Assembly (NCBI GenBank): GCA_018266835.1
Contig: JAFDZP010000002.1
Coordinates: forward strand, 779,302-843,301
Source of the DNA: Bacteroidota bacterium
GTDB lineage: Bacteria; Bacteroidota; Ignavibacteria; Tepidaquicellales; Tepidaquicellaceae
Direction: 5' to 3'
Length of the DNA stretch: 64,000 nt
The notes under the pieces were generated by a model that saw only the letters and a program-made list of their open reading frames with translations, was not told where the DNA came from and searched no databases. The translations under genes and the position numbers were made by a program. Numbering within the stretch: the first letter of the stretch is position 1; every line of letters starts with the position of its first letter. Positions 1-64,000 of this stretch are shown here, one piece after another.

Positions 1-1439
1 TTATCGTTTGCGACTAAAAATATATCATAATCTTCTGCTAAATATTTTTTGCAATTATTAAGAACAGCAGAAATTCCTTCTACATAACTATCTTGTGCTT
101 TTTTTCCTTTGCCTTTATAAAGCGGACCTATTTCTAATTCGTCATTTCTATCAAACCCAAATAAATCGTAAGCGTATGCATGCTGCTCGTGATAATCAAT
201 CAATCCTACATAAGGTGGACTTGAAAATATTCCCTTAATTTTTTGTTCCTGCACTAAGCTTCCGAATTCAGGGTTTTTCTTTTTAAGCTCTTCAAAAATA
301 TTAATAGTTCGGCTATCGCCTGTTAAACAGTATTGAAAGGTCTTAGTTTTAATTTTATTAAAATAAGCTAACCTTCCTATAGTATCTTTGCTGTAAGATT
401 CCCACCATTTTAAAATTGAAAATAATGGCTTACAAATTTTACCGTGTTTATGGCAATAATATGTAGTTGTTACAGGTTCTTTTAAAGTAGCTAAATCTGC
501 ATGTGTAGTAGCCCTACATGAGCGAATTGTACGGCTTAATATGATACTAATTATTTTTTTAGTGTCAGAATTTTTTATTTTTTTAATCTTGTCAAAAACA
601 AATTCAACTTCGTCTCTTATCTGTTGTGAATACCATTTATCAAGAAAACTATCAGCTTTATCCTGTTTTAATTTGATTTTGAATTCATCTACAAGATTTT
701 CATAAATGGGTAAAAATTCTCTTTCTCTTTTATAAGAATCTTCTTCTTTTATTAAACCTTGTTTAAGATTGTACTTATATTCAGGAACTGGAAAATATTT
801 ATTGTTAAATTTGTTAAGCTCTGCTAAAAGTTTTAGCTCAAACTCTTGTACGTGAGAATCAAGTAAGAACTCTTTAAGAGCAATAGTGATTTTATCCAGC
901 TCCTTTTTAACATCTTCCAAATCATACTTAGTTACTTTTCCATTGCTGATAAGAGCATTAAAAGCTGAGACATCTATGCCGATAGCATTTATTCCAAGCT
1001 CATTTGATTGCACTAATGTTGTTCCACTACCGCAGAAAGGATCTAGAACTATATCACCTTTTTTGAAATATATTTCTTTTTTAAAGTTATCAACATGATC
1101 ATCAAGGAAATATTCCACAAGCTGAGGAATAAATTTTCCTTTGTAAGGATGAAGACGGTGGACGTGTTTAGTAGTTTCCGATTCAGTGTATTGATCAAAA
1201 GATAAAGCCCAGTTTAAATCATCTCCAAGCTTATCTTTCCAGTCCAGCTCTCTTTTGCCGTTGTAGGATTTATAGTAATTGACTAAATCTTCTTTAACAA
1301 TTTGAGTAGATCCGTTATCTCCGATTTTCTTTACTCTACCGTATTGGATTAAGTAAGATATATTAGAAGGAGTTACAGTCTTTCCTAAATGTTGAGTTGC
1401 CCATTCACTGGCTTCTTTTATTGATAGTAATTCGTTCAT
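1..1439 (-). CDS. DNA methyltransferase (N6-adenine/N4-cytosine type, alpha-like motif order), partial; the C-terminus runs off the window start. Has an N-terminal HTH-like segment.
   Basis: Reverse-strand translation from the ATG at 1439 gives MNELLSIKEASEWATQHLGKTV... It contains the AdoMet motif I DPFCGSGTT and a later catalytic motif IV SPPY separated by ~290 aa. The ORF is open to position 1. Confidence 0.7.
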   Translation of the reverse strand, partial: MNELLSIKEASEWATQHLGKTVTPSNISYLIQYGRVKKIGDNGSTQIVKEDLVNYYKSYNGKRELDWKDKLGDDLNWALSFDQYTESETTKHVHRLHPYKGKFIPQLVEYFLDDHVDNFKKEIYFKKGDIVLDPFCGSGTTLVQSNELGINAIGIDVSAFNALISNGKVTKYDLEDVKKELDKITIALKEFLLDSHVQEFELKLLAELNKFNNKYFPVPEYKYNLKQGLIKEEDSYKREREFLPIYENLVDEFKIKLKQDKADSFLDKWYSQQIRDEVEFVFDKIKKIKNSDTKKIISIILSRTIRSCRATTHADLATLKEPVTTTYYCHKHGKICKPLFSILKWWESYSKDTIGRLAYFNKIKTKTFQYCLTGDSRTINIFEELKKKNPEFGSLVQEQKIKGIFSSPPYVGLIDYHEQHAYAYDLFGFDRNDELEIGPLYKGKGKKAQDSYVEGISAVLNNCKKYLAEDYDIFLVAND

Positions 1440-1532
1440 TAAGTAAATTCGAGTATGCTTAAATAATTGTGGTATGTAAATATAAAGAAATTATATTTTT
1501 ATTAATATAACTTAATAGAGTTTTTGGAGATA

Positions 1533-1660
1533 CATTCCCAACGAGGACGTTGGGAATGAGGGAAGAGCACTAGCGTTGTGGATGATTGGATTCCCGCCTT
1601 CGCGGGAATGACATGTTGTGTGTTAAACCACCCCTAACCCCTCCTTGGTAAGGAAGGGGA
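1533..1660. repeat. Cluster of three GC-rich hairpins, the third a member of the dispersed REP-like family. Hairpins are cattcccaacg-agga-cgttgggaatg (1533-1558), attcccgc-cttc-gcgggaat (1589-1609), and aaccacccctaa-cccctcctt-ggtaa-ggaagggga (1626-1660).
   Basis: Inverted repeats read directly. The local GC is far above the surrounding intergenic AT-rich sequence. The same ccacccc..cccctccttg..aaggagggg module recurs at 20800, 63463, 63550 and 63646. Confidence 0.7.
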
Positions 1661-1673
1661 CATTGCAAATCCA

Positions 1674-1705
1674 TTCATAATTCATAATTCTCAATTCATA
1701 ATTGA
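1674..1705. repeat. Short tandem TTCATAA(TT) repeat, ~4 units
   Basis: cattcataattcataattctcaattcataattgagg read directly. Confidence 0.6.
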
Positions 1706-1875
1706 GGAAAATTGCCTTTAATCTTTCACGGGTAAAAATTATATTTACAAATACATATTTGCGCTAAAAATGCGGCTATCGTGTATATTTTAATGCGAGA
1801 CTTCAGCACGAAGTTTTTTTACGTTAGTGCCTGAAGTTTTTTTGTAATAGAAACTAATAACAAAAAGGATTTATA

Positions 1876-2904
1876 ATGTCTAAAAGATTTCTTCCTGCAA
1901 TAATTTTAATAATTTTTATTTCGACGGGACTTATTACCCTGCAAAGCTGTAACAAGAACGGCACTGATAAAAAAGATTCCACAAAATCCTCGGGCAATGA
2001 CCTGATAAAGGGAGATAAGATCTCTTTGAAAATGCTTCCTAAGAAGGGAGATGTTTTCAGATATTCGATGGTGGCAAAGACGGTTACGAAGGAAAACTCG
2101 CCTATGACTGATAAAAAAGACGTAAGCCAGGAGCAGACGATAACTTACTATTACTCGGAAGAGGTAACTGATACGGCTAACGGCGTAACGGCTTTCAAGG
2201 TAAAGTACGACAGCATAAATGTTGTATCGGTAATTCCGACATCGAAAGATTCATCGGTGACGATTGTGTATAACTCGAACGTGAAGGACTCAATTTACAA
2301 GAAGGCGGATTTTATACAGTATAATTCTATCATCGGCGAGCCGTTCAATGTATCGGTAACTCCTAAGGGAGAGGTGACCGATATTTACGGACTGCAGAAA
2401 ATCTATGATAAGATGTTCAAGGCGTTTGGGGATACACTGAAGGAAGCTGAGAAGAGCCAGATAAAGGAGAGCTTCGGGAACGATGCGATAAAATCGGTGC
2501 TGCAGCAGCAGTTCCAGATATTCCCTGATAATGACGTAGTGAAGGACTCTGCGTGGACGCGTTCATACGATACGCAGCTGCTGGTATTCCCGGGCAGAAA
2601 CAGTCTGAAGTATAAGATTACCGATGTGAAGACGGAGAACGGCGAGGTGATTCTGACGATAGATGCAGACCTCTCGACTGAATTGCTGAAGGACGAAATG
2701 AAGGATAAGACTGTGACGTACAAGGTGGAGAACTCGAGCTTTAACGGAAAGGGCACGATACTATTTAATCTGACGAGGGGATGCGTTGTGAAGAAAGAGA
2801 CGACGACGAAGATAGATTTGAATTTGAAGATGTCGGGCGGCGGGCAGTCGATCTCGAGCGCGCAGAACGTTTTGACGAGCATGAATGTTTATTTAATGAA
2901 ATAG
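1876..2904 (+). CDS. Hypothetical lipoprotein with compositionally atypical codon usage
   Basis: Signal peptide with lipobox (ITLQSC). Local GC is ~45% versus ~33% in the flanks, with a strong preference for ACG/GCG/TCG/CCG codons that is absent from neighbouring genes. Confidence 0.6.
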   Translation: MSKRFLPAIILIIFISTGLITLQSCNKNGTDKKDSTKSSGNDLIKGDKISLKMLPKKGDVFRYSMVAKTVTKENSPMTDKKDVSQEQTITYYYSEEVTDTANGVTAFKVKYDSINVVSVIPTSKDSSVTIVYNSNVKDSIYKKADFIQYNSIIGEPFNVSVTPKGEVTDIYGLQKIYDKMFKAFGDTLKEAEKSQIKESFGNDAIKSVLQQQFQIFPDNDVVKDSAWTRSYDTQLLVFPGRNSLKYKITDVKTENGEVILTIDADLSTELLKDEMKDKTVTYKVENSSFNGKGTILFNLTRGCVVKKETTTKIDLNLKMSGGGQSISSAQNVLTSMNVYLMK

Positions 2905-3014
2905 CAGCGATGAGAAAAAGTAAGTTTGGTAAGTTCTTTTAATTTTTAATATGGTAATCCCGCTCCGGCGGGATTATTTTTATACGGTAATTTTTTAATT
3001 TTAACCCTAGAAAA

Positions 3015-3659
3015 ATGTTAAAAGTAAATGAGGTCAGTCATCCGTTAGTAGCGCATTATTTAACGATATTGCGCGAGAAGACGACGGGGAAAGCGCAGTT
3101 CAAGCAATCGCTGGAGAAGATATCGTATGTAATGGCGGTAGAGGTGTTTTCAAAGCTGAACAGCGAAGTAAAGATTGTTGAGACACCGTTAATGAAGGCC
3201 AAAGGCAGTAAAATAAAGAATAAAGTAGTGCTTTTACCCATTTTACGCGCCGGCTTAGGCATGACAGAGGGTTTTATGAATTTGTATCCGGAAATTATAG
3301 TTTCCCATATCGGGTTATATAGAGATGAAGAGAACCTAAAGCCTGTTAAATACTACTTCAAATTTCCTCAGATAAAAGATAAGGAACATGTGAATGTAAT
3401 AATTGTTGATCCGATGGTTGCGACTGGTGGAAGTGTCATTTTTACTGTTGAATATTTATTAAGTATGGGAATAAAAAATATATCTATTGTTTCGTTGATA
3501 AGCGCACCTGAAGGAATAAATTCTATCGACAAGCGTTTCAGTGCAGCAGAAAAGGAAGGACTTTCATTTTATACATGTAAAATTGATGAAAAGCTAAACA
3601 ATAAAGGTTATATACTTCCGGGCTTAGGTGATGCAGGTGATAGAATGTTTGGTACATAA
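3015..3659 (+). CDS. upp: Uracil phosphoribosyltransferase
   Basis: HPLVAHYLTILR N-terminus, LLPILRAGLGM, and the PRPP loop DPMVATGGS. Confidence 0.85.
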   Translation: MLKVNEVSHPLVAHYLTILREKTTGKAQFKQSLEKISYVMAVEVFSKLNSEVKIVETPLMKAKGSKIKNKVVLLPILRAGLGMTEGFMNLYPEIIVSHIGLYRDEENLKPVKYYFKFPQIKDKEHVNVIIVDPMVATGGSVIFTVEYLLSMGIKNISIVSLISAPEGINSIDKRFSAAEKEGLSFYTCKIDEKLNNKGYILPGLGDAGDRMFGT

Positions 3660-3696
3660 CAGAATTTACGAGTCAACCGAAAGGAATTAATAAAAA

Positions 3697-5913
3697 ATGT
3701 TATCCACTTTATATAAGAAAAAATTAGATGAACTGCTTGCTGTCTGTCATAAAAATATACCTGCAAATAAGGTAAATGACAAACTGATAACTCACGCATT
3801 TCAGTTTTCACTTGATGCGCACAAAAATGATAAACGTGCATCGGGCGAACCTTTTTTTTCTCATCCATATGAAGTGGCTACTATCATTGCACGGGAAATA
3901 GCATTAGATGATGTCTCAGTTGCCGCAGCATTGTTGCACGATGTTGTTGAAGATACAAAATTTAATTTAAAAGATATTAAACTTGAGTTCGGTGATAAGA
4001 TTGCTGAAATAGTTGACGGCGCAACGAAGATAGACGGTATTTTTGAAAACTACGAGCTAAAACAGGTAGAATCATATCGTAAAATGCTTCTCTCCATGAC
4101 ATCAGATATTCGTGTGATGCTCATAAAATTTGCCGACAGACTTCATAATCTTCGTACTCTTGAATTTCTTTCCAATCCACGTCAGATGCGAATGGCACAA
4201 GAGACGCTGGAAATATTCGCTCCGTTCGCTCACAGATTCGGACTCGCAAACGTAAAAGCAGAACTTGAAGATCTCTCATTCAAATATTTAGACAGACCTG
4301 CTTACGATGAACTTGCAAAAAAACTAAACGAAAAGAAAAGAGAACGTGATAAACTCATAAATAGATTTATAGATCCAATAAGGCAAAAACTTGCTACTGA
4401 AGGTTATAAATTTGAAATTTATGGAAGAGCAAAACACCTATATAGTATTTACAAAAAGATAAAAGCACGTAACAAAAGTTTTGATGAGCTTTATGATTTA
4501 TTCGCAGTAAGAATTGTACTTGATACACAGGATAAAAATGACTGTTTCTCTGCTTATGGAATTTGCTCAAGTATTTACATACCCAACCCCGATAGATTTA
4601 AGGACTATATTTCTCTCCCAAAGCAAAACGGTTATCAATCCATCCATACAACTTTGGTGAGCAAAGAAGGTAAGATGGTTGAAGTTCAAATAAGAACCAA
4701 AGATATGCACGAAGTTGCAGAAAAAGGTGTTGCTGCTCACTGGAAGTATAAAGAGAATACAAATATAAACGATGAGAATCTTGAGAACTGGATGAAATCT
4801 GTTAGAGAGTCTCTTGAAAATGCAACTAAAGATGAGTCATCTTCCGCCATCATGGATAGCTTTAAGCTTAATCTTTATCAGGATGAAATTTATTGCTTTA
4901 CCCCTAAGGGAGAATTGAAAGTCTTACCTGCAGGAGCAACCGCCGTTGATTTTGCTTTCGACATTCATACTGAAGTTGGTTACAAGTGTATAGGAGCAAA
5001 AATTAACGGAAAGATAGTTACATTAGATACTAAACTAAGAAGCGGCGATCAGATAGAAATTATCACATCAAAAAGTCAGACTCCCAAAAGAGACTGGGAA
5101 AAATTTGTTGTAACACATAAAGCTAAATCGGATATAAGAAAATATTTCAATACTGAAAAAAGAGTTTTAGCAGGTAGAGGAAAAGAAATTTGGGAAAAGA
5201 AAATCAAAAAACATAAACTTCATTTCAGCGAAGAATTGTTTTTAAAAGTTATTCATAAACTTAAGCATAAAGAAATTTCTCAGTTTTATTATGAAGTTGC
5301 TGCTGATGAAAAGAAAGCTGATGAAGCTATAGAGATATTATCAGATGTAAATAAAATTCAGAACCTTGATAAAAGTCCTCAGCTTAATGAAAAAATTGCA
5401 AAATCTAATGACCCCGTTGCTTCATTCGATAAATTTGTAAACGACGCAAGGTCACAGCAGAGTAAAATTTCTATTGGAGATTCTTCACTTGCTGATTTAC
5501 AATATTCATTTGCAAAATGCTGCCATCCTATTCCCGGAGATGAAGTGATAGGGTTTATTACAAAAACTGAGGGTGTTAAAATTCACAGAAAGAATTGTAA
5601 AAATCTTGTTCATCTTTTTTTACAGGATCCCCACAGAGTTGTTGACATAAACTGGAGTGACAGCGGAACCGGAGATTTTACTGCAGGCATTAAAATTATC
5701 GGCGAAGACAGGGCAGGCATATTAAACGATATTACCAATACAATCTCGAAAAATTATAAAGTTAATATCAAAAGTGTTAACGTAGTTACAAAAGCATCAA
5801 TGTTTGAAGGTAATTTCATTTTGCAAATCACAAATCTAAAACAGTTAAACGATATAATAGAAAAAATAATGCAGCAGGAAGGCGTATTTACTGCTTCCCG
5901 CTTTGACGAATAA
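3697..5913 (+). CDS. spoT: Bifunctional (p)ppGpp synthetase/hydrolase (RelA/SpoT homologue)
   Basis: 738 aa. HD hydrolase motif (HDVVEDT), RelA/SpoT synthetase region, and TGS and C-terminal ACT-like regions in the standard order. Confidence 0.85.
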   Translation: MLSTLYKKKLDELLAVCHKNIPANKVNDKLITHAFQFSLDAHKNDKRASGEPFFSHPYEVATIIAREIALDDVSVAAALLHDVVEDTKFNLKDIKLEFGDKIAEIVDGATKIDGIFENYELKQVESYRKMLLSMTSDIRVMLIKFADRLHNLRTLEFLSNPRQMRMAQETLEIFAPFAHRFGLANVKAELEDLSFKYLDRPAYDELAKKLNEKKRERDKLINRFIDPIRQKLATEGYKFEIYGRAKHLYSIYKKIKARNKSFDELYDLFAVRIVLDTQDKNDCFSAYGICSSIYIPNPDRFKDYISLPKQNGYQSIHTTLVSKEGKMVEVQIRTKDMHEVAEKGVAAHWKYKENTNINDENLENWMKSVRESLENATKDESSSAIMDSFKLNLYQDEIYCFTPKGELKVLPAGATAVDFAFDIHTEVGYKCIGAKINGKIVTLDTKLRSGDQIEIITSKSQTPKRDWEKFVVTHKAKSDIRKYFNTEKRVLAGRGKEIWEKKIKKHKLHFSEELFLKVIHKLKHKEISQFYYEVAADEKKADEAIEILSDVNKIQNLDKSPQLNEKIAKSNDPVASFDKFVNDARSQQSKISIGDSSLADLQYSFAKCCHPIPGDEVIGFITKTEGVKIHRKNCKNLVHLFLQDPHRVVDINWSDSGTGDFTAGIKIIGEDRAGILNDITNTISKNYKVNIKSVNVVTKASMFEGNFILQITNLKQLNDIIEKIMQQEGVFTASRFDE

Positions 5914-5938
5914 ATTCATTAATTAATTTCTTTTATTT

Positions 5939-7006
5939 ATGAAAAAATTTATCCCCTTTTTAATTCTCACCGTAATTTCAATTTATATTTTTACTGGAAG
6001 TAAGAACATTAACACTTCAAAAATCTCAGAGGACACATTATACTTCGAAGGAGAAAAACATCTAAAGAATATTAAGCAATTAACATTCGGCGGAGAAAAT
6101 GCTGAAGCATATTTTTCATTCGACGGTAAAAAACTTTCTTTCCAATCAACACGCGAAGGAAGAGATTGTGACCAGATCTACAAAATGAATATAGACGGCT
6201 CTGAACAAACTTTGGTCAGCACGGGTAAAGGCAGAACAACCTGCGCATATTACATGCCCGATAACAAACACATTCTTTTTGCTTCAACACATCTTGTGAG
6301 TGATTTATGTCCGCCCAAACCTGATTTAAGAAAAGGATATGTCTGGGCACTTTATGATTCTTATGATATCTTCGTTGCAACAGAACAAGGAGAAATTGTA
6401 AAGCAATTAACTAATGAAAAAGCATACGATGCCGAAGCAACAATTTCACCTTTAGGTGACAGAATAGTTTTTACTTCAACACGAAACGGCGATATTGATT
6501 TATATAGCATGAACCTGGACGGAACAGATATAAAACAATTAACAGATGAACTTGGATACGATGGCGGAGCATTTTATTCATATGACGGAAAGAAAATTAT
6601 TTATAGAAGAACAAGATTTGAAAATGATGAGGCAAAAGAAAAATATAAAGAACTTTTAGGTCAGGGATTAATAAGACCGACATTACTTGATATATATGTA
6701 ATGGATGCTGACGGAAGCAACAAAACAAGAATCACACATAATACATCAGCAAATTTTGCCCCGTACTTTTTTCCTGACGGAAAAAGAATTTTATTCTGCT
6801 CCAATATAGAAGACCCCCAGGGAAGAAACTTTGACGTGTATGCAATTAATATTGACGGAACGAATCTAGAAAAAATTACTAACTGTCCCGAGTTTGACGG
6901 TTTCCCGATGTTTTCTCCCGACGGGAAAAAATTAGTTTTCTGCTCTAACAGAAATGACAGAATAAAAGGTGAGACAAACGTTTTTATTTGTGACTGGGTA
7001 GATTAG
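5939..7006 (+). CDS. Secreted TolB-like beta-propeller protein (PD40 repeats)
   Basis: Signal peptide plus repeated SPDGKK(L/I)xF.S.R / DG.xI PD40-type motifs. Confidence 0.5.
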   Translation: MKKFIPFLILTVISIYIFTGSKNINTSKISEDTLYFEGEKHLKNIKQLTFGGENAEAYFSFDGKKLSFQSTREGRDCDQIYKMNIDGSEQTLVSTGKGRTTCAYYMPDNKHILFASTHLVSDLCPPKPDLRKGYVWALYDSYDIFVATEQGEIVKQLTNEKAYDAEATISPLGDRIVFTSTRNGDIDLYSMNLDGTDIKQLTDELGYDGGAFYSYDGKKIIYRRTRFENDEAKEKYKELLGQGLIRPTLLDIYVMDADGSNKTRITHNTSANFAPYFFPDGKRILFCSNIEDPQGRNFDVYAINIDGTNLEKITNCPEFDGFPMFSPDGKKLVFCSNRNDRIKGETNVFICDWVD

Positions 7007-7007
7007 T

Positions 7008-7373
7008 TTACACGTACTCACAAGTAACAGCAGCGCAGGCATAATCTTCTGTATGTGAAATGCTTACATGATAGATTAATTTGGAAAATTCATTCTCTTC
7101 TATATGATGAATGTAAGGTTTACCGCGTTTATCATTTAAGATTTCGATATCTTTCCATTTGAAATCTTTTCCAATACCTGTACCCAATGATTTTGAATAA
7201 GCTTCTTTCGCAGCGAACCTTCCTGCGAAATGAAGCTCCGGTTTTGAATATGTTTTGCAATAGGCAATTTCTGCATCAGTTAAGATTCTCTGAAAGAATC
7301 TGTCGCCATGCTCCTCAATTATTCTCTTAATCCTTTTTACTTCTATAATATCTATACCAACTCCTTTTATCAT
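7008..7373 (-). CDS. acpS: Holo-[acyl-carrier-protein] synthase
   Basis: 121 aa. MIKGVGIDIIEVKRI N-terminus is typical of AcpS. Overlaps the upstream HAD gene by 4 nt. Confidence 0.8.
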   Translation of the reverse strand: MIKGVGIDIIEVKRIKRIIEEHGDRFFQRILTDAEIAYCKTYSKPELHFAGRFAAKEAYSKSLGTGIGKDFKWKDIEILNDKRGKPYIHHIEENEFSKLIYHVSISHTEDYACAAVTCEYV

Positions 7374-8056
7374 GCAATTCCGTTTTCGGTTTTTACGATT
7401 TTTATAAGTTCCCTTATATCATTTATATCATAATCAGAATCCGGATTTTCCGTATTGAATGTATCTCCGTATCTCGCAAAAACTGTTTTCATGCCCACAA
7501 CTTTTGCTCCTACCATATCACGCTCAGCCCAGTCACCAATCATAAGACACTCTTTGGCTTCAAGATTTAATTGCTTCAATGCAAGATTGAAAGGTACAGG
7601 TGAAGGTTTTCTTTCGCGCGCCTCATCATAAGTAATAATTACATCAAAGATATGATGTAGGTTCAGATATGATAATCTTAACCATGCTTCTTTTGAAGGT
7701 GCATCGGAAACGATGGCGAGCTTTATTCCCATTTTGATGAGCTCTATCAGAGTTGAATAAACTCCGGGATATGTTTTTAAGTTCGCTTCCCGCTCTATTC
7801 TGTAAGCAACAATTCCTGCAGATAAAATTTTGTAATCAATCTTGCCGAGAAGATCAGTAAGCATCTGGTCAAATACAGTCTGAAATTCTATTCCCTCATC
7901 TTTATAAATTGCATCTATTCTTGCCTTTGCTTCTTCAAATGAAAGATTTAATCCGGCATCCTGCATTGCAACTATAGCAGCACGGACTGCACCGTTTTTC
8001 ATAAGCATGAAATCCATGAGTGTGTTATCTAAATCAAATACTATCGCTTTTATCAA
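7370..8056 (-). CDS. HAD-superfamily hydrolase
   Basis: DxDxT motif I (VFDLDNTLMD) and later HAD motifs. Confidence 0.7.
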   Translation of the reverse strand: MIKAIVFDLDNTLMDFMLMKNGAVRAAIVAMQDAGLNLSFEEAKARIDAIYKDEGIEFQTVFDQMLTDLLGKIDYKILSAGIVAYRIEREANLKTYPGVYSTLIELIKMGIKLAIVSDAPSKEAWLRLSYLNLHHIFDVIITYDEARERKPSPVPFNLALKQLNLEAKECLMIGDWAERDMVGAKVVGMKTVFARYGDTFNTENPDSDYDINDIRELIKIVKTENGIA

Positions 8057-8074
8057 AATATTTTGTAATTAAAA

Positions 8075-8524
8075 TTAATTTTTACTGCACTCTTTGCACA
8101 CACCAAAAAATTCCAGTGAATGAGAAATATCTTTATAGCCTTTTTTAACCAACATCTTTTCAATTTCTTTTGTAAGGCATTGCTCAACGTTTTCAATCTT
8201 CTTACATTTTTTGCAAACTATATGGTGGTGGTGGTGCCTGTCAAAAACAAGTTCGTAACGCTTGAACTCATCTCTGAAATTTACTTCTGAAACAATTTTT
8301 AAATCTACAAAAAGATTTACCGTTCTGTAAATAGTGGCGAGGTCAATTTTTTTATTGTGATTATCTTTGTTAATAAGCTCGTGAATTTCAGACATCGTTA
8401 ACGGATTGTGATTTGATTTTAATACTTTAAGTACGCCTAGTCTTGGCAAAGTTATTCTTTGTGAGTTCTCCAGAAGCACAAGCTTAAATTCATCATATGA
8501 CATTTTATCAGTTTTCATTATCAT
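8075..8524 (-). CDS. Fur-family metalloregulator (Fur/Zur/PerR-like)
   Basis: 149 aa with an N-terminal winged helix, an HHHHH tract, and CKKC...CKEC metal site. The start overlaps the hbd stop (TAATG). Confidence 0.75.
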   Translation of the reverse strand: MIMKTDKMSYDEFKLVLLENSQRITLPRLGVLKVLKSNHNPLTMSEIHELINKDNHNKKIDLATIYRTVNLFVDLKIVSEVNFRDEFKRYELVFDRHHHHHIVCKKCKKIENVEQCLTKEIEKMLVKKGYKDISHSLEFFGVCKECSKN

Positions 8525-9393
8525 TATTTATCGTAAGAATAAAATCCTTTTTTTGTTTTTCTTCCGAGCAAATTAGCATCAACCATTTTTTTCTGAATAA
8601 AATTCGGACGGTACTTTGCATCATTAAAGAACGCATCGTAAACAGATTTTGTTACTGAGAAGTTTACATCAATTCCGATTAAATCCATCAGCTCAAATGG
8701 TCCCATAGCAAATCCGCCGCAAGTCTTCATTACGCTATCTATAGTTTTCACATCTGATGTGCCTTCACTTAAAATTCTTAAAGCTTCGCCGTAGAAAGGA
8801 CGGGCAATTCGATTTACAATAAACGCAGGAGTATCTTTTGCAAGCACAGGGACTTTCTTTATTGCTAAAGTTAATTCAGTGGTTGCTTTAATTGCAGAAT
8901 CAGAAGTAAAGTCTCCTTTCACAATTTCTACGAGCTTCATAATATTAGCAGGATTGAAAAAGTGCATACCAATAACTCTCTCAGGATTCTTTTTTACAAT
9001 AGTAGAAATTGTTGTAATTGAAAGTGATGATGTATTTGTTGAAAGGATAACATTATCTCTGCAGATAATATCTAAGTCGGTAAACAGTTTTTTCTTCAAG
9101 TCCATACTTTCAGGAGCTGCTTCAATTATAAAATCTGCACCGGAAAAAGAATTGAAATCCGAAGTAAGATAGAGTCTGCCGAGAATTTGTTCTTTGGCTT
9201 CTAAAGTAATTTTATTTTTCTCAACTCCTTTTTGCAAACCTTTATCTATCGATGCCTTTGCATTTGAGATAATTTCATCGTTTATATCATAGAGGATAGT
9301 ATTGTATCCGGCAGTTGCTGTGGAAATTGCAATTCCCCTGCCCATCGTGCCGGAGCCGATTACTCCGATTGTTTTTATATCGCTAAAATTCAT
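8524..9393 (-). CDS. hbd: 3-hydroxybutyryl-CoA / 3-hydroxyacyl-CoA dehydrogenase
   Basis: Rossmann motif IGVIGSGTMGRGIA followed by a 3HCDH C-terminal domain. Confidence 0.75.
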   Translation of the reverse strand: MNFSDIKTIGVIGSGTMGRGIAISTATAGYNTILYDINDEIISNAKASIDKGLQKGVEKNKITLEAKEQILGRLYLTSDFNSFSGADFIIEAAPESMDLKKKLFTDLDIICRDNVILSTNTSSLSITTISTIVKKNPERVIGMHFFNPANIMKLVEIVKGDFTSDSAIKATTELTLAIKKVPVLAKDTPAFIVNRIARPFYGEALRILSEGTSDVKTIDSVMKTCGGFAMGPFELMDLIGIDVNFSVTKSVYDAFFNDAKYRPNFIQKKMVDANLLGRKTKKGFYSYDK

Positions 9394-9486
9394 TATTATA
9401 TTTTGTTATATAATTTGCGTTTTTCAGAGGAGAAATTAAATTCAAAAAAGATTCTTTTATAGCTATTTTAAGCTTTAAATAGAGTT

Positions 9487-9993
9487 ATGAAATTTATCTG
9501 GATAAGCGGGTCAATTAATTCAGGCAAAAGCACAATCGCCGCTGAATTGAATAAGAGAATTAGGAAATCTGTAAACATCGAATGTGATTCATTACGGCAT
9601 TTTGCAACGCATGAAAATCTTGAAACAATTGGTGATTACATTTCTACAGACGCATTAGACCTTGCAAAGAAATGGATTGAAAGAGGTTATCTGCCGATAG
9701 TCACATGGCCAATGTATGGCGAAGGATTAAAGAAGCTGATAAGTTATTCTAAAGAACTTGGCATTGAACCGGTTATAATCAACTTAATTCCTTCCAAAGA
9801 AACTGCCAAACAAAACAGAGGAGAAAGAGAACTTACAGAAAAAGAATTTAACCGGATTGAGTATATGTACGAAGTTGAAAATATCGGAAATCCTGAACTG
9901 GGATTTTCGATTGACAATTCTAATCAAACTGTTGACGAAACCGTAAAAGAAGTTATGGCACATATTTCAGAAATATCAAAATCCTACTTATAA
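9487..9993 (+). CDS. Small P-loop NTPase/kinase of unknown specificity
   Basis: Walker A ISGSINSGKST. 168 aa. The 3' end overlaps the convergent folC stop by 10 nt. Confidence 0.5.
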   Translation: MKFIWISGSINSGKSTIAAELNKRIRKSVNIECDSLRHFATHENLETIGDYISTDALDLAKKWIERGYLPIVTWPMYGEGLKKLISYSKELGIEPVIINLIPSKETAKQNRGERELTEKEFNRIEYMYEVENIGNPELGFSIDNSNQTVDETVKEVMAHISEISKSYL

Positions 9994-11261
9994 AATTTAT
10001 TATACATTTCTAAAAACTCACTCACTAAAAAGAAGGAACCTGTAACTAAAATCATATCCTTTTTATCAGCTAAATTAAGTGCATGAGAGAAGGCATCGTT
10101 CAGATTTTGTACAGGAATAAATTTTGATTTATTCTTTACAGATTCAAATAACTTCTGCGGTTCTTCGGCACGCGGATAAAGCGGTCTTGTTAAAATAATT
10201 TTTGCATCAAGCTTTGAAAGTATATTCAGGCATTTCTGATAATTTTTATCCTTCATCATTCCAAAAAGTATAATGAGTTTTTTATATTTAAAATATTTCA
10301 AATTGGCTTCAATATTTTCAAATGCCTGTTCATTGTGTGATACGTCTGTAACAATTTTTGGAGATTGCTTTATTACATCAAAGCGCCCGTAAAAATTTGA
10401 GTTAGCTTTTATGTTGGATAATCCTTTTTGAATTATACTATTTGTAAAATTAATTTTATTTTTTTCGGAAAGAACATTTATCGCTGTCAGTGCAGTTCTT
10501 AAATTATTAATTTGATAATCTCCTATTAAAGGAAATTTGAATTTCTGATTTTCAAATTCAAAATCTAATCCCTTTTCACTTCGCTTTATTATATTAATTT
10601 CCTTACTCGAAGAATTTATTAGTTTAGATTTGGTCTTCTCAGCTTTCTCCATTATTTCTTTTATAGCTGCACGTTTAAGATTGCCGACAACTACAGGTAC
10701 ATTTTTTTTAATAATTCCTGCTTTTTCATAGGCTATTTTTTCAATTGTGTCTCCTAAAAAATCTACGTGGTCAATTGCTATTGTAGTAATTATTGAAAGC
10801 TCTGGCATTAATACATTTGTAGAATCCAATCTTCCGCCAAGCCCGGTTTCAATCACAGCGTAATCAACTTTTTTCTTTGAGAAATATTCAAACACCATTG
10901 CTGTCGCGACTTCAAAAAAACTCGGCTCAATTTTTTTTACTAAAGGGTTAATCTTATTTGTAAAATCTATAATGAATTTCTTTGAAGCCCATTCACCGTT
11001 TACTAATATTCTTTCTCTGAAATCTGTTATGTGAGGTGATGTATATAATCCGCATCTGAAACCTTTTTCTATTAATATCGAGTTTATTATAGAAGAGACG
11101 GAACCTTTTCCGTTTGTTCCTGCAATATGGATTGACTTAAAGTTCTTTTCAGGATTTCCAAGAAAGCTTAACAGCTTTTTTATGTTGTTAAGATTATATT
11201 TTATTCCTCTTCTCTCGAGTTTGAAAAGGTAATCGATAGTTTTATTGTAATCAGTAAACAA
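9984..11261 (-). CDS. folC: Folylpolyglutamate synthase / dihydrofolate synthase
   Basis: Mur-ligase family P-loop GTNGKGS; 425 aa. Confidence 0.8.
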   Translation of the reverse strand: MFTDYNKTIDYLFKLERRGIKYNLNNIKKLLSFLGNPEKNFKSIHIAGTNGKGSVSSIINSILIEKGFRCGLYTSPHITDFRERILVNGEWASKKFIIDFTNKINPLVKKIEPSFFEVATAMVFEYFSKKKVDYAVIETGLGGRLDSTNVLMPELSIITTIAIDHVDFLGDTIEKIAYEKAGIIKKNVPVVVGNLKRAAIKEIMEKAEKTKSKLINSSSKEINIIKRSEKGLDFEFENQKFKFPLIGDYQINNLRTALTAINVLSEKNKINFTNSIIQKGLSNIKANSNFYGRFDVIKQSPKIVTDVSHNEQAFENIEANLKYFKYKKLIILFGMMKDKNYQKCLNILSKLDAKIILTRPLYPRAEEPQKLFESVKNKSKFIPVQNLNDAFSHALNLADKKDMILVTGSFFLVSEFLEMYNKFYK

Positions 11262-11369
11262 GATGTAAAATTTTGTGTGTAATTTACTTTAATCATCAAA
11301 CTAATTAAATGCTAAAGTCCTCTCTATTTAAATATTATGTGAGTATATTTTTAATTAATTTGTTCTTTT

Positions 11370-12092
11370 ATGACTAAAAGAAAGCTGCAAATAATAATTG
11401 ATGCCTTAGAGAATGAATATCACTCAAAAACAATCGGCTTCAGCAGTAAAAATATTCTTGATGTACTTATTGCAATAAAGCTTTCGCAGAATACAACTGA
11501 TAAGTCTTCCCATAAAGCTTATACAAACTTACGAAGTGAATACAAAACATGGGAAGAAGTTGCCGATGCTCCGTTAAATAAAATAAAAGAACTAATTAAA
11601 GTATGCGGGCTTGCAAATACTAAAGCTCCGCAGATACAAAACATGCTGAAGGAAATGCAGAAGAAATATGGCAGTCTGAATCTGGATTTCTTTTATAAAA
11701 AAAGTAACAATGAAATATATGAAGAACTTTTGCAGCATAGCGGTCTTGGAGTAAAAACAATTTCATGCGTTCTTGCTTTTGCAATGGGCAGAAGTGTTTT
11801 TCCGGTCGATACTCACGTTCACAGAATTTTAAACAGAACAGGAGTTGTACAAACAACAACGGCAGAAAAAACATTCGAAGCTGCGACGAAGATTATTCCG
11901 GATGAAGAGAAAGTTTCGTTTCATACAAACCTTATAAAATTCGGACGCAATTATTGCAGAGCTATAAATCCTTTATGCAATAAATGTTTTATTTATAAAG
12001 AATGCGAATGGGCGGAAAAGAAATTTTATAAAGAAGCCAACAAAGAAACAGAAATAAATGAAAACAATTTTATAATAGTAGATCATATTTAG
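11370..12092 (+). CDS. Endonuclease III-like HhH-GPD DNA glycosylase with a 4Fe-4S cluster
   Basis: HhH segment LGVKTISCVLAFA with the Lys, plus a C-terminal C-x6-C-x2-C-x5-C (CRAINPLCNKCFIYKEC). Confidence 0.7.
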   Translation: MTKRKLQIIIDALENEYHSKTIGFSSKNILDVLIAIKLSQNTTDKSSHKAYTNLRSEYKTWEEVADAPLNKIKELIKVCGLANTKAPQIQNMLKEMQKKYGSLNLDFFYKKSNNEIYEELLQHSGLGVKTISCVLAFAMGRSVFPVDTHVHRILNRTGVVQTTTAEKTFEAATKIIPDEEKVSFHTNLIKFGRNYCRAINPLCNKCFIYKECEWAEKKFYKEANKETEINENNFIIVDHI

Positions 12093-12095
12093 AAT

Positions 12096-13160
12096 TTGAT
12101 TTTAGATAAAAATAAAATACAGAAGATACTGGTAATAAAATTCGGCGGAATGGGTGACATCCTTCTTACTACTCCTGTGCTGCCAAATCTAAAAGCATAT
12201 TTCCCTAAGGCTGAGATTTATTTCCTTACCTTGGAGCATTCACGTGACCTTCTGTTTGATAATCCATATATCTCACGTGCGTTCACTTATACTCCCAGTG
12301 AAGACGACTCACTTTTTTTAATCCGCACAATAAGAAAACAAAGATACGATTTAGTAATTGACCTCTACTGCAATCCCAGGACTGCAATGATAACTTTTTG
12401 CAGCGGAGCTAAGTACCGCTTCGGCTTCCGTTTCAGAGGAAGAAAGTATGCATACAATATAATGACTGACGGAAGAGGCGGTGAAGTCCACAATATTGAT
12501 TTCAACTTAGATGCATTACGAAAACTAGAGATACCAATTTTCACAAAGGATATGTTTATCCCTGTAAACATTGTTCACAAAGAATTTGCAGAAGAGTTTA
12601 TAAACAGCAACAACATTAAAGGCAAACCCATCATAGGTATTTCGAAAACCGGCGGCTGGGAATCCAAGAGATATAAAACAGCTGACTACATTATACTATT
12701 AAAAGAACTCAATAAAATTTACGATGCTAACTATTTACTGATATGGGGGACAAAGAAAGAACGTGAGGACTGCGAAGCAATCAACAAAGAATTCCCGGAT
12801 AATACATTTATTATTCCCGACAGTCCTTTAAAATATCTTGCAGCGTTAATTGAGAGATGCGATATAATCATAGGTAACGACTCAGGTCCTTTACATATAG
12901 CATGTGCAATGAAAATTCCCGTGCTGGGAATTTATGGACCTACTAATCCCGCTCTGCAAGGACCTTATGGAGATAAAAATCTTACAATTGTAAATGAAAA
13001 CTTAAATTGTTTATATTGTAGTTTGCTTGATTGTCCGATAGGAAATATTTGCATGACTGAACTTGATAAAGGAAAGATAATTGAAAAGATTAAGATATTG
13101 ATGCAACGACTTCCTAATTCAGAATTCAGAATGCAGAATTCAGAATTGCCTTCAACTTAG
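12096..13160 (+). CDS. Glycosyltransferase family 9 (LPS heptosyltransferase-like); TTG start
   Basis: N-terminal ILVIKFGGMGDILLTTP, typical of GT9. The C-terminal tail is encoded by tandem aattcaga octamers (13115-13160). Confidence 0.7.
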   Translation: MILDKNKIQKILVIKFGGMGDILLTTPVLPNLKAYFPKAEIYFLTLEHSRDLLFDNPYISRAFTYTPSEDDSLFLIRTIRKQRYDLVIDLYCNPRTAMITFCSGAKYRFGFRFRGRKYAYNIMTDGRGGEVHNIDFNLDALRKLEIPIFTKDMFIPVNIVHKEFAEEFINSNNIKGKPIIGISKTGGWESKRYKTADYIILLKELNKIYDANYLLIWGTKKEREDCEAINKEFPDNTFIIPDSPLKYLAALIERCDIIIGNDSGPLHIACAMKIPVLGIYGPTNPALQGPYGDKNLTIVNENLNCLYCSLLDCPIGNICMTELDKGKIIEKIKILMQRLPNSEFRMQNSELPST

Positions 13161-13232
13161 ATTTACTTTATTATCAATTAATACCTTAGAAAAAATTATT
13201 CATTATTAATTACTAATTATTAATTAAACAAA

Positions 13233-14603
13233 ATGCAGGAAAACACTACCGTTTCCAATAAGATGCCGAAAGGCATTCCCTACATCATCGGTAATGAGCT
13301 TGCTGAACGGTTCAGTTATTACGGAATGAAAACAATTCTCGTTGTTTTTATGACTCAATATATTATGAACCACACAGGCCAGAAAGATTTGATGAATGAG
13401 ACCGATGCCATATCATGGTATCACTGGTTCAGTACGGCAAATTATTTTTTCCCTATCGTCGGCGCATTAGTTTCCGATATTCTCTGGGGAAAATACAAAA
13501 CTATAATGCTCCTCTCCGTTGTTTATTGTCTAGGTCATTTAGCCCTGGCATTAGATGATACACGCCTGGGATTATCAATAGGTCTTACTTTAATAGCAAT
13601 CGGTTCCGGCGGAATAAAGCCTTGCGTTTCGGCTCACGTCGGTGACCAGTTTGAAGAAAAAAATAAACACCTGCTGGAAAAAATATTCAGCTTCTTTTAT
13701 TTAGCTATTAATTTAGGAGCAGCAGCTTCATCGCTTCTGACACCTTTAGTATTAGATAAATACGGTCCTCATCTTGCATTTGGTATTCCCGGATTTTTAA
13801 TGCTCCTTGCAACCATAGTTTTTTACCGCGGACATAAAGTCTTTATAGCTATTAAGCCGGCAGGTTGGGGTGTTTATAAACGAGATTTATTTAGCCCGCA
13901 GGGAAAGAAAGCAATTATCAATCTTTCCATTATGTACATTTTCATAGCAGTCTTTTGGGCACTTTATGATCAGACCGGTTCTTCATGGGTAATTCAGGCA
14001 GCAAGTTTAGATAAGACTGTTAACTTGGGTTTTGTAAAATTTGAATTACTTGATTCCCAAATCCAGGCGATTAACCCAATATTAGTCCTGACTCTTATTC
14101 CCGTATTCACACTTTATTTATATCCTAAAATCAATAAGTTCTGGACTTTAACTCCACTGAGAAAAATTTCAATAGGTATGTTTATAACAGCTTTCTCTTA
14201 TGTGCTCATAGCAATTCCACAGGGAATGATTGATGCAGGAGGAAAGCCGGGAGTACTATGGCAAGTCTTTGCTTATGTTATTCTGACAGTGGCAGAGCTG
14301 CTGATATCTATAACAGGTTTGGAATTCTCTTACACTCAGGCACCTAACACTATGAAGTCATTTATCATGGGACTCTGGCTTCTTGCAGTAGCGCTTGGTA
14401 ACTTCTTAGATACTCAGATAAACTATTTTGTTACGAGCTTAAAAGATGCTGCAGGAAATATTACTGCAGCTTACTTCTGGTTCTATGTTGGGCTGATGGC
14501 AGTTACCTCAGTAATATTCTTACTTGTAGCCAGAAGATACAAAGAGGAAAATTACATTCAGTCACGTGAAGATGTAATGGACCCGGTATTGGTAGAGAAC
14601 TGA
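13233..14603 (+). CDS. POT/PTR2-family proton-dependent oligopeptide transporter
   Basis: ERFSYYGMKTIL and FYLAINLGA PTR2 signatures; multi-TM protein. Confidence 0.75.
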   Translation: MQENTTVSNKMPKGIPYIIGNELAERFSYYGMKTILVVFMTQYIMNHTGQKDLMNETDAISWYHWFSTANYFFPIVGALVSDILWGKYKTIMLLSVVYCLGHLALALDDTRLGLSIGLTLIAIGSGGIKPCVSAHVGDQFEEKNKHLLEKIFSFFYLAINLGAAASSLLTPLVLDKYGPHLAFGIPGFLMLLATIVFYRGHKVFIAIKPAGWGVYKRDLFSPQGKKAIINLSIMYIFIAVFWALYDQTGSSWVIQAASLDKTVNLGFVKFELLDSQIQAINPILVLTLIPVFTLYLYPKINKFWTLTPLRKISIGMFITAFSYVLIAIPQGMIDAGGKPGVLWQVFAYVILTVAELLISITGLEFSYTQAPNTMKSFIMGLWLLAVALGNFLDTQINYFVTSLKDAAGNITAAYFWFYVGLMAVTSVIFLLVARRYKEENYIQSREDVMDPVLVEN

Positions 14604-14606
14604 TAT

Positions 14607-14648
14607 AGTATAAAGTATAAAGTATAAAGTATAAAGTAGTAAGTATAA
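14607..14648. repeat. Tandem AGTATAA heptamer (x4) ending in GTAGTAAGTATAA. A copy of the dispersed GTATAAAGTAGTAAGTATAA motif.
   Basis: agtataaagtataaagtataaagtataaagtagtaagtataagg read directly. Related copies are at 20593-20614 (+) and 25845-25879 (-). Confidence 0.65.
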
Positions 14649-14685
14649 GGACCTGATAAAAGTAATTTTTGTCAGGTCTTTTTTT
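14649..14685 (+). terminator. Rho-independent terminator after the POT transporter gene
   Basis: Hairpin gacctga-N15-tcaggtc followed by ttttttt. Confidence 0.6.
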
Positions 14686-14688
14686 ATT

Positions 14689-16002
14689 TTATTTGATCAG
14701 GATCATTTTCTTTGTTTCAGTAAACCCATCTGTTTCCAATTTATAGAAGTATATTCCGCTGTTTAAATCTCCTCCATCAAAACTTACTTCATATTCTCCT
14801 GCAGGAAGATTTTCATTTACTAAGTTTTTAACTTCTCTTCCAAGCGCATCAAATACATTTATCTTTATAAATCCTGATTTTGTTAATGCAAATTTTATAT
14901 TTGTATTTGGATTGAATGGATTAGGATAATTTTGTGATAAAGAAAATTTATCCGGGATTTTTGATGTAATGTTATTTGCATTCGTTAATCCCCCTGTAAT
15001 TGATTTTAAAATAATCCCTCCATTTTGATAGCTGCATGCCCAACCTGTCAGTGCATTAACAAACAGCATATTTCCCACTGAAACTAAGGAAGAACTTGCA
15101 GTAGATTTTATCCAGTTTTCACCGCCGTTAGTTGTTTTTAAGACGCCTGAAGTATCGCCTGATTTGTATGTACCAATCCATCCTGTATTTTCGTTAATAA
15201 AAGAGACAGAAAACAAATTGCGTGAAGTACTTGTATTTTTTCTTATCCAGCTATCTCCTCCATCTGTTGTTTTCAATAATCTTCCCCCTTCACCTGCAGC
15301 AAAACCGGTCTGGCTGTTTACAAATTTAATTTGTTTAAGGTTAGAATTTATTAAATTGCTATCTCGCAGCTGCACCACCCAATTTGCTCCGCAGTTTGTT
15401 GTCTTAAGTATTCTTCCTAAACGAAGTCCTGTATCATTTCCAAAGAAAGCTAATACCCATCCCGTTAAATTATTTATAAAATGTATACTTGAAAACTGGT
15501 ACCCGCCAAAACCTGAAACTTGCGGCTGCCAGTTAACACCTCCGTTTGTTGTCCGGGAAAACCCGCCTTCAGTTTGATACATTGAGTATCCCGATAAAGC
15601 TGCAAATACCGTATCTTTATTTAAAATATAAATAGAAGAAAATGTAGAGTAACCACCACTATAAATTAAAACATACCAGTTAGCACCGCCATTAGTTGTA
15701 TTTAAAATTCCTGTAGTTGAAAGAATATAATCATCACCGCCGGCTACCCATCCGGTATTTTCATTTATAAAGTGAATCGATTTATAACAAACTCTTATCG
15801 GAGAATACTGACCAATCCAATTTAATCCCCCGTTAGTTGTTTTAGCAACAAATCCGGAATCACCGCAAGCCCATCCGGTATTCTCATTAAGAAAATAAAT
15901 ATTGTTTATAGGATACTGAGTAGTGTATTGAAGGAACCATCCGTTCTGTGCAAACGAATATGATGAGATTAAAACAAACAAAATAAATAAGGTTTTTTTC
16001 AT
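14689..16002 (-). CDS. Secreted BNR/Ycf48-like beta-propeller protein with a T9SS C-terminal sorting domain
   Basis: Signal peptide; six TNGG.NW-type repeats; C-terminal NYPNPFNP...SGIYFYKL...KKMILIK T9SS CTD. Confidence 0.65.
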   Translation of the reverse strand: MKKTLFILFVLISSYSFAQNGWFLQYTTQYPINNIYFLNENTGWACGDSGFVAKTTNGGLNWIGQYSPIRVCYKSIHFINENTGWVAGGDDYILSTTGILNTTNGGANWYVLIYSGGYSTFSSIYILNKDTVFAALSGYSMYQTEGGFSRTTNGGVNWQPQVSGFGGYQFSSIHFINNLTGWVLAFFGNDTGLRLGRILKTTNCGANWVVQLRDSNLINSNLKQIKFVNSQTGFAAGEGGRLLKTTDGGDSWIRKNTSTSRNLFSVSFINENTGWIGTYKSGDTSGVLKTTNGGENWIKSTASSSLVSVGNMLFVNALTGWACSYQNGGIILKSITGGLTNANNITSKIPDKFSLSQNYPNPFNPNTNIKFALTKSGFIKINVFDALGREVKNLVNENLPAGEYEVSFDGGDLNSGIYFYKLETDGFTETKKMILIK

Positions 16003-16198
16003 AGCAACCTCCTGAATAATTTTAGAATTTAATTAAGAAGAATTAAAGGTAAAAAATCAGACTTTTAAAAAACTTTACATTCTTTCTTAGTTTTGTTTTG
16101 TAAAATATTAATTTGTTATTTATTACCTCAAAGTTAATTGAATGTAAAATCTCGTTTCATTAATTTATTGAACTTCTTAAAGCATCATTCCTTAGACA

Positions 16199-17134
16199 AT
16201 GTCAAATCTCAAAGTTTTTTCAGGAAGAAATTCCGAATACCTTGCTAAAAAAATAGCGGGCAAACACGGTATTAAACTGGGCGATGTATCAATCAAAACT
16301 TTTTCAGACGGTGAACTTTGGGTAAAGTATGAAGAGAACATCAGAGGCGCTGACTTATTTATTATTCAATCTACAAATCCCCCGTTTGATAATTTATTCG
16401 AACTTCTCGTTATGATTGACGCTGCACGTAGAGCATCAGCCAGAAGAATCAATGCAGTCATTCCTTACTTCGGCTATGCAAGGCAGGACAGAAAAGACCA
16501 GCCCCGCGTTGCTATAACGGCAAAGCTTGTTGCAAATCTTATCACCAATGCCGGAGCCGACAGAGTTATCACAATGGACTTACACGCTCCACAGGTTCAG
16601 GGCTTCTTTGATATTCCCGTTGACCATCTTTATTGCTCACAAGTCTTTATGGAAAGCTTCAAGAAAATGAAGATACCGAATCTTGCAATCGCTACTCCGG
16701 ATGTAGGTGGAATAAAAATGGCAAGAGCTTATGCTAAACGTCTTCATGCTGATTTAATTGTAATTGATAAACGACGCCCGAAACCAAACGTTGCCGAAGT
16801 AATGAATATAATCGGAGACGTTGAAGGAAAGAACGTTTTAATAATTGATGACTTAATAGATACAGGCGGTACTTTTGTTAATGCAGTTGAAGCATTAAAA
16901 ATGAACGGAGCTGTCAATGTTTACGGCGCTTGTACACATCCTGTATTTTCCGGCAATGCAATTGAACGAATTAACAACTCGTCAATCAAAAAATTATATG
17001 TATCTGATACGTTACCATTAAAAGAAAAATCATCTAAGATTGAAGTAAAGAGCATTGCTAACTTATTTGCCGAAGCAATTGTAAGAACTAATAAAGACCA
17101 GTCAATAACATCTTTATTTGATAACGTAAGCTGA
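16199..17134 (+). CDS. prs: Ribose-phosphate pyrophosphokinase
   Basis: MSNLKVFSGRNSEYLAKKIA N-terminus and the PRPP-binding loop. Confidence 0.9.
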   Translation: MSNLKVFSGRNSEYLAKKIAGKHGIKLGDVSIKTFSDGELWVKYEENIRGADLFIIQSTNPPFDNLFELLVMIDAARRASARRINAVIPYFGYARQDRKDQPRVAITAKLVANLITNAGADRVITMDLHAPQVQGFFDIPVDHLYCSQVFMESFKKMKIPNLAIATPDVGGIKMARAYAKRLHADLIVIDKRRPKPNVAEVMNIIGDVEGKNVLIIDDLIDTGGTFVNAVEALKMNGAVNVYGACTHPVFSGNAIERINNSSIKKLYVSDTLPLKEKSSKIEVKSIANLFAEAIVRTNKDQSITSLFDNVS

Positions 17135-17147
17135 CCTAATTTTTAAA

Positions 17148-17235
17148 ACGCGAAGAGCGCAAAGGTTTTCGCAAAGCACGCAAAGAATTGAAATAATTTT
17201 TTGCGGTTTTTGCGTATTCTTAGCGGACTTTGCAT
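17148..17235. repeat. Long imperfect hairpin built from GCAAAG ... CTTTGC/TTTGCG repeats. A second copy of the family is at 62085-62195.
   Basis: cgcgaagagcgcaaaggttttcgcaaagcacgcaaagaa...ttttgcggtttttgcgtattcttagcggactttgcat. Shares acgcaaagaa / ttttgcgta / cttagcgg / ctttgcat blocks with the 62.1 kb copy. Confidence 0.65.
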
Positions 17236-17338
17236 TTAATTTCCCAAACCTTAGGTACTTTTTAGTAAATTGAAACCCTCTCAAATTATAGGTATTTTAC
17301 CCTAATATAAATTTTAATTACTTTAATATACTAACATA

Positions 17339-18679
17339 ATGCAAGTTGATATTTTAATGCCGAAAATGGGTGAATCCATTATGGAAGGCACCATTTTAAA
17401 GTGGCACAAACAGCCAGGCGATAAAGTTGAGAGAGATGAAACCATATTAGAAATCTCTACAGATAAAGTTGATACGGAAGTACCTTCTCCCGAATCAGGA
17501 GTTATCACAGAATTATTATTCAAAGAAGGCGACGTTGTTGAAGTAGGACACATGATTGCCAAAATGGATACCGATGCAAATGCAAAAGCAGGCGCAAGCG
17601 CTCCTGCAGCCGAAACAAAACAAGAAGCTCCAAAAGAGACACCTAAAGAAGAAGCAAAACCTGTTGAAGCATCTGAACCCGTTGCACAATCCGGCGGCTC
17701 AAGATTCTATTCACCTCTTGTACTGAACATTGCTTCAAAAGAAGGAATCGGAATGACGGAGCTTGAAAAAATTCCGGGTACAGGCGCTGAAGGCAGAGTA
17801 ACCAAGAAAGATATTTTAGCATACGTTGCAAACAGAGGAAGCAAACCTGCTGAAACCAAGCAAGCCGAAGCTCCTAAAACAGAAGCAAAACCGGTTGAAC
17901 AGAAACAAGCACCAAAACAGGAAGAAAGAAAAATTGAGCTTCCGAAACCGAAAATCGATTACAACGAAGAAGGATTATCAGTTACAGAGTTCGATAACAT
18001 CCGTCAGAAAATGGCTGAGCACATGGTTGCTTCAGTCCGTATCTCTCCGCACGTTACAGCAACTGTACTTGTTGACCTTAGCGCTATTGATAAAGCACGT
18101 AATGCTATGAGAGATGACTTCAAAACAAAAGAAGGCTTCAATCTCTCTTACATGCCGTTCATCTGCGAAGCAACTGTTAAAGCTTTGAAAGATTTCCCAT
18201 TGGTAAATTCTATCATTGATGATTCAGGCACACCATACAAAGCAATTACAAGAAACATGATTAACCTTGGTATTGCAGTCGCTATGGATAACGGCGGACT
18301 TATAGTTCCTGTTATCAAATCAGCTGACGGCAAGAACATGATTGGTATTGCACGCGACCTTAACGACCTTGCAAAAAGAGCAAGAGTTAAAAAGCTGACA
18401 CTCGATGAAATACAAGGTGGTACATTCTCCATCACAAACTATGGAGTGTTCGGAAACGATATGGGTACACCTATTATCAATCAGCCGCAAGTTGCAATCA
18501 TGGGACTTGGAGCCATCAAGAAGAGACCAATTGTTGTTGAAACAGAACAAGGTGACTTCATTCTTCCGAAGAGAAGCGTTTACATTACACTTTCATTCGA
18601 TCACAGACTTATCGACGGTGCGCTCGGCGGCCAGTTCGTTGTAAGAGTGAAAGAATATCTCGAAAACTATACAATGTAA
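17339..18679 (+). CDS. 2-oxoacid dehydrogenase E2 component (dihydrolipoyllysine-residue acyltransferase); no E1/E3 adjacent
   Basis: Lipoyl domain (EISTDKVDTEV), Ala/Pro-rich linkers, E3-binding domain, and catalytic DHRLIDGA. Confidence 0.85.
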   Translation: MQVDILMPKMGESIMEGTILKWHKQPGDKVERDETILEISTDKVDTEVPSPESGVITELLFKEGDVVEVGHMIAKMDTDANAKAGASAPAAETKQEAPKETPKEEAKPVEASEPVAQSGGSRFYSPLVLNIASKEGIGMTELEKIPGTGAEGRVTKKDILAYVANRGSKPAETKQAEAPKTEAKPVEQKQAPKQEERKIELPKPKIDYNEEGLSVTEFDNIRQKMAEHMVASVRISPHVTATVLVDLSAIDKARNAMRDDFKTKEGFNLSYMPFICEATVKALKDFPLVNSIIDDSGTPYKAITRNMINLGIAVAMDNGGLIVPVIKSADGKNMIGIARDLNDLAKRARVKKLTLDEIQGGTFSITNYGVFGNDMGTPIINQPQVAIMGLGAIKKRPIVVETEQGDFILPKRSVYITLSFDHRLIDGALGGQFVVRVKEYLENYTM

Positions 18680-18708
18680 TTTATACTTATTAATAAGTTA
18701 TGTTTTAA

Positions 18709-18744
18709 AGGGAGTGTCTGAAAGGACATTCCCTTTTGTATTTG
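18709..18744 (+). terminator. Rho-independent terminator (gggagtgtc-N6-gacattccc followed by a T-run)
   Basis: Hairpin and T-run read directly downstream of the E2 stop. A near-identical hairpin lies at 19588. Confidence 0.6.
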
Positions 18745-18746
18745 TA

Positions 18747-19448
18747 TTAATTTCCCCATGCATACCAATTTCCCTGAAGATGTTTCCATACTTTTGCTCC
18801 TCCATAATTTGTATGCTCTTCTCCATTTGGGGAGTATGTTATTCCGCTGCAATGGTTTAGCCATCCATTTATTGTAAAACATACTGAACCGTCTTTAAAT
18901 GTTTCTAAGTCAATACAATCAACGGCTGATAATTTTTTTATAAAATCTTCATGGGTGTCTTCATCTATATTTAACTCTTTAATTAAGTCCGAATACAGAT
19001 GAATAACATCTTTATCATATTCTGAAATATCTTTGGCGTGGTACATGAAAGGTTTATCATTTAATGAGCCGCCTTTGTTATTCCCCTCACTCATCTGGGT
19101 TATTTTTTCATAGCGATTAATCTCTTGCATAAAATCATTAAATTTTTTCTCCCTGAGCTTAAAAAAAACATAATCAGCAGCGTCTAACTGATATCCGTAA
19201 CTTAGACCGAAAAATAGAACGGTTCCTAAAATCCCGCCAAGTACACCTATTCTGAAATATTTTCTTTTCTCTACAAAACAATAAACTACATATGAAACAA
19301 TTACGACAACCATAACTATTAAATCAACTGCTAATAGAATCGGCCATAATTTAATTCTTATAAAAAAAACTGTTGTCAAAAATGGAATCATCAAATAAAG
19401 CAAAATAAGACCAATGACAAAACTGGAAACCACATTTCTTGATTTCAT
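18747..19448 (-). CDS. Hypothetical membrane protein (3 TM, C-terminal soluble domain). Paralog of the 19627-20154 gene.
   Basis: TM helices, plus shared blocks with the neighbour (E(I)NRYEKI / LNDK, C-terminal NWYAWGN versus NWYYWSF). Confidence 0.5.
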   Translation of the reverse strand: MKSRNVVSSFVIGLILLYLMIPFLTTVFFIRIKLWPILLAVDLIVMVVVIVSYVVYCFVEKRKYFRIGVLGGILGTVLFFGLSYGYQLDAADYVFFKLREKKFNDFMQEINRYEKITQMSEGNNKGGSLNDKPFMYHAKDISEYDKDVIHLYSDLIKELNIDEDTHEDFIKKLSAVDCIDLETFKDGSVCFTINGWLNHCSGITYSPNGEEHTNYGGAKVWKHLQGNWYAWGN

Positions 19449-19587
19449 TTCCTATCCCACTTTAATTGAACATCTTTTAATTTATATTTTTTGAATCTCA
19501 TGTATTAAAATCTAATTTATTGTAAATATCCATTTATTATTCAGACATCCCTATTCCTCTCCTTATAGTGGAAGGGGAAGAATCGTG

Positions 19588-19619
19588 CGGGAGTGTCCGT
19601 AATGACATTCCCTTTTTTT
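19588..19619 (+). terminator. Second copy of the gggagtgtc...gacattccc hairpin with a T7 run. Embedded in a GC-rich block related to the 1533-1660 cluster.
   Basis: cgggagtgtccgtaatgacattcccttttttt. The preceding ctccttatagtggaagggga resembles 1641-1660. Confidence 0.5.
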
Positions 19620-19626
19620 GTTAAGA

Positions 19627-20154
19627 TTAAAAACTCCAATAATACCAATTATCACTTAATTTTGTCCTGTGATAATCTGGTTCGTTATACCATTTTGACG
19701 TATTTCTTTCATCGTATATAACACCGTATCTTCCACTTGAGATGCCAAAGGATATACTTACGTCATCATGCACAAAAAAATCATCTATTTTTATTTTCTC
19801 CATTCTGGTCCGGAATTTTTCAAAAGTGCTTTGCTGAATATCCAAATTTTTTAATAAGTCCTCAATATAATATACTTGTCTACCCTTTCCTGATGTGTCT
19901 GCCTGCTCTTTTTTAAAAGTATAATGTTTATCATTTAACGTATTTCCTGTTTTATTCTTTGTCATTCCATAAATTTTCTTGTAATTTTTTATTTCTGTCA
20001 CAAATTCATTTAATGATTTTTCGTTCTCTCTAAAAAAGCTAAGATAAAAAGGTTCTCTGATTTTAAAATATAAAAATAAAATTATTGCCAGTGATATTGT
20101 AAAAATTACCAGAGTAATATATAATTTATTTCTCTTTTTCATTTCTTCTCCCAC
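19627..20154 (-). CDS. Hypothetical membrane-anchored protein (1 TM). Paralog of the 18747-19448 gene.
   Basis: Shared sequence blocks with the upstream neighbour. Overlaps the GNAT gene by 16 nt. Confidence 0.5.
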   Translation of the reverse strand: MGEEMKKRNKLYITLVIFTISLAIILFLYFKIREPFYLSFFRENEKSLNEFVTEIKNYKKIYGMTKNKTGNTLNDKHYTFKKEQADTSGKGRQVYYIEDLLKNLDIQQSTFEKFRTRMEKIKIDDFFVHDDVSISFGISSGRYGVIYDERNTSKWYNEPDYHRTKLSDNWYYWSF

Positions 20155-20591
20155 TTTAAAGAAATTCCTTCAGCTTCGTATTGCTCTGCGTCAATCATCG
20201 AACCCTTGAAAGTCCGCTCTTCTTTAAATCCCATTTTTTTATAAAGCTCCAATGCGGCAATATTATTTTTTAAAACGGCAATTCTTAAATCACCTTCAGC
20301 TTTTTCCAATACGTATTCTATTAATATCCTTCCTATTCCTTTTCTGTAATGAGCAGGAGACACATAAAGCCAGTCAATTGTTTTTTTGTTGAAGCCGATA
20401 AATCCCGCAACTTCACCTTCAATTTCAGCAACTAAGATTTCTCCTCCAAATAATCCTTCTGCAAAAGCAGCTTTCTCTAATGGAATGAATGCATTTAAAT
20501 CAACAGTTCCGCTCAGCTCATCTAATCGGGCTTCATCATGAATTTTTGAAATTGCCTGCCAGTCGCTCGTTTTATATTTTCGAATTTTCAT
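20139..20591 (-). CDS. GNAT-family N-acetyltransferase
   Basis: 150 aa; acetyl-CoA binding region R.GIGR.L; GNAT fold pattern. Confidence 0.75.
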   Translation of the reverse strand: MKIRKYKTSDWQAISKIHDEARLDELSGTVDLNAFIPLEKAAFAEGLFGGEILVAEIEGEVAGFIGFNKKTIDWLYVSPAHYRKGIGRILIEYVLEKAEGDLRIAVLKNNIAALELYKKMGFKEERTFKGSMIDAEQYEAEGISLKWEKK

Positions 20592-20727
20592 GTAGTATAA
20601 AGTAGTAAGTATAATGTTGAAAGAAAAAGTCGCATTATTGTCACATTTTATTTTTTTTATGTTGTAAAAACAATCTTTTTAAATTTTTATTTTTCAAAAA
20701 TCGGGAAATAATCGGATTTTGTTCTCT

Positions 20728-21120
20728 GACCTGACAGTTCGCCATGGCTAATTAATCCTGTCAGGTCTAGCTATAGTCACATTAATGTAACATTTTTTTG
20801 ATACCGCCCCCTTAATCCCCCTCCTTGTAAAGGAGGGGAAACTTAATTTCAAAAAAGTCGGGAAATAGTCGGATATTATTATTCCTTATTCTCTATTAAT
20901 TATTCATTCGTTAAATTAGTCGGAAAATAGTCGGGTTTTATTTTGTCAAGATTTTAAAAACAATTCAGCATAAATTTTTTCTGATTCTTGATGAATTTTT
21001 GACGGATTTCTGCAAAATAAAAAGCCATCATTGTACTAACTTTACGAATGTCACATTATGTAACATTTTCATTTTGTTTTAAAACCTGGCAGGATTAAAT
21101 CCGCCATGGCGGACTGTCAG
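20728..21120. repeat. MITE-like structured element. Its ends are hairpins that are inverted copies of one another (20728-20767 gacctgacag[ttcgccatggctaattaatc]ctgtcaggtc; 21086-21120 ctggcag[gattaaatccgccatggcgga]ctgtcag). It has internal 18-bp direct repeats, tcacatta(a)tgtaacatttt boxes at 20777 and 21051, and an embedded REP-like hairpin.
   Basis: Read directly. The loop of the right hairpin is the reverse complement of the left loop (gattaattagccatggcgaa versus gattaaatccgccatggcgga). Direct repeats (a/g)tcgg(g)aaata(a/g)tcgg(a/g)t sit at 20700, 20857 and 20919. No ORF is present. Confidence 0.5.
20800..20848. repeat. REP-like GC-rich hairpin element (gataccgcccccttaatccccctccttgtaaaggagggg)
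   Basis: Near-identical to 63550-63588 and related to 1626-1660, 63463-63508 and 63646-63679. Confidence 0.7.
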
Positions 21121-21231
21121 ATTAATTTGCACTCTTAATATACTAAACTCAAAAAAATTTTCAAACAAAGTTTTCCCTATTAGTAGTAATAGGATTTTTT
21201 TATTTTTACATAATAAAATCTCTCAAAACGA

Positions 21232-23007
21232 ATGATGAAAAATATTCTGCTGTTCTTCATATCTCTGACTTTTACTGTTTCCATATACTCCCAGGAAAAA
21301 CCAAATACAAAATACTGGATTTATTTTAAAGATAAGGGCAAATTTACCACGGGAAAAGTAACTCCGGGCAGCGCTGCTTATGAAGCAGGTAAATCTCTTC
21401 TGACCGAAAAAGCAATTAAGAGAAGACTTAAAGTTTTATCTGAAGAAAGCCTGATTGACTTCGGTGACCTTCCCTTAGAAGAAAAATACATAAACGGAAT
21501 AACAAAGTTAAATATAAATCTCGTTGCAAAGTCACGCTGGCTTAACGGAGTTTCTGCATATCTCACTCCTTCACAGGTGAAAAAAATAAAAGAATTAAAT
21601 TTTGTCTCTGAAGTAACTTCGGTAAGAAAACTTAACAAGCAGGAATTTATAAATCCTATTGACCTCTCTTTTAATGAAGATAATTTTTTTCTGCCTCAGG
21701 AAACTCACAAATTAGATTACGGAAAATCACTTAAGCAGTTAGAGCTTGTGAATGTACCTAAGGTACATGATTTAAATATTACGGGCAAAGGTGTCTTCCT
21801 CGCAAATATAGATGACGGATTTGAGTGGAGAAGTCACCAGGCACTGAATACACTTTCTGTATTAGGCGAGCACGACTTTGTGAATGACGACGATAACACT
21901 TTTAAAGAAGAGCGTAACAAATTTAATGAAGGTTTTTCACAGGGAGACCACGGCACTGCAACGCTTTCATGCATGAGCGCAAGAAAAGACGGTAAGCTTT
22001 ATGGACCTTCATTTGATGCAGATATTTTACTCGCTAAGACTGAATTCGTTGCAAGCGAAACTCCTATGGAAGAAGATTTCTGGCTGGAAGCTGCAGAGTG
22101 GGTTGAGTCACAGGGAGTTGATGTAGTAACAAGCTCTCTTAACTATCGCATCTTTGATGCCCCCTACGATTCCAATACATATAAATATACAGATCTTAAC
22201 GGTAACAGAGCTATTTGTACAATCGCTGCAGACAGATGCGCATACCTCGGAATAGTTGTTTGCAATTCAATGGGAAATTATTATCAGACAGATGTTCCTT
22301 CTATTACAACTCCCGCTGATGCTGATTCAATTATTTCTGTTGGTGCGATAAGTCCTAATGGAAAAATTGCAGGCTTCAGTTCTAACGGACCGACAGCCGA
22401 CGGAAGAACAAAACCCGACGTAGTTGCTCCCGGTGTTGATGTATGGGTAGCTGTTTCAAAAAACAGTTCAGGTAATGACAGTACATATAAATTCGGAAAC
22501 GGTACTTCATTCGCTACTCCTATAACTGCAGGTGTTTGCGGACTGATTTTATCAGCGCACCCTGAGTTAACTCCGTTGCAGGTACGGGAAGCATTGAGAA
22601 ATACAGCGAATAATTCTGCCACGCCGAACAATGTTTACGGCTGGGGATTGATAAATGCTTATGATGCTATTTTATACTGGGGACCTGTGTGGAGTAATGA
22701 ACCGGAAGTTGAATATAAAAATGGAGGAATGTATATAAGGACTTATTTAGTTTCAAAAGACGTAATAGACACCAGCAAAGTTATTTTTGCCTATAATTTT
22801 GAAACGAATAACTTCATAGATTATAATATGAAATTGATTGAGAATTTAAATGATGGTAACTATTCAGGCAGATACGAAGTATTTATTAAAGATATTAATA
22901 CGAATGATAATTCCGGTAAATATCAATTTATTACCGAAACAACAAATGACAAAATAATTTGGGATAACAGTAATGGAAATCCTCAAATAAGAAAAATAAA
23001 AAAGTAG
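21232..23007 (+). CDS. Secreted subtilisin-like serine peptidase (S8 family)
   Basis: Signal peptide; Asp (NIDDGFE), His (HGTATLS) and Ser (GTSFATP) catalytic triad motifs in S8 order. Confidence 0.8.
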   Translation: MMKNILLFFISLTFTVSIYSQEKPNTKYWIYFKDKGKFTTGKVTPGSAAYEAGKSLLTEKAIKRRLKVLSEESLIDFGDLPLEEKYINGITKLNINLVAKSRWLNGVSAYLTPSQVKKIKELNFVSEVTSVRKLNKQEFINPIDLSFNEDNFFLPQETHKLDYGKSLKQLELVNVPKVHDLNITGKGVFLANIDDGFEWRSHQALNTLSVLGEHDFVNDDDNTFKEERNKFNEGFSQGDHGTATLSCMSARKDGKLYGPSFDADILLAKTEFVASETPMEEDFWLEAAEWVESQGVDVVTSSLNYRIFDAPYDSNTYKYTDLNGNRAICTIAADRCAYLGIVVCNSMGNYYQTDVPSITTPADADSIISVGAISPNGKIAGFSSNGPTADGRTKPDVVAPGVDVWVAVSKNSSGNDSTYKFGNGTSFATPITAGVCGLILSAHPELTPLQVREALRNTANNSATPNNVYGWGLINAYDAILYWGPVWSNEPEVEYKNGGMYIRTYLVSKDVIDTSKVIFAYNFETNNFIDYNMKLIENLNDGNYSGRYEVFIKDINTNDNSGKYQFITETTNDKIIWDNSNGNPQIRKIKK

Positions 23008-23011
23008 TAGT

Positions 23012-24286
23012 TCAGTTAATTGTTGATATTACCTTCTTGGCTATACCTAAATTATTTTCAAATACTAATTTGCATTTTTCTCCTATAGAATCGCGCAGAT
23101 GTTTATTGGAAAGGATATTCCGGAAATTTTTATAAAAGTCTCGTGAGTCTTCAACTAAAATTCCGCAGCCCGATGAAATTAAAATTTCATCTTCATCGGA
23201 ATTTTTTACTTTATTTGAAAAGAAAACGGGCATGTTAAAAATAGCAGGCTCAAGAATATTGTGAAGTCCCGTCTTATGTCCCCCGCCCACGTAGCTAACA
23301 TAGGCAATTGAATAAAGCGAATAAAGAATTCCGATTGTGTCGACTATAATAATATTCTGATAATAATAATTTTGTAAATGTGAGTAGCGGATAGTTTTTA
23401 AGTTGGGGTAATTTTCAGCAATAAAATTTTCAATAGCTTTTATCTTTGTTTCCTTTGGTTCATGAGGAACGAGGAATGTTAAAAGATTTTCCTCGTAATC
23501 ACTGATTTTATCGAGAACGGGAAGTATAACATCTTCGTCGTCTTTCCAGCTGCTGCCGATTACAAATATTTTTTTATCTTTGGTAATCTTCTCATCGATA
23601 ATTTTTTTCGCCTGAATTTTTTTGGATGATTCGTAAACACGTTCGAACTTGGAATCCCCTACTTTTATTATTTCAGTTTTGTAATCTATTAACTTCTCGT
23701 TGTAATTTTTCTCGTCATATTCGTCTATAACAAAAATCTTATCGAGTTTTCCATATAAGTGTTTTTTGAAAGATACAGCTACCGGCATTTTCCATGTGAT
23801 ATCTTTTTCATCGTAACGGGCATTTACAAGATAAAGCGAAGTGTTTCTTTTTTTTGCTTCATTTATGATGTTTAACCACAGATCATATCTTATAAAAAAT
23901 ATTTTGGAAGGATTTATTTCATCCAGAAATTTTTTTACAGTGGATTTTGTATCGAAAGGAAGATAACATTTTACAATATTTCCCTGAGGAATTTTTGCAT
24001 TCTTATATCCCGATGGAGAGAAAAAAGATAAAACTATATTGTAGTTTTTTTTGACAAGCTCTTCAACAAACGGCAGTGCCTGCTGATATTCTCCCAGCGA
24101 AGCGCAGTGAATTAAAACTGTTTTTTTATTTTTATCGAGGTGGGAAAGTGATTTTTTTAATTCATCAAATATAAGACTTCTTCCTTTAAAACCTTCACGG
24201 ACTTTTTCATTGAAGAGCGAATAGATTTTAAAAAAAATCCATACCAGTGGTAAAAGGAGAATATTATATAGGAGGAGCCAAAACAT
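23012..24286 (-). CDS. waaA: 3-deoxy-D-manno-octulosonic acid (Kdo) transferase
   Basis: N-terminal membrane anchor, the HCASLGEY motif characteristic of KdtA/WaaA, and a GT-B C-terminal domain. Confidence 0.75.
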   Translation of the reverse strand: MFWLLLYNILLLPLVWIFFKIYSLFNEKVREGFKGRSLIFDELKKSLSHLDKNKKTVLIHCASLGEYQQALPFVEELVKKNYNIVLSFFSPSGYKNAKIPQGNIVKCYLPFDTKSTVKKFLDEINPSKIFFIRYDLWLNIINEAKKRNTSLYLVNARYDEKDITWKMPVAVSFKKHLYGKLDKIFVIDEYDEKNYNEKLIDYKTEIIKVGDSKFERVYESSKKIQAKKIIDEKITKDKKIFVIGSSWKDDEDVILPVLDKISDYEENLLTFLVPHEPKETKIKAIENFIAENYPNLKTIRYSHLQNYYYQNIIIVDTIGILYSLYSIAYVSYVGGGHKTGLHNILEPAIFNMPVFFSNKVKNSDEDEILISSGCGILVEDSRDFYKNFRNILSNKHLRDSIGEKCKLVFENNLGIAKKVISTIN

Positions 24287-24360
24287 TAACGTAATTTCAG
24301 ATTTCAGACTTCAATTTTCAAGTGGGATATATTGCCTGTGGGATATTACAGAGAGAATAA

Positions 24361-24393
24361 ACCTCTGATTTTTTGTATTTAAAAAATCAGAGG
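24361..24393 (-). terminator. Hairpin terminator downstream of frr
   Basis: cctctgatttttt-gtattt-aaaaaatcagagg, a perfect 13-bp stem with U-rich flanks. Confidence 0.5.
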
Positions 24394-24411
24394 TGATAAA
24401 ATAAATTAATA

Positions 24412-24969
24412 TTAAACTTCCATTATTTCTTTTTCTTTATGAACCAATAGCTCATCAATTTCTTTAGTATGCTTATCGGTCAACTTCTGCATTTCTGTCT
24501 CTGCATGTTTTCTTTCATCTTCTGAAAAGTGGTCTTCTTTCTCTTTTTTCTTCAGCTCTTCAATTCCGTCTCTTCTTATATTTCTTATTGCTACACGGGA
24601 TTCCTCTGCAAATTTTTTCACCATCTTCACAATTTCTTTTCTGCGTTCTTCGTTTAAGGCAGGAATTGGTACACGTATAACATTACCGTCATTCGATGGA
24701 TTCAATCCAAGGTCAGATGTTAAAATAGCTTTTTCAATTAAACCCATTATTGATTTATCCCAAGGCTGAATAGTAATTGTATGGTAATCAGGTGTACTGA
24801 TATTTCCAACTTGTGAAATAGGAGTAGGTGTGCCGTAGTAATCTACTTTGACCCCGTCGAGAAGATTTGTTGTTGCTTTGCCGGTTCTTATCTTTGCAAA
24901 TTCATGTCTTGCATGGTCAACCGCCTTCGTCATTTTATCCTGATGGCTTTTTAATATTTCCTTTATCAT
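24412..24969 (-). CDS. frr: Ribosome recycling factor
   Basis: 185 aa; the MIKEILKSHQDKMTKAV N-terminus is typical of RRF. Confidence 0.9.
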   Translation of the reverse strand: MIKEILKSHQDKMTKAVDHARHEFAKIRTGKATTNLLDGVKVDYYGTPTPISQVGNISTPDYHTITIQPWDKSIMGLIEKAILTSDLGLNPSNDGNVIRVPIPALNEERRKEIVKMVKKFAEESRVAIRNIRRDGIEELKKKEKEDHFSEDERKHAETEMQKLTDKHTKEIDELLVHKEKEIMEV

Positions 24970-25008
24970 TATAGTAAATAGTAAAATTTAAAAATTAAAA
25001 TTTATGAA

Positions 25009-25719
25009 TTACGAAATTAATGTTCCTATGTTTTCACCTGTAACAATTTTTTTCAGATTATCTTTTTTATTCATGTTAAAAACTAATATCGGCAGTTTAT
25101 TTTCAGAGCATAAAGTTATCGCAGTCATATCCATAACTTTTAGGTTCTGCTCAATAACATTTATGTAAGAAAGTTTTTTGTACATTTTCGCCTTTGCATT
25201 TTTTTCAGGGTCGCAGTCATAAACTCCGTCAACTCTTGTTCCCTTGATAATCACATCAGCTTTTATTTCAATAGCTCTTAATGCTGCTGCAGTATCTGTT
25301 GTAAAGTAAGGACTTCCTGTTCCTCCGGAAAATATCACAACTCTTTTCTTTTCCATATGGCGGATTGCGCGGCGCTGTATAAACGGTTCGGCAACTTCAT
25401 CCATTTTTATAGCAGTCATTACACGGGTAAAAATTCCTCTTTTTTCGAGAGCGTTTTGTATAGCAAGCGAGTTAATTATAGTCGCAAGCATTCCCATAGT
25501 GTCGCCGGTTACGCGGTCAACTCCCTGCTGCGATGCAGAAAGCCCGCGGTAAATATTGCCCCCGCCTATTACAATACCGACTTCTATTTTTAACTTTACA
25601 ATTTTTAAAACTTCTTCTGAGAAATGGTCAAGAATTGTGTTATCAATGCCGTAGTTTTTATCTCCCATGAGAGATTCACCGCTTAGCTTGAGTAGAATAC
25701 GTTTGAATTTAGCAGCCAA
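25009..25719 (-). CDS. pyrH: UMP kinase
   Basis: [11 protein letters not shown]-terminal motif; amino-acid kinase fold. Confidence 0.9.
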
Positions 25720-25844
25720 AGTATATTTTTATTTGTTTAATATATTCAGATTGTTTCAAATATTCAGTGTAATTGTTCGTTCCTCGTTGTTAGTTGTCCG
25801 TTCTGATTCAGCTTTTAGAATCGTGGGTACAATAGCGGAATACC

Positions 25845-25879
25845 AACTACTTATTACTCACTACTCACTACTTTATACT
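25845..25879. repeat. Reverse-orientation copy of the GTATAAAGTAGT(A/G)AGTA motif
   Basis: The reverse complement of 25845-25879 reads agtataaagtagtgagtagtgagtaataagtagt. Confidence 0.55.
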
Positions 25880-25892
25880 ATGAAAAGGGCAT

Positions 25893-25927
25893 AAAAAAAC
25901 CTGATCCCGCTTTAGCAGGATCAGGTT
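25893..25927 (-). terminator. Rho-independent terminator after tsf (minus strand)
   Basis: aacctgatcccgct-tt-agcaggatcaggtt stem preceded on the + strand by an A7 run (a U-run on the minus transcript). Confidence 0.65.
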
Positions 25928-25945
25928 CTAATGAGACTTCAGAGA

Positions 25946-26800
25946 TTAACCTCCGAGCTGGAATCTGACCATTTCAACAACGTCAAATTCTTCACCTGAA
26001 GATTTTTTATAATCTTTAATCAGGTCCTGCACTGTTCTGCCGGATTCCTTAATAGACTCCTGCTCAAGCAATGTATTATCCTGATAGAATTTTTCTACTT
26101 TATTAAGAACGATTCTTTCAGCAATGTTTTCTGCTTTGCCTTCGTTCTTTGCAACTGTCATATAAATATCTTTTTCCTTTTCAATCGTCTCTGCGCTGAT
26201 TCCGTTTCTATCGATAGAAAGAGGATTCATTGCAACAACCTGCATTGCTACGCTTTTTGCAAGCGCTTCAGCTGCATCTGTTAATTTTCCTTTTACTGCA
26301 ACCATAGAACCGAGCTTGCTGCCGAAGTGAACATAGTCAGCAACAAATCCGTCAGGAGATTCAACAATTTTAGCTCTTCTTAATTCAGTTTTTTCCGCTA
26401 CTGCAGATACGATTGAATCAAGAGCTTCTTTTACTGTAAGTCCTGCATTTGATTTTGAGTTAAGGATTGTATCAACATCTTCTGATTTTGCATTCAATGC
26501 TGCTTCTGCAGTATCTTCAGCAAACTTCTGGAAGTTATCGCCTTTTGCAACGAAGTCTGTTTCGCAGTTTATTTCAACAATAGCACCGATTTTTTTATCA
26601 GCACTGATTTTTGTTTTTATTGCGCCTTCGTTAGCAACTTTATCTGCTCTTTTCATTGCAGTTGCTGCGCCTTTTTTTCTAAGGAGCTCAATTGCTTTTT
26701 GAATATCACCGTCGGATTCTACCAATGCTTTTTTACAGTCATTGATACCAGCGCCGGTTTTACCGCGTAAGTCTTTTATTAAATCTAAAGTAATTTCCAT
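25946..26800 (-). CDS. tsf: Elongation factor Ts
   Basis: N-terminal UBA-like MEITLDLIKDLRGKTGAGINDCKKAL and EF-Ts dimerisation domains. Confidence 0.9.
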   Translation of the reverse strand: MEITLDLIKDLRGKTGAGINDCKKALVESDGDIQKAIELLRKKGAATAMKRADKVANEGAIKTKISADKKIGAIVEINCETDFVAKGDNFQKFAEDTAEAALNAKSEDVDTILNSKSNAGLTVKEALDSIVSAVAEKTELRRAKIVESPDGFVADYVHFGSKLGSMVAVKGKLTDAAEALAKSVAMQVVAMNPLSIDRNGISAETIEKEKDIYMTVAKNEGKAENIAERIVLNKVEKFYQDNTLLEQESIKESGRTVQDLIKDYKKSSGEEFDVVEMVRFQLGG

Positions 26801-26837
26801 TTGAGTTTTTAGTCTTTTCGTTTTTATTTATAAAATA

Positions 26838-27575
26838 TTATGCTTCCATCTTTTCTTTAAGCTCTTCGCTTTCATCCATAGCTTTTGTCTTTGCAAGTTC
26901 GTTTCCGTCAATGATTGCATCTGCAATTGCGCGTGTGATTATCTCGATAGATTTTACAGCGTCATCGTTTGCAGGGATCGGGAAATCAACTAAATCAGGG
27001 TCGCAGTTTGTATCAACTATTGCGAAGATAGGAATATTTAATTTTCTTGCTTCCTGAATTGCAATGTGTTCTTTCTTAACATCAACTAAGAAAATTGCGC
27101 CCGGAAGTTTTGTCATGTTAGCAATACCGTTTAAAACTTTTTCAAGTTTTTCTCTTTCTCTTGCAAGAACAAGTCTTTCTTTCTTAACGAAATTTTCGAT
27201 TGTTCCGTCCTGTTCCATCTTCTGAATGTTTGTAAGCTTCTTAATGCTTTTTCTTACAGTGTTGAAGTTGGTTAACATTCCGCCAAGCCATCTTTCAGAA
27301 ACATAAAAAGAATCGCTTCTCTCTGCCTGAGCTTTGATGATAGCTTTTGCTTGTTTTTTTGTACCAACGAATAAGAATTTTTTTCCTTGAGATACAACGT
27401 TTGTGATTGCGTTGGTTGCATCTTCAAGAAGTCCTAATGTTTTTTTGAGATCGATAATGTGAATCCCGTTTCTTTCCATGAAGATGTAAGGACGCATTTT
27501 CGGATCCCATCTTCTGGTTAAGTGACCAAAGTGTGAGCCTGCTAAAAGCAAATCTTCTACTTGAACTTTTGCCAT
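26838..27575 (-). CDS. rpsB: 30S ribosomal protein S2. The start is taken at the internal MAKV with AGGAGA RBS; the listed ORF extends a further 28 codons upstream.
   Basis: The [19 protein letters not shown]2 N-terminus is preceded by aggagaaaacttatt. Confidence 0.9.
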
Positions 27576-27841
27576 AATAAGTTTTCTCCTATTAAATAGT
27601 TTAAAATTAATTAAACAAAGCGCAACATTATCCGTGAAATTATTGGTTGGTTCAACCAAGGAAGTTTCTATCAGAGCGTGAACTCCGAAGGATTAGGATT
27701 GGCTTTTGTTAATCTTCTATTTCCGTCATCTTTTATTAAACATCCCGATAATAATCGGGACACGCGTCTAAGAAAATCAGGAAATATGCTTTTTGTTTTA
27801 TAAAAAATCTTTTGTAAGAAATTATTCTTATAAGAGAAATA

Positions 27842-28234
27842 TTATCTCTTAGAGAATTGGAATTTCTTTCTTGCTTTCGGCTGTCCGTATTTCTTTCTTT
27901 CAACTGCACGCGGGTCTCTTGTAAGCAAGCTGTCAACTTTTAACATCGCTCTGTATTCAGGGTTGATGTTAACAAGCGCTCTTGCAATACCGAGCTTTAT
28001 TGCGCCTACCTGACCTGTGAAACCGCCGCCGTCAACGTTTACGAGGATATCGTAAGTGCCGAATGTGTTGGTTTTTTTCAAAGGTAATAATATTTCCTGA
28101 AAACAATTTTCAGTTGCGAAATATTTTTCACCTTCGCGGTCATTGATTGTGATTTTTCCGTTTCCGTTTCTCAAAATCACTCTTGCGGTTGAAGTTTTTC
28201 TTCTGCCTACTGCAATATGTTCTTGTAAAGCCAT
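27842..28234 (-). CDS. rpsI: 30S ribosomal protein S9
   Basis: 130 aa ending ...GQPKARKKFQFSKR. Confidence 0.9.
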   Translation of the reverse strand: MALQEHIAVGRRKTSTARVILRNGNGKITINDREGEKYFATENCFQEILLPLKKTNTFGTYDILVNVDGGGFTGQVGAIKLGIARALVNINPEYRAMLKVDSLLTRDPRAVERKKYGQPKARKKFQFSKR

Positions 28235-28253
28235 TTAGTAAATGTGTTTAAAA

Positions 28254-28709
28254 TTATAGACTCAATTCGACAGGATTCTGTGCACCGTGCGGATGCTCTT
28301 CACCTACGTAAACTTTTAATTTGTGGATAAGCTTGTTGCCTAATCTTGTTTTAGGTAACATTCTTTTAACAGCATACTCAATAATTCTCTCTGGATGCTT
28401 GGCTCTCATTTCTTTATAAGAAGTGATTGTCTGTCCACCCGGATATAATGAGTGTCTTTTGTAATCTTTTAATTCTTCTCTTTTAACGTTGATCTTAACT
28501 TTTTCGGCGTTGATAACGATAACCCAGTCACCTGAATCGGAATTCGGAGTGAACTTCGGATTGTATTTACCTCTGATTCTCTTAGCGATTTCAGATGCAG
28601 CCCTTCCGAGAATCTTATCTTTTAAATCAACAACATACCAATTGCCGGCATTTTCCTGCGCAGTAGCAAATTTAGTCGTTCTGATAGAATTTTTAATAGC
28701 GTCTTTCAT
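28254..28709 (-). CDS. rplM: 50S ribosomal protein L13
   Basis: 151 aa with a conserved L13 N-terminus. Lies immediately upstream of rpsI, as in other bacteria. Confidence 0.9.
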   Translation of the reverse strand: MKDAIKNSIRTTKFATAQENAGNWYVVDLKDKILGRAASEIAKRIRGKYNPKFTPNSDSGDWVIVINAEKVKINVKREELKDYKRHSLYPGGQTITSYKEMRAKHPERIIEYAVKRMLPKTRLGNKLIHKLKVYVGEEHPHGAQNPVELSL

Positions 28710-29053
28710 TGCAATAACTCTAAAAATTTCGTAATCCTAAAATTACTAATAAAGGCTTAGAAAGTCAATGAACAATGAAGTCAATTTTAACACTTGCACT
28801 CTAAAGCTGAATTTATATATATTGTAATTATCAGTATAAATAATTATTTAGAATATTATGAAAAAAAGAATCGAAAAATTGAAACTAAATAAAGACTTTT
28901 TTAGTATTTTATTATAACATCTGCATTACGGGTTTTTACGTAGAAAATAATATTATCCTATATCCTGTCCTCATTCCGCTAAATAGGATGAAATTTCGAA
29001 TAAATTATCCCCCTTATTTATTCAAAAATACATTTATACATTAACTAAGCTGA

Positions 29054-30667
29054 ATGAATAAACTCCTACAAAGACAAGTCCAAAAAGTTTTCGGAACTAC
29101 AGAAAACTTCCCGCAAAAATACAACGAACTCTTCAACCTCATAAGTGAATCCTACGAAAATAAAGATAATGACAGGAAAATGTTGGAAAGGGTTCTTGAA
29201 ATGACATCTGAAGAAATGATTAAACTGAATGAGAAAATCAGAGCCGAGGCACGGGATGCATTAAAACTGGTTGATAACCGTCTGAAACATGCTACCAGCG
29301 CAGTAAATGTCGGTATCTGGGAGTTTGACTTTGTTAATGATAAAGTAATCTGGGATGAAACAACATTTAAATTGTATGGTCTGGATTATGTTGATAAAAT
29401 AGATGAGGTAGAAGCATGGAAAAAACATGTTGCTCCGGAACACCAGAAAATGGCAGAGCATGCAATGAAAGATGCAATTTCAGGAAAAAAAGAGTTTGAT
29501 ATTGAATACAAAGTTATATGGCCTGATAACAGCGTTCATTATCTCAGGACTAAAGGAGTCACTCAAAAGGACGAAACAGGAAGAGTCGTAAATATGCTGG
29601 GCACGAAATGGGATGTCTCGGAAAAATGGAGAGCGCAGTTAAATATTAAGCGTGAAAAAGAACTTGCCGATTCTGTAATTAACAGCCTGCCGGTAATATT
29701 TTTCTTATTTAATAAAGAAGGAAAATTTTTAAGATGGAACAAAAATCTGATGCAGGTTACCGGTTACTCAGAAGAAGAAATGGCTAAAATTCATCCGCTG
29801 GATTTTTTTCATGATGACGAAAAAGAAAAAATGCAGAACGAAATAAAGATGGTGCTTACTTACGGTCAAAGCGACTCAGAAGCAAATATACTGACAAAGT
29901 CAAAGAAAAGAATTCCGTACTACTTCAACTCCATTACAATTAACTATGAAGGTCAGGAATGTGTTATAGGAACCGGTACAAATATAACTGACCGGAAACG
30001 AATGGAAGAAAACCTTAAAGCAAAAAATAAAGATCTGGAAGAATTTGCGCACATAGTTTCACATAATCTGCGTGCGCCGATTGCAAAGATACAGGGGCTC
30101 ACCTCTCTTGTGAATACAGAAGAAGTCGTAATAAAAGATAATATGGATTTACTTGAATACATTAAGGATGAAGTAACAAATCTTGATAAGATTATAAAGG
30201 AAATGAATTCAATTATCAGAGAAAAAGAATATGTTAATTTCAAAACTTCTTATCCCGGAATAAAAACACAAACCAAACAGATAAAAACAATTTTTCTGAT
30301 TGACGATGACCCGGTAGTAAATATAATTTCAACCAAAATTATTGAGAAAGCAAAATTCGCAGAGAAGATAGAAGTTTATACTAATGCAGGAAATGCTCTT
30401 GAAGATTTAGATAAAAAATTTCTAACTGATAAAAAGGAACTGCCCGAAGTTGTATTTCTTGATATTAACATGCCCGGTAAAAACGGATGGGAGTTCCTGG
30501 ACGAATTTGAAAAATTGTGCGAAGATATAAAGAAAAACTGTAAAGTATTTATGTTGACATCTTCAATTGATCCTAATGATGTAAAAAAATCACAAACATA
30601 CGAAACTGTGAAGGATTTTATCGTAAAACCATTAACAAAAGAAAAATTAGCAAAGCTGAATATATAA
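29054..30667 (+). CDS. PAS-PAS-DHp(HisKA)-receiver protein lacking an HATPase catalytic domain
   Basis: Two PAS regions. H-box HIVSHNLRAPIAKIQGL. About 70 aa later comes a complete receiver (LIDDD ... FLDINMPGKNG ... LTSS ... VKP). No N/G1/G2 boxes anywhere. Confidence 0.7.
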   Translation: MNKLLQRQVQKVFGTTENFPQKYNELFNLISESYENKDNDRKMLERVLEMTSEEMIKLNEKIRAEARDALKLVDNRLKHATSAVNVGIWEFDFVNDKVIWDETTFKLYGLDYVDKIDEVEAWKKHVAPEHQKMAEHAMKDAISGKKEFDIEYKVIWPDNSVHYLRTKGVTQKDETGRVVNMLGTKWDVSEKWRAQLNIKREKELADSVINSLPVIFFLFNKEGKFLRWNKNLMQVTGYSEEEMAKIHPLDFFHDDEKEKMQNEIKMVLTYGQSDSEANILTKSKKRIPYYFNSITINYEGQECVIGTGTNITDRKRMEENLKAKNKDLEEFAHIVSHNLRAPIAKIQGLTSLVNTEEVVIKDNMDLLEYIKDEVTNLDKIIKEMNSIIREKEYVNFKTSYPGIKTQTKQIKTIFLIDDDPVVNIISTKIIEKAKFAEKIEVYTNAGNALEDLDKKFLTDKKELPEVVFLDINMPGKNGWEFLDEFEKLCEDIKKNCKVFMLTSSIDPNDVKKSQTYETVKDFIVKPLTKEKLAKLNI

Positions 30668-30793
30668 ATTTTTTGATGACTTTGGAAATTAAGCTGCTGA
30701 AATTTTTTCCGGGGTAAATAAAAAAACCCGCAAATCATATTGACTCGCAGGCTTTTTAAAAATTCAATAAGATTTATTGTATAATCTTATCTT

Positions 30794-33250
30794 TTATATT
30801 GTATCTTCATTAGTGATATCATCTGAATTTTTCTTTTCTTCTTCTGTCTTTTCTTCGTTTAGTTTTTCATCAATCACTATATCTTCTTCGATTGCTTTAT
30901 TGCTTCTTTCAATTGTTTCAGGCTTGAAATCAATTATTGATTTGCCGGTAATCTTTTCTATAAGGTTTAAGCCGAGTAAATTTTCTAAACTTCCGCCTCC
31001 CTGACCATTGCCTGTAATAAGTACATCAGGAATAACCTTAATACTGTGCTTTGCAATTTCTTCTATTACCTTTATCTGACCAAATGTATTGCTTCCCATA
31101 GCTTCTACTTCAAGCTGATATGAACGGGCCTTTGCTTTACCTTGTGTCAGAATAACTACTGCTTTTGCATTACCTATTTTTGTAATTGCTTCAGCATCAG
31201 CCTCTGCATTAAGCTTAGTAGCTTTTGCCTTACCGCCTGCTTCAATTTCAACCGCTTCAGCATCTCCCGATGCTTTTTTTACAACACTTGCCGCAATGTT
31301 TTTGGCGATTTCAATATTTCTTTCCGATTCAATAACTTTCGGCTGCATGTTTGCGTTTGCTTTAGCATTTTCATAATCCTTTCTTTCATTCTCAGCTTCC
31401 TTTTGTGTGATGAATGTTTTTTTATGCTGCTCTGCAAGCTGCCTGTCTGAAACAGTTTTTTTAAGTTCAGCAGGAAGAACAACGTCTGCAATCATAGTAT
31501 CTTTAGATTCTATGTGATAGTTTCTCAGAACATTCTGGATGTGCGCTTTTGCTTTTTCCTGAAGCTCGGCTCTTTCAGTATACAAGTCTAATGCCTTCAC
31601 CGATTGTGCAGCGTTACGGAAGTGCGATGATATAGCCGGTTCAAGAACCTGCGATATCATATTTTTGACTGAACCTAAATTAGCTACTACCTTAGGAGCA
31701 TCTGCCATTGCTATATGAATAATAACACTTACATCCATATTAACATCAAATGCATCGGCAGTTCTCAATGTAATGGTATTCAAATTTGAATCAAGATTAT
31801 GCGCGCTTGTTTCATTATCTGCCCAGTTTAAAAGTATCTGCGTAGTCGGGACACGATCAACTTTACATATTTGAGTATTGATAGCGTGTTTGCCCGGACC
31901 AAGCGGGTCAGCCCAGATTCCTTTTTTTCCATTAGGAACAATCTTAGCGTTTACATTGCTGTCGCTGATATCATCAGAATCTTCACCAACGTAACTGGTG
32001 ATAACGGCGCATTCACCTATATGAACTTCAGTCATAGGAACTTTTTGAACATCAGCAAACCATGGATTGATAGCATAATTACCGGAACGCAGAACAGATA
32101 TCTGCAAACCTTTTTGTCCGCCTGCAGCAAGGAATGCAGCAGCATCCTGAAAATTATTATGAAGATCAAGCTGAACTTCTTCTGCTGCAATCTTTGACGG
32201 GTCCATGATGGATTTACCTTCAAGAATTGTAACAATACCGACTTCATCAGTACCGATAGACACACAGGGGACAGGTTCACTTACGTGAAACAATCTTGTA
32301 TTAATACGGTATTCACCTGACATTAATTTATCTAACTGACGGCCTTTCTCTCCGCCATTCTGAATAAATTTTTCTCCCATCTGAAAGTTGACATGGTCAG
32401 GAACAGTCTTTGCTAATAAGCGTCCGTCAGGTATCATCGCTCCATCCATCGCAGTTATCAAACCTATATGTCCGCCGGGAATTACAGTTACCGGAACAAT
32501 TTCAACTTTGAATAAATCAGTATTTATTTTATGGTAACCCGGAGGAAGAATATTTACTTGCGGTCCTTTTTGTCCGCCGTTTTTTAAGAAGGCAGCACCA
32601 TCCTGATAATTATCGCATTCAACAGGCTCGGCAAAAATTCTGCCGATTTTACATGCCTCTCCTGAAACTGCTTCTACTATACCTACTTCATCATTTTTAA
32701 TAAATACAGCTTTACGAATTTCAATATCAAATAATTCGGGATTAATACGATGCTCACCTGTTTGTAAAATATTTACCTGCGGTCCTTTCTGTCCGTTGTT
32801 TCTCAGGAACATTTCTCCATCCTGAAAATCCATGCATTCAACAGGGTCTGCAAAATATTGTCCCGACGGCATTGCGCGACCTGTACGTGCAGTAACTACT
32901 CCGATTTCATCTTCGTGAATCTTTATAAACTTACTCTTCTTTATTTTATAAATAGGAGGTAAAAAATGTGTTCCCGGACCGAGAATTCGAGCCTGAATAC
33001 CGACTTCACCGTGTAAAGCAACAGTACGTCCGTCCGGCATACTTTTACCAACATAACGTCTTTCAAGAGTGATGATTTCATCTCCTTTAGCGATTGTAAT
33101 AGATTTCCAAATCAGAATAAGGAGGAAAAGTACAATAATTCCTACAACAACGAGTCCTAGCATTTCAAGTGGTCCACCTAAAATAATAGAAAATAATGCG
33201 TATAACATTTTTTGATTTTTATCTTTATTAATAACCGTGTAGGGTGGCAC
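30794..33250 (-). CDS. Flotillin/SPFH (band-7) family membrane protein with four internal ~75-aa tandem repeats. An alternative start is at MLYALF (33208).
   Basis: N-terminal TM; repeated FL.NGGQKGPQVNIL..G.Y.IN..LF.VE modules x4; then an SPFH core and an EA-rich flotillin coiled coil (AEAVEIEAGGKAKATKLNAEADAEAI). Confidence 0.7.
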   Translation of the reverse strand: MPPYTVINKDKNQKMLYALFSIILGGPLEMLGLVVVGIIVLFLLILIWKSITIAKGDEIITLERRYVGKSMPDGRTVALHGEVGIQARILGPGTHFLPPIYKIKKSKFIKIHEDEIGVVTARTGRAMPSGQYFADPVECMDFQDGEMFLRNNGQKGPQVNILQTGEHRINPELFDIEIRKAVFIKNDEVGIVEAVSGEACKIGRIFAEPVECDNYQDGAAFLKNGGQKGPQVNILPPGYHKINTDLFKVEIVPVTVIPGGHIGLITAMDGAMIPDGRLLAKTVPDHVNFQMGEKFIQNGGEKGRQLDKLMSGEYRINTRLFHVSEPVPCVSIGTDEVGIVTILEGKSIMDPSKIAAEEVQLDLHNNFQDAAAFLAAGGQKGLQISVLRSGNYAINPWFADVQKVPMTEVHIGECAVITSYVGEDSDDISDSNVNAKIVPNGKKGIWADPLGPGKHAINTQICKVDRVPTTQILLNWADNETSAHNLDSNLNTITLRTADAFDVNMDVSVIIHIAMADAPKVVANLGSVKNMISQVLEPAISSHFRNAAQSVKALDLYTERAELQEKAKAHIQNVLRNYHIESKDTMIADVVLPAELKKTVSDRQLAEQHKKTFITQKEAENERKDYENAKANANMQPKVIESERNIEIAKNIAASVVKKASGDAEAVEIEAGGKAKATKLNAEADAEAITKIGNAKAVVILTQGKAKARSYQLEVEAMGSNTFGQIKVIEEIAKHSIKVIPDVLITGNGQGGGSLENLLGLNLIEKITGKSIIDFKPETIERSNKAIEEDIVIDEKLNEEKTEEEKKNSDDITNEDTI

Positions 33251-33430
33251 GGCATTTAAAACCCTTTAGTATATATTTTGTAAAAAATTTTCGTGAAATA
33301 TTACGTTTTTTTAATAATATGTCAAGATGTTAAAAAACGTATAAAAAACCAGTACTTGCTAGAAGACCGAATTTTATACATTCTTTTATACGATTAGATT
33401 TTTCCGAAGTTCAGTATAGAAGTACTGAGG

Positions 33431-33790
33431 TTACTTTATTTTCTTGAATGTTTTAGCAAATTGCTCTTTTCTGAATGGGCAGTCGTCCCTTTCTAAATCA
33501 AAATTCAGCGCAATTTCGTTTAAAGTATATTGATACTTCGCCTCACCTCTACAGCTCAGAGGAATTTTCCCGGATGAGAATGAAATAAAAATGTCAGTTC
33601 CATTTACAGTATAACTCCCTACCATAGCTGGTATAGAATCTTTTTTTGTAAGTAGTTCAAAAGTATTATCCTTTGAAAAATTAATTTCGATAGAACCGTT
33701 AGTCCATGTCCCTTCAAGTTTTTTGTAATCGGTTGTCGAAGAGCAGGAGAAGAGGAAAACAGATAATATTAATATAAAAAAATACTTCAC
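33431..33790 (-). CDS. Small hypothetical lipoprotein (GTG start overlapping the mnmE stop, GTGA)
   Basis: Signal peptide and lipobox LFSCSS. Confidence 0.5.
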   Translation of the reverse strand: MKYFFILILSVFLFSCSSTTDYKKLEGTWTNGSIEINFSKDNTFELLTKKDSIPAMVGSYTVNGTDIFISFSSGKIPLSCRGEAKYQYTLNEIALNFDLERDDCPFRKEQFAKTFKKIK

Positions 33791-35160
33791 TTTCCGATAC
33801 AGAAATTTGCAAAAATATTATTGAGGATTTCATCGTTTGTTATTTCTCCCGTGATTTCTCCTAGATATTTCATAGCATTACGGAAGTCTACGGAAATAAA
33901 CTCTCCGCTCATTTTATCGTCGATGGTATGGACTGCATTATTAAGTGATGCTAAAACATTTTCAAGGCAGACTTTATGCCGCAGGTTTGTAAGTACTATC
34001 TCTCCCGAGCCGGATGAAATTCCTTTGCCGACTACTTTATCTGTCATTTCTTTTTTCAATTCTTCGATTGATTCATCTTTAAGTAATGAAATTCCTTTTA
34101 CTTTCGGATTATCTGCTCTATCAATTTTTGTGTAAACAAGTATCGATTTATTTTTATCTATATGGTGCTCATAAAACTTTAAGCTCTCGTTTATTTTTTC
34201 CTGTGAGTCCGATTCATCTATTAAATACATAATCAAATCTGCTTCGGAAATTTTTTCATAGCTGCGTTTTATTCCTTCGCTTTCGATTTCATCTTCCGAG
34301 AATCTCAGTCCCGCCGTATCAATTAAATTGAACAGTACTCCGTTTATTATTAAACTCTCCTGTATGTAATCACGAGTCGTTCCTTCCACATTACTTACAA
34401 TTGCTCTGTTTGTTTTTAGAAGATAATTGAATAGAGATGATTTCCCGCTGTTAGGCTGACCTGCAATAACCAGATTAACACCTTCGCGAATTACTTTACC
34501 TGATATATACGAAGCAATTATATCTTCAATTCTTTTTATTAACTTCTGAATGTTATTTTTAAGTTCGTCCTTTTTTACAAACTCAAGGTCTTCCTCTGCA
34601 AAATCAAGTTCAAGCTCAACCAATGAAGTAAGATTAATTAAATCCTGTCTTGTCTTTTTTACGAAATCAGATAACGAGCCTTCAAGCTGCTTTATAGATG
34701 ACTCGTGTGCTGAATCTGTTTTTGATTTTATTAAATCGGCAACAGCCTCTGCCTGAGATAAATCAATCTTACCGTTGAGAAAAGCGCGTTTGGTAAATTC
34801 ACCGGGTTCGGCATGTCTGATTCCTAGTGAAAGAATTGTATTCAATACTTTTTGCGTAACAAAGACTCCGCCGTGCGAGGAAAGCTCAAGTACATCTTCT
34901 CCCGTATAAGAAGCAGGATTTATAAAAATCGACAACACTGCCTCATCTATTATCTCATTCTTGTTGAATACATATCCGAAGTGGATTGTGTGAGAATTCA
35001 AAGATGCAATATCAAAATTATTTTTGCCTGATTTATCTTTAAAAAATATTGAAGAAATTTTTTCAAATGCCTTCTCACCTGAAACGCGGATAACGGAAAT
35101 CCCGCCTTCTCCTATGGGAGTTGATATTGCAGCTATGGTATCGTAATTATTTAAATGCAT
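33787..35160 (-). CDS. mnmE: tRNA modification GTPase MnmE
   Basis: G-domain motifs (GQPNSGKSS, DTAG), N-terminal THF-binding domain, and C-terminal CIGK. Confidence 0.85.
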   Translation of the reverse strand: MHLNNYDTIAAISTPIGEGGISVIRVSGEKAFEKISSIFFKDKSGKNNFDIASLNSHTIHFGYVFNKNEIIDEAVLSIFINPASYTGEDVLELSSHGGVFVTQKVLNTILSLGIRHAEPGEFTKRAFLNGKIDLSQAEAVADLIKSKTDSAHESSIKQLEGSLSDFVKKTRQDLINLTSLVELELDFAEEDLEFVKKDELKNNIQKLIKRIEDIIASYISGKVIREGVNLVIAGQPNSGKSSLFNYLLKTNRAIVSNVEGTTRDYIQESLIINGVLFNLIDTAGLRFSEDEIESEGIKRSYEKISEADLIMYLIDESDSQEKINESLKFYEHHIDKNKSILVYTKIDRADNPKVKGISLLKDESIEELKKEMTDKVVGKGISSGSGEIVLTNLRHKVCLENVLASLNNAVHTIDDKMSGEFISVDFRNAMKYLGEITGEITNDEILNNIFANFCIGK

Positions 35161-35168
35161 AAATTTTT

Positions 35169-36164
35169 CTAAACAGTTTTATTTCTCATTATGAGCCATA
35201 TAAAAACAGGGGCACCGAGGAATGATGTTATTATTCCTACGGGAAGTTCTGCAGGAGCGATTACAACTCTCGCAATTACATCAGATACGGATAAAAAAAT
35301 TATTCCTAAAAACACCGATGCAGGAATGGAGTAACGGTAATCATTGCCAATCAAAAGTTTTGCTATGTTGGGAATTATCAACCCAACAAAAGAAATTATT
35401 CCTGCAATAGAAACTGCGCAGGCTGCAAGCAATGCCGAAAGTAAAATAGAAACTATCTGAATTTTCTTAAGATTTAATCCTAAAGAAATTGCGAGCTCAT
35501 CTCCGAGGTTCAAAACATTCAATTCCTTCGAATAAAAAAATGCCAGCATAATTCCCACAAATACAGGAACTGAAGTCATGGTAAATTCATTCCATCCCCT
35601 CCCCGCAAGTCCGCCGTTGAGCCAGAAAAGAATCTGATTAACACTTTGTCCCGCTAAAATCAGCAGTAAGCCGTTTACAGAAGCGAGCAAAGCGCTAATA
35701 GCTATTCCAATCAAGATGATTTTATTTGTAGAGATAAAATTGCTATATTTATTAGTAGAAATTCTGGCAGATACATATATAATTAATGTCGAAATAATCG
35801 CAAAAACGAAAGAAACAGGTGTAATGTAATAAAACGGAACGGCGACGGGAAGCAGAAACATTATTATCGCTCCCAATCCTGCGCCTGCGGAAATTCCCAG
35901 CAGTCCGGGCTCGGCGAGATTATTTCTGAGCAAGCTTTGCAAAATCATTCCGGAACAGGAAAGAGCAGAGCCAACAATAACTGTATTCAGCAAACGCGGT
36001 ATTCTGATATCAAAAAGAACTTTTCTTATTGCTTCATCGTTAATTGAATTAAAGTTAAATATCTGAGCTAACGGAATTTTCACTGCGCCTAATGTCAACG
36101 ACACAAGGCATACAAGAATTGTAAGCAGAAATAAAAATAATATTAATAAAATCTTTCTGTTCAA
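35169..36164 (-). CDS. FecCD-family ABC transporter permease (iron-siderophore/B12 type); no cognate ATPase or binding protein adjacent
   Basis: 331 aa, ~9 TM, FecCD-like glycine-rich segments. Confidence 0.65.
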   Translation of the reverse strand: MNRKILLILFLFLLTILVCLVSLTLGAVKIPLAQIFNFNSINDEAIRKVLFDIRIPRLLNTVIVGSALSCSGMILQSLLRNNLAEPGLLGISAGAGLGAIIMFLLPVAVPFYYITPVSFVFAIISTLIIYVSARISTNKYSNFISTNKIILIGIAISALLASVNGLLLILAGQSVNQILFWLNGGLAGRGWNEFTMTSVPVFVGIMLAFFYSKELNVLNLGDELAISLGLNLKKIQIVSILLSALLAACAVSIAGIISFVGLIIPNIAKLLIGNDYRYSIPASVFLGIIFLSVSDVIARVVIAPAELPVGIITSFLGAPVFIWLIMRNKTV

Positions 36165-36247
36165 AAATAAAAAATCGCTTTCACGGATTGGTTAAGGATT
36201 GTAATGTTCTGTAATACTCAATATATAAAAATCTACTTAAGGTCTTA

Positions 36248-37453
36248 ATGAATAAATTCGGCTCGTTAAACATAAAAATTGCACTCATTCTCAGCGGCGT
36301 ACTGATTGCAGTCTTCGTATTATATTTCACTCAGGTTATTGTAAACAGAATTCAGGAACGCGAAAGAGAAATTGCGAGACTTTACGGGCGTGCTTTGGAA
36401 TACATTGCTAACGATGAAAACTCAGGCGAATACAATTTTATCTTCAACGAAATTATCCAGCAGATTGACTTCCCTATCATTGCTACAAACAGAGATAAGA
36501 ACCGCATTGAATTTTTTAAGAACATCGATATAGATACCAGCAGGCAATTTACCAGAAGCGATACATTGCATTTATTGAAGCTTGCCGAGGAAATGGCAGA
36601 CCTGAATCCTCCTATTAAAGTCACGTTCAAAAATACCGTTGTCCTTAATTATGTTCATTACGGGCAGTCAAAACTTGTTAATGATTTAAAAAATCTTCCT
36701 TACTTTGAGTTTGCAATCGGAGGAATATTTCTTCTGCTGGGTTATATCGGATTCTCCTATATAAAGAAGCATGAGCAGAGCAATATCTGGGTGGGACTTT
36801 CGCGCGAGACGGCGCATCAGCTTGGAACACCTTTAACATCATTAATGGGATGGCTTGAAATGCTGAAGATGGAAGAGAATAAATCTCCCGAACTTGAAGA
36901 GGTCACGAAGGAAATTGGAAACGATTTAGAAAAGCTGAATAAAATAGCCGGAAGATTTTCAAAGATAGGCTCGAAGCCGCTGCTTGTTGAAGAAAATGTT
37001 TATGAAGTAATAAAAAAAGTTGCAGATTATTTTGAAAAGAGAATACCTACATTGGTTTCTGCAGATGGAATTGTTTCAAAAAAAGTTGTTGTTGAAATAA
37101 ACGGTTCAAGAGAAGCAAAAGGAAAAATAAATAAAGATTTGTTTGAATGGGTAATAGAAAATCTTTTGAAAAATTCTTTAGACGCTATGGATAAACCGCA
37201 GGGCAAAATCACCTTTAACATTGCAGAGAAACACCATGAAACTACAATAGATGTAGCCGATAACGGAAAAGGCATAGATTCAAAATTTAAAAAAGATGTT
37301 TTCCGTCCCGGATACTCAACTAAAATGAGAGGCTGGGGACTTGGGCTGAGCTTAGCTAAAAGAATTATAGAAAATTATAACGACGGCAAGCTGACACTTT
37401 TAGACAGTACTTCAGGCAAAGGAACTACGTTCAGAATAAAACTGCCAAGATAA
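36248..37453 (+). CDS. Membrane sensor histidine kinase
   Basis: Two TM; H-box AHQLGTPLTSL; HATPase N/G boxes (DNGKGI, GWGLGLSLAKRI). Confidence 0.75.
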   Translation: MNKFGSLNIKIALILSGVLIAVFVLYFTQVIVNRIQEREREIARLYGRALEYIANDENSGEYNFIFNEIIQQIDFPIIATNRDKNRIEFFKNIDIDTSRQFTRSDTLHLLKLAEEMADLNPPIKVTFKNTVVLNYVHYGQSKLVNDLKNLPYFEFAIGGIFLLLGYIGFSYIKKHEQSNIWVGLSRETAHQLGTPLTSLMGWLEMLKMEENKSPELEEVTKEIGNDLEKLNKIAGRFSKIGSKPLLVEENVYEVIKKVADYFEKRIPTLVSADGIVSKKVVVEINGSREAKGKINKDLFEWVIENLLKNSLDAMDKPQGKITFNIAEKHHETTIDVADNGKGIDSKFKKDVFRPGYSTKMRGWGLGLSLAKRIIENYNDGKLTLLDSTSGKGTTFRIKLPR

Positions 37454-37482
37454 ATAATTTAAAATAGTACAGAAAAAAGTTT

Positions 37483-39807
37483 TTGGAGCAAAATACTTCA
37501 CATACAGTTTCAAATAAAAGTTTAAATAATTTTAAAACTTACTTCAATAAGTTTATTTCAAGCAGCATGCTTTTAATAGTATCGCTGCTAGTAATAAAAA
37601 TTTTATTTCAGGTAATAATTTTATCTTCGGGATACAGGTGGCTATCTGCAGATGATTACTGCAGAACAATAAAAGCTTATGAGTGGCTGCAGCATCCCGA
37701 AATAAGCGCAGGCGTATGGCTCTCACCGCATTTCTGGCTTGTAGGATTTTTTATGATGTTCATAAAAAATTTATTCTGGGCATCGCTTGTTGTAAATTTT
37801 ATCTTTTCATTTTTCACACTTATTTATTTTTTCAAAGCTGTTGAACTTTCATTTAATAAGTTCATAGCTTACTTCTCTACGCTTATTTTTTGTTTTTTTC
37901 CGTTTCAAGTCTGGCTTAGTCTTTCCGGTTTGCCGGAATCTATTTTCTTTTTCTTTGTTACGGCAGGTATTTATTATTTTCTCAAATGGAAGAAGTCAAA
38001 CGGAGTCAGCTCTTACTTAGTCCTTTCTGCAATAAATTTTGCATTATGCAATTGCTTCAGATATGAAGGCTGGCTGTTTTCATTTACATTTGTATTATTA
38101 GTAGCACTGGAGCTTTTCAAAGATAAAAAGATTTCAAAAGAGTTTATTAAGAATATTCTGATTGCAGGTATATCCGGAATTACAATTGTCTGGTGGTTAA
38201 TCCAAAACTATGTTGACCACAAAGATGTCATGTTCTTCGCAAAAGAGACTACGAAAATTTTTGAACAGTATGACCACTCAAGTTTCTTCCAGAGATTAGT
38301 ACAATATCCGACATTTATATTATATATAGCTCCGTTCACAACGATATTTGCTTTCAAGAAAATCTACGATACTTTCAGAGGTAAAAATCAGGTTCTCACA
38401 AAATATTTCGCTCTATTCAATCTTATTCAGCTTCTGATATTAATAGTACACGGCATGTCCGGAACCGGCGGTACGAACATGATTTCCAGATACATTGTAA
38501 TGAATGCATTACTCTTTGTTCCGTTTGCTATTCAGCAATGCTATGAGCTGAAAAAATATTTTTCTATTCCTATTCTTGCAGGATTTGTAATTATTAATAT
38601 CATCTGGAGTTTTTATTATCCGCAACCGTTCAGGGAAGATACCTTTGAAGTCGGCAATTTATTAAAAGGGCAGTTTGAAAAAAATTATGTAAAGCCTGAA
38701 GGCAAAGTTTATTTCGAAGAAGTTGACGGATACTTTGATATCTGGGCAATTAAAACATTGTCAAATTCTCCTGATAAATTCGAACTGGGAAATTTGGATA
38801 CATTGATTGCACAGAATAAGAAAAAAATTGCCGAGTTAAATACAGTTGCAAAAGCCAAGACTAAATTAAAAAAACCTGATAACGATATAAACATTCTTGA
38901 TGTAAAAACTTACCTGGAAGACAGTAAAATTCAAATTGCCATAGTGCGCAGTGATAACTTCAATGAAAAACTAAAAAAGCTGAGTCTTAAAAATGAAGAG
39001 ATTGGCGATTATAAAATTTATTATATTACTGACAGGTCAAGCTACCTTAATGATTCTACCTTTTCTATTTTCAAAAAGAAAATTATCTCTTTAAAAGAAA
39101 ATCCTGACCAGATAAACTTTAATAAAACTCTTGCAGTAAAAAAATTCGAAATTGATAACTCAAACTTCGGATTAAATCCTCAGACAATTACACTTGAGTG
39201 GGCTGCAACCGATAGAAATATAATTGATAGTCTGGATTACGCAAATTTTGATTTCGACAGATATAAATCTATTGTAAATATAAAACCGACTGATAAAGAT
39301 TCAGTAGTATTCACGATTGAAAACCGGATCTTCTCCGATAGAAACATTGAAGATTTAATCGACAACAACACTGTAAGAAATATCGTTGTCTTAAAACCAT
39401 TTGCAATGCTGCAATACTCAAGCCAGTTTGGCAAACCGCCGTTTGAAAGTGGTGTCTATAGTCTTGAATTGAAGCTAAGAGATACAAAAGCAAATAAAGA
39501 TATGATTTTGTACAGAGGTGATTCGCTATATAAATATAAAGTAAAAACAGCAGCTGATACATCGAAAACAAAAAATTCCGACTCGCTTAAGATCATAAGA
39601 AAAATTACAACGCTTAAGGATAGTATTCCCACAGGATATGATATCGGAACGGTAATTGCAATGTTCCCCAATACTGATTATAACAAGCTTGTTAAAAAAT
39701 CTTCTTCAGATATTTATCAGGTACTTATGAAAAACGGCTTGCAGGTTTTCTTCTCGCAGAGATATCAGGGAGACCACTTCTTAAACTGGGTATTCAATTA
39801 TTTCTAA
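37483..39807 (+). CDS. Large polytopic membrane protein, possibly a GT-C-fold glycosyltransferase (ArnT/PMT-like), with a ~400-aa extracytoplasmic C-terminal domain
   Basis: More than 10 TM; an acidic DD motif in the first external loop (WLSADDYCRT), as in GT-C enzymes. The assignment is tentative. Confidence 0.4.
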   Translation: MEQNTSHTVSNKSLNNFKTYFNKFISSSMLLIVSLLVIKILFQVIILSSGYRWLSADDYCRTIKAYEWLQHPEISAGVWLSPHFWLVGFFMMFIKNLFWASLVVNFIFSFFTLIYFFKAVELSFNKFIAYFSTLIFCFFPFQVWLSLSGLPESIFFFFVTAGIYYFLKWKKSNGVSSYLVLSAINFALCNCFRYEGWLFSFTFVLLVALELFKDKKISKEFIKNILIAGISGITIVWWLIQNYVDHKDVMFFAKETTKIFEQYDHSSFFQRLVQYPTFILYIAPFTTIFAFKKIYDTFRGKNQVLTKYFALFNLIQLLILIVHGMSGTGGTNMISRYIVMNALLFVPFAIQQCYELKKYFSIPILAGFVIINIIWSFYYPQPFREDTFEVGNLLKGQFEKNYVKPEGKVYFEEVDGYFDIWAIKTLSNSPDKFELGNLDTLIAQNKKKIAELNTVAKAKTKLKKPDNDINILDVKTYLEDSKIQIAIVRSDNFNEKLKKLSLKNEEIGDYKIYYITDRSSYLNDSTFSIFKKKIISLKENPDQINFNKTLAVKKFEIDNSNFGLNPQTITLEWAATDRNIIDSLDYANFDFDRYKSIVNIKPTDKDSVVFTIENRIFSDRNIEDLIDNNTVRNIVVLKPFAMLQYSSQFGKPPFESGVYSLELKLRDTKANKDMILYRGDSLYKYKVKTAADTSKTKNSDSLKIIRKITTLKDSIPTGYDIGTVIAMFPNTDYNKLVKKSSSDIYQVLMKNGLQVFFSQRYQGDHFLNWVFNYF

Positions 39808-39813
39808 ATTATT

Positions 39814-41511
39814 TTATTTTAATAAAACCATTTTTTTAGATGCTTCAAATCCCTGAGCCGAGGTCATCTTAATAAAATAAATTCCGCTCGGTAAATTTGA
39901 CGCATCAAATTTTACTTCATACACTCCCTGAGGTTTTTCTTCGTTAACTAGAGTTCTAATCAATTCGCCTCTTGTATCATACACCTGAATTTTTACTTTC
40001 CATAACATTTTCACTTCGTATTTTATAGTTGTAACGGGATTGAAAGGATTTGGATAGTTTTGATGTAATAAATAATTAAGCGGAACTTCGGCAGGGGGTT
40101 CGTATACCGGCTCTGTCTCTGTTTCGATTGCATAATAAATTTGCCTTACTGTTGAACTCAGCTCTTTTAGTTTTGTAACTGAGTTAACATTGCTGCTTCC
40201 TCTTGCAATTAGCTGGCTGATTACAATTTTTTGAGTGTCTCCGGGTTGCACCAATAAATTTTCTGCTCCTGAAGACATTAACATTCTCTTATCACCGGGA
40301 GGTGAAACTTCAACATTTCCTGTGAGTGAACCCCCGCAGTTTAATATATGTCCTTTATTTTCTGTCCAACCCGTTGAATCTTCCGGATTTCCTGTGAAAG
40401 TAAACTTTGTAACTTGATAAGGAGTATTCAACGGATTCAGCCATGGTGTACCGTCTGCTTTAAAACCTCTAAAATAATTATATGCTTGATGCGGATCACT
40501 CGATGGGTCTTGATCGCAAGGATAATAACTTTTACTTATTCGTGTTCCTGTTGTCATTTTAAGTGAATCAAAAGGTGTAGTGTGCTTATTAATTGCCCCT
40601 CTTAATAGTGTTTGCCCAACAGCGGGCGGATTAATGCCATATTGTCCTGGAACGCCATATATATTACCATACCCATCTATACTATCCGCATTATAACAAT
40701 ATATCATCTGTAAGGCTGTATCACATCCCACGTAATCATCTTTCGCATATCCTAAATCCGGATCTGAATAAAAACCAAAGTAAGCACCGTTCCATGCGGA
40801 ATCATTTTTATTAATTACTGTGTATCTTAAAAAATGAAAGTCCTGTAGGGGAGCTTCAGAATATCCCCAAGCAGTTAGATGAACTTCTGCATTTAAAGGT
40901 TTTGTACCTCCGCTGAATCCTTCAGATGTTGTATGATTTGAAGCGTCAGCATCGGTGAGGCATACAAAAATTGTCTGGTCGGCATCAGGAACGCCGGGCT
41001 TGTCAATTCCTATATCATAAATTCTGTTATTGTTCATATCGTTATAAGGTGCACCGTAAGGGATCATATCTCTCCATAATATAACATCCGGATTATTAGT
41101 CTGCGTATCTCCAATCCTTACAGAATAAATCTTAAATCTGGAGTCTGTTTTAAAAACTGGTAGACCGTTTGAATCTCCAACATATCCCGGTGCGTACTCT
41201 CCACTGTAAGACGCGTTGCCCATTCGTAGTCGGCCATTTACATTTGCTTCTATTGATAAACCTGAAGTAAAAAGAGCAAATATTCCTGAACCCTTGGGCC
41301 ATTCAAATCCGGGAGTATTTGTGGTCCTTAAATCCTGATTGAATACTCCCGTATTCCATATCCAGGTCGAAATATTATTAGGTGCGAAACGGACCTGTTG
41401 TTTAATAACAGCAGCGATTGATAAATTCTGAACCAGAAAAATCATAAATAAAAACTGCATTGTTATTTTTGAAACACTTTTAAATACTTTATTGTATGAA
41501 TTTCTTTTCAT
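39814..41511 (-). CDS. T9SS-sorted secreted protein, paralog 1 of a tandem family with an uncharacterised ~430-aa core
   Basis: Signal peptide; conserved blocks shared with the next two genes (NNISTWIWNTGVFNQDLR, DADQTIF(V/I)CLTDADASNHTTSEGFSGGT, DPSS.P.QAYNY.RG.K.DGTPWL, NPGDTQK); T9SS CTD NYPNPFNP...SGIYFIKM...KKMVLLK. Confidence 0.7.
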   Translation of the reverse strand: MKRNSYNKVFKSVSKITMQFLFMIFLVQNLSIAAVIKQQVRFAPNNISTWIWNTGVFNQDLRTTNTPGFEWPKGSGIFALFTSGLSIEANVNGRLRMGNASYSGEYAPGYVGDSNGLPVFKTDSRFKIYSVRIGDTQTNNPDVILWRDMIPYGAPYNDMNNNRIYDIGIDKPGVPDADQTIFVCLTDADASNHTTSEGFSGGTKPLNAEVHLTAWGYSEAPLQDFHFLRYTVINKNDSAWNGAYFGFYSDPDLGYAKDDYVGCDTALQMIYCYNADSIDGYGNIYGVPGQYGINPPAVGQTLLRGAINKHTTPFDSLKMTTGTRISKSYYPCDQDPSSDPHQAYNYFRGFKADGTPWLNPLNTPYQVTKFTFTGNPEDSTGWTENKGHILNCGGSLTGNVEVSPPGDKRMLMSSGAENLLVQPGDTQKIVISQLIARGSSNVNSVTKLKELSSTVRQIYYAIETETEPVYEPPAEVPLNYLLHQNYPNPFNPVTTIKYEVKMLWKVKIQVYDTRGELIRTLVNEEKPQGVYEVKFDASNLPSGIYFIKMTSAQGFEASKKMVLLK

Positions 41512-41517
41512 ATGATT

Positions 41518-43278
41518 TTATTTAATAATTACCATTTTTTTAGAAGATTCAAATCCTTGCGCTGAAGTCATTTTTATAAAATATATTCCGCTTGGTAAAT
41601 TTGATGCATCAAATTTTACTTCATACACTCCCTGAGGTTTTTCTTCGTTTACTAAAGTTCTAAGCAATTCGCCTCTTGTATCATACAACTGAATTTTTAC
41701 TTTCCAAAGCATTTTCACTTCGTATTTTATAGTTGTAACCGGATTAAATGGATTGGGATAGTTCTGGTACAATTTAAAATGTGTCGGTAGTTCAGGAGCA
41801 GGCTCAACGTAGTAGGATTCAAATCCCTCAATTGCCTGATAATAAATTTTTTTAGTAAGGTTAGTAAGCTCTTTTAATTTTGTAACAGAGTTTAAATTAC
41901 TGCTGCCTCTTGCTATTAACTGAGCCATGGCAATTTTTTGTGTATCGCCGGGATTTACATTTAAAAAGTCTGAACCCGTAGAAATCATAAATCTTCTTTC
42001 GCCCGGGTATGAAAGCTGAAATAATCCTGTAGTTGCTCCTCCACAATTGTATACTCTTCCTTTTCTCTCGGTCCAGCCCGTAGAATCCTCTGGATTTCCG
42101 GGATAACAGAATTTAGTAATTTTATAAGGAGTATAGGTTGGGTCCAACCAGGGAGTACCGTCTTTTTTATATCCTCTCATATAATTATAAGCTTGGGATG
42201 GAGCACTGGAAGGGTCAGTTTCACATAATGGACCTCCGGATTCAGTATTTACAAAAAAAGTCATTGAAGTTGCATTTAAAGTATCAAGAGGATAAGTATT
42301 ATTATTTATCGCACTTCTTAAAAGAGTTTGTCCAACTGCCGGAGGATGTAGTCCGTATTGTCCCGGCGCACCTGTACCATCAGTATCATTTCCATTATAA
42401 CAATATCCCAGCTGAAGTAATGAGTCGCATCCAATATACTCATCCTTTGGATATCCTAAGTCCGGGTCAGTAACGATACTGAAATATGTTTTATTCCAAG
42501 AGGCATTATTTTTATTTACAATATCCCATTTGAAAAATTGTACATTACTGACCGGTTCATCATAATAACCCCAGGCAGTGAGATGAACTTCAGCATTTAA
42601 AGGTCTTGTCCCCCCGCTGAATCCTTCAGATGTAGTATGGTTAGAAGCATCAGCATCAGTGAGGCAAATAAATATCGTTTGATCAGCATCAGGTACGCCG
42701 GGTTTATCTATTCCGATATCATAGATTTTATTATTGTTCAGATCGTTAAAGGGAGCGCCGTAATGTACCATGTCTTTCCACGCGGCAACATCAGGATTTG
42801 AATTTTGAGTATCGTAATATTTTACAGAATATAATCTGAAACGACTATCCGTTTTAAATACAGGAATACCGTTAGAATCTCCCACGTATCCGGGAGCATA
42901 CTCACCGTTATAAGATGCATTAGCCAATCGTAATTCTCCGTTTACATAAGATCCAATGCATAAACCGGATGTAAAAACAGCAAATATTCCTGAACCCTTG
43001 GGCCATTCAAATCCCGGATTATTTGTGTATCTCAAATCCTGGTTGAACACACCCGTATTCCATACGCAAGTTGAAATATTATTGGGATTAAAAATAACCT
43101 GCCTTTTTATTACAGCAGAATAAGAGATGCAATTTAACAGCAAGAATGAAAACAATACTGAGAGAATTTTTTTTATCAATTTTTTAAAAATGTTTAAATA
43201 CAGATCCTTTGCCATAAGTTTTAAATTAAAATTTAAATCTCCTGACAGATTAAATTCCTCCTGGGAAAAGGTATTCAT
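41518..43278 (-). CDS. T9SS-sorted secreted protein, paralog 2. Its last ~80 codons are ~90% nt-identical to paralog 1.
   Basis: Same conserved blocks. The CTD peptide is nearly identical to paralog 1. An alternative start is at the internal MAKD. Confidence 0.7.
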   Translation of the reverse strand: MNTFSQEEFNLSGDLNFNLKLMAKDLYLNIFKKLIKKILSVLFSFLLLNCISYSAVIKRQVIFNPNNISTCVWNTGVFNQDLRYTNNPGFEWPKGSGIFAVFTSGLCIGSYVNGELRLANASYNGEYAPGYVGDSNGIPVFKTDSRFRLYSVKYYDTQNSNPDVAAWKDMVHYGAPFNDLNNNKIYDIGIDKPGVPDADQTIFICLTDADASNHTTSEGFSGGTRPLNAEVHLTAWGYYDEPVSNVQFFKWDIVNKNNASWNKTYFSIVTDPDLGYPKDEYIGCDSLLQLGYCYNGNDTDGTGAPGQYGLHPPAVGQTLLRSAINNNTYPLDTLNATSMTFFVNTESGGPLCETDPSSAPSQAYNYMRGYKKDGTPWLDPTYTPYKITKFCYPGNPEDSTGWTERKGRVYNCGGATTGLFQLSYPGERRFMISTGSDFLNVNPGDTQKIAMAQLIARGSSNLNSVTKLKELTNLTKKIYYQAIEGFESYYVEPAPELPTHFKLYQNYPNPFNPVTTIKYEVKMLWKVKIQLYDTRGELLRTLVNEEKPQGVYEVKFDASNLPSGIYFIKMTSAQGFESSKKMVIIK

Positions 43279-43497
43279 CTGTCAGAGAGAATTCGAGATA
43301 AATGATTCAAATCTGCTTTGGCTACTTTAGCCCATGCAGGGGGACTGCTCTTTCTTCTGCGATTGAATCATCCTCATTGTAACTAAAATTTTAACGGAGA
43401 AGAATATCTCTATACTATTGCAATAGGAGCAGCAATTTTAGCAATGCCGGCGAAGGCACGCCTATATAAAATTAAGATATTCTTTCTCCGGTACTCA

Positions 43498-46044
43498 TTA
43501 TTTAACCAAAATCATTTTTTTTGTTTGTGTGTAATTTGGTGTTTCTAATCTGTAAAAATAAATTCCACTGGGATAATCAGATGCATTCCATAGATATTGA
43601 TAATCCCCTCTTGAAAGATTTTCGTTTACAAGCGTGCCGATTTCTTTGCCTGCAACATCATAAATTTTCAAAGATGCAAAGGTGTTTTCAGGAATCTGAA
43701 ATTTAATTGTTGTTACTGGATTAAAAGGGTTCGGATAATTCTGATAAAGATTGAACGAATTAACAATTACGTTTGCATTATTGCTTACTCCTATAGAAAT
43801 TTCTCCGCTTTTAAATTTAGTGTTCACATAGTCGCTCATTTGTTTTAATTTCGTAACTGAATTTTTATTGTTGGAACCCCTCGCAATCATCTGCGCCATT
43901 ACAACAGTCTGCGTATCACCGGGATTGAAAGTGAAGTTATCTCTGCCCATAGACATAATGTATCTTCTATCTCCCGGTGAACTCGGTTCCACATTTCCTG
44001 TCGTTATGCCGCCGCAGTTTTTAATTCTGCCGAAATATTCAGTCCAGCCTGTGGCCGTTTCAGGGTCACCTGTATAGCAATATTTTGTCTGATAAGGAGG
44101 TACTGATGCAGCATTTAACCAGGGAGTACCATCTTTCTTTATGCCGCGCATATAATTGTAAGATTGTGATGGAGCACTTGAAGGATCTTGTTCACAAAGA
44201 GGTTCCCCGGCATCGGTTCCGGCAAAGTAACAAAATGAAGTCATACCAAGAGTATCGTTGGGTCCGGCATTTCTTCTTATAGGAGTTTTCAATAATCTCA
44301 TTCCTAATGCAGGTGGATGTATTCCGTATTGCCCTATTGAACCTACTCCATCCTGATCTGTTGCATTATAGCAGTATCCAAGATTTCGTGTTGAGTCGCA
44401 GCCAATATAATCATCCTTCGGGTAACCTAAATCCGGGTCACAAACGATTGAAGAATAAAATCCTGTCCAGGGCAAATTGTTTTTATTAATAATCTCCCAT
44501 TTAAAGAAAAGAACATCGTTTAAACTTTGAGTCAGTGAGGAATCCTGATACCCCCAGGCTGTTAGATGAACATCGGCATTCATGGGAGCAGTACCGCCTG
44601 AAAAACCTTCCGATGTTGTATGTGTCTGCGGAAAACCGTCTGTAAGTGAAATGAAAACCGTCTGCGTAGCATTTTTTACTCCCGGAATGTCAATGCACGG
44701 GTCATACTGTCCGTTGCCATTTACGTCTCTATAAGGCGCGCCGAAAGGAATCATCACCTGCCAGTTAGCGTAATCTACACTATTATAACAATTGTCTCCG
44801 GGCTTTACCCTGAATATCTGAAAGTCAGTCCCCGTCTTAGCGATTCCATTCTCTATGTATCCTCCCGTATATTCTCCGTTATATGAAGCGTTAGCCATTC
44901 GAAACTCTCCGTTCACAAAGCCGGCTAAAGATAAACCTGTAGAGAATATTGCAAACTTCCCTGAACCCTTTGGCCATTCAAATCCGGGTGTGTTAGTTGT
45001 TCTTAAATCCTGATTAAAAACCCCTGTGTTCCATATCCAGGTAGATATGTTATTCGGATTCAGCTGCGCCTGTTGCTTTATAAATGTTCCTCCGTTTCCG
45101 TATAATATATTTTTAAGAGTAGTCCCTCCGTTACCAACAGCACAGCCGAGATTACCATTAACTATAATTCCTTTTAAATCCTGAGTTGTATTGGAAGTCA
45201 TTTGAATGAATGATGTTCCGCCATTTGTAGTTTTTAATATAAGCCCGCCTGCACCGCATACGTAAATTTCAGCGGCTGACTTATAGTTTATATAATTCAA
45301 ATCGTTTGTAAACCCGGTAAGTACTGTTTGCCAGCTAACACCTGAATTTGTAGTATGAAGCAGCTTTCCTTCGGATGCGGCAATCCAGATATTATTTGAA
45401 TCAAGCACAACTGCATACTTTAAATTCAAAGATGTACCTGTAGTAACTCTGCGGTATGAATAATTAAATGATGGTACATCTAAAATACTTTTGATAACAA
45501 CTCCGTTATCTCCAACTATCAATCCTCTTAAATTATCATATACAGTGATAAAATTAAGATTAGATGTTATGCCCGAAGAAGCTGCATTCCAGTTTGAGCC
45601 TGCATTTGAAGTTTGGAGCAGTGTTCCGTTATCTCCGACTGCAATTCCCCAGTTGGAGCCGTATGCAACCATTGCATTAATATTGTTAGTTGTCCCCGTT
45701 TGCTGTGCAGTAAAGTTAATACCGTTGTTCGTCGATTTGGCAATCAAACCATTTGTTCCGCATATTGTATATGTAGTTCCATTGTGCAGGAAAATCCGTT
45801 TGAGTGAGTTTGTATAGCCTGTATTTAATAACGACCAGGCTATTCCGGAATTTGTTGAGATAAGTATTGTTCCATTATCTCCTGTCACATAATACTTAGA
45901 AGAACCATTATCAGAAGCCAGGTAATTTAAGTTTGCGTTTGTACCGGAGCTGACTTGCTGCCAGTTATTCCATGTAAGGGGCTGTGCGTTCAATGAAACT
46001 GCGAAAAATATCGCAGAGAGGATAAATAACAATTTAGTTTTCAT
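43498..46044 (-). CDS. T9SS-sorted secreted protein, paralog 3, with an additional N-terminal BNR/Ycf48-like beta-propeller
   Basis: N-terminal TN.G..W/F repeats, then the shared core (NNISTWIWNTGVFNQDLR ... ) and a T9SS CTD. Confidence 0.7.
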   Translation of the reverse strand: MKTKLLFILSAIFFAVSLNAQPLTWNNWQQVSSGTNANLNYLASDNGSSKYYVTGDNGTILISTNSGIAWSLLNTGYTNSLKRIFLHNGTTYTICGTNGLIAKSTNNGINFTAQQTGTTNNINAMVAYGSNWGIAVGDNGTLLQTSNAGSNWNAASSGITSNLNFITVYDNLRGLIVGDNGVVIKSILDVPSFNYSYRRVTTGTSLNLKYAVVLDSNNIWIAASEGKLLHTTNSGVSWQTVLTGFTNDLNYINYKSAAEIYVCGAGGLILKTTNGGTSFIQMTSNTTQDLKGIIVNGNLGCAVGNGGTTLKNILYGNGGTFIKQQAQLNPNNISTWIWNTGVFNQDLRTTNTPGFEWPKGSGKFAIFSTGLSLAGFVNGEFRMANASYNGEYTGGYIENGIAKTGTDFQIFRVKPGDNCYNSVDYANWQVMIPFGAPYRDVNGNGQYDPCIDIPGVKNATQTVFISLTDGFPQTHTTSEGFSGGTAPMNADVHLTAWGYQDSSLTQSLNDVLFFKWEIINKNNLPWTGFYSSIVCDPDLGYPKDDYIGCDSTRNLGYCYNATDQDGVGSIGQYGIHPPALGMRLLKTPIRRNAGPNDTLGMTSFCYFAGTDAGEPLCEQDPSSAPSQSYNYMRGIKKDGTPWLNAASVPPYQTKYCYTGDPETATGWTEYFGRIKNCGGITTGNVEPSSPGDRRYIMSMGRDNFTFNPGDTQTVVMAQMIARGSNNKNSVTKLKQMSDYVNTKFKSGEISIGVSNNANVIVNSFNLYQNYPNPFNPVTTIKFQIPENTFASLKIYDVAGKEIGTLVNENLSRGDYQYLWNASDYPSGIYFYRLETPNYTQTKKMILVK

Positions 46045-46058
46045 TGCGATTAAATTTA

Positions 46059-46238
46059 TTTTATTAAAATCATTTTTTTTGTTTGTGAAAAATTTTCAGT
46101 TGTAAGTTTATAGAAGTATATTCCGCTCGGAAAGCTTGCTGCATTCCACTGATATTTGTATTCTCCTTTTTGAAGAATCTTGTTTTCAAGAACTGCAAGC
46201 TCTCTTCCGTTAACATCATATATCTTCAGATTTTTTAG
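46059..46238 (-). pseudogene. Truncated remnant of a fourth T9SS-CTD paralog (C-terminal 53 codons only)
   Basis: The reverse translation reads LKNLKIYDVNGRELAVLENKILQKGEYKYQWNAASFPSGIYFYKLTTENFSQTKKMILIK* and is preceded by an in-frame stop. It is homologous to the paralog-3 C-terminus. Confidence 0.7.
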
Positions 46239-46465
46239 TTAACACAAAATACTTACTTATTTGAATGTAAAACAAAGATTATTTTTCATTGAAATAGCGC
46301 AGATTTCCAAATTTAAATTTGCATCTTATAAACTTTTAATTATAAAATTGTCCCTTTTTTGAATATTTTGGACGTTTTCAGTAATTTTTATTACATTTTT
46401 CTCTAAGACATATTTTTATAATTTTAATGACTTCTTAACTACTGATAATACTAAATTTATTTTTA

Positions 46466-47884
46466 ATGAAGGAAACAAGATTTCTGGAACTCCTCGAAAA
46501 CCTTAATGAAAAGGATTTCAAACGTCTGGGTGATTTTCTGCGTTCACCTTTTTTTAATAAAACTCATGCTGTTATTACACTTTATAATTATCTTCAAAAA
46601 ATTTTCCCTTATTTTGATAAACTGGAAATACCCAAGATGAGTGAAGTCATTTTCGGAAACGCAAAAAGTGAAAGCAAAGTAAGAAGCCTCATAACAGAAT
46701 TCTGCAAGCTTGTAGAAAAATTTTATACACAGCTCTCACTTGAAAATAATGAGCAGCATTTGCAGAACAGTCTGCTGAAATACTATTCGGAACATAATTT
46801 TACAAAAAATTTTGAGATTCTTCAAAAAAAAATAAGTCAAACCCTTCCTGATGAATTCGAAAGAGATGAAAACTTTTATCTGAATAACTCAATGTTTGAA
46901 CTTTCCAAATTTAATTTCAAACTTGAACGTAATGAAGAGAAACTTCCTGATGATATTCAGACAGTATCTGAAAACATAGATTTGTATTTTGTTAAGACCA
47001 AACTTAACATGCTTCATTTTTTATATTACTATAATAAGAGTAATGCAAAAAGTGATACAGACCTTGCTTTCTCAAAAGAAATACTTCATTATATAGAGGT
47101 GAATTCAAAGATACTGAAGAAAGAGCATCCGATTATTTATCTTAATTACTTAGTACTGATGACAATATGGAAACCGGAGGAAGAAGAGTTTTATTATGAA
47201 ATGAAGTCTCTGGTGTTTTCGAATACAGAGAACTTATCACTGGGAAATGCTGAATATTTTATTGGAGCATTGATGAACTACAGTGCGGAAAAATGCAATG
47301 AGGGCTCAGCTAAATTTCAGGTGGAAAGATTCGAGATTTACAGGCTTACGGAGAAAAATTTCATTTTTAAAAAACTCCCGTTTGTAAATCACATTGATTT
47401 TCAGAATGCCATCTCTGCATCAATTGCAGTAAACAATGTAAAATTTGCCGAGGAATTCTTATTCAATTATAAAAACAAACTCATTCCTGAGTTTAAAAAG
47501 AATACTATCGGCTTAGCAAAAGCGCAGATTTTTTTCGCCCAGAAAAATTATGATGACGCTCTGAATACTATAAATAAAATAGATTATCTCAATAGTATCT
47601 TTTATCTGAAATCGAAAGTATTGCAATCTAAAATTTATTATATGCAGAAAGAGATGAATGCTCAGTATTACTTGATTGACTCAGTTAAGCACTATCTTAA
47701 AAGAAATGAAAACAAAATTGCTAAAACAAGCTATCAGCTATTCTGGAAATATTTTTTGTATCTGCAGAAAATGATTAATCCGAAAAATGCAACGAAGTCA
47801 AAGCTGCTTGAATTGAGATTTGATCTGGAGCGGGCTAAAAATGTAGCGAGCAAAGAGTGGTTACTGCAAAATCTTCCTAAATAA
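46466..47884 (+). CDS. Hypothetical all-alpha protein (472 aa), no recognisable motifs
   Basis: Long ORF with genome-typical codon usage, divergent from the T9SS array. Confidence 0.5.
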   Translation: MKETRFLELLENLNEKDFKRLGDFLRSPFFNKTHAVITLYNYLQKIFPYFDKLEIPKMSEVIFGNAKSESKVRSLITEFCKLVEKFYTQLSLENNEQHLQNSLLKYYSEHNFTKNFEILQKKISQTLPDEFERDENFYLNNSMFELSKFNFKLERNEEKLPDDIQTVSENIDLYFVKTKLNMLHFLYYYNKSNAKSDTDLAFSKEILHYIEVNSKILKKEHPIIYLNYLVLMTIWKPEEEEFYYEMKSLVFSNTENLSLGNAEYFIGALMNYSAEKCNEGSAKFQVERFEIYRLTEKNFIFKKLPFVNHIDFQNAISASIAVNNVKFAEEFLFNYKNKLIPEFKKNTIGLAKAQIFFAQKNYDDALNTINKIDYLNSIFYLKSKVLQSKIYYMQKEMNAQYYLIDSVKHYLKRNENKIAKTSYQLFWKYFLYLQKMINPKNATKSKLLELRFDLERAKNVASKEWLLQNLPK

Positions 47885-47922
47885 TATTAAGATGCCCGTT
47901 ACTTTTGAATAACGGGCTTATT

Positions 47923-50595
47923 TTATTTCACAACTATATTTACCATTTTATTTTTTACAACTATTATCTTCACAACTTCCTTACCAAGAATATGCTTTAT
48001 AACATTCGGGTCATCAAGTGCAGTTTGTTCCAAAGTTTTATCACTGAGGTCCGGCTGCATTTCTGCTTTTCCTCTGACCTTTCCGTTCACAGAAAATACT
48101 ACTGTAACCATATCTGCTTTTGCTAAGCTTTCATCAAATTGCGGCCATTGCTGATAACTCAATGACTCTTTATTACCTAATGCGCTCCAGAGCTCTTCAG
48201 CTATATGAGGCGCAAACGGAGATATCAATAAAACAAAAGTATTTAGAATATCTTTGCTGATTTTTTCTGCTTTATATAATTCATTTGTGAAAATCATCAT
48301 CTGCGCAATTGAAGTATTGAACTTCATATCCATATCGTTTATATCATTCGTAATTTTCTTTATAGTAAAATGAAGAAGCTTATTAAGTCTTTGCTCCGGT
48401 TCTTCATCTACTATATTTGCTTTAAGATTTCCTGTCTCTTCATCTATTACTAATCTCCATATTCTTTTCAAAAATCTGTTCATACCTTCAATACCTGTTG
48501 TGCTCCATGGCTTTGCAGTTTCCAACGGTCCCATGAACATTTCAAATAATCTCAGCGAGTCCGCGCCGAACTGCGCAATCACGTCATCGGGATTTACAAC
48601 GTTCCCTCTCGACTTACTCATCTTCTGACCGTCTTCACCAAGTACCATTCCCTGATTAAATAATTTTCTGAACGGCTCATCATGCGCTACATATCCTAAG
48701 TCAAATAAAAATTTCTGCCAGAACCTTGCGTACAATAAATGACCAACAGCATGCTCCGAACCGCCGATGTATAAATCCACCGGCATCCAGTATTTTTCTT
48801 TTTCCTTATCAACAAAGACATCTGTATTCATCGGGTCAATAAATCTTAAAAAATACCAGCTAGAACCTGCAAGCTGTGGCATTGTGTTTGTCTCTCTCTT
48901 CGCAGGTTTGCCTGTTTCTTTATCTGTAATATTTACCCAGTCAGTTATATTTGCAAGCGGTGATTCACCTGTACCTGAGGGTTTATATGATTCCACATCG
49001 GGTAGTGTCAGCGGCAAATCATCTTCATTCAGTGCCTTCGATTCAGTATCATTCATATGAACTATCGGGAACGGCTCACCCCAGTATCTCTGACGTGAGA
49101 AAAGCCAGTCACGCAATCTATAGTTAACACTTCCTTTACCTAGCTTATTTTCTTCTATCCAGTGAACAATTTTTTTCTTTGCTTCGTCAGTTGTAAGTCC
49201 GCTTAAGAAACCTGAATTAAAAGCATATCCGTCACCAGGGAAACAAACGTCACCCTTCTTGGTATCTTCTAAAAACTTATGAAACTCGCTGTCGCTCTTA
49301 CCTTCTATCATTCCAATTCCGGGACCTGACATAATAATTTCACTGCCGTCTTCTGATTTTATTTTTTTGAAAGCAGCGCTTCCGTATTCAGCAGGAATAA
49401 CCACAGGAACAATTTCAAGATTAAATTTCTTTGCAAAATCCATATCGCGTTCATCATGTCCGGGCACACTCATTATAGCACCTGTTCCATAGCTAATTAA
49501 AACATAATCGGAAATCAGCACAGGAATCTTACTGTTGTTGGCAGGATTTATTGCATACGCTCCTGTAAAAGCACCTGTCTTTTCTTTTGAAAGCTCCTGT
49601 CTTTCCAGGTCGGACTTCTTTGCAGCGCTTAATATATATTCATCAACTGTCTTTAAATTTTCCGATGTAGTTATTTCAGAAACTAAAGGATGCTCCGGCG
49701 CAAGAACCATATAGGTTGCTCCGAAAATTGTATCAGGTCTTGTTGTAAACACCTCAATATATCTTCCGTCATCAAGGTTATCGCTTTCAATTTTAAATTT
49801 TATCATCGCGCCTTCGCTTCTGCCAATCCAGTTGCGCTGAATTTCTTTCAGGTTCGCAGGCCAGTCAAGTTCATCAAGGCTTTTTAATAATCTATCTGCA
49901 TATTTAGTAATGCGCAGCTTCCACTGACGCATATTTCTTCTTACAACTGTATGACCTTTTTCAATCTGCTCTGCAACTTCATCGTTTGCTAAAACTGTTC
50001 CCAGTTCAGGTGACCAGTTCACAGGACCTTCTGATAAATATGCAAGACGCTGAGAATCTAAAAATTCTCTCTTGCCCTGTGCATCAAGTCCTTCAGGAAT
50101 TTTCAACTCACTTAAAGGCTTTGCCTTATCTGCTTCAGTATCGTAATAAGAATTATATAATTTTAAAAATATCCACTGAGTCCATTTAAAAAATTTCTCA
50201 TCTGAAGTATTTATCTCTCTGTCCCAGTCATATGAAAGTCCTATTGCATCAAGCTGGCTTCTGAATCTTGCAATAGACTCAGCCGTTCTTATCTTCGGAT
50301 GTATGCCTGTCTTCAAAGCAAACTGCTCTGTCGGCAAGCCATATGCATCCCATCCCATTGGGTGAAGCACATTATATCCCTGCATTCTTTTGTATCGCGC
50401 AACTATATCAGTTGCAGTGTAGCCTTCCGGGTGACCGACATGAAGTCCGTCTCCGCTGGGATAAGGGAACATATCAAGAACGTAAAACTTAGGCTTATCT
50501 TTATCAAGCTTATCAAATTCAGGCGTGCGGAAAGTTTTATTTTCTTTCCAGAACTTCTGCCACTTCTTCTCTATTTCAATGTGATTATACTTCAA
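47923..50595 (-). CDS. leuS: Leucyl-tRNA synthetase
   Basis: 890 aa; HIGH-type motif (HVGHPEGY), KMSKS, editing domain. Confidence 0.9.
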
Positions 50596-50623
50596 TGGAG
50601 TTTTATTGTATTAATTTTAAATT

Positions 50624-51076
50624 TTAACTTAAGAATAACTTTTGAACTTCTTTTAAATCTTCATCAGATGCCTTGGGTCCCATAGCTGTTGAAAGCGAAC
50701 CCTGATAGTTTTCGTAGAACTTCGGTTCGCCAGAATTTATTGCTTTGAATTCCTTATCAAGTCCATGCAGCGGATATAATTTTATGTGCGCGTGGTTTAC
50801 ACCCATCCCTTCCATTACTAAAGCGGTTCTCACGACTCCAAGTTTTTCATCAATCATTTTGCCGAGCTTTTTTGCAGTCAAAAAAAACTTAGAATAAATT
50901 TCTTCAGGCATTTCGAATGCATACGAATCGTAATGCTCCTTTGGAATTACAAGCGTCATGCCTTTAGTATTAGGGAAGACATCAAGTATTCCGATAAAAT
51001 CATCGTCTTCATATATTTTATATGAAGGGATTTCACCTGAAACGATTTTGCAAAAAATACAATCGGGATTTTTCAT
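50624..51076 (-). CDS. HIT-family (histidine triad) protein
   Basis: Histidine triad GVNHAHIKLYP. Confidence 0.75.
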   Translation of the reverse strand: MKNPDCIFCKIVSGEIPSYKIYEDDDFIGILDVFPNTKGMTLVIPKEHYDSYAFEMPEEIYSKFFLTAKKLGKMIDEKLGVVRTALVMEGMGVNHAHIKLYPLHGLDKEFKAINSGEPKFYENYQGSLSTAMGPKASDEDLKEVQKLFLS

Positions 51077-51140
51077 AATTCAATGAAAATAGCGATTTTA
51101 GAGGTGTAATTCAGTGGATAAAAAGTGCCTATATTGTTAA

Positions 51141-51256
51141 TCTAACCACAGATTACACAGAGAATTATCACAGAGAACACAGATTTTATACGTTAAAAAA
51201 TAATATTTCCAGCTTTGTGTCCTCTGTGTAGATTTCTGTGTTCTCTGTGGTTTAGA
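51141..51256. repeat. Long imperfect palindrome built from CACAGAGA-type repeats in the HIT / PIG-L divergent intergenic region
   Basis: Left arm ctaaccacagattacacagagaattatcacagagaacacagatttt. The reverse complement of the right arm is ctaaaccacagagaacacagaaatctacacagaggacaca. A ~28-nt AT-rich loop lies between. Confidence 0.6.
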
Positions 51257-51297
51257 ACATGCATTTAATTGTAAGTTCAATATCGGTATATTTGCAG

Positions 51298-52005
51298 ATG
51301 AAAAATTTAGACGCGATTTTTTTCTCAGCCCATCCTGATGATGTTGAATTATCTGCCGGCGGGACTGTTATTGCTCTTGTTAAAGCAGACTTTAAAATCG
51401 GAATTGTTGATTTAACCCAAGGCGAACTATCTACACGCGGAAATCTAAAATCACGTGCGGTTGAAACTAAGAACGCTTCGAATCTTATGGGAATCCATCA
51501 CAGAGAAAATTTAAAGATTCAGGATGGCAACATTGAGAACAATGAAAAGAACAGAAAAAAAATAATAGAAGTCGTTAGAAAGTTCAGACCTAAAATTGTT
51601 TTTGCTCCATTCAATTGTGACAGGCATCCTGACCATATAAATGCAAGTAATCTTTTGAGAGAAAGTTTTTTTTATGCGGGACTAATTAAGATAAAAACAA
51701 AATCCCCTGCTTACAGACCCGGTAAAGTTTATTATTACGCGCAGCACTTTGATATTCCTACAAGTTTTATATTCGATATATCAGATACATACGAACAAAA
51801 AATAAAGGCAGTAAAATGCTACGAAACTCAATTTTTTACCGATGATAAAAAAGGACCGCAGACATACATAAGCGGAAAATCATTCGGAGATAATCTTGAA
51901 GCGCGCTCAATTAACTGGGGATTTAAAATCGGAGTTAAATACGGCGAGCCGTTCTATACAGAAAGCGAATTAAAAATTACAGAAGATACTTTGTTTAAAA
52001 TATAA
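51298..52005 (+). CDS. PIG-L/LmbE-family N-acetylglucosaminyl deacetylase (BshB-like). The start is taken at MKNLD; the longer 51259 start lies inside the palindrome.
   Basis: AHPDDVELSAGGT signature of the LmbE/PIG-L family. Confidence 0.7.
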   Translation: MKNLDAIFFSAHPDDVELSAGGTVIALVKADFKIGIVDLTQGELSTRGNLKSRAVETKNASNLMGIHHRENLKIQDGNIENNEKNRKKIIEVVRKFRPKIVFAPFNCDRHPDHINASNLLRESFFYAGLIKIKTKSPAYRPGKVYYYAQHFDIPTSFIFDISDTYEQKIKAVKCYETQFFTDDKKGPQTYISGKSFGDNLEARSINWGFKIGVKYGEPFYTESELKITEDTLFKI

Positions 52006-52743
52006 TTGAATGGAATGATAGATTTAGAAAGAAGAAAAATATTGGTTTTTGATTTAGAGGTCGCTGCATATGATTTCGAAACTCATTACGACGAAGAAAC
52101 AAAAGCGTATCTTACAAAATTTGCAGCAACTGAACAGGAGAAACTAAACTCAATAGATGCATTAACTTTTTCTCCTTTCACATCACAAATAGTCTGCATA
52201 GGTTTATATGATTTAAGCCGTGATAAAAAATGTTGCCTGATTAACGTGGATGAAAACTACGAAAAGCAGCCTGAAGATGAAAAGGAAGAGTATGTATTCG
52301 GCACGGAAAAAGAAATTGTTGATATTTTCTGGAAGAGCATTGCAACTTATAAATACGATATTTTTGTAACGTTTAACGGACGGGAATTTGATTGCCCGTT
52401 TATTATGTTAAGAAGTTTAGTGCTGGGCATAAGACCGTCATACAATTTAATGAAAGGTTCGGATTTTACATTTAAAGATTACCATGTAGATTTATTAAAG
52501 GAACTGACTTTTCACAAACACTCGCCGCAGGGAGCAAGAAGAAAATTTACTCTGGATTTTTACTGCAAACAACTGGGAGTTGAAAGCTCTAAGGACGGAG
52601 GAGTTACGGGAGATATGGTCGGTCCGCTCTTCAGAGATAAACAGTACAGGACCATTGCAGATTACTGCATAAGAGATGTTGTAACCGAAGCAGAGCTTTT
52701 TAAAAAATGGAATGAGCTTTTAAATTTTAACCAGCTGTACTAA
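52006..52743 (+). CDS. RNase-H-fold 3'-5' exonuclease-like protein
   Basis: Exo I-like LVFDLE acidic motif. The assignment is tentative. Confidence 0.4.
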   Translation: MNGMIDLERRKILVFDLEVAAYDFETHYDEETKAYLTKFAATEQEKLNSIDALTFSPFTSQIVCIGLYDLSRDKKCCLINVDENYEKQPEDEKEEYVFGTEKEIVDIFWKSIATYKYDIFVTFNGREFDCPFIMLRSLVLGIRPSYNLMKGSDFTFKDYHVDLLKELTFHKHSPQGARRKFTLDFYCKQLGVESSKDGGVTGDMVGPLFRDKQYRTIADYCIRDVVTEAELFKKWNELLNFNQLY

Positions 52744-52808
52744 AACAAATAAGAATTTTAAAATAAAATTATAAAAATAAATTAAAAATTAATTAAGGAG
52801 AAATAAAA

Positions 52809-53144
52809 ATGAACTTAGGTCAAATGCAGGGAATGATGAAACAAGTGAAAAAGATGCAGGAAAAAATGGACAATGTTAATCAGGAGCTTGAAGGTAAATT
52901 TGTTACTGAAGAATCAGGCGGCGGAATGGTGAAAGTTACAATGAACGGAAAAAATGTCATCACAAAAATTGAAATTGAAAAAGAAATCATCAAAGCAGAA
53001 GAATCTGAAGTGCTTGAAGATCTTTTAATTGCTGCTGTGAACAAAGCAATAGAAAGCTCAAAGAAAATGGCTGATGACGAAATGTCAAAGGCAACTGCAG
53101 GTATGATTCCAAATATTCCGGGATTAAATCTTCCGAAATTTTAA
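52809..53144 (+). CDS. ybaB: Nucleoid-associated protein YbaB/EbfC
   Basis: 111 aa; [20 protein letters not shown] ... [12 protein letters not shown] typical of YbaB. Confidence 0.85.
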
Positions 53145-53172
53145 TTAACGATTTTTTATATCCGATACAACA

Positions 53173-53781
53173 ATGAACGGCACATCAGATATACTTGATA
53201 TATTAATTGACGAGTTTGCAAAGCTACCTTCCATCGGCAGAAAAACTGCGCAGCGCCTTGCTATGCATGTTACAAAGCAGCCGCTGGAAGATATAGAACA
53301 ATTTTCTAAAGCTCTTATAGAGACAAAGAAAAAAATAAAGTTCTGCAAAACCTGTATGAATATTACTGAGAACGAAGAATGTAAGATATGCTCTTCCGAC
53401 AGAAGAAACAAAAATGTTATCTGCGTTGTGGAAGAGCCGCAGGATGTTTTTGCAATTGAAAAAACGAATGAGTTCAAAGGAGTTTATCACGTTCTTCATG
53501 GGAGAATTTCTCCGTTGGACGGAATTGGTCCAAACGATATCAAACTCCGTGAACTGATAATGAGACTTGATGAAAGCTCGGGTAATACAATCACTGAGTT
53601 AATCTTAGCATTAAATCCCACTGTTGAAGGTGAAACAACAATATTATACATTTCAAAATTAGTTAAACCACTGGGAATAAAAATTTCACGCATTGCGCGC
53701 GGAATACCTATCGGAGCAGATATCGAGCTCACCGATGAAGTCACACTTGCAAAAGCAATGGAAGGAAGAGTTGATGTCTAA
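53173..53781 (+). CDS. recR: Recombination protein RecR
   Basis: HhH LPSIGRKTAQRLA, C4 zinc finger (CKTC...CKIC), Toprim domain. Confidence 0.9.
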   Translation: MNGTSDILDILIDEFAKLPSIGRKTAQRLAMHVTKQPLEDIEQFSKALIETKKKIKFCKTCMNITENEECKICSSDRRNKNVICVVEEPQDVFAIEKTNEFKGVYHVLHGRISPLDGIGPNDIKLRELIMRLDESSGNTITELILALNPTVEGETTILYISKLVKPLGIKISRIARGIPIGADIELTDEVTLAKAMEGRVDV

Positions 53782-54529
53782 GCAAACACCATGGTACGTT
53801 AACTGGTTCTCAAGCAAGCTTTATCTCGAACTATATAAACACCGCAACGAAGACGATGCTCGTAATTTAATTAACCTTGTGCAACGGGTTCTTCCGTTAA
53901 AAAAATGTGATAAAGTGCTTGATGTCTGCTGCGGCGCAGGAAGATATTCAATTGAATTAGCGCGTAGAGGATTTGAGGTTACGGGATTTGACCTATCTAA
54001 ATTTTTAATTTCCGAAGCAAAGAAAAATTTCAAAGCTCTGCCGGAGAAATACATTAAAGCAAAGTTTCTCAATAAGGATATGAGAAAGTTTGACTTCAAT
54101 CACTCCTTTGATTTAGCTGCAAACTTATTTACCAGCTTTGGATATTTTTCTGAAGATGAAGAAAATTTTCTTGTTATAAAGAACGTTTCCGCCTCCCTTA
54201 AGAAAAACGGATACTTTGTTTTTGATTTCCTCAACGGTAATTATTTAAGAAAGAACATTGTTCCCTATGATAAGAAGATTTTTTTAGGAAAAGAGTTTAC
54301 TTCGAAGAGAACAATCACAGGTGATTTTGTAAGAAAAGAGATCACAGTAAAATCAGGTACAAAAAAAATCAATTATGAAGAAGTACTGAAGTTATATAAA
54401 ATTGAAACACTGAAGAAAGTTTTTAACGATAATAGATTAAAAGTTATATATTCTTTCGGTGATTATTACGGTAATAAATATAACAAAGATAAATCTCAGA
54501 GACTGATATTAATTGCGCAAAAATTTTAA
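53774..54529 (+). CDS. Class I SAM-dependent methyltransferase (start MSKQT overlapping the recR stop)
   Basis: Motif I VLDVCCGAGRYS. Confidence 0.7.
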   Translation: MSKQTPWYVNWFSSKLYLELYKHRNEDDARNLINLVQRVLPLKKCDKVLDVCCGAGRYSIELARRGFEVTGFDLSKFLISEAKKNFKALPEKYIKAKFLNKDMRKFDFNHSFDLAANLFTSFGYFSEDEENFLVIKNVSASLKKNGYFVFDFLNGNYLRKNIVPYDKKIFLGKEFTSKRTITGDFVRKEITVKSGTKKINYEEVLKLYKIETLKKVFNDNRLKVIYSFGDYYGNKYNKDKSQRLILIAQKF

Positions 54530-55097
54530 AATATTTTTTTTTCTTCTTTTATATGTAAGCGGATGCGGCTTGTTCGAAACAAGAGATGTTGAAATTCCGA
54601 ACACTCCGCGCTCTAACTTCATTCCCCCGACTACTCCCGATATTGTTATAACAAATTTTACCTCAGCAATTTTTCAGCGGGATATAAACAATTATACAAA
54701 TTGTATTTCTGATTCCAATTTCAGCGGAGCGCGTTTTTCATATTTCCCGGATGTTATTTCTCAGGGGACTTATCCTATATTTGCTTCATGGGATAAAAAC
54801 AAAGAAAACTCTTACTTCACTAATTTAGTTACTCAGACTTCTGAGGCTTCCACTTCAAATTTATTTTTATCGAATGTTTCTTCCAACATAACCAGTGACT
54901 CTGCTGTTTATGACTCAGACTATCTGTTAATATTTAATCATAACCGCGCCAATGTCGCAAGGCAGGCAAAAGGAAAACTGCGGTTTGTAATAACACATGA
55001 TTCAAGAAATCTGTGGTCGATAAAAAGCTGGACGGATTTTCGTGTGAATGATTCAGATACAACATGGAGTGTTATAAAAGCTAATTTCAGCAATTAA
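54513..55097 (+). CDS. Hypothetical lipoprotein
   Basis: Signal peptide with lipobox YVSGCG. Confidence 0.5.
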   Translation: MRKNFKIFFFLLLYVSGCGLFETRDVEIPNTPRSNFIPPTTPDIVITNFTSAIFQRDINNYTNCISDSNFSGARFSYFPDVISQGTYPIFASWDKNKENSYFTNLVTQTSEASTSNLFLSNVSSNITSDSAVYDSDYLLIFNHNRANVARQAKGKLRFVITHDSRNLWSIKSWTDFRVNDSDTTWSVIKANFSN

Positions 55098-55115
55098 GAA
55101 GACGGGCATGGGCTT

Positions 55116-55985
55116 ATGGAAGTTTCCGAAAGAAAATTTATTCACATTGTAAACTATTTAGTCTTCGGGAATATTTTCATTGCAATCTGCGCAGTGCTGA
55201 TGTCTTACTACACATTCGTTGTTTTTAGCTCGCCCTTGAATTTTACTTTACTAGGATTTATTTTCTTCGCTTCAATAAGCAGTTATTCATTCCATTCATA
55301 CCTGCCTACAACTGAGAAAGAATATTCAGAAAAAGTTACGTGGGGTTTGCAGCACAGAAAATATTTTTTAACGCTGCTTATTGTAGGAGCAATCGGCTCA
55401 ACAGTGTTTCTATATTTCTTCAATCAGGATTTGAAGTTAATTCTGACTTTAATTGTATTTACCGTTTTATATTCTTCACCTAAAATAAAATTTGAAAAAT
55501 TCAGTTTTTTTAAAAGATTCGGAACTGCAAAAACACTTTATCTTGCTTTAATCTGGACGCTGGTAACAGTATCGCTCCCTCTTAGTATGATTACTTCCTA
55601 CGATGGAAACGCCGGAGTTTTATTTTTTCTGAACAGATTTTTTCTAATATATGCAATCTGTGTTCTGTTTGATTTGAAGGACAAAGAATATGATATTCAG
55701 CGGGGTATACGAAGCATAATCACCATTCTGGACGAGAAGAAAATCCAAATGCTTTTTATAATTACGTTAATTTTATTCTTTATATCATCCTTTGCATTTT
55801 TTATTTTCAGAAACAGCGGATTGATTATTACAACGTTAATTATACCCGGAATATTGTTATTATTTTTACTTAAGAAAAGCAAAGAGACGAAATCGGATTA
55901 CTGGTTTTCATTTTTATTAGATGGAGTAATGATGCTTTCTTCCATACTATATTTAATTGCAACAGGAATTAAAAAACTTTACTGA
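55116..55985 (+). CDS. Polytopic membrane protein, possibly a UbiA-family prenyltransferase
   Basis: 8-9 TM. An Asp-rich DxxDxxxD motif (DLKDKEYD) in a cytoplasmic loop. The assignment is tentative. Confidence 0.35.
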   Translation: MEVSERKFIHIVNYLVFGNIFIAICAVLMSYYTFVVFSSPLNFTLLGFIFFASISSYSFHSYLPTTEKEYSEKVTWGLQHRKYFLTLLIVGAIGSTVFLYFFNQDLKLILTLIVFTVLYSSPKIKFEKFSFFKRFGTAKTLYLALIWTLVTVSLPLSMITSYDGNAGVLFFLNRFFLIYAICVLFDLKDKEYDIQRGIRSIITILDEKKIQMLFIITLILFFISSFAFFIFRNSGLIITTLIIPGILLLFLLKKSKETKSDYWFSFLLDGVMMLSSILYLIATGIKKLY

Positions 55986-56504
55986 TTGAAGTTTAATTAT
56001 AAAAATATTGTATTCGGAATTTTTCTTCTAACGATAGGAATTGCTTTATCCTCCTGCGAAAACATCTTTGCACCCAAAATTGACACAACCAGTACTACAA
56101 ATATAATCACTGACCAGAAAACCATCGAAGGGCTGTATCAGAATTTCCGCTACGCATATACTTTCAAAGATACAACGGTTTACAGCGGACTTTTAACGGA
56201 TGATTTCGTTTTCACTTACAGAGATTACAATTTAGGTTACGATGTTTCATGGGATAAATATACTGAGATGCGGACTACTAGCGGATTGTTTCAGAACACT
56301 CAGAAACTGGAAATTATCTGGAACAACATTGTCTATCAGGACGGAGATTCCTTAAATACTAATGTAAGGCGGAGTTTAAATTTAACGATTACCTTCAACC
56401 CGAACAACGTTGAACGGTTGAACGGGTTTGCAGATATGAACTTGGTGCGCGAGACTTCCGATTCAAAATGGAAGATTAAAAAATGGCGCGATGAAAGTTT
56501 TTAA
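55986..56504 (+). CDS. Hypothetical lipoprotein (TTG start)
   Basis: Signal peptide with lipobox ALSSCEN. Confidence 0.45.
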   Translation: MKFNYKNIVFGIFLLTIGIALSSCENIFAPKIDTTSTTNIITDQKTIEGLYQNFRYAYTFKDTTVYSGLLTDDFVFTYRDYNLGYDVSWDKYTEMRTTSGLFQNTQKLEIIWNNIVYQDGDSLNTNVRRSLNLTITFNPNNVERLNGFADMNLVRETSDSKWKIKKWRDESF

Positions 56505-56508
56505 ACTT

Positions 56509-57585
56509 TTATTGATTTGTTAAGAACTGACTTTTTAAATCTTCAAAATAATATCTCTCATAAGGCTTACCGTTTTTCATCAGGTATTCAATAATTTCAT
56601 CAAGTTTTTCTTTGGGAATATTCCATCCGTACTCACGGTTATACTCATTCAGTATATTTTCTTTTGTAGTGAAAGTCATTAAAGACGGGTCATTCCAATT
56701 ATCTCTTGATAAATCTTTCCCCTGATAGTTATAAATATCTTTGAAAAATGAGATATAATGTCCGTAGTCGTCCTGACTTAATTCATATGTTTTATAAATT
56801 ATTCTTACAGGGAATTTATCAATCTCGTCAAAATCATACGTCATTGATTTTTTACTTTTCACCCAGCTTGTAAGGTCTTTCGATTTCACAACTCTTTTAA
56901 GAATGAACTCTTTCATCTTCTTAATATTGTCGTTGTCGTTTCTTACGCATCCGTGCGATTCGTATCTCAATGTTTTTTTCAAAACACCGGGTTTATTTGT
57001 TCCGTGGAAATATCTGAGTGAACGCTCATCATAATGAACTACAAAAAGTCCAAGCGGATTTCCGGGTCCCGGAGGTGTTGCTTCAACATCTTTCTTGGCA
57101 GGATCAGGATCTTTCCATGAAGGCCAGTTCCTTATTCTGAATGCTTTGTAGTTTCCTGTATAAGTTTTATCAGTTACTCTGCCGACAACATTAGGCCAGG
57201 TATCGATGTAGATTGTATCCTGTGCATATAGCTGATAGATGTGTGATTCAAACTGCGGAATGTTCAGCTCCCATAAAATTTTAGCAGTATCAGCTAAAAA
57301 ACTTTTGGGGATCTGATATGTAACTTTGTAGAGAACGTCAGTTTTTGTGCTGTCGTTTATCTGTTCAACTTTCTGAGTTGCAGTTATATCGCCAATCCAT
57401 TTATCGCTGAGTATAGCAAACCTGTCAAGAAGAAAATCCTGTAACGCTGCATCAGCATCAGATAAACTTCCTGCTTCAATAGTATATGGAACAGTCGCTA
57501 ACTTTTTATTATTTACCTGGGAGAATGCGCCGCTGTATGCAAATAGCAGGGCAAGAACTAAAAATAAATTATATCGGGGTTTCAA
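56509..57585 (-). CDS. L,D-transpeptidase (YkuD) family protein
   Basis: Signal peptide. Catalytic YFHGT...SHGCVRN motif. Confidence 0.7.
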   Translation of the reverse strand: MKPRYNLFLVLALLFAYSGAFSQVNNKKLATVPYTIEAGSLSDADAALQDFLLDRFAILSDKWIGDITATQKVEQINDSTKTDVLYKVTYQIPKSFLADTAKILWELNIPQFESHIYQLYAQDTIYIDTWPNVVGRVTDKTYTGNYKAFRIRNWPSWKDPDPAKKDVEATPPGPGNPLGLFVVHYDERSLRYFHGTNKPGVLKKTLRYESHGCVRNDNDNIKKMKEFILKRVVKSKDLTSWVKSKKSMTYDFDEIDKFPVRIIYKTYELSQDDYGHYISFFKDIYNYQGKDLSRDNWNDPSLMTFTTKENILNEYNREYGWNIPKEKLDEIIEYLMKNGKPYERYYFEDLKSQFLTNQ

Positions 57586-57646
57586 AAAAATTATTTTAAT
57601 TAAATTATAAAATGAGAAAGTGTTAAAGTACTAGTGTAATATTGTA

Positions 57647-58519
57647 TTAATTACCCATTGTGTGCCAGACTGTTTTAGTTTCGGTGAATTTCTCTACATC
57701 TTTTACTGATTCATTAAGCTCATCATTATACCAGTCCCAGTCAGCAGGCAAATAATTTCCGCGCTTTACATTGTTTGCGCAGAGTTCCTGAATTTGTTTC
57801 TTGTAATCTGTTCCGTCAGCTGAGTAATCGATTGCGTTCACATCCATATGTCCTGCAAGATGTGAAACCAGTTCCTTCTTCATTCCTGTAAGAATGTTTA
57901 TTGAGCCTGAAGGAAAATCACTTGTTGCAATAACTTCAGAGAAGCTCAATGCCGGCAGCGGGTATTTTTCGTTTGCAATAATGATACATGAATTTCCCGA
58001 TGCAAGCACAGGAAGAATTCTTGAAATCATTGGTAAAAAGCTTAACGTATCAGGTAAAATAATTCCTACAATACCTGTTGGCTCAGGAATTGAGAAATTA
58101 AAATATCCTGCCTGAACAGGATTAACCGTTCCCGATAGCTGAACATATTTATCGCAGAGACCTGCGTAAAAAATTATTCTGTCGATTGCAACACTTACTT
58201 CATCGCAAGCCTGCTGCGGAGTGCATCCCGTTGATATTATAATTTCATCTACAAATTTTCCAACACCGCTTTCAAGCATTTCTGCCAGGCGGTAAAAAAT
58301 CTGGCCTCTTTCATAGGGAGTTTTGCTGCTCCATGATGCAAATCCTGCTCTTGCTGCAACAACTGCATTGCGTACGTCTTTTCTGGATGAGCGCGAAATA
58401 TTACAAAGTTTATTTTTATCTGCATCAAAAACTTCAAGGTAACGTTCTGATTCAGTGCGGGCAAATTTTCCGCCAATGAATAGCTTGTACATCTTTGGGA
58501 TTGCTAATCTTGCTTCCAT
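57647..58519 (-). CDS. Aldehyde-dehydrogenase-family N-terminal (NAD-binding) domain protein, lacking the catalytic half
   Basis: Has ALDH-like KLFIGGKF and PTGIVGIILP segments. It is only 290 aa, with no Cys/Glu catalytic domain. Confidence 0.5.
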   Translation of the reverse strand: MEARLAIPKMYKLFIGGKFARTESERYLEVFDADKNKLCNISRSSRKDVRNAVVAARAGFASWSSKTPYERGQIFYRLAEMLESGVGKFVDEIIISTGCTPQQACDEVSVAIDRIIFYAGLCDKYVQLSGTVNPVQAGYFNFSIPEPTGIVGIILPDTLSFLPMISRILPVLASGNSCIIIANEKYPLPALSFSEVIATSDFPSGSINILTGMKKELVSHLAGHMDVNAIDYSADGTDYKKQIQELCANNVKRGNYLPADWDWYNDELNESVKDVEKFTETKTVWHTMGN

Positions 58520-58540
58520 AAATTTACTATGTTAAACTTT

Positions 58541-58888
58541 TTAGTTTATTGATTTCATTATGTCTTCAAACCTTATATAGCCATGTGATTCAGTGTAAAC
58601 AACTTTTCTTGTCTTTATCACTAGCACCTGAGGTGACTCATGCATTACATTGAATTGCCTCACTACAGCAGTTGATACATTTCTATATCTTATCAGGTCA
58701 AGAAAGTAAGGAGTGATTTTCATTTCGTTATCAGATTCGTTTTCACTCCATTCAGATTCAAGTATGTCCTGCACTCTGTCGCAGATGGAACATCTTCCGC
58801 TGTACTTAAAAATTAAAACCGGTTTTGTTTCGCTTTGTTCAATTAATTTTTGTATCTCTTCTTCAGTAGTTAATAGTTTCCAATTCAT
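58541..58888 (-). CDS. Thioredoxin-like YtxJ/DUF2847-family protein (bacillithiol-system-associated)
   Basis: 115 aa with a single-Cys motif GRCSIC in a Trx-like fold pattern. Confidence 0.5.
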   Translation of the reverse strand: MNWKLLTTEEEIQKLIEQSETKPVLIFKYSGRCSICDRVQDILESEWSENESDNEMKITPYFLDLIRYRNVSTAVVRQFNVMHESPQVLVIKTRKVVYTESHGYIRFEDIMKSIN

Positions 58889-59724
58889 TAAATGTTTTTG
58901 ACAATGTCCTTTATAAGTTTCCCTGCTAAAGCAGACGAAGTTAATAACGATTTTTTCCTGTCTTTAGTTCGTTCTGCGTCATTTCTGGAATCTTCCATCA
59001 TTTTATCAGCGACTAAATCCCGGCTAATTAATCCTATCGCAATGTGTTTCAATCCGCAGTGAACAGCTGTAATATTTTCTGCAGCAGTTGAGTAGCCGAC
59101 TACATCTCCGCCAATCTCTCTGTAAAATCTTGCTTCTGCATCGGTTTCGCTTTCAGGTCCTGTAGTACCAACATATATTGCTTCGTTAATTCTTACTTTA
59201 TTATCCTGTAAAACTTTGTAAACTTTTGCATAAAGATTTTTATCGTAGGCATTGCTCATATCAGGAAATCTTACTCCTAAGTCATCATCATTTTTTCCGA
59301 TTAGCGGATTATCTCCCATAAGATTTATGTGGTCATAAACTAAAGCAACTTCTCCTGTAGAAAATCTTGGATTTAAATGCCCGACTTCATCAACAGTAAT
59401 TAATTTTTTAACTCCGAGATATTTTAAAACGTAAATAACGTGTCCGATATCTCTCATTTTATATCCGTCATAAAAATGGAATCTTCCTTTTACAATAATT
59501 ACATTTTTTCCGTTTAGCTTTCCGAAAATAAATTTTGAGTTCTGATTGTTTCCGCCTTCGAATGTTGGAGGAATATCAGAAGTTTTTATTTTGCCAAGCT
59601 CTTTAAAATCGCTGATGTTAAAATTATCTTCTGTGTAGATAGCAGTATCTGCTGAAAAGCCCTTCGGCATTACGCTTTTTATATAATCAACTGATTGCTT
59701 TATTCTTTCTCTTTGTTCAGTCAT
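58888..59724 (-). CDS. Purine nucleoside / methylthioadenosine phosphorylase family protein (divergent paralog)
   Basis: PNP family-2 architecture; paralogous to the downstream punA-like gene. Confidence 0.6.
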   Translation of the reverse strand: MTEQRERIKQSVDYIKSVMPKGFSADTAIYTEDNFNISDFKELGKIKTSDIPPTFEGGNNQNSKFIFGKLNGKNVIIVKGRFHFYDGYKMRDIGHVIYVLKYLGVKKLITVDEVGHLNPRFSTGEVALVYDHINLMGDNPLIGKNDDDLGVRFPDMSNAYDKNLYAKVYKVLQDNKVRINEAIYVGTTGPESETDAEARFYREIGGDVVGYSTAAENITAVHCGLKHIAIGLISRDLVADKMMEDSRNDAERTKDRKKSLLTSSALAGKLIKDIVKNI

Positions 59725-59772
59725 TTGTTTTTGTGTTTTCTATAATAATTGAGAACGCATTAATAATTTAGA

Positions 59773-60573
59773 TTAAAGTCTCTCTACTAATTTTTTTGTT
59801 AATAAAGTTAATTTAGGTTCGGCTAAGTTTGCAGCTTCAACAATTTCATGATGCGAAGCGACTTTTAATGTATCGGGAAAACCTTCATCGGTAATAATTG
59901 AAAGTCCAAGACATTCTATTCCAAGTTCTGCTGCGGCAAGAACTTCAGGAACGGTTGACATACCTACAACATCTCCGCCCATCATACGGACCATTCGATA
60001 CTCTGCTACAGTTTCAAGATTTGGTCCCTGCACTACAAGGTAAACTCCTTTTTGAACATCTATACCATTCTCAAGAGCAATATTTTCTGCAAGCTTAATT
60101 AATTTTTTTGAATAAAAATTCTTTGCGCGTCCTGCGCTCTTCCCCTGAAAATTTATCAAAGGAGAAGTTCCGTGCAGATTAATATGTCCTGATATAATCA
60201 TTAAGTCAGTCCTTCTGAATGTGGGATTCAATCCGCCGCACGCATTTGAAACAAGAAGTGATTTTATTCCAAGAGCATGTAATACTAAAACGGGAAACAC
60301 GACATCTGCATGTGAGTACCCTTCGTAATAATGAAATCTTCCCTGCATGGCAACTATTTTTTTACCGGAGAGCTCTCCGAAAATTAATTTGCCTGAATGT
60401 GATTCAACTGTTGATACGGGAAAATTGGGAATATCAGAATATTCTATGGCGTGATTTATTTTTATTTCTTTTACAAGTCCGCCCAGACCTGTTCCGAGAA
60501 TAATACCTACGTCATAATTATCGCCTGCGATTTTTTTAATGTAATCTAAAGCTTCAGTATGTCTAAAGTTCAT
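59773..60573 (-). CDS. punA: Purine nucleoside phosphorylase
   Basis: GIILGTGLGG phosphate loop, SNACGG, and a PNP family-2 pattern. Confidence 0.8.
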   Translation of the reverse strand: MNFRHTEALDYIKKIAGDNYDVGIILGTGLGGLVKEIKINHAIEYSDIPNFPVSTVESHSGKLIFGELSGKKIVAMQGRFHYYEGYSHADVVFPVLVLHALGIKSLLVSNACGGLNPTFRRTDLMIISGHINLHGTSPLINFQGKSAGRAKNFYSKKLIKLAENIALENGIDVQKGVYLVVQGPNLETVAEYRMVRMMGGDVVGMSTVPEVLAAAELGIECLGLSIITDEGFPDTLKVASHHEIVEAANLAEPKLTLLTKKLVERL

Positions 60574-60655
60574 TGCTATACGTTTCTAAAAAACAGACCT
60601 GACAGTATAACGCTATCAGGTCGATTTTAAATAGTTTAAAATTTCTTTTGTAAAA

Positions 60656-61273
60656 TTATTTTACTTCGAAGTTCTCGTCGAATGGTCTGGAGGTCAGACC
60701 GAAATCTGTGAGATTGCCTGCTGCTGTATTGACTGTGATTTTTTCTGTCGGTGAAATTTCTATATCAGTCTTTTCTTCTGCATCTAACATCTTAGGATTT
60801 GCAAGTTCCATCTTATAAATTCTTTTATTCTTGATGTAATCTTCAAGCTCAGTAAGTTTATCCATTAAAAACATTTTTGTATCTTCAATCATCTTGTCGT
60901 TTTTTAATTTTATCTCTTCAAGCTCTGCGCGCTGAGTCATAATATCTTCATCGATATCCTGCTTTATTCTTTGCGCATTAAGTTCTGCTTCGCGGACAAT
61001 GTTCTGCGCGCGTTTTTTGGAGTTTTCTAAAATCTCTTCGCCTATATCCTGCGCACGGACAATGGCTTTTTGTAAATTGACTTCATTCTCTTTGTAAACT
61101 TCTATATCAGAAGTAAGGGATTTAATTCTGTTGTTTAAAGTTGCTATTTCGAGCACAAGCTTTTCATAGTGAGAGCTCACTGTATCTAAAAAAGCTTCCA
61201 CTTCATTGGGGTCGTAACCACGGAAAGATTTTTTAAAATCTTTCTTCCTTATTTCAGCAGCTTTAATGTTCAT
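60656..61273 (-). CDS. DivIVA-domain protein
   Basis: N-terminal IKKKDFKKSFRGYDPNEVEAFLD DivIVA motif followed by a coiled coil. Confidence 0.75.
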   Translation of the reverse strand: MNIKAAEIRKKDFKKSFRGYDPNEVEAFLDTVSSHYEKLVLEIATLNNRIKSLTSDIEVYKENEVNLQKAIVRAQDIGEEILENSKKRAQNIVREAELNAQRIKQDIDEDIMTQRAELEEIKLKNDKMIEDTKMFLMDKLTELEDYIKNKRIYKMELANPKMLDAEEKTDIEISPTEKITVNTAAGNLTDFGLTSRPFDENFEVK

Positions 61274-61300
61274 AAATTAAATTTTAAATTGTAGAATGAA

Positions 61301-61999
61301 CTACGTAATTTCGTACTCCCTTTTACCGAAGATTGCGCTTCCGATTCTCAGAAGATTTGCGCCTTCTTCAATTGCAATTTCGTAGTCTGAAGTCATTCCC
61401 ATTGATAAATATTTAAAATCGGGAAATGATGGTTTCAGTTCGTCGTAAATCTTTTTTAAATCTTTGAAATTTCCTCTGATAATATTTTTATCATAGGTAA
61501 ATTTTCCTATAGTCATAAGTCCGCATAAACGGACATTTACTAAGCTTGATACAAATCTGCAAAGCTTTTCAGCTTTGTCAGGGTCGACTCCGGATTTCTG
61601 CATCTCATCGCTTGTATTCACCTGAACCAGAACATCTAACACCTTATTTCTTTTTTCTGCCTGCTTCTGAATTTCCTCGGCAAGCTTTTCACTATCTACA
61701 CTGTGAATCAAATAAACGTAGTCGGCAATATATTTTACTTTATTGGTCTGCAAATGACCAATCATATGCCACCGGATATTCTTATCGTGAAGCTCATCAA
61801 ACTTCTCTTTCATTTCCTGTGGCTTGTTCTCGCCGAAATCAACCTGTCCGGCATTAAAAACCGTTTGGATATCTTCAACAGGAAAAGTTTTGCTTACAGC
61901 AATAAGCTTTATCTCGTTTACATCGCGCCCTACCCTTTTACAAACCTCAAATATATCGTTTTTTAGCAGTTTTAAGTTCTCTGCCAGATAGTCTTTCAC
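61301..61999 (-). CDS. yggS: YggS-family pyridoxal-phosphate homeostasis protein
   Basis: 232 aa; alanine-racemase-N-like fold with the Lys in AVSKTFP. Confidence 0.8.
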   Translation of the reverse strand: MKDYLAENLKLLKNDIFEVCKRVGRDVNEIKLIAVSKTFPVEDIQTVFNAGQVDFGENKPQEMKEKFDELHDKNIRWHMIGHLQTNKVKYIADYVYLIHSVDSEKLAEEIQKQAEKRNKVLDVLVQVNTSDEMQKSGVDPDKAEKLCRFVSSLVNVRLCGLMTIGKFTYDKNIIRGNFKDLKKIYDELKPSFPDFKYLSMGMTSDYEIAIEEGANLLRIGSAIFGKREYEIT

Positions 62000-62084
62000 A
62001 CCTAAATATAATTTTTATTCAAAGAACATTCAATAAACAAATAAAATACGGTTAATTTGCAGTTTTATTCTTGTTTTAAATTCA

Positions 62085-62195
62085 CCGCAAAGAAGCAAAG
62101 TTGATTGCAAAGAACGCAAAGAAAAAAAATTATCCATTAATAATATTTCTTACTTAGCTTTTGCGTACTTTGCTTAAATCTTTGCATCTTAGCGG
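62085..62195. repeat. Second copy of the GCAAAG/CTTTGC long hairpin family
   Basis: The left arm ccgcaaagaagcaaagttgattgcaaagaacgcaaagaa pairs with ttttgcgtactttgcttaaatctttgcatcttagcgg. Confidence 0.65.
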
Positions 62196-62225
62196 TTAAA
62201 TTCAACATGATCTTTACAGTATGAA

Positions 62226-63368
62226 TTATGAGTTCAACACTTTTTCGTAATATTTTTCATACATGGGCACAATGTTATCTTCCTGGAAATACTCTGCCCT
62301 GGCGCGGGCATTTTTTGCAAAGAGCTCATATCTTTTCGGTAATGTAAGCAGCTCAATTGCATATCTTGCCATTCTGTCCACATCTCCGATTTCAGCAATG
62401 TAACCTGTTTCGCCGTGAAGGTTTAACTCAGGCAATCCGCCGACACTGGACGAAATTACCGGTACTCCGCAGCTCATTGCTTCAAGCGCAGAAAGTCCGA
62501 AGCTCTCTGATTGTGACGGCATAATGAATATGTCAGCAATAGAAAGTAGCTCAACCAGCTCTGTCTGCTTTCCAAGGAATTTTACTTTGTCGAAGATATC
62601 AAGCTCGCGAGCAAGTCTTTCGCATTCACCTCTGTCGGGTCCGTCACCGACGAGAATTAATCTTGACGGTACTTTTTTATTAACTTCATTAAAAATCTTA
62701 ACGACTTCCGGTACACGCTTTAATTGACGGAAGTTTGAAATGTGAATAAGAATCTTCTCACCTTCGGGAGCGTAATTTTTTCTGAAGCAGGTGTTCTCTT
62801 TCCCGTCTAATCTTTTATACTTCTCAACATCGATAAAGTTAGGAATGACCTCTATATCTTTTACAATTTTATAATTCGAAAGTGTCTTATCTTTTAAGTA
62901 TTGCGATACTGCTGTAACTCCGTCTGACTGCTCAATACTAAATTTCATCGTAGGAAGAAAGCTAGGCTCTAATCCTGTTAAAGTAATATCGGTTCCGTGA
63001 AGCGTAGTTATAAACTTTATATTCTTAATATTTCCGTTCTGACTTTTTATAATTTCGCGGGCAAGGAATGCGCTAGTGGCGTGAGGAATAGCATAGTGCG
63101 CATGGACTAAATCAATCTCGTGAAACTTTGCGACTTCGACCATCTTGCTCGCAAGTGCAATGCTGTACAATGGAAACTCAAATAACGGATAATTATTTAT
63201 TTCTACTTCGTGATAAAAAATATTTTCAACGAAGGCGCTTAGCCTCATAGGCATTGCATAAGAAATAAAATGAATTTCATGACCGCGGAGAGCGAGAGAT
63301 TTGCCAAGCTCGGTAGCTACAACTCCGCTGCCGCCGTAGGTTGGATAACAGGTAATTCCTATTTTCAT
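62226..63368 (-). CDS. bshA: N-acetyl-alpha-D-glucosaminyl L-malate synthase (bacillithiol biosynthesis glycosyltransferase, GT4)
   Basis: N-terminus [40 protein letters not shown] matches the BshA signature ([22 protein letters not shown]...RGHEIHFIT). Confidence 0.8.
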   Translation of the reverse strand: [380 protein letters not shown]

Positions 63369-63462
63369 TTTTAGAAGAAATTTAATAAATATACTTCTAT
63401 TATAAATTAAGTTAAATGTATTACGGGAATATAATATGCTATTAAACGAAGTTTTGATTTTT

Positions 63463-63508
63463 AACCACCCCCTACCCCCTCCTTGAAAAGGAGGGGGACT
63501 AGTTTATT
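63463..63508. repeat. REP-like element copy (aaccaccccctaccccctccttgaaaaggagggggact)
   Basis: Hairpin ccccctcctt-gaaa-aggaggggg. Family members are at 1626, 20800, 63550 and 63646. Confidence 0.7.
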
Positions 63509-63549
63509 CTCGTTTCGATGTTCAATGCTTTGAAAAAAAATTTACAACT

Positions 63550-63588
63550 GATACCGCCCCCTCAATCCCCCCTTATAAAAAGGGGGGG
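63550..63588. repeat. REP-like element copy (gataccgccccctcaatccccccttataaaaaggggggg)
   Basis: The 5' half is identical to the 20800 copy. Confidence 0.7.
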
Positions 63589-63645
63589 GAAGCAAAGAGT
63601 GGCCCCGCGTTCATATGGAAGTGGGACATCCCGAAACAAAAATAG

Positions 63646-63679
63646 TTACCCCCCCTGCCCCTCCTTGAAAAGGAGGGGG
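63646..63679. repeat. REP-like element copy (taccccccctgcccctccttgaaaaggaggggg)
   Basis: Same hairpin as the 63463 copy. Confidence 0.7.
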
Positions 63680-63734
63680 ATTGTCCTCATATAAATTTAT
63701 TTCGAATTTACAATTTGTAATTCATATAGGGGGA

Positions 63735-63836
63735 TGTGGCGCCGCGTCCCGCTTCCAGCGGGACCTGCCGTAAGCACGAAATTGAAATTTCAATTTCGTG
63801 CTTACGGCACCCGGACTTTCAGTCCGGGCGGCGCCA
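63735..63836. other. GC-rich 102-nt cloverleaf (four-way junction). An outer 10-bp stem gtggcgccgc/gcggcgccac encloses hairpin gtcccgc-ttcca-gcgggac, a perfect 40-nt palindrome ccgtaagcacgaaattgaaa|tttcaatttcgtgcttacgg, and hairpin cccggac-tttca-gtccggg.
   Basis: All stems are perfect and read directly. GC content contrasts strongly with the AT-rich flanks. It is not a tRNA (no T-loop or anticodon features). Confidence 0.6.
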
Positions 63837-63904
63837 CAATGTTTTCCAGAGCGTTTTTGTTTCTCTATTGTTTTTAATTACGCCTTGTAATAATTTACTT
63901 GCGA

Positions 63905-64000
63905 ATGAGATACAAACCATACATTTTTTTCATTCCCCTCTTAATTCTTTTTTCCTCGTGCAACTCAATCCAGTTCAATCAGGCCCTCCAGATAAATGAA
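63905..64000 (+). CDS. Lipoprotein, N-terminal fragment running off the window end
   Basis: MRYKPYIFFIPLLILFSSCNS signal peptide with lipobox. The ORF is open to position 64000. Confidence 0.45.
   Translation, partial: MRYKPYIFFIPLLILFSSCNSIQFNQALQINE

Follow-up and report, generated by a model that had tools for sequence, protein, structure and literature searches.

Described systems of short intergenic repeats

The BIMEs of enterobacteria, which contain REP units, are intergenic mosaics that combine palindromes in alternating orientation with other short motifs and vary from strain to strain. The spacer between a GNAT acetyltransferase gene and an S8 serine peptidase gene analysed here, which lies in a stretch of DNA of 64,000 nucleotides (hereafter the window), resembles them in these respects, and its hairpin, like REPs, is mostly located between convergent or co-directional genes. 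Unlike BIME palindromes, which are species-specific, the hairpin stem of this spacer is common to several phyla; neither the conserved GTAG/CTAC tetranucleotide of BIMEs nor a RAYT gene was identified here, and the 11-bp tandem doublets that dominate the array are absent from BIMEs.

The intergenic BOX repeats of Streptococcus pneumoniae (boxA-boxB(n)-boxC) are also built of modules, the internal ones varying in number, and like the present array they are found near gene starts and have a largely unknown function. However, they have defined end modules and more than 100 copies per genome, whereas no fixed left end is present here and the 64 kb contains one array. Cyanobacterial STRR sequences are short tandem intergenic repeats of several classes, and heptamer versions are present in the genomes studied here. 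Their period is 7 bp, in contrast to the 11-bp period, the 2–5 copies per site and the coupling to a T-run and a palindrome observed at this locus.

Two further systems concern mobile DNA. The arm-type sites of the lambda integrase have the consensus (C/A)AGTCACTAT, which starts with AGTC, and include the tandem P'1–P'3 sites. The doublets described below resemble the lambda P/P' arm sites in being tandem direct repeats ∼11 bp apart with an AGTC start, and in the phage contigs L081 and L083 near-identical doublets flank an attP-like tRNA core beside int genes. As in CIME-type att accretion, directly repeated array segments enclose genes at loci L001 and L048. By contrast, the present locus has no integrase, no identifiable core or overlap, no intact element at orthologous sites and far more units than one att site requires. 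MITEs, finally, are non-coding, sub-kilobase elements with inverted repeats at their ends, as is the segment 20728–21122; this segment differs from them in that it has no target-site duplication, is not repeated as a unit, has an interior homologous to the same locus of relatives and has 'ends' that are autonomous hairpins.

Our results favour, with a probability of roughly 0.55, the reading that 20592–21135 is a lineage-specific BIME- or BOX-like mosaic of short repeat modules in a dispensable, hypervariable spacer, rather than one transposable element or a conserved operator.

Genomic setting of the spacer

The source MAG is Ignavibacteria-like with a GC content of ∼35%. The GNAT gene (20139–20591, minus strand; Pfam PF13508/PF00583) and the S8 serine peptidase gene (21232–23007, plus strand; Pfam PF00082) form a divergent pair separated by a 640-bp spacer, in which, as the sequence-only reading had stated, there is no coding potential (no ORF ≥40 aa in 20592–21231). 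The S8 protease is 100% identical to a protein of a 'Bacteroidetes bacterium' MAG at NCBI, and its next relatives are Ignavibacteria proteins at 55–78% identity. A Por_Secre_tail domain, which would link it to T9SS, was not detected in its C-terminus. A scan of 20400–21400 for sigma-70 promoters and intrinsic terminators remained at chance level and gave no terminator, and Rfam returned no match at gathering score for either the spacer (E ≤ 10) or the whole window, with chance-level miRNA-type matches only. An oriC or iteron-type origin was also considered and rejected, as there are no DnaA boxes, no GC-skew turn and no rep gene.

Exact-protein lookup yielded the orthologous locus of a dozen relatives. 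The gene order GNAT(-)/S8(+) is unchanged in these relatives and their proteases are 67–78% identical. The interval between E2 and S8 is a variable islet with 0–4 small genes. The sole part of the spacer that is conserved in all orthologues, empty ones included, is a promoter-proximal block of ∼95 bp that adjoins the start codon of the protease gene (21136–21231, plus strand), which runs from AATATACTAAAC to TTTTCCCTATTAGTAGTAATAGG and a T-run in the alignment of orthologous spacers. Judged by this alignment, the block is the probable control region of the protease gene. The sequence CCTATTA-GTAG-TAATAGG with its T-run resembles a terminator, but L047, L050 and L048 do not preserve its pairing, and it is thus treated here as a sequence motif.

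Modules of the array

The direct repeats of the spacer come as doublets whose unit measures 11 bp (TRF period 11, or 10 at 21050). Seven are present, all on the plus strand: three of A-type (pattern GT[AC][AG]CA-TTAWT, at 20629, 20776 and 21050), three of B-type (RTCGGR-AAATA, at 20700, 20857 and 20919) and one of C-type (GATGAATTTTTGACGGA, at 20990). The sequence-only reading was right that direct repeats exist, but it counted five, overlooked the C-type doublet and the 11-bp period, and drew its proposed unit so that two doublets (20629 and 20700) fall outside it. Doublets are confined to the spacer, since the four matches in the rest of the window compare with 5.3 expected and are thus at chance level.

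From left to right, the first module is an A-type doublet of 11-bp period (GTCGCATTATT-GTCACA, 20629–20645, plus strand) that lies beyond the proposed MITE and is followed by the palindrome TTGTAAAAACAA (20662–20673), a module that also follows doublets in L001, L003, L004, L025, L048, L151 and L205. A B-type doublet (ATCGGGAAATA-ATCGGA, 20700–20716, plus strand), also beyond the proposed MITE, precedes the first nested hairpin. Next come an A-type doublet (GTCACATTAAT-GTAACA, 20776–20792, plus strand) and a G-rich hairpin (CCCCTCC-TTGTAAA-GGAGGGG, 20818–20838), which had earlier been noticed as an embedded 'REP-like' hairpin and of which the window contains five copies. Two B-type doublets follow on the plus strand (GTCGGGAAATA-GTCGGA, 20857–20873, and GTCGGAAAATA-GTCGGG, 20919–20935), the second with identical 17-mers in L025 and with a degenerate copy of the TTGTAAAAACAA module (TTTTAAAAACAAT, 20952–20964) behind it. 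The unit 20918–20964 is 72% identical to the unit 20628–20674. The C-type doublet (GATGAATTTTT-GACGGA and then TTTCTGCAAAATAA; 20990–21006, plus strand) is homologous to doublets at positions 3791 and 2311 of L048, 315 of L139 and 11 of L207. The last doublet, of A-type and with a 10-bp period (GTCACATTAT-GTAACA, 21050–21065, plus strand), precedes the second nested hairpin.

Over 55 units from ten loci the order of parts is constant: a doublet (2–5 copies of the 11-mer), a T-run and, after 10–20 nt, a palindrome. The palindrome slot contains the TTGTAAAAACAA module, a CTGACAG hairpin, the G-rich hairpin or a ATTCCCGCGAAAGCGGGAAT-type hairpin. The half-sites form the mutational series GTAACA-GTCACA-GTCGCA-GTCGGA-GTCGGG and GACGGA-GATGAA, and mixed doublets exist. 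Heptamer repeats are also present in these genomes: (ATTCATA)n at 1673–1705 of the window and, in relatives, (AATTACG)n and (CAGATTT)n.

The two nested hairpins

The left hairpin (20728–20767) starts 11 nt past the B-type doublet at 20700. Its outer stem of 10 bp pairs GACCTGACAG (20728–20737) with CTGTCAGGTC (20758–20767), and its 20-nt loop, which contains GCCATGGC, holds an inner palindrome, (T)CGCCATGGC(T)A. The right hairpin (21084–21122) is an inverted copy of the left one: an outer stem of just 7–9 bp with one G.T pair (CCTGGCAG at 21085–21092 with CTGTCAG at 21114–21120) encloses a 5-bp inner hairpin (TCCGCCATGGCGGA, 21100–21113). Both fold as RNA, at -15.9 kcal/mol (z = -3.0) on the left and -15.7 kcal/mol (z = -2.7) on the right, and they can base-pair with each other as a single strand.

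The left hairpin and the reverse complement of the right one are identical at 32 of 37 positions with one 1-nt gap, as expected from the earlier description of the two as inverted copies with stems gacctgacag/ctgtcaggtc. All other features that it had listed are likewise present at or near the positions given for them, with the corrections mentioned. The 18-nt core CTGACAGTNCGCCATGGC occurs exactly twice in the 64 kb against 0.04 expected, and the window contains 2–4 copies of the hairpin against 0.05 in shuffles.

The small palindrome in the loop of the window hairpins, TCGCCATGGCGA, whose outer stem here is GACCTGACAGG/CCTGTCAGGTC, is solitary in L151 and lies within a different outer stem in L025. 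Nested palindromes are recurrent in the source genome, and a three-way nested palindrome is present at 63729–63838 of the window (z = -10). We infer that the two window hairpins are REP-like nested palindromic elements.

Turnover of the spacer among relatives

Spacer length varies greatly at the orthologous locus: 80 bp in L050, 121 bp in L210, 122 bp in L047, 303 bp in L205, 473 bp in L004, 574 bp in L003, 640 bp in the window, 794 bp in L048 and 1503 bp in L001. Spacers are empty (80–122 bp) in three close relatives (L047, L050 and L210), while the remaining relatives contain differing arrays of 303–1503 bp. This is the empty-site comparison that the sequence-only reading had suggested, and it reveals that the three relatives lack the entire array at 20592–21135 rather than the segment 20728–21122 alone. 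Because only the proximal block aligns in all spacers, the array is dispensable and turns over fast; it grows, shrinks or is lost between close relatives.

Each array-bearing relative has its own number, order and class of doublets. Doublets, all on the plus strand, are present without any CTGACAG hairpin in L001, L003, L004 and L205, and the interior of the window array is homologous to the GNAT/S8 spacer of these hairpin-free relatives. L048 contains three short-loop hairpins (GACCTGACAGG-ATTAAAAA/TTTTTAAT-CCTGTCAGGTC), which are located upstream of the landmark GATGAATTTTTGA..TTTCTGCAAAATAA; in the window this landmark lies between the hairpins. The hairpin-free arrays, the shifted positions in L048 and the lack of a target-site duplication together mean that the hairpins are independent insertions into a pre-existing array.

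Array segments are duplicated in several relatives. A 72-bp unit is tandemly repeated 2.2 times in L004 and an 11-mer 5.3 times in L157; direct repeats of 111 nt (93% identical) bracket a small gene in L001, and paralogous array segments lie on either side of a gene in L048. Three independent assemblies of another relative (L207–L209) all break 216 bp upstream of the gene, inside a C-type doublet.

Modules are also dispersed, as both doublet modules and CTGACAG hairpins recur at other loci in other Ignavibacteria. One array lies between a T9SS-cargo gene and hisS, upstream of the latter (L025), another lies between rplU and a T9SS protein gene (L105), and array modules are present at further unrelated Ignavibacteria loci (L139, L151 and L157). 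L048 has a second array whose flanking genes are convergent, so that it has no promoter to act on. The arrays of the window, L003, L004, L048, L105 and L025 end in a common AATATACT..CCTATTAGTAG block.

A dispersed hairpin family

About 90 unrelated contigs from metagenomes and phages, with GC contents of 33–69%, contain the stem (A)GACCTGACAGG/CCTGTCAGGTC(T) in their intergenic DNA. Three scans were conducted, i.e. for the stem with any loop on viral contigs, for the stem with a loop starting with ATT on metagenomes and for the long-loop form on GTDB species genomes. The first gave 22 distinct copies in 18 viral contigs (GC 35–69%) and the second 71 distinct copies at 82 metagenome loci (GC 33–65%) from gut, marine, soil and brine samples, with one hairpin per contig in most metagenome contigs. 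The third gave 41 matches, which is chance level overall, and includes two true copies at unrelated loci in other Ignavibacteria, one solitary after a gene end (L010) and one inside another array (L025). The hairpin is thus autonomous with respect to the array.

Conservation was judged at positions that the search had left free. Among the metagenome copies, AGA precedes CCTG in 49 of 71, T follows GGTC in 61 of 71 and C precedes CTGTCAGG in 64 of 71. The viral copies have A at position -1 in 20 of 22, and their stem is extended by GTTT in 14 and by AAAC in 16 of the 22. Control stems with compensatory changes were found in only 2 and 5 viral contigs, compared with 18 for the real stem, and have no common extension. 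This indicates that the family is specific to its sequence rather than a sample of any stable hairpin.

The hairpin is intergenic at nearly all loci and often only 10–30 nt from both flanking genes. Classifiable copies lie between 11 convergent, 12 co-directional and 4 divergent gene pairs, with no orientation bias relative to the flanking genes (6 versus 6). An all-against-all BLAST of 538 ORFs within 1.5 kb of about 100 hairpins revealed no common neighbour gene. Phage hairpins are located in structural modules, e.g. after a major head gene, and GTAG follows the hairpin in two L048 copies only. Rfam, run on 16 viral hairpin loci and one viral hairpin, matched only a tRNA in L053, away from the hairpin; a full-text literature search for the stem sequences returned unrelated primers only; and blastn of the 37-nt hairpin against a phage collection gave no match, the query being too short for the tool.

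These distributions support the view that the hairpins behave as copies of a dispersed, insertion-prone palindromic element. Since the genes around them elsewhere are convergent or co-directional, any activity of the hairpins is probably that of symmetric stem-loops in DNA or RNA, with a transcript-end or insulating role.

The spacer as a probable mosaic of repeat modules

In the mosaic reading, the basic unit of the array measures ∼60–80 bp and comprises two (elsewhere up to five) tandem 11-bp motifs of the GTCGGAAAATA / GTAACATTATT / GACGGATTTTT series, always on the protease strand, followed by a T-run and usually by a palindrome. The palindrome slot behind a doublet is occupied by differing stand-alone hairpin elements. 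Two slots in the source genome contain the nested hairpin in opposite orientation, which gives the look of terminal inverted repeats. Arrays would change through duplication or unequal recombination together with slippage of the 11-mer. A mosaic of this kind would have no sequence-specific role in protease control, and its doublets may possibly descend from recombination-site modules, i.e. from the arm sites of an integrase.

Some observations speak against the mosaic reading. Every doublet at every locus points in the same direction, towards the downstream gene. This uniform direction and the constant end block hint at a directional function or directional growth, which an accumulation of junk does not explain. 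The fixed order of doublet, T-run and palindrome looks like a designed binding module rather than a random mixture. In addition, no transposase, RAYT-type or other mobilising gene has been identified.

Possible relics of recombination sites

The main rival to the mosaic reading is that the doublets are arm-type sites of tyrosine integrases and the palindromes core-like sites, so that the array would be a set of recombination-site relics or a landing pad, with att modules stacked by serial integration or CIME-like accretion in the E2-S8 islet. The pattern AGTCGGRAAAWAGTCGGR occurs in 22 viral contigs, nearly always as the single, near-identical variant AGTCGGGAAAAAGTCGGG. In at least 12 of the 22 viral loci, a tyrosine-integrase gene is close to this doublet or has its stop codon there. 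In L083, two doublets 214 bp apart lie on either side of a reverse-complemented tRNA 3' end (tggtgacccgtacgggaatcgaaccc) in a classic attP layout, and two doublets 206 bp apart in L081 surround a presumed attP. In phage contigs, integrases of PF00589 adjoin both B-type and D-type doublets, and one of them has a PF14657 domain: in L199, an exact copy of the D-type doublet AGTCGCAAAATAGTCGCA, which is also present in L048 and L105, abuts the integrase with this Arm-DNA-binding domain. The phage doublets also have a hairpin within 10–25 nt downstream. The likeness to the lambda arm-type sites, the genes bracketed by directly repeated array segments in L001 and L048, and the variable content of the islet point in the same direction, and the reading would account for the uniform orientation of the doublets.

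However, tblastn (E ≤ 0.01) detected no integrase homologue in the window or in the array-bearing Ignavibacteria loci, the orthologous gene lists contain none, and an intact element is present in none of about a dozen orthologous loci. The L199 integrase beside the D-type doublet is of Firmicutes type. A-type doublets in phages are not beside integrases, some B- and D-type phage doublets are near terminase genes instead, and the C-type pattern has no match in the viral contigs. Moreover, the units and the empty-site boundary have no core or overlap sequence in common, and 7–12 units of several motif classes are many for relics. Because array-bearing Ignavibacteria loci have neither integrase nor intact element, and because phage matches also occur away from integrases (A-type) and near terminases, we keep this explanation as a rival and consider it rather unlikely.

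A wider proposal, which we hold to be possible but doubtful, joins the two families. The hairpin AGACCTGACAGG(TTT)-loop-(AAA)CCTGTCAGGTCT would be an undescribed, barely varying intergenic element common to bacteria and phages from 33% to 69% GC, either a mini-palindrome that spreads horizontally or the hairpin that some widely conserved factor recognises. The doublets would be integrase arm-type sites, and the Ignavibacteria arrays would be stacked recombination-site modules that serve, as landing pads or relics, to shuffle small genes in and out of the islet.

Regulatory and transposon-like explanations

The sequence-only reading had offered a complex operator as one of its two explanations. 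Direct repeats of 6–7 bp with an 11-bp period are the canonical site layout of the OmpR/PhoB family, and the doublets, whose direct half-sites are spaced 10–11 bp apart by TRF, could be tandem half-sites for winged-helix response regulators of this type acting on the protease or the GNAT gene. All doublets face the protease, and the L105 array likewise precedes a gene for a T9SS-secreted protein. However, L047, L050 and L210 keep both genes and the proximal block without the array; doublet number, order and class vary in each relative, with no conserved sites at a fixed distance from the promoter; arrays also lie upstream of hisS (L025); and doublets in the remaining ∼63 kb of the window do not exceed chance level. 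The array between convergent genes in L048 and the empty sites together disfavour an operator, which we regard as quite unlikely.

The other explanation was a MITE, i.e. that 20728–21122 is a single non-autonomous element, or a REPIN-like doublet, with inverted ends recognised by a transposase acting in trans. The similarity of the two ends and their ability to pair as a single strand fit this proposal, and L048 likewise has two oppositely oriented hairpin copies 115 bp apart. Nevertheless, the flanks (...ttgttctct|GACCTG... on the left, ...CTGTCAGat|taatttgc on the right) reveal no target-site duplication, the interior is homologous to hairpin-free arrays, and equivalent doublet modules lie beyond the ends. 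A search for other copies of the terminal hairpin did find it alone, in L010 and at many metagenome loci, where it is mostly single, but neither the window nor any of about 200 retrieved loci contains a second copy of the whole 392-bp unit; hairpin and doublets recur separately. No empty site matches the boundaries of the supposed element, and filled relatives have its interior modules without the hairpins. A MITE is thus very improbable.

An inverton, in which two inverted 37-nt sites would be recombinase targets that flip a 316-bp segment, would agree with an inverted pair directly upstream of a secreted-protein gene and with the lox/FRT-like 11-8-11 layout in L048 (11-bp arms around the 8-bp asymmetric spacers ATTAAAAA / TTTTTAAT, in opposite orientation), but it has hardly any likelihood, because the 19–20-nt 'spacers' of the window copies hold another palindrome and are incompatible with a normal crossover site, tblastn of the window and array-bearing loci found no tyrosine recombinase, both assemblies of the L048 lineage (L048 and L049) have one orientation, the doublets within the segment are oriented like those beyond it, and the hairpin is mostly solitary elsewhere.

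Implications

For annotation, inverted hairpins around a few hundred bases need not mean a transposon; here, comparison of the same site in relatives settled the case. The 12–15-bp stem is nearly invariant across very different bacteria and phages and matches no family that we found. If this hairpin family is real, it would point either to a mobile mini-element of unknown kind or to a conserved activity that binds the hairpin. The likeness of the doublets to integrase arm sites offers a testable origin for mosaic intergenic repeats. In the lineage of the source MAG, repeat turnover has a hot spot in the spacer that precedes the gene of a conserved secreted protease; this spacer ranges from 80 bp to 1.5 kb among relatives, and its repeats, which break assemblies, could alter the expression of the flanking genes.

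Intergenic repeats in the window and in related loci

Hairpins of the form CCCCTCC-N7-GGAGGGG are abundant intergenic repeats: in the window they occupy positions 1638-1658, 19556-19576, 20818-20838, 63476-63496 and 63658-63678, with an additional site of this G-rich family at 63556-63590, and they are found also in one relative's orthologous GNAT/S8 locus (L048) and in three other Ignavibacteria loci (L025, L105 and L151). The sequence ACCNCCCC(T)AA usually precedes them. Two further hairpin types occur at 1533-1613 (cattcccaacgaggacgttgggaatg, also present in L048 at ~3843) and 19577-19610 (ggattcccgccttcgcgggaatgac). A third hairpin with a CTGACAG stem (CCTGACAGATTAAAT...ATCTGTCAG, 43241-43286), which contains the start codon of the minus-strand gene 41518..43278, may be a diverged member of the CTGACAG family. 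The window also holds a heptamer tandem repeat, (ATTCATA)n, at 1673-1705, and relatives' spacers contain (AATTACG)n, (CAGATTT)n and (TGAGTAT)n; these heptamers are reminiscent of cyanobacterial STRR sequences. Near the window end lies a perfect three-way nested palindrome of ~110 nt (63729-63838), with three hairpins inside an outer stem TGTGGCGCCGC/GCGGCGCCACA and a predicted RNA fold of -87.5 kcal/mol (z = -10.2); Rfam contains no family for it.

The repeat arrays break short-read assemblies. Three independent assemblies of one relative (L207, L208 and L209, positions 1-30) stop at an identical point, which falls within a C-type doublet and 216 bp upstream of S8.

Islet proteins and viral contigs

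The E2–S8 islet of the window encodes, on the minus strand, two paralogous small membrane-anchored proteins of 233 aa (18747-19448) and 175 aa (19627-20154), both ending in ..NWY[AY]W and neither with a Pfam match. The copy number of this family in the relatives' islet varies (0-2), and in L001 and L048 repeat arrays lie on both sides of one copy.

In the viral contig L065 (GC 65%), a 51-bp repeat, each copy with a hairpin GACCTGACAGGTTTCGCAAACCTGTCAGGTC, occurs three times in tandem (12949-13081) in the interval that separates a portal/head-morphogenesis gene from a neck gene, and position 4837 has a fourth copy. In each of the viral contigs L083 (3478-3709) and L081 (2365-2588), both with GC ~25%, a tyrosine-integrase gene is immediately followed by a pair of AGTCGGGAAAAAGTCGGG doublets with a spacing of 206-214 bp. 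The L083 pair encloses the reverse complement of a tRNA 3' end, and this textbook layout, with identifiable arm sites, is presumed to be an attP.

Array-closing motif

Every array is closed by the motif (T)CCCTATTAGTAG(T/G)(A/T)ATAGG, found at 21177-21194 in the window and, in other Ignavibacteria, at L025 5987-6004 (minus strand), L105 7010-7023, and L157 571-583 and 1188-1205. At unrelated loci it is again found close to where genes begin, and it could be a promoter or binding motif specific to this lineage.

Follow-up and report, generated by a model that had tools for sequence, protein, structure and literature searches.

Comparative analysis of a 64,000-nucleotide stretch from the genome of an uncultured Ignavibacteria bacterium (in the following simply referred to as the window) revealed, at positions 63735-63838, an intergenic GC-rich nested palindrome of about 103 bases that can fold into a four-armed cloverleaf. 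Judged from its sequence and those of its relatives, this is a real non-coding element, conserved and under structural constraint, that belongs to no family described so far, and its putative function is most likely exerted as DNA. It is restricted to a small Ignavibacteria clade, where it is a single-locus element (285 kb of DNA searched). Our best reading, to which we would assign slightly less than an even chance, is that of a nested palindrome selected at the DNA level, which would form a cruciform or a single-strand four-way junction between two divergent promoters and whose arms would be kept complementary by template switching.

The outermost part of the element is an inverted repeat with perfectly complementary arms. 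The original prediction had recognized this repeat correctly and given it 10 bp; according to the repeat finder it comprises 11 bp. Its 5' arm (TGTGGCGCCGC, 63735-63745) contains the motif GGCGCC and is 100% complementary to the 3' arm (GCGGCGCCACA, 63828-63838), which is unchanged among carriers. Three hairpins are enclosed by these arms. Hairpin 1 (63746-63764, GTCCCGC-TTCCA-GCGGGAC) is followed by a single unpaired C and by the central palindrome (63766-63809), which is perfect, as had been proposed, with a length of 44 nt (22-nt arms with no spacer) in place of the 40 nt given for it. Hairpin 3 (63810-63828, CCCGGAC-TTTCA-GTCCGGG) shares its final G, at 63828, with the outer arm. Both flanking hairpins were detected in the sequence and by a hairpin scan with the 7-bp stems and the ttcca and tttca loops initially described; once the T-A pair inside the loop is counted, they become 8-bp stems with a 3-nt loop. 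The stem lengths are then 11, 8, 22 and 8 bp. What looks like a T-G pair at the foot of hairpin 3 is more readily accounted for by an outer stem of 10 bp. The central palindrome, which occurs once only within the 64-kb window, has a GC-rich base and an AT-rich apex (ATTGAA..TTCAAT).

Folding calculations predicted a four-way junction on either strand of the element. Using RNA parameters, the element reached -87.5 kcal/mol on the plus strand and -84.3 kcal/mol on the minus strand (z = -12.8 and -13.0), a stability attained by 0 of 200 shuffles. DNA parameters gave -56.1 kcal/mol for the element (z = -11.9) and -23.9 kcal/mol for the central palindrome as a DNA hairpin (z = -10.3). All pairs in the window copy (45/45) are Watson-Crick pairs, with zero G-U. 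The window has a GC content of 35%, and the element together with the adjoining hairpins forms the sole GC-rich non-coding islands in its 64 kb.

The element is located in the intergenic region (63369-63904) between two divergent genes. On the minus strand, the neighbor identified by ORF and homology is bshA (62226-63368), encoding N-acetylglucosaminyl-L-malate synthase; the window BshA is 100% identical to NCBI MBS1492938.1. On the plus strand, a PQQ-type beta-propeller lipoprotein gene (BamB-like) starts at 63905 and is cut by the window end (63905-64000). This start had been predicted and agrees with the visible signal peptide and lipobox; the statement that the element is followed by this gene and not by a reverse transcriptase was correct as well. 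In the case of the L060 orthologue of the lipoprotein, the closest resemblance is to BamB, whose models matched below their cut-offs, and Pfam PQQ_2 gave a match. Between the element and the gene there is a linker (63839-63851, plus strand) and a conserved block (CGTTTTTGTTTCTCTATTGTTTTTAATT.CGCCTTGTAATAATTTACTT, 63852-63904, plus strand), which is nearly identical across all carriers. From this conservation, the block is probably the promoter of the lipoprotein gene itself. The core of the block (TATTGTTTTTAAT...AATAATTTA) occurs in L070-73 as well, which are element-less and have a 141-nt intergenic region. Comparison of the intergenic regions showed that the linker is variable in sequence and kept in length, the element always standing 13-14 nt upstream of the putative promoter block.

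On its other side, toward bshA, the flank of the element is unalignable between species. All lineage-specific hairpin insertions lie on this bshA side, away from the lipoprotein promoter block. Hairpins accumulate in the intergenic region of every lineage: C-rich ones in the window and in L065 and a single one in L060. In L061, L085 and L090, the same spacer holds another nested element, which is five-way and separate from the one described here. The C-rich hairpins of the window were located by the repeat finder and the hairpin scan at 63468-63680, with a 91-nt spacing; they are of the CCCCCTCCTT-GAA-AAGGAGGGGG type and occupy 63475-63497, 63567-63587 and 63658-63678, thus corresponding to the three REP-like hairpins that had been noticed beside the element. 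Members of this hairpin family are also present at window position 20818, in L069 and in L070. The smallest intergenic region is that of L077, consisting of the bshA promoter block, the element, a 13-nt linker and the lipoprotein promoter block. Another 40 ORFs of the window belong to ordinary core genes, among them those for RelA/SpoT, ribosomal proteins, EF-Ts, LeuRS, MnmE and T9SS-tailed proteins. No reverse transcriptase, transposase, RAYT, integrase or invertase was detected among these 40 ORFs, nor within 10 kb in the homologous loci of L065, L069, L077 and L085.

To describe the distribution of the element, the orthologous intergenic regions of relatives were retrieved through BshA homologues. 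The element is found at the same site in L060, L065, L066, L067, L068, L069, L077, L078 and, in diverged form, L085, and the relatives carry seven distinct sequence versions besides that of the window. Absence from relatives at this locus had been named as the outcome that would speak against the prediction; what the comparison revealed was the same locus occupied in related species, with compensatory changes. The length is 102-103 nt in carriers, with a 93-nt variant in L065-67 that has a shortened central hairpin. No element is present in L070-73, L062 or L063, and because these related genomes do without it, the element is dispensable. Several Logan contigs end inside the region and are thus uninformative on presence. 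The pattern of gain and loss (in L060 and L085, not in L070) would fit one gain and one loss; independent gains in separate lineages could also have produced it.

A covariance model built from five sequences gave exactly one match per locus in the 285 kb of the window and its relatives, always at the bshA/lipoprotein site, and no further copy was matched in the 64-kb window. Broader searches of single parts were less specific. A scan of the genome collection with the hairpin-1 19-mer yielded 57 loci in many phyla, which are generic GC hairpins, i.e. terminators, REP-like units and nested palindromes. Applied to these 57 loci, the covariance model detected no homologue, the best one (L040, 31 bits) having hairpin 1 alone in common with the element. 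BLASTN of 63700-63860 against phage and plasmid collections returned nothing or 28-32-nt chance matches, and scans of viral contigs returned two chance matches for hairpin 1 and none for the palindrome core. The pattern GTGGCGCCGCGTCCCG-N55-85-GCGGCGCCAC had three chance matches in a metagenome collection, all in high-GC coding DNA; this collection is evidently without these lineages and uninformative on copy number.

The carriers belong to different species, with bshA DNA being 80-87% identical and third codon positions 54-67%. Across six distinct carrier sequences, the 20 outer-arm bases are nevertheless identical, and little variation is seen in hairpins 1 and 3. Hairpin 1 is closed by a C:G pair in the window and L060 and by A:T in L065-69 and L077, and hairpin 3 of L060 shows one switch from G:C to A:T on both sides. 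In the case of the central stem, 9 of 21 pairs changed on both sides between species. Its lower half is almost wholly different between species and still paired, and its apex is retained as ATTGAA-N0-3-TTCAAT. In L085, the two innermost pairs of the outer stem changed on both sides (GC/GC to TG/CA). The hairpin loops have effectively 3 nt in every homologue, and the central palindrome of the window is without any loop. A possible kissing of the two small loops was discarded, these being complementary in L069, in 4/5 positions in L065 and L077, and not in the window.

Pairing across the six sequences was observed in 96.8% of cells, compared to about 35% with slid partners. Two-sided changes amounted to 11 pairs and 21 cells, values that 0 of 500 shuffles reached. 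For these pair counts, L077 was used in reverse-complemented form and L085 was left out, because MAFFT misaligned the inverted and the diverged copies. It is important to add that covariation by itself cannot separate DNA from RNA. An asymmetry of G-U versus A-C was considered as a strand test and dropped, mismatches being too scarce.

In L077 and L078, the entire element is reverse-complemented with unchanged flanks. Between L077 and L069, identity is 88/103 when reversed and 38/103 as read, and the covariance model scored the inverted copy at 111 bits on the opposite strand versus 78. At the level of single loops, TTCCA of hairpin 1 in the window is the reverse complement of the L069 loop TGGAA. 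Orientation is uniform within species, with four assemblies in forward orientation (L065-68) and two inverted (L077 and L078). Therefore, the flip is a rare evolutionary event and not a visible phase switch.

An additional, decayed and truncated copy was found by alignment at 63599-63645 (plus strand), comprising the outer arm, hairpin 1 and the start of a central arm of the short type. Window positions 63545-63650 show 80/100 identity to the ‘C-rich hairpin plus 5' half of the element’ of L065, with an alignment score of 114 compared to 38 +/- 6 for shuffles, and a C-rich hairpin precedes the truncated copy as it does in L065. The fold of this second copy is no better than that of shuffles. 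As the complete copy is perfect, the relic decayed and the arms invariant, this comparison argues for purifying selection on the element rather than mere recency.

Several other explanations have to be weighed against a selected DNA structure. The element may be a function-less by-product, either REP-like hairpins clustered in a nested arrangement (BIME-like or left over from a MITE) or a set of template-switch palindromes that persist in a permissive spacer by mutational dynamics. The same spacer does gather other hairpins in every lineage and holds a second, decayed copy in the window; moreover, the presence of the element is patchy, with L070-73 missing it, L070 has elsewhere a lone hairpin whose 8-bp stem is identical to that of hairpin 1, and many phyla contain the hairpin-1 19-mer as part of generic GC hairpins. 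Still, we regard this explanation as rather unlikely, in view of one copy per locus in 285 kb, always in the orthologous place, of arms that stay invariant though synonymous sites are near saturation and the adjoining spacer is unalignable, and of a relic copy that decays while the complete copy does not. REPs bear GTAG or CGTC tags, go together with RAYT genes and are present in tens to hundreds of dispersed copies. The GTAG or CGTC tag is absent here, and neither the window nor the neighboring 10 kb of the homologous loci contains a RAYT, IS200/IS605 or other transposase gene; together with the single copy per locus in the 285 kb searched, this disfavors the REP/BIME composite served by a RAYT that had been suggested. 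The perfect 11-bp inverted repeats around a short segment directly upstream of the lipoprotein gene, found in both orientations in nature (L077 and L078 versus L069), could likewise be taken for an inverton or recombination site, in which an invertase would flip the 82-bp interior and so switch expression of the surface lipoprotein. The originally proposed recombination site is partly supported by the inversion in one species. However, with orientation fixed per species in the four forward and two inverted assemblies, a quasi-symmetric interior in which a promoter scan recognized no promoter, a conserved putative promoter outside the repeats and no recombinase gene within 10 kb, such a switch appears very improbable. 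As no mobile-element gene is nearby, there is no local enzyme for either the REP/RAYT or the inverton explanation.

A different possibility is that the element acts as RNA, be it a small stable RNA of tRNA size or, more plausibly, a very stable structure that stops divergent or antisense transcripts of the back-to-back promoters from colliding. Selection on a single-strand fold classically shows itself in compensatory changes, and these occur in all three inner helices, with two more in the outer stem of L085; pairing of the outer stem requires a free strand, and a short T-run (AATGTTTT) is found 3' of the element on the plus strand of most carriers. Searching the whole window against Rfam 15 at gathering thresholds gave 0 matches, and at E <= 10 the region 63350-64000 gave sub-threshold noise only (at most 30 bits) with no tRNA or tmRNA. 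This Rfam check had been asked for, and since no family matches the element, it would be new if it were an RNA. On the other side, the comparison of carriers uncovered no conserved promoter leading into the element on either strand, there is no canonical terminator tail, and the fold is strand-symmetric with virtually no G-U and loops of 3 nt only. The element also functions, or at least persists, in either orientation, and in the minimal intergenic region, that of L077, the bshA promoter and any additional promoter would have to fit into about 88 nt. On these grounds we consider an RNA unlikely, while giving it more weight than a by-product, and the stable stand-alone ncRNA brought up in the original prediction is not supported, in view of the promoter comparison, the symmetry and the loops. 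Even further down ranks a retron msr/msd locus or a degenerate tRNA or tRNA-like gene, which has a negligible probability. It is true that the junction is roughly tRNA-like, sharing with tRNA and tRNA-like RNAs a four-way junction of about 100 nt, and that the cloverleaf without tRNA identity foreseen at the outset was confirmed by folding and by ARAGORN (0 tRNA or tmRNA genes in the window). However, tRNAs have a 7-bp acceptor stem, D, anticodon and T arms and conserved loop residues, unlike the element with its stems of 11, 8, 22 and 8 bp, much longer overall, its 3-nt loops without conserved D-, T- or anticodon-loop features and its perfect junction (0-1 unpaired bases). Of the retron layout (a1/a2 inverted repeats around msr and a long msd hairpin, with a conserved branching G), flanking inverted repeats and a long hairpin exist here; a single-stranded msr region is missing, no branching G could be identified, and the symmetric three-hairpin interior differs from that of known retron ncRNAs. 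With ARAGORN and Rfam (tRNA and retron models included) giving nothing and no reverse transcriptase in the window or, in the relatives, within 10 kb of the locus, both the retron and the tRNA readings were removed, barring a reverse transcriptase that acts in trans.

Some further candidates were rejected. As regards an intrinsic terminator, the terminator scan reports the C-rich hairpin 63475-63497 only and not the element, and the flanking genes are divergent with none ending here. A small ORF (63734-63877 or 63736-63999) can be reconciled with neither the inversion nor the compensatory pattern. For lack of a GG-N10-GC motif, a sigma-54 promoter with enhancer sites upstream was dismissed.

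Returning to the DNA-level palindrome, a possible mechanism can be outlined. According to the twin-domain model, negative supercoiling caused by transcription arises between divergent promoters. Divergent transcription would thus place the DNA between the bshA and lipoprotein promoters under negative supercoiling, and the palindromes, the central 44-bp one first, would extrude as hairpins or as a cruciform. As a 44-bp perfect palindrome with an AT-rich center, the latter should be well suited to extrusion. The nested arms would add to the turns absorbed and yield a perfect four-way junction. The extruded structure might absorb torsion, block or position proteins, or be recognized at the GGCGCC arms by a protein specific for structure or sequence; the invariance of these GGCGCC-containing arms suggests recognition by a protein of this kind. 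As an outcome, the lipoprotein promoter 13-14 nt away may be modulated or insulated. Complementarity of the arms would be kept partly by selection and partly by template switching between the arms during replication, where one arm is copied from the other. In this manner, multi-base ‘compensatory’ changes could be fixed in one step and loops flipped, and the single inversion of the whole element could be accounted for as well. Extrusion in vivo, any regulatory or insulating effect and the contribution of template switching are inferred.

Strand symmetry, nearly no G-U, 3-nt loops, the occurrence in both orientations and the lack of an inbound conserved promoter among the carriers speak, as sequence features, in favor of DNA over RNA. 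For comparison, triloops make up about 3.5-6% of loops in rRNA data (PMC8794818). The element also has the make-up of cruciform-type elements, having a 44-bp perfect palindrome and further inverted repeats upstream of a putative promoter block. Two observations run against action as DNA: stems of 7-8 bp extrude poorly from duplex DNA, and the outer stem, with its two covarying pairs in L085, pairs only when the whole strand is free. Because of this need for a free strand, RNA or replication-associated single-stranded DNA fits the outer stem better than a simple cruciform.

The arms have evolved with their pairing left perfect, with numerous compensated differences within a single stem, with inverted loops and with one inverted interior, which matches the template-switching footprints described in two studies (PMC8794818; PMC8604942). 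There, template switching is reported to create and maintain perfect hairpins, homogenize the arms of inverted repeats and invert spacers. Quasipalindrome mutation of this type (PMC8794818; PMC8604942) resembles the element in perfect arms, multi-base compensated changes and inversion of loops or spacers. Unlike the element, it is a mutational process and not a functional class, and it leaves the invariant GC-rich arms and the proximity to the promoter unexplained. Selection beyond template switching is still required to account for arms that do not vary, a constant position and persistence across this divergence.

Several known systems resemble the element in part. In Vibrio parahaemolyticus, an intergenic inverted repeat at exsBA extrudes as a cruciform that affects the nearby promoter and serves as a transcriptional silencer until it is attenuated by the regulator HlyU (PMC10325908). 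That system has a single cruciform over a cryptic promoter and a known binding protein, whereas here the design is a nested four-way one, upstream of a putative promoter and known from sequence alone. The inverted terminal repeats of parvoviruses and AAV have an outer stem around small internal palindromes, with flip and flop as mutual reverse complements. The element shares with them the outer stem with inner palindromes and the two reverse-complement configurations. In contrast, these repeats are the ends of linear single-stranded genomes, with two internal arms and Rep-mediated terminal resolution; the element lies inside a bacterial chromosome, has three internal arms and no HUH/Rep gene nearby, and was flipped only rarely. 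REP/BIME sequences of enterobacteria and pseudomonads are similar as GC-rich intergenic palindromes, sometimes in mosaic clusters, for which an interaction with supercoiling and DNA-binding proteins has been suggested (PMC3733652). They differ from the element in copy number, here one per locus in 285 kb, in its fixed four-helix architecture within an outer stem of its own, in the conservation of one orthologous site with no RAYT nearby, and in its hairpin feet GTCC/CCCG.

Altogether, the element is best filed with cruciform-forming or palindromic intergenic elements, with a fair chance of something more novel. We see some possibility, well below an even one, that it represents an undescribed class of conserved, orientation-independent DNA four-way junctions, through which supercoiling itself, or a protein specific for the structure or for GGCGCC, would couple or insulate divergent promoters, or else a new family of structured, tRNA-sized RNAs confined to Ignavibacteria. 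In bacterial chromosomes, documented cases of selected DNA secondary structure are rare; conserved folds are mostly assumed to be RNA, and palindromes to be terminators, protein operators or selfish repeats. The element unites deep positional conservation, invariant GC arms, a central stem constrained in structure only and a clean flip of the whole unit. If it is transcribed instead, it would constitute a new structured RNA family. As DNA, it may offer a natural example on which to study whether divergent promoters are regulated or insulated by cruciforms or four-way junctions, and to study the share of ‘compensatory evolution’ that stems from template switching as opposed to two-step selection.

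The 19-mer of hairpin 1 of the cloverleaf, GTCCCGCTTCCAGCGGGAC, was detected by our genome-collection scan at 57 loci of very different phyla (L003-L059; examples are L040:4837-4956, L032:6290-6420, L045:299-341 and L048:2537-2575). The hosts include CPR bacteria, Desulfobacterota, Verrucomicrobiota and Zixibacteria, and the 19-mer is often present in several copies per genome, close to contig ends and within clusters of other perfect hairpins. In L040, from Saccharibacteria, it forms one arm of a different four-way junction, and L045 and L048 carry it inside a longer palindrome built from itself. Additionally, a lone hairpin, GTCCCGAT-TCTTTTC-ATCGGGAC, whose 8-bp stem is identical to that of hairpin 1, was found in the relative L070 (5805-5827); the cloverleaf is absent from this genome, and the intergenic region that harbours the hairpin is an unrelated one. 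Regarding the outer arms, the only two GGCGCC sites of the 64-kb window are located there (63738-63743 and 63830-63835). This count is in itself unremarkable, as about two sites per window are expected from base composition alone.

C-rich hairpins that follow the pattern CCCCCTCCTT-NNN-AAGGAGGGGG make up a family that recurs across several species and loci: in the window at 63475-63497, 63567-63587, 63658-63678, 20818-20838 and about 1638-1658, and in relatives at L069:7525-7547, L069:11153-11175 and L070:5173-5197. The two arms correspond to Shine-Dalgarno and anti-Shine-Dalgarno sequences. Some copies lie directly 3' of stop codons, a terminator-like placement. Three lie at an exact 91-nt spacing in the promoter-to-promoter spacer, where a terminator is not expected.

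Immediately upstream of the element, the repeat finder identified an 8-nt direct repeat, AGGGGGAT, at 63674-63681 and 63728-63735. The repeats enclose a 46-nt AT-rich segment, and this arrangement (63674-63735 including the repeats) looks like a small insertion with its target-site duplication. In the relative L069, a lineage-specific insertion of ~290 nt (9640-9930, minus strand) is located between bshA and the element and carries its own long imperfect inverted repeats, e.g. GGCTTGAACCAAAAAGAACCAAAAAGTTCAAGACC.

In a sister lineage, this intergenic region holds a second multi-branched nested palindrome (L085:9690-9800, L061:25-125 and L090, all on minus strands), in which four small hairpins are placed inside an outer stem, ACACCCTC/GAGGGGTGT (DNA fold z = -3.7). 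In L085 its first modules are partly repeated further along.

Independent Logan assemblies were broken within the bshA/lipoprotein intergenic region, the contigs stopping 142 nt (L079-L084) or 105 nt (L086-L088) upstream of bshA. Long perfect palindromes or repeats would be likely break points of short-read graphs, and absence of the element called from contigs that end in this way is therefore unreliable.

The central hairpin differs grossly between strains that are otherwise nearly identical. L066, L067 and L065 share with L068 the same BshA protein, 97% identical bshA DNA and an intergenic region that is almost identical outside this hairpin, yet one allele is a 45-nt perfect hairpin and the other, the shortened type of L065-67, is 35 nt (11-bp stem, 13-nt interior). 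In the window, the relic copy has the short type and the intact copy the long type. The co-occurrence of both types therefore suggests old allelic variation and recombination between alleles.
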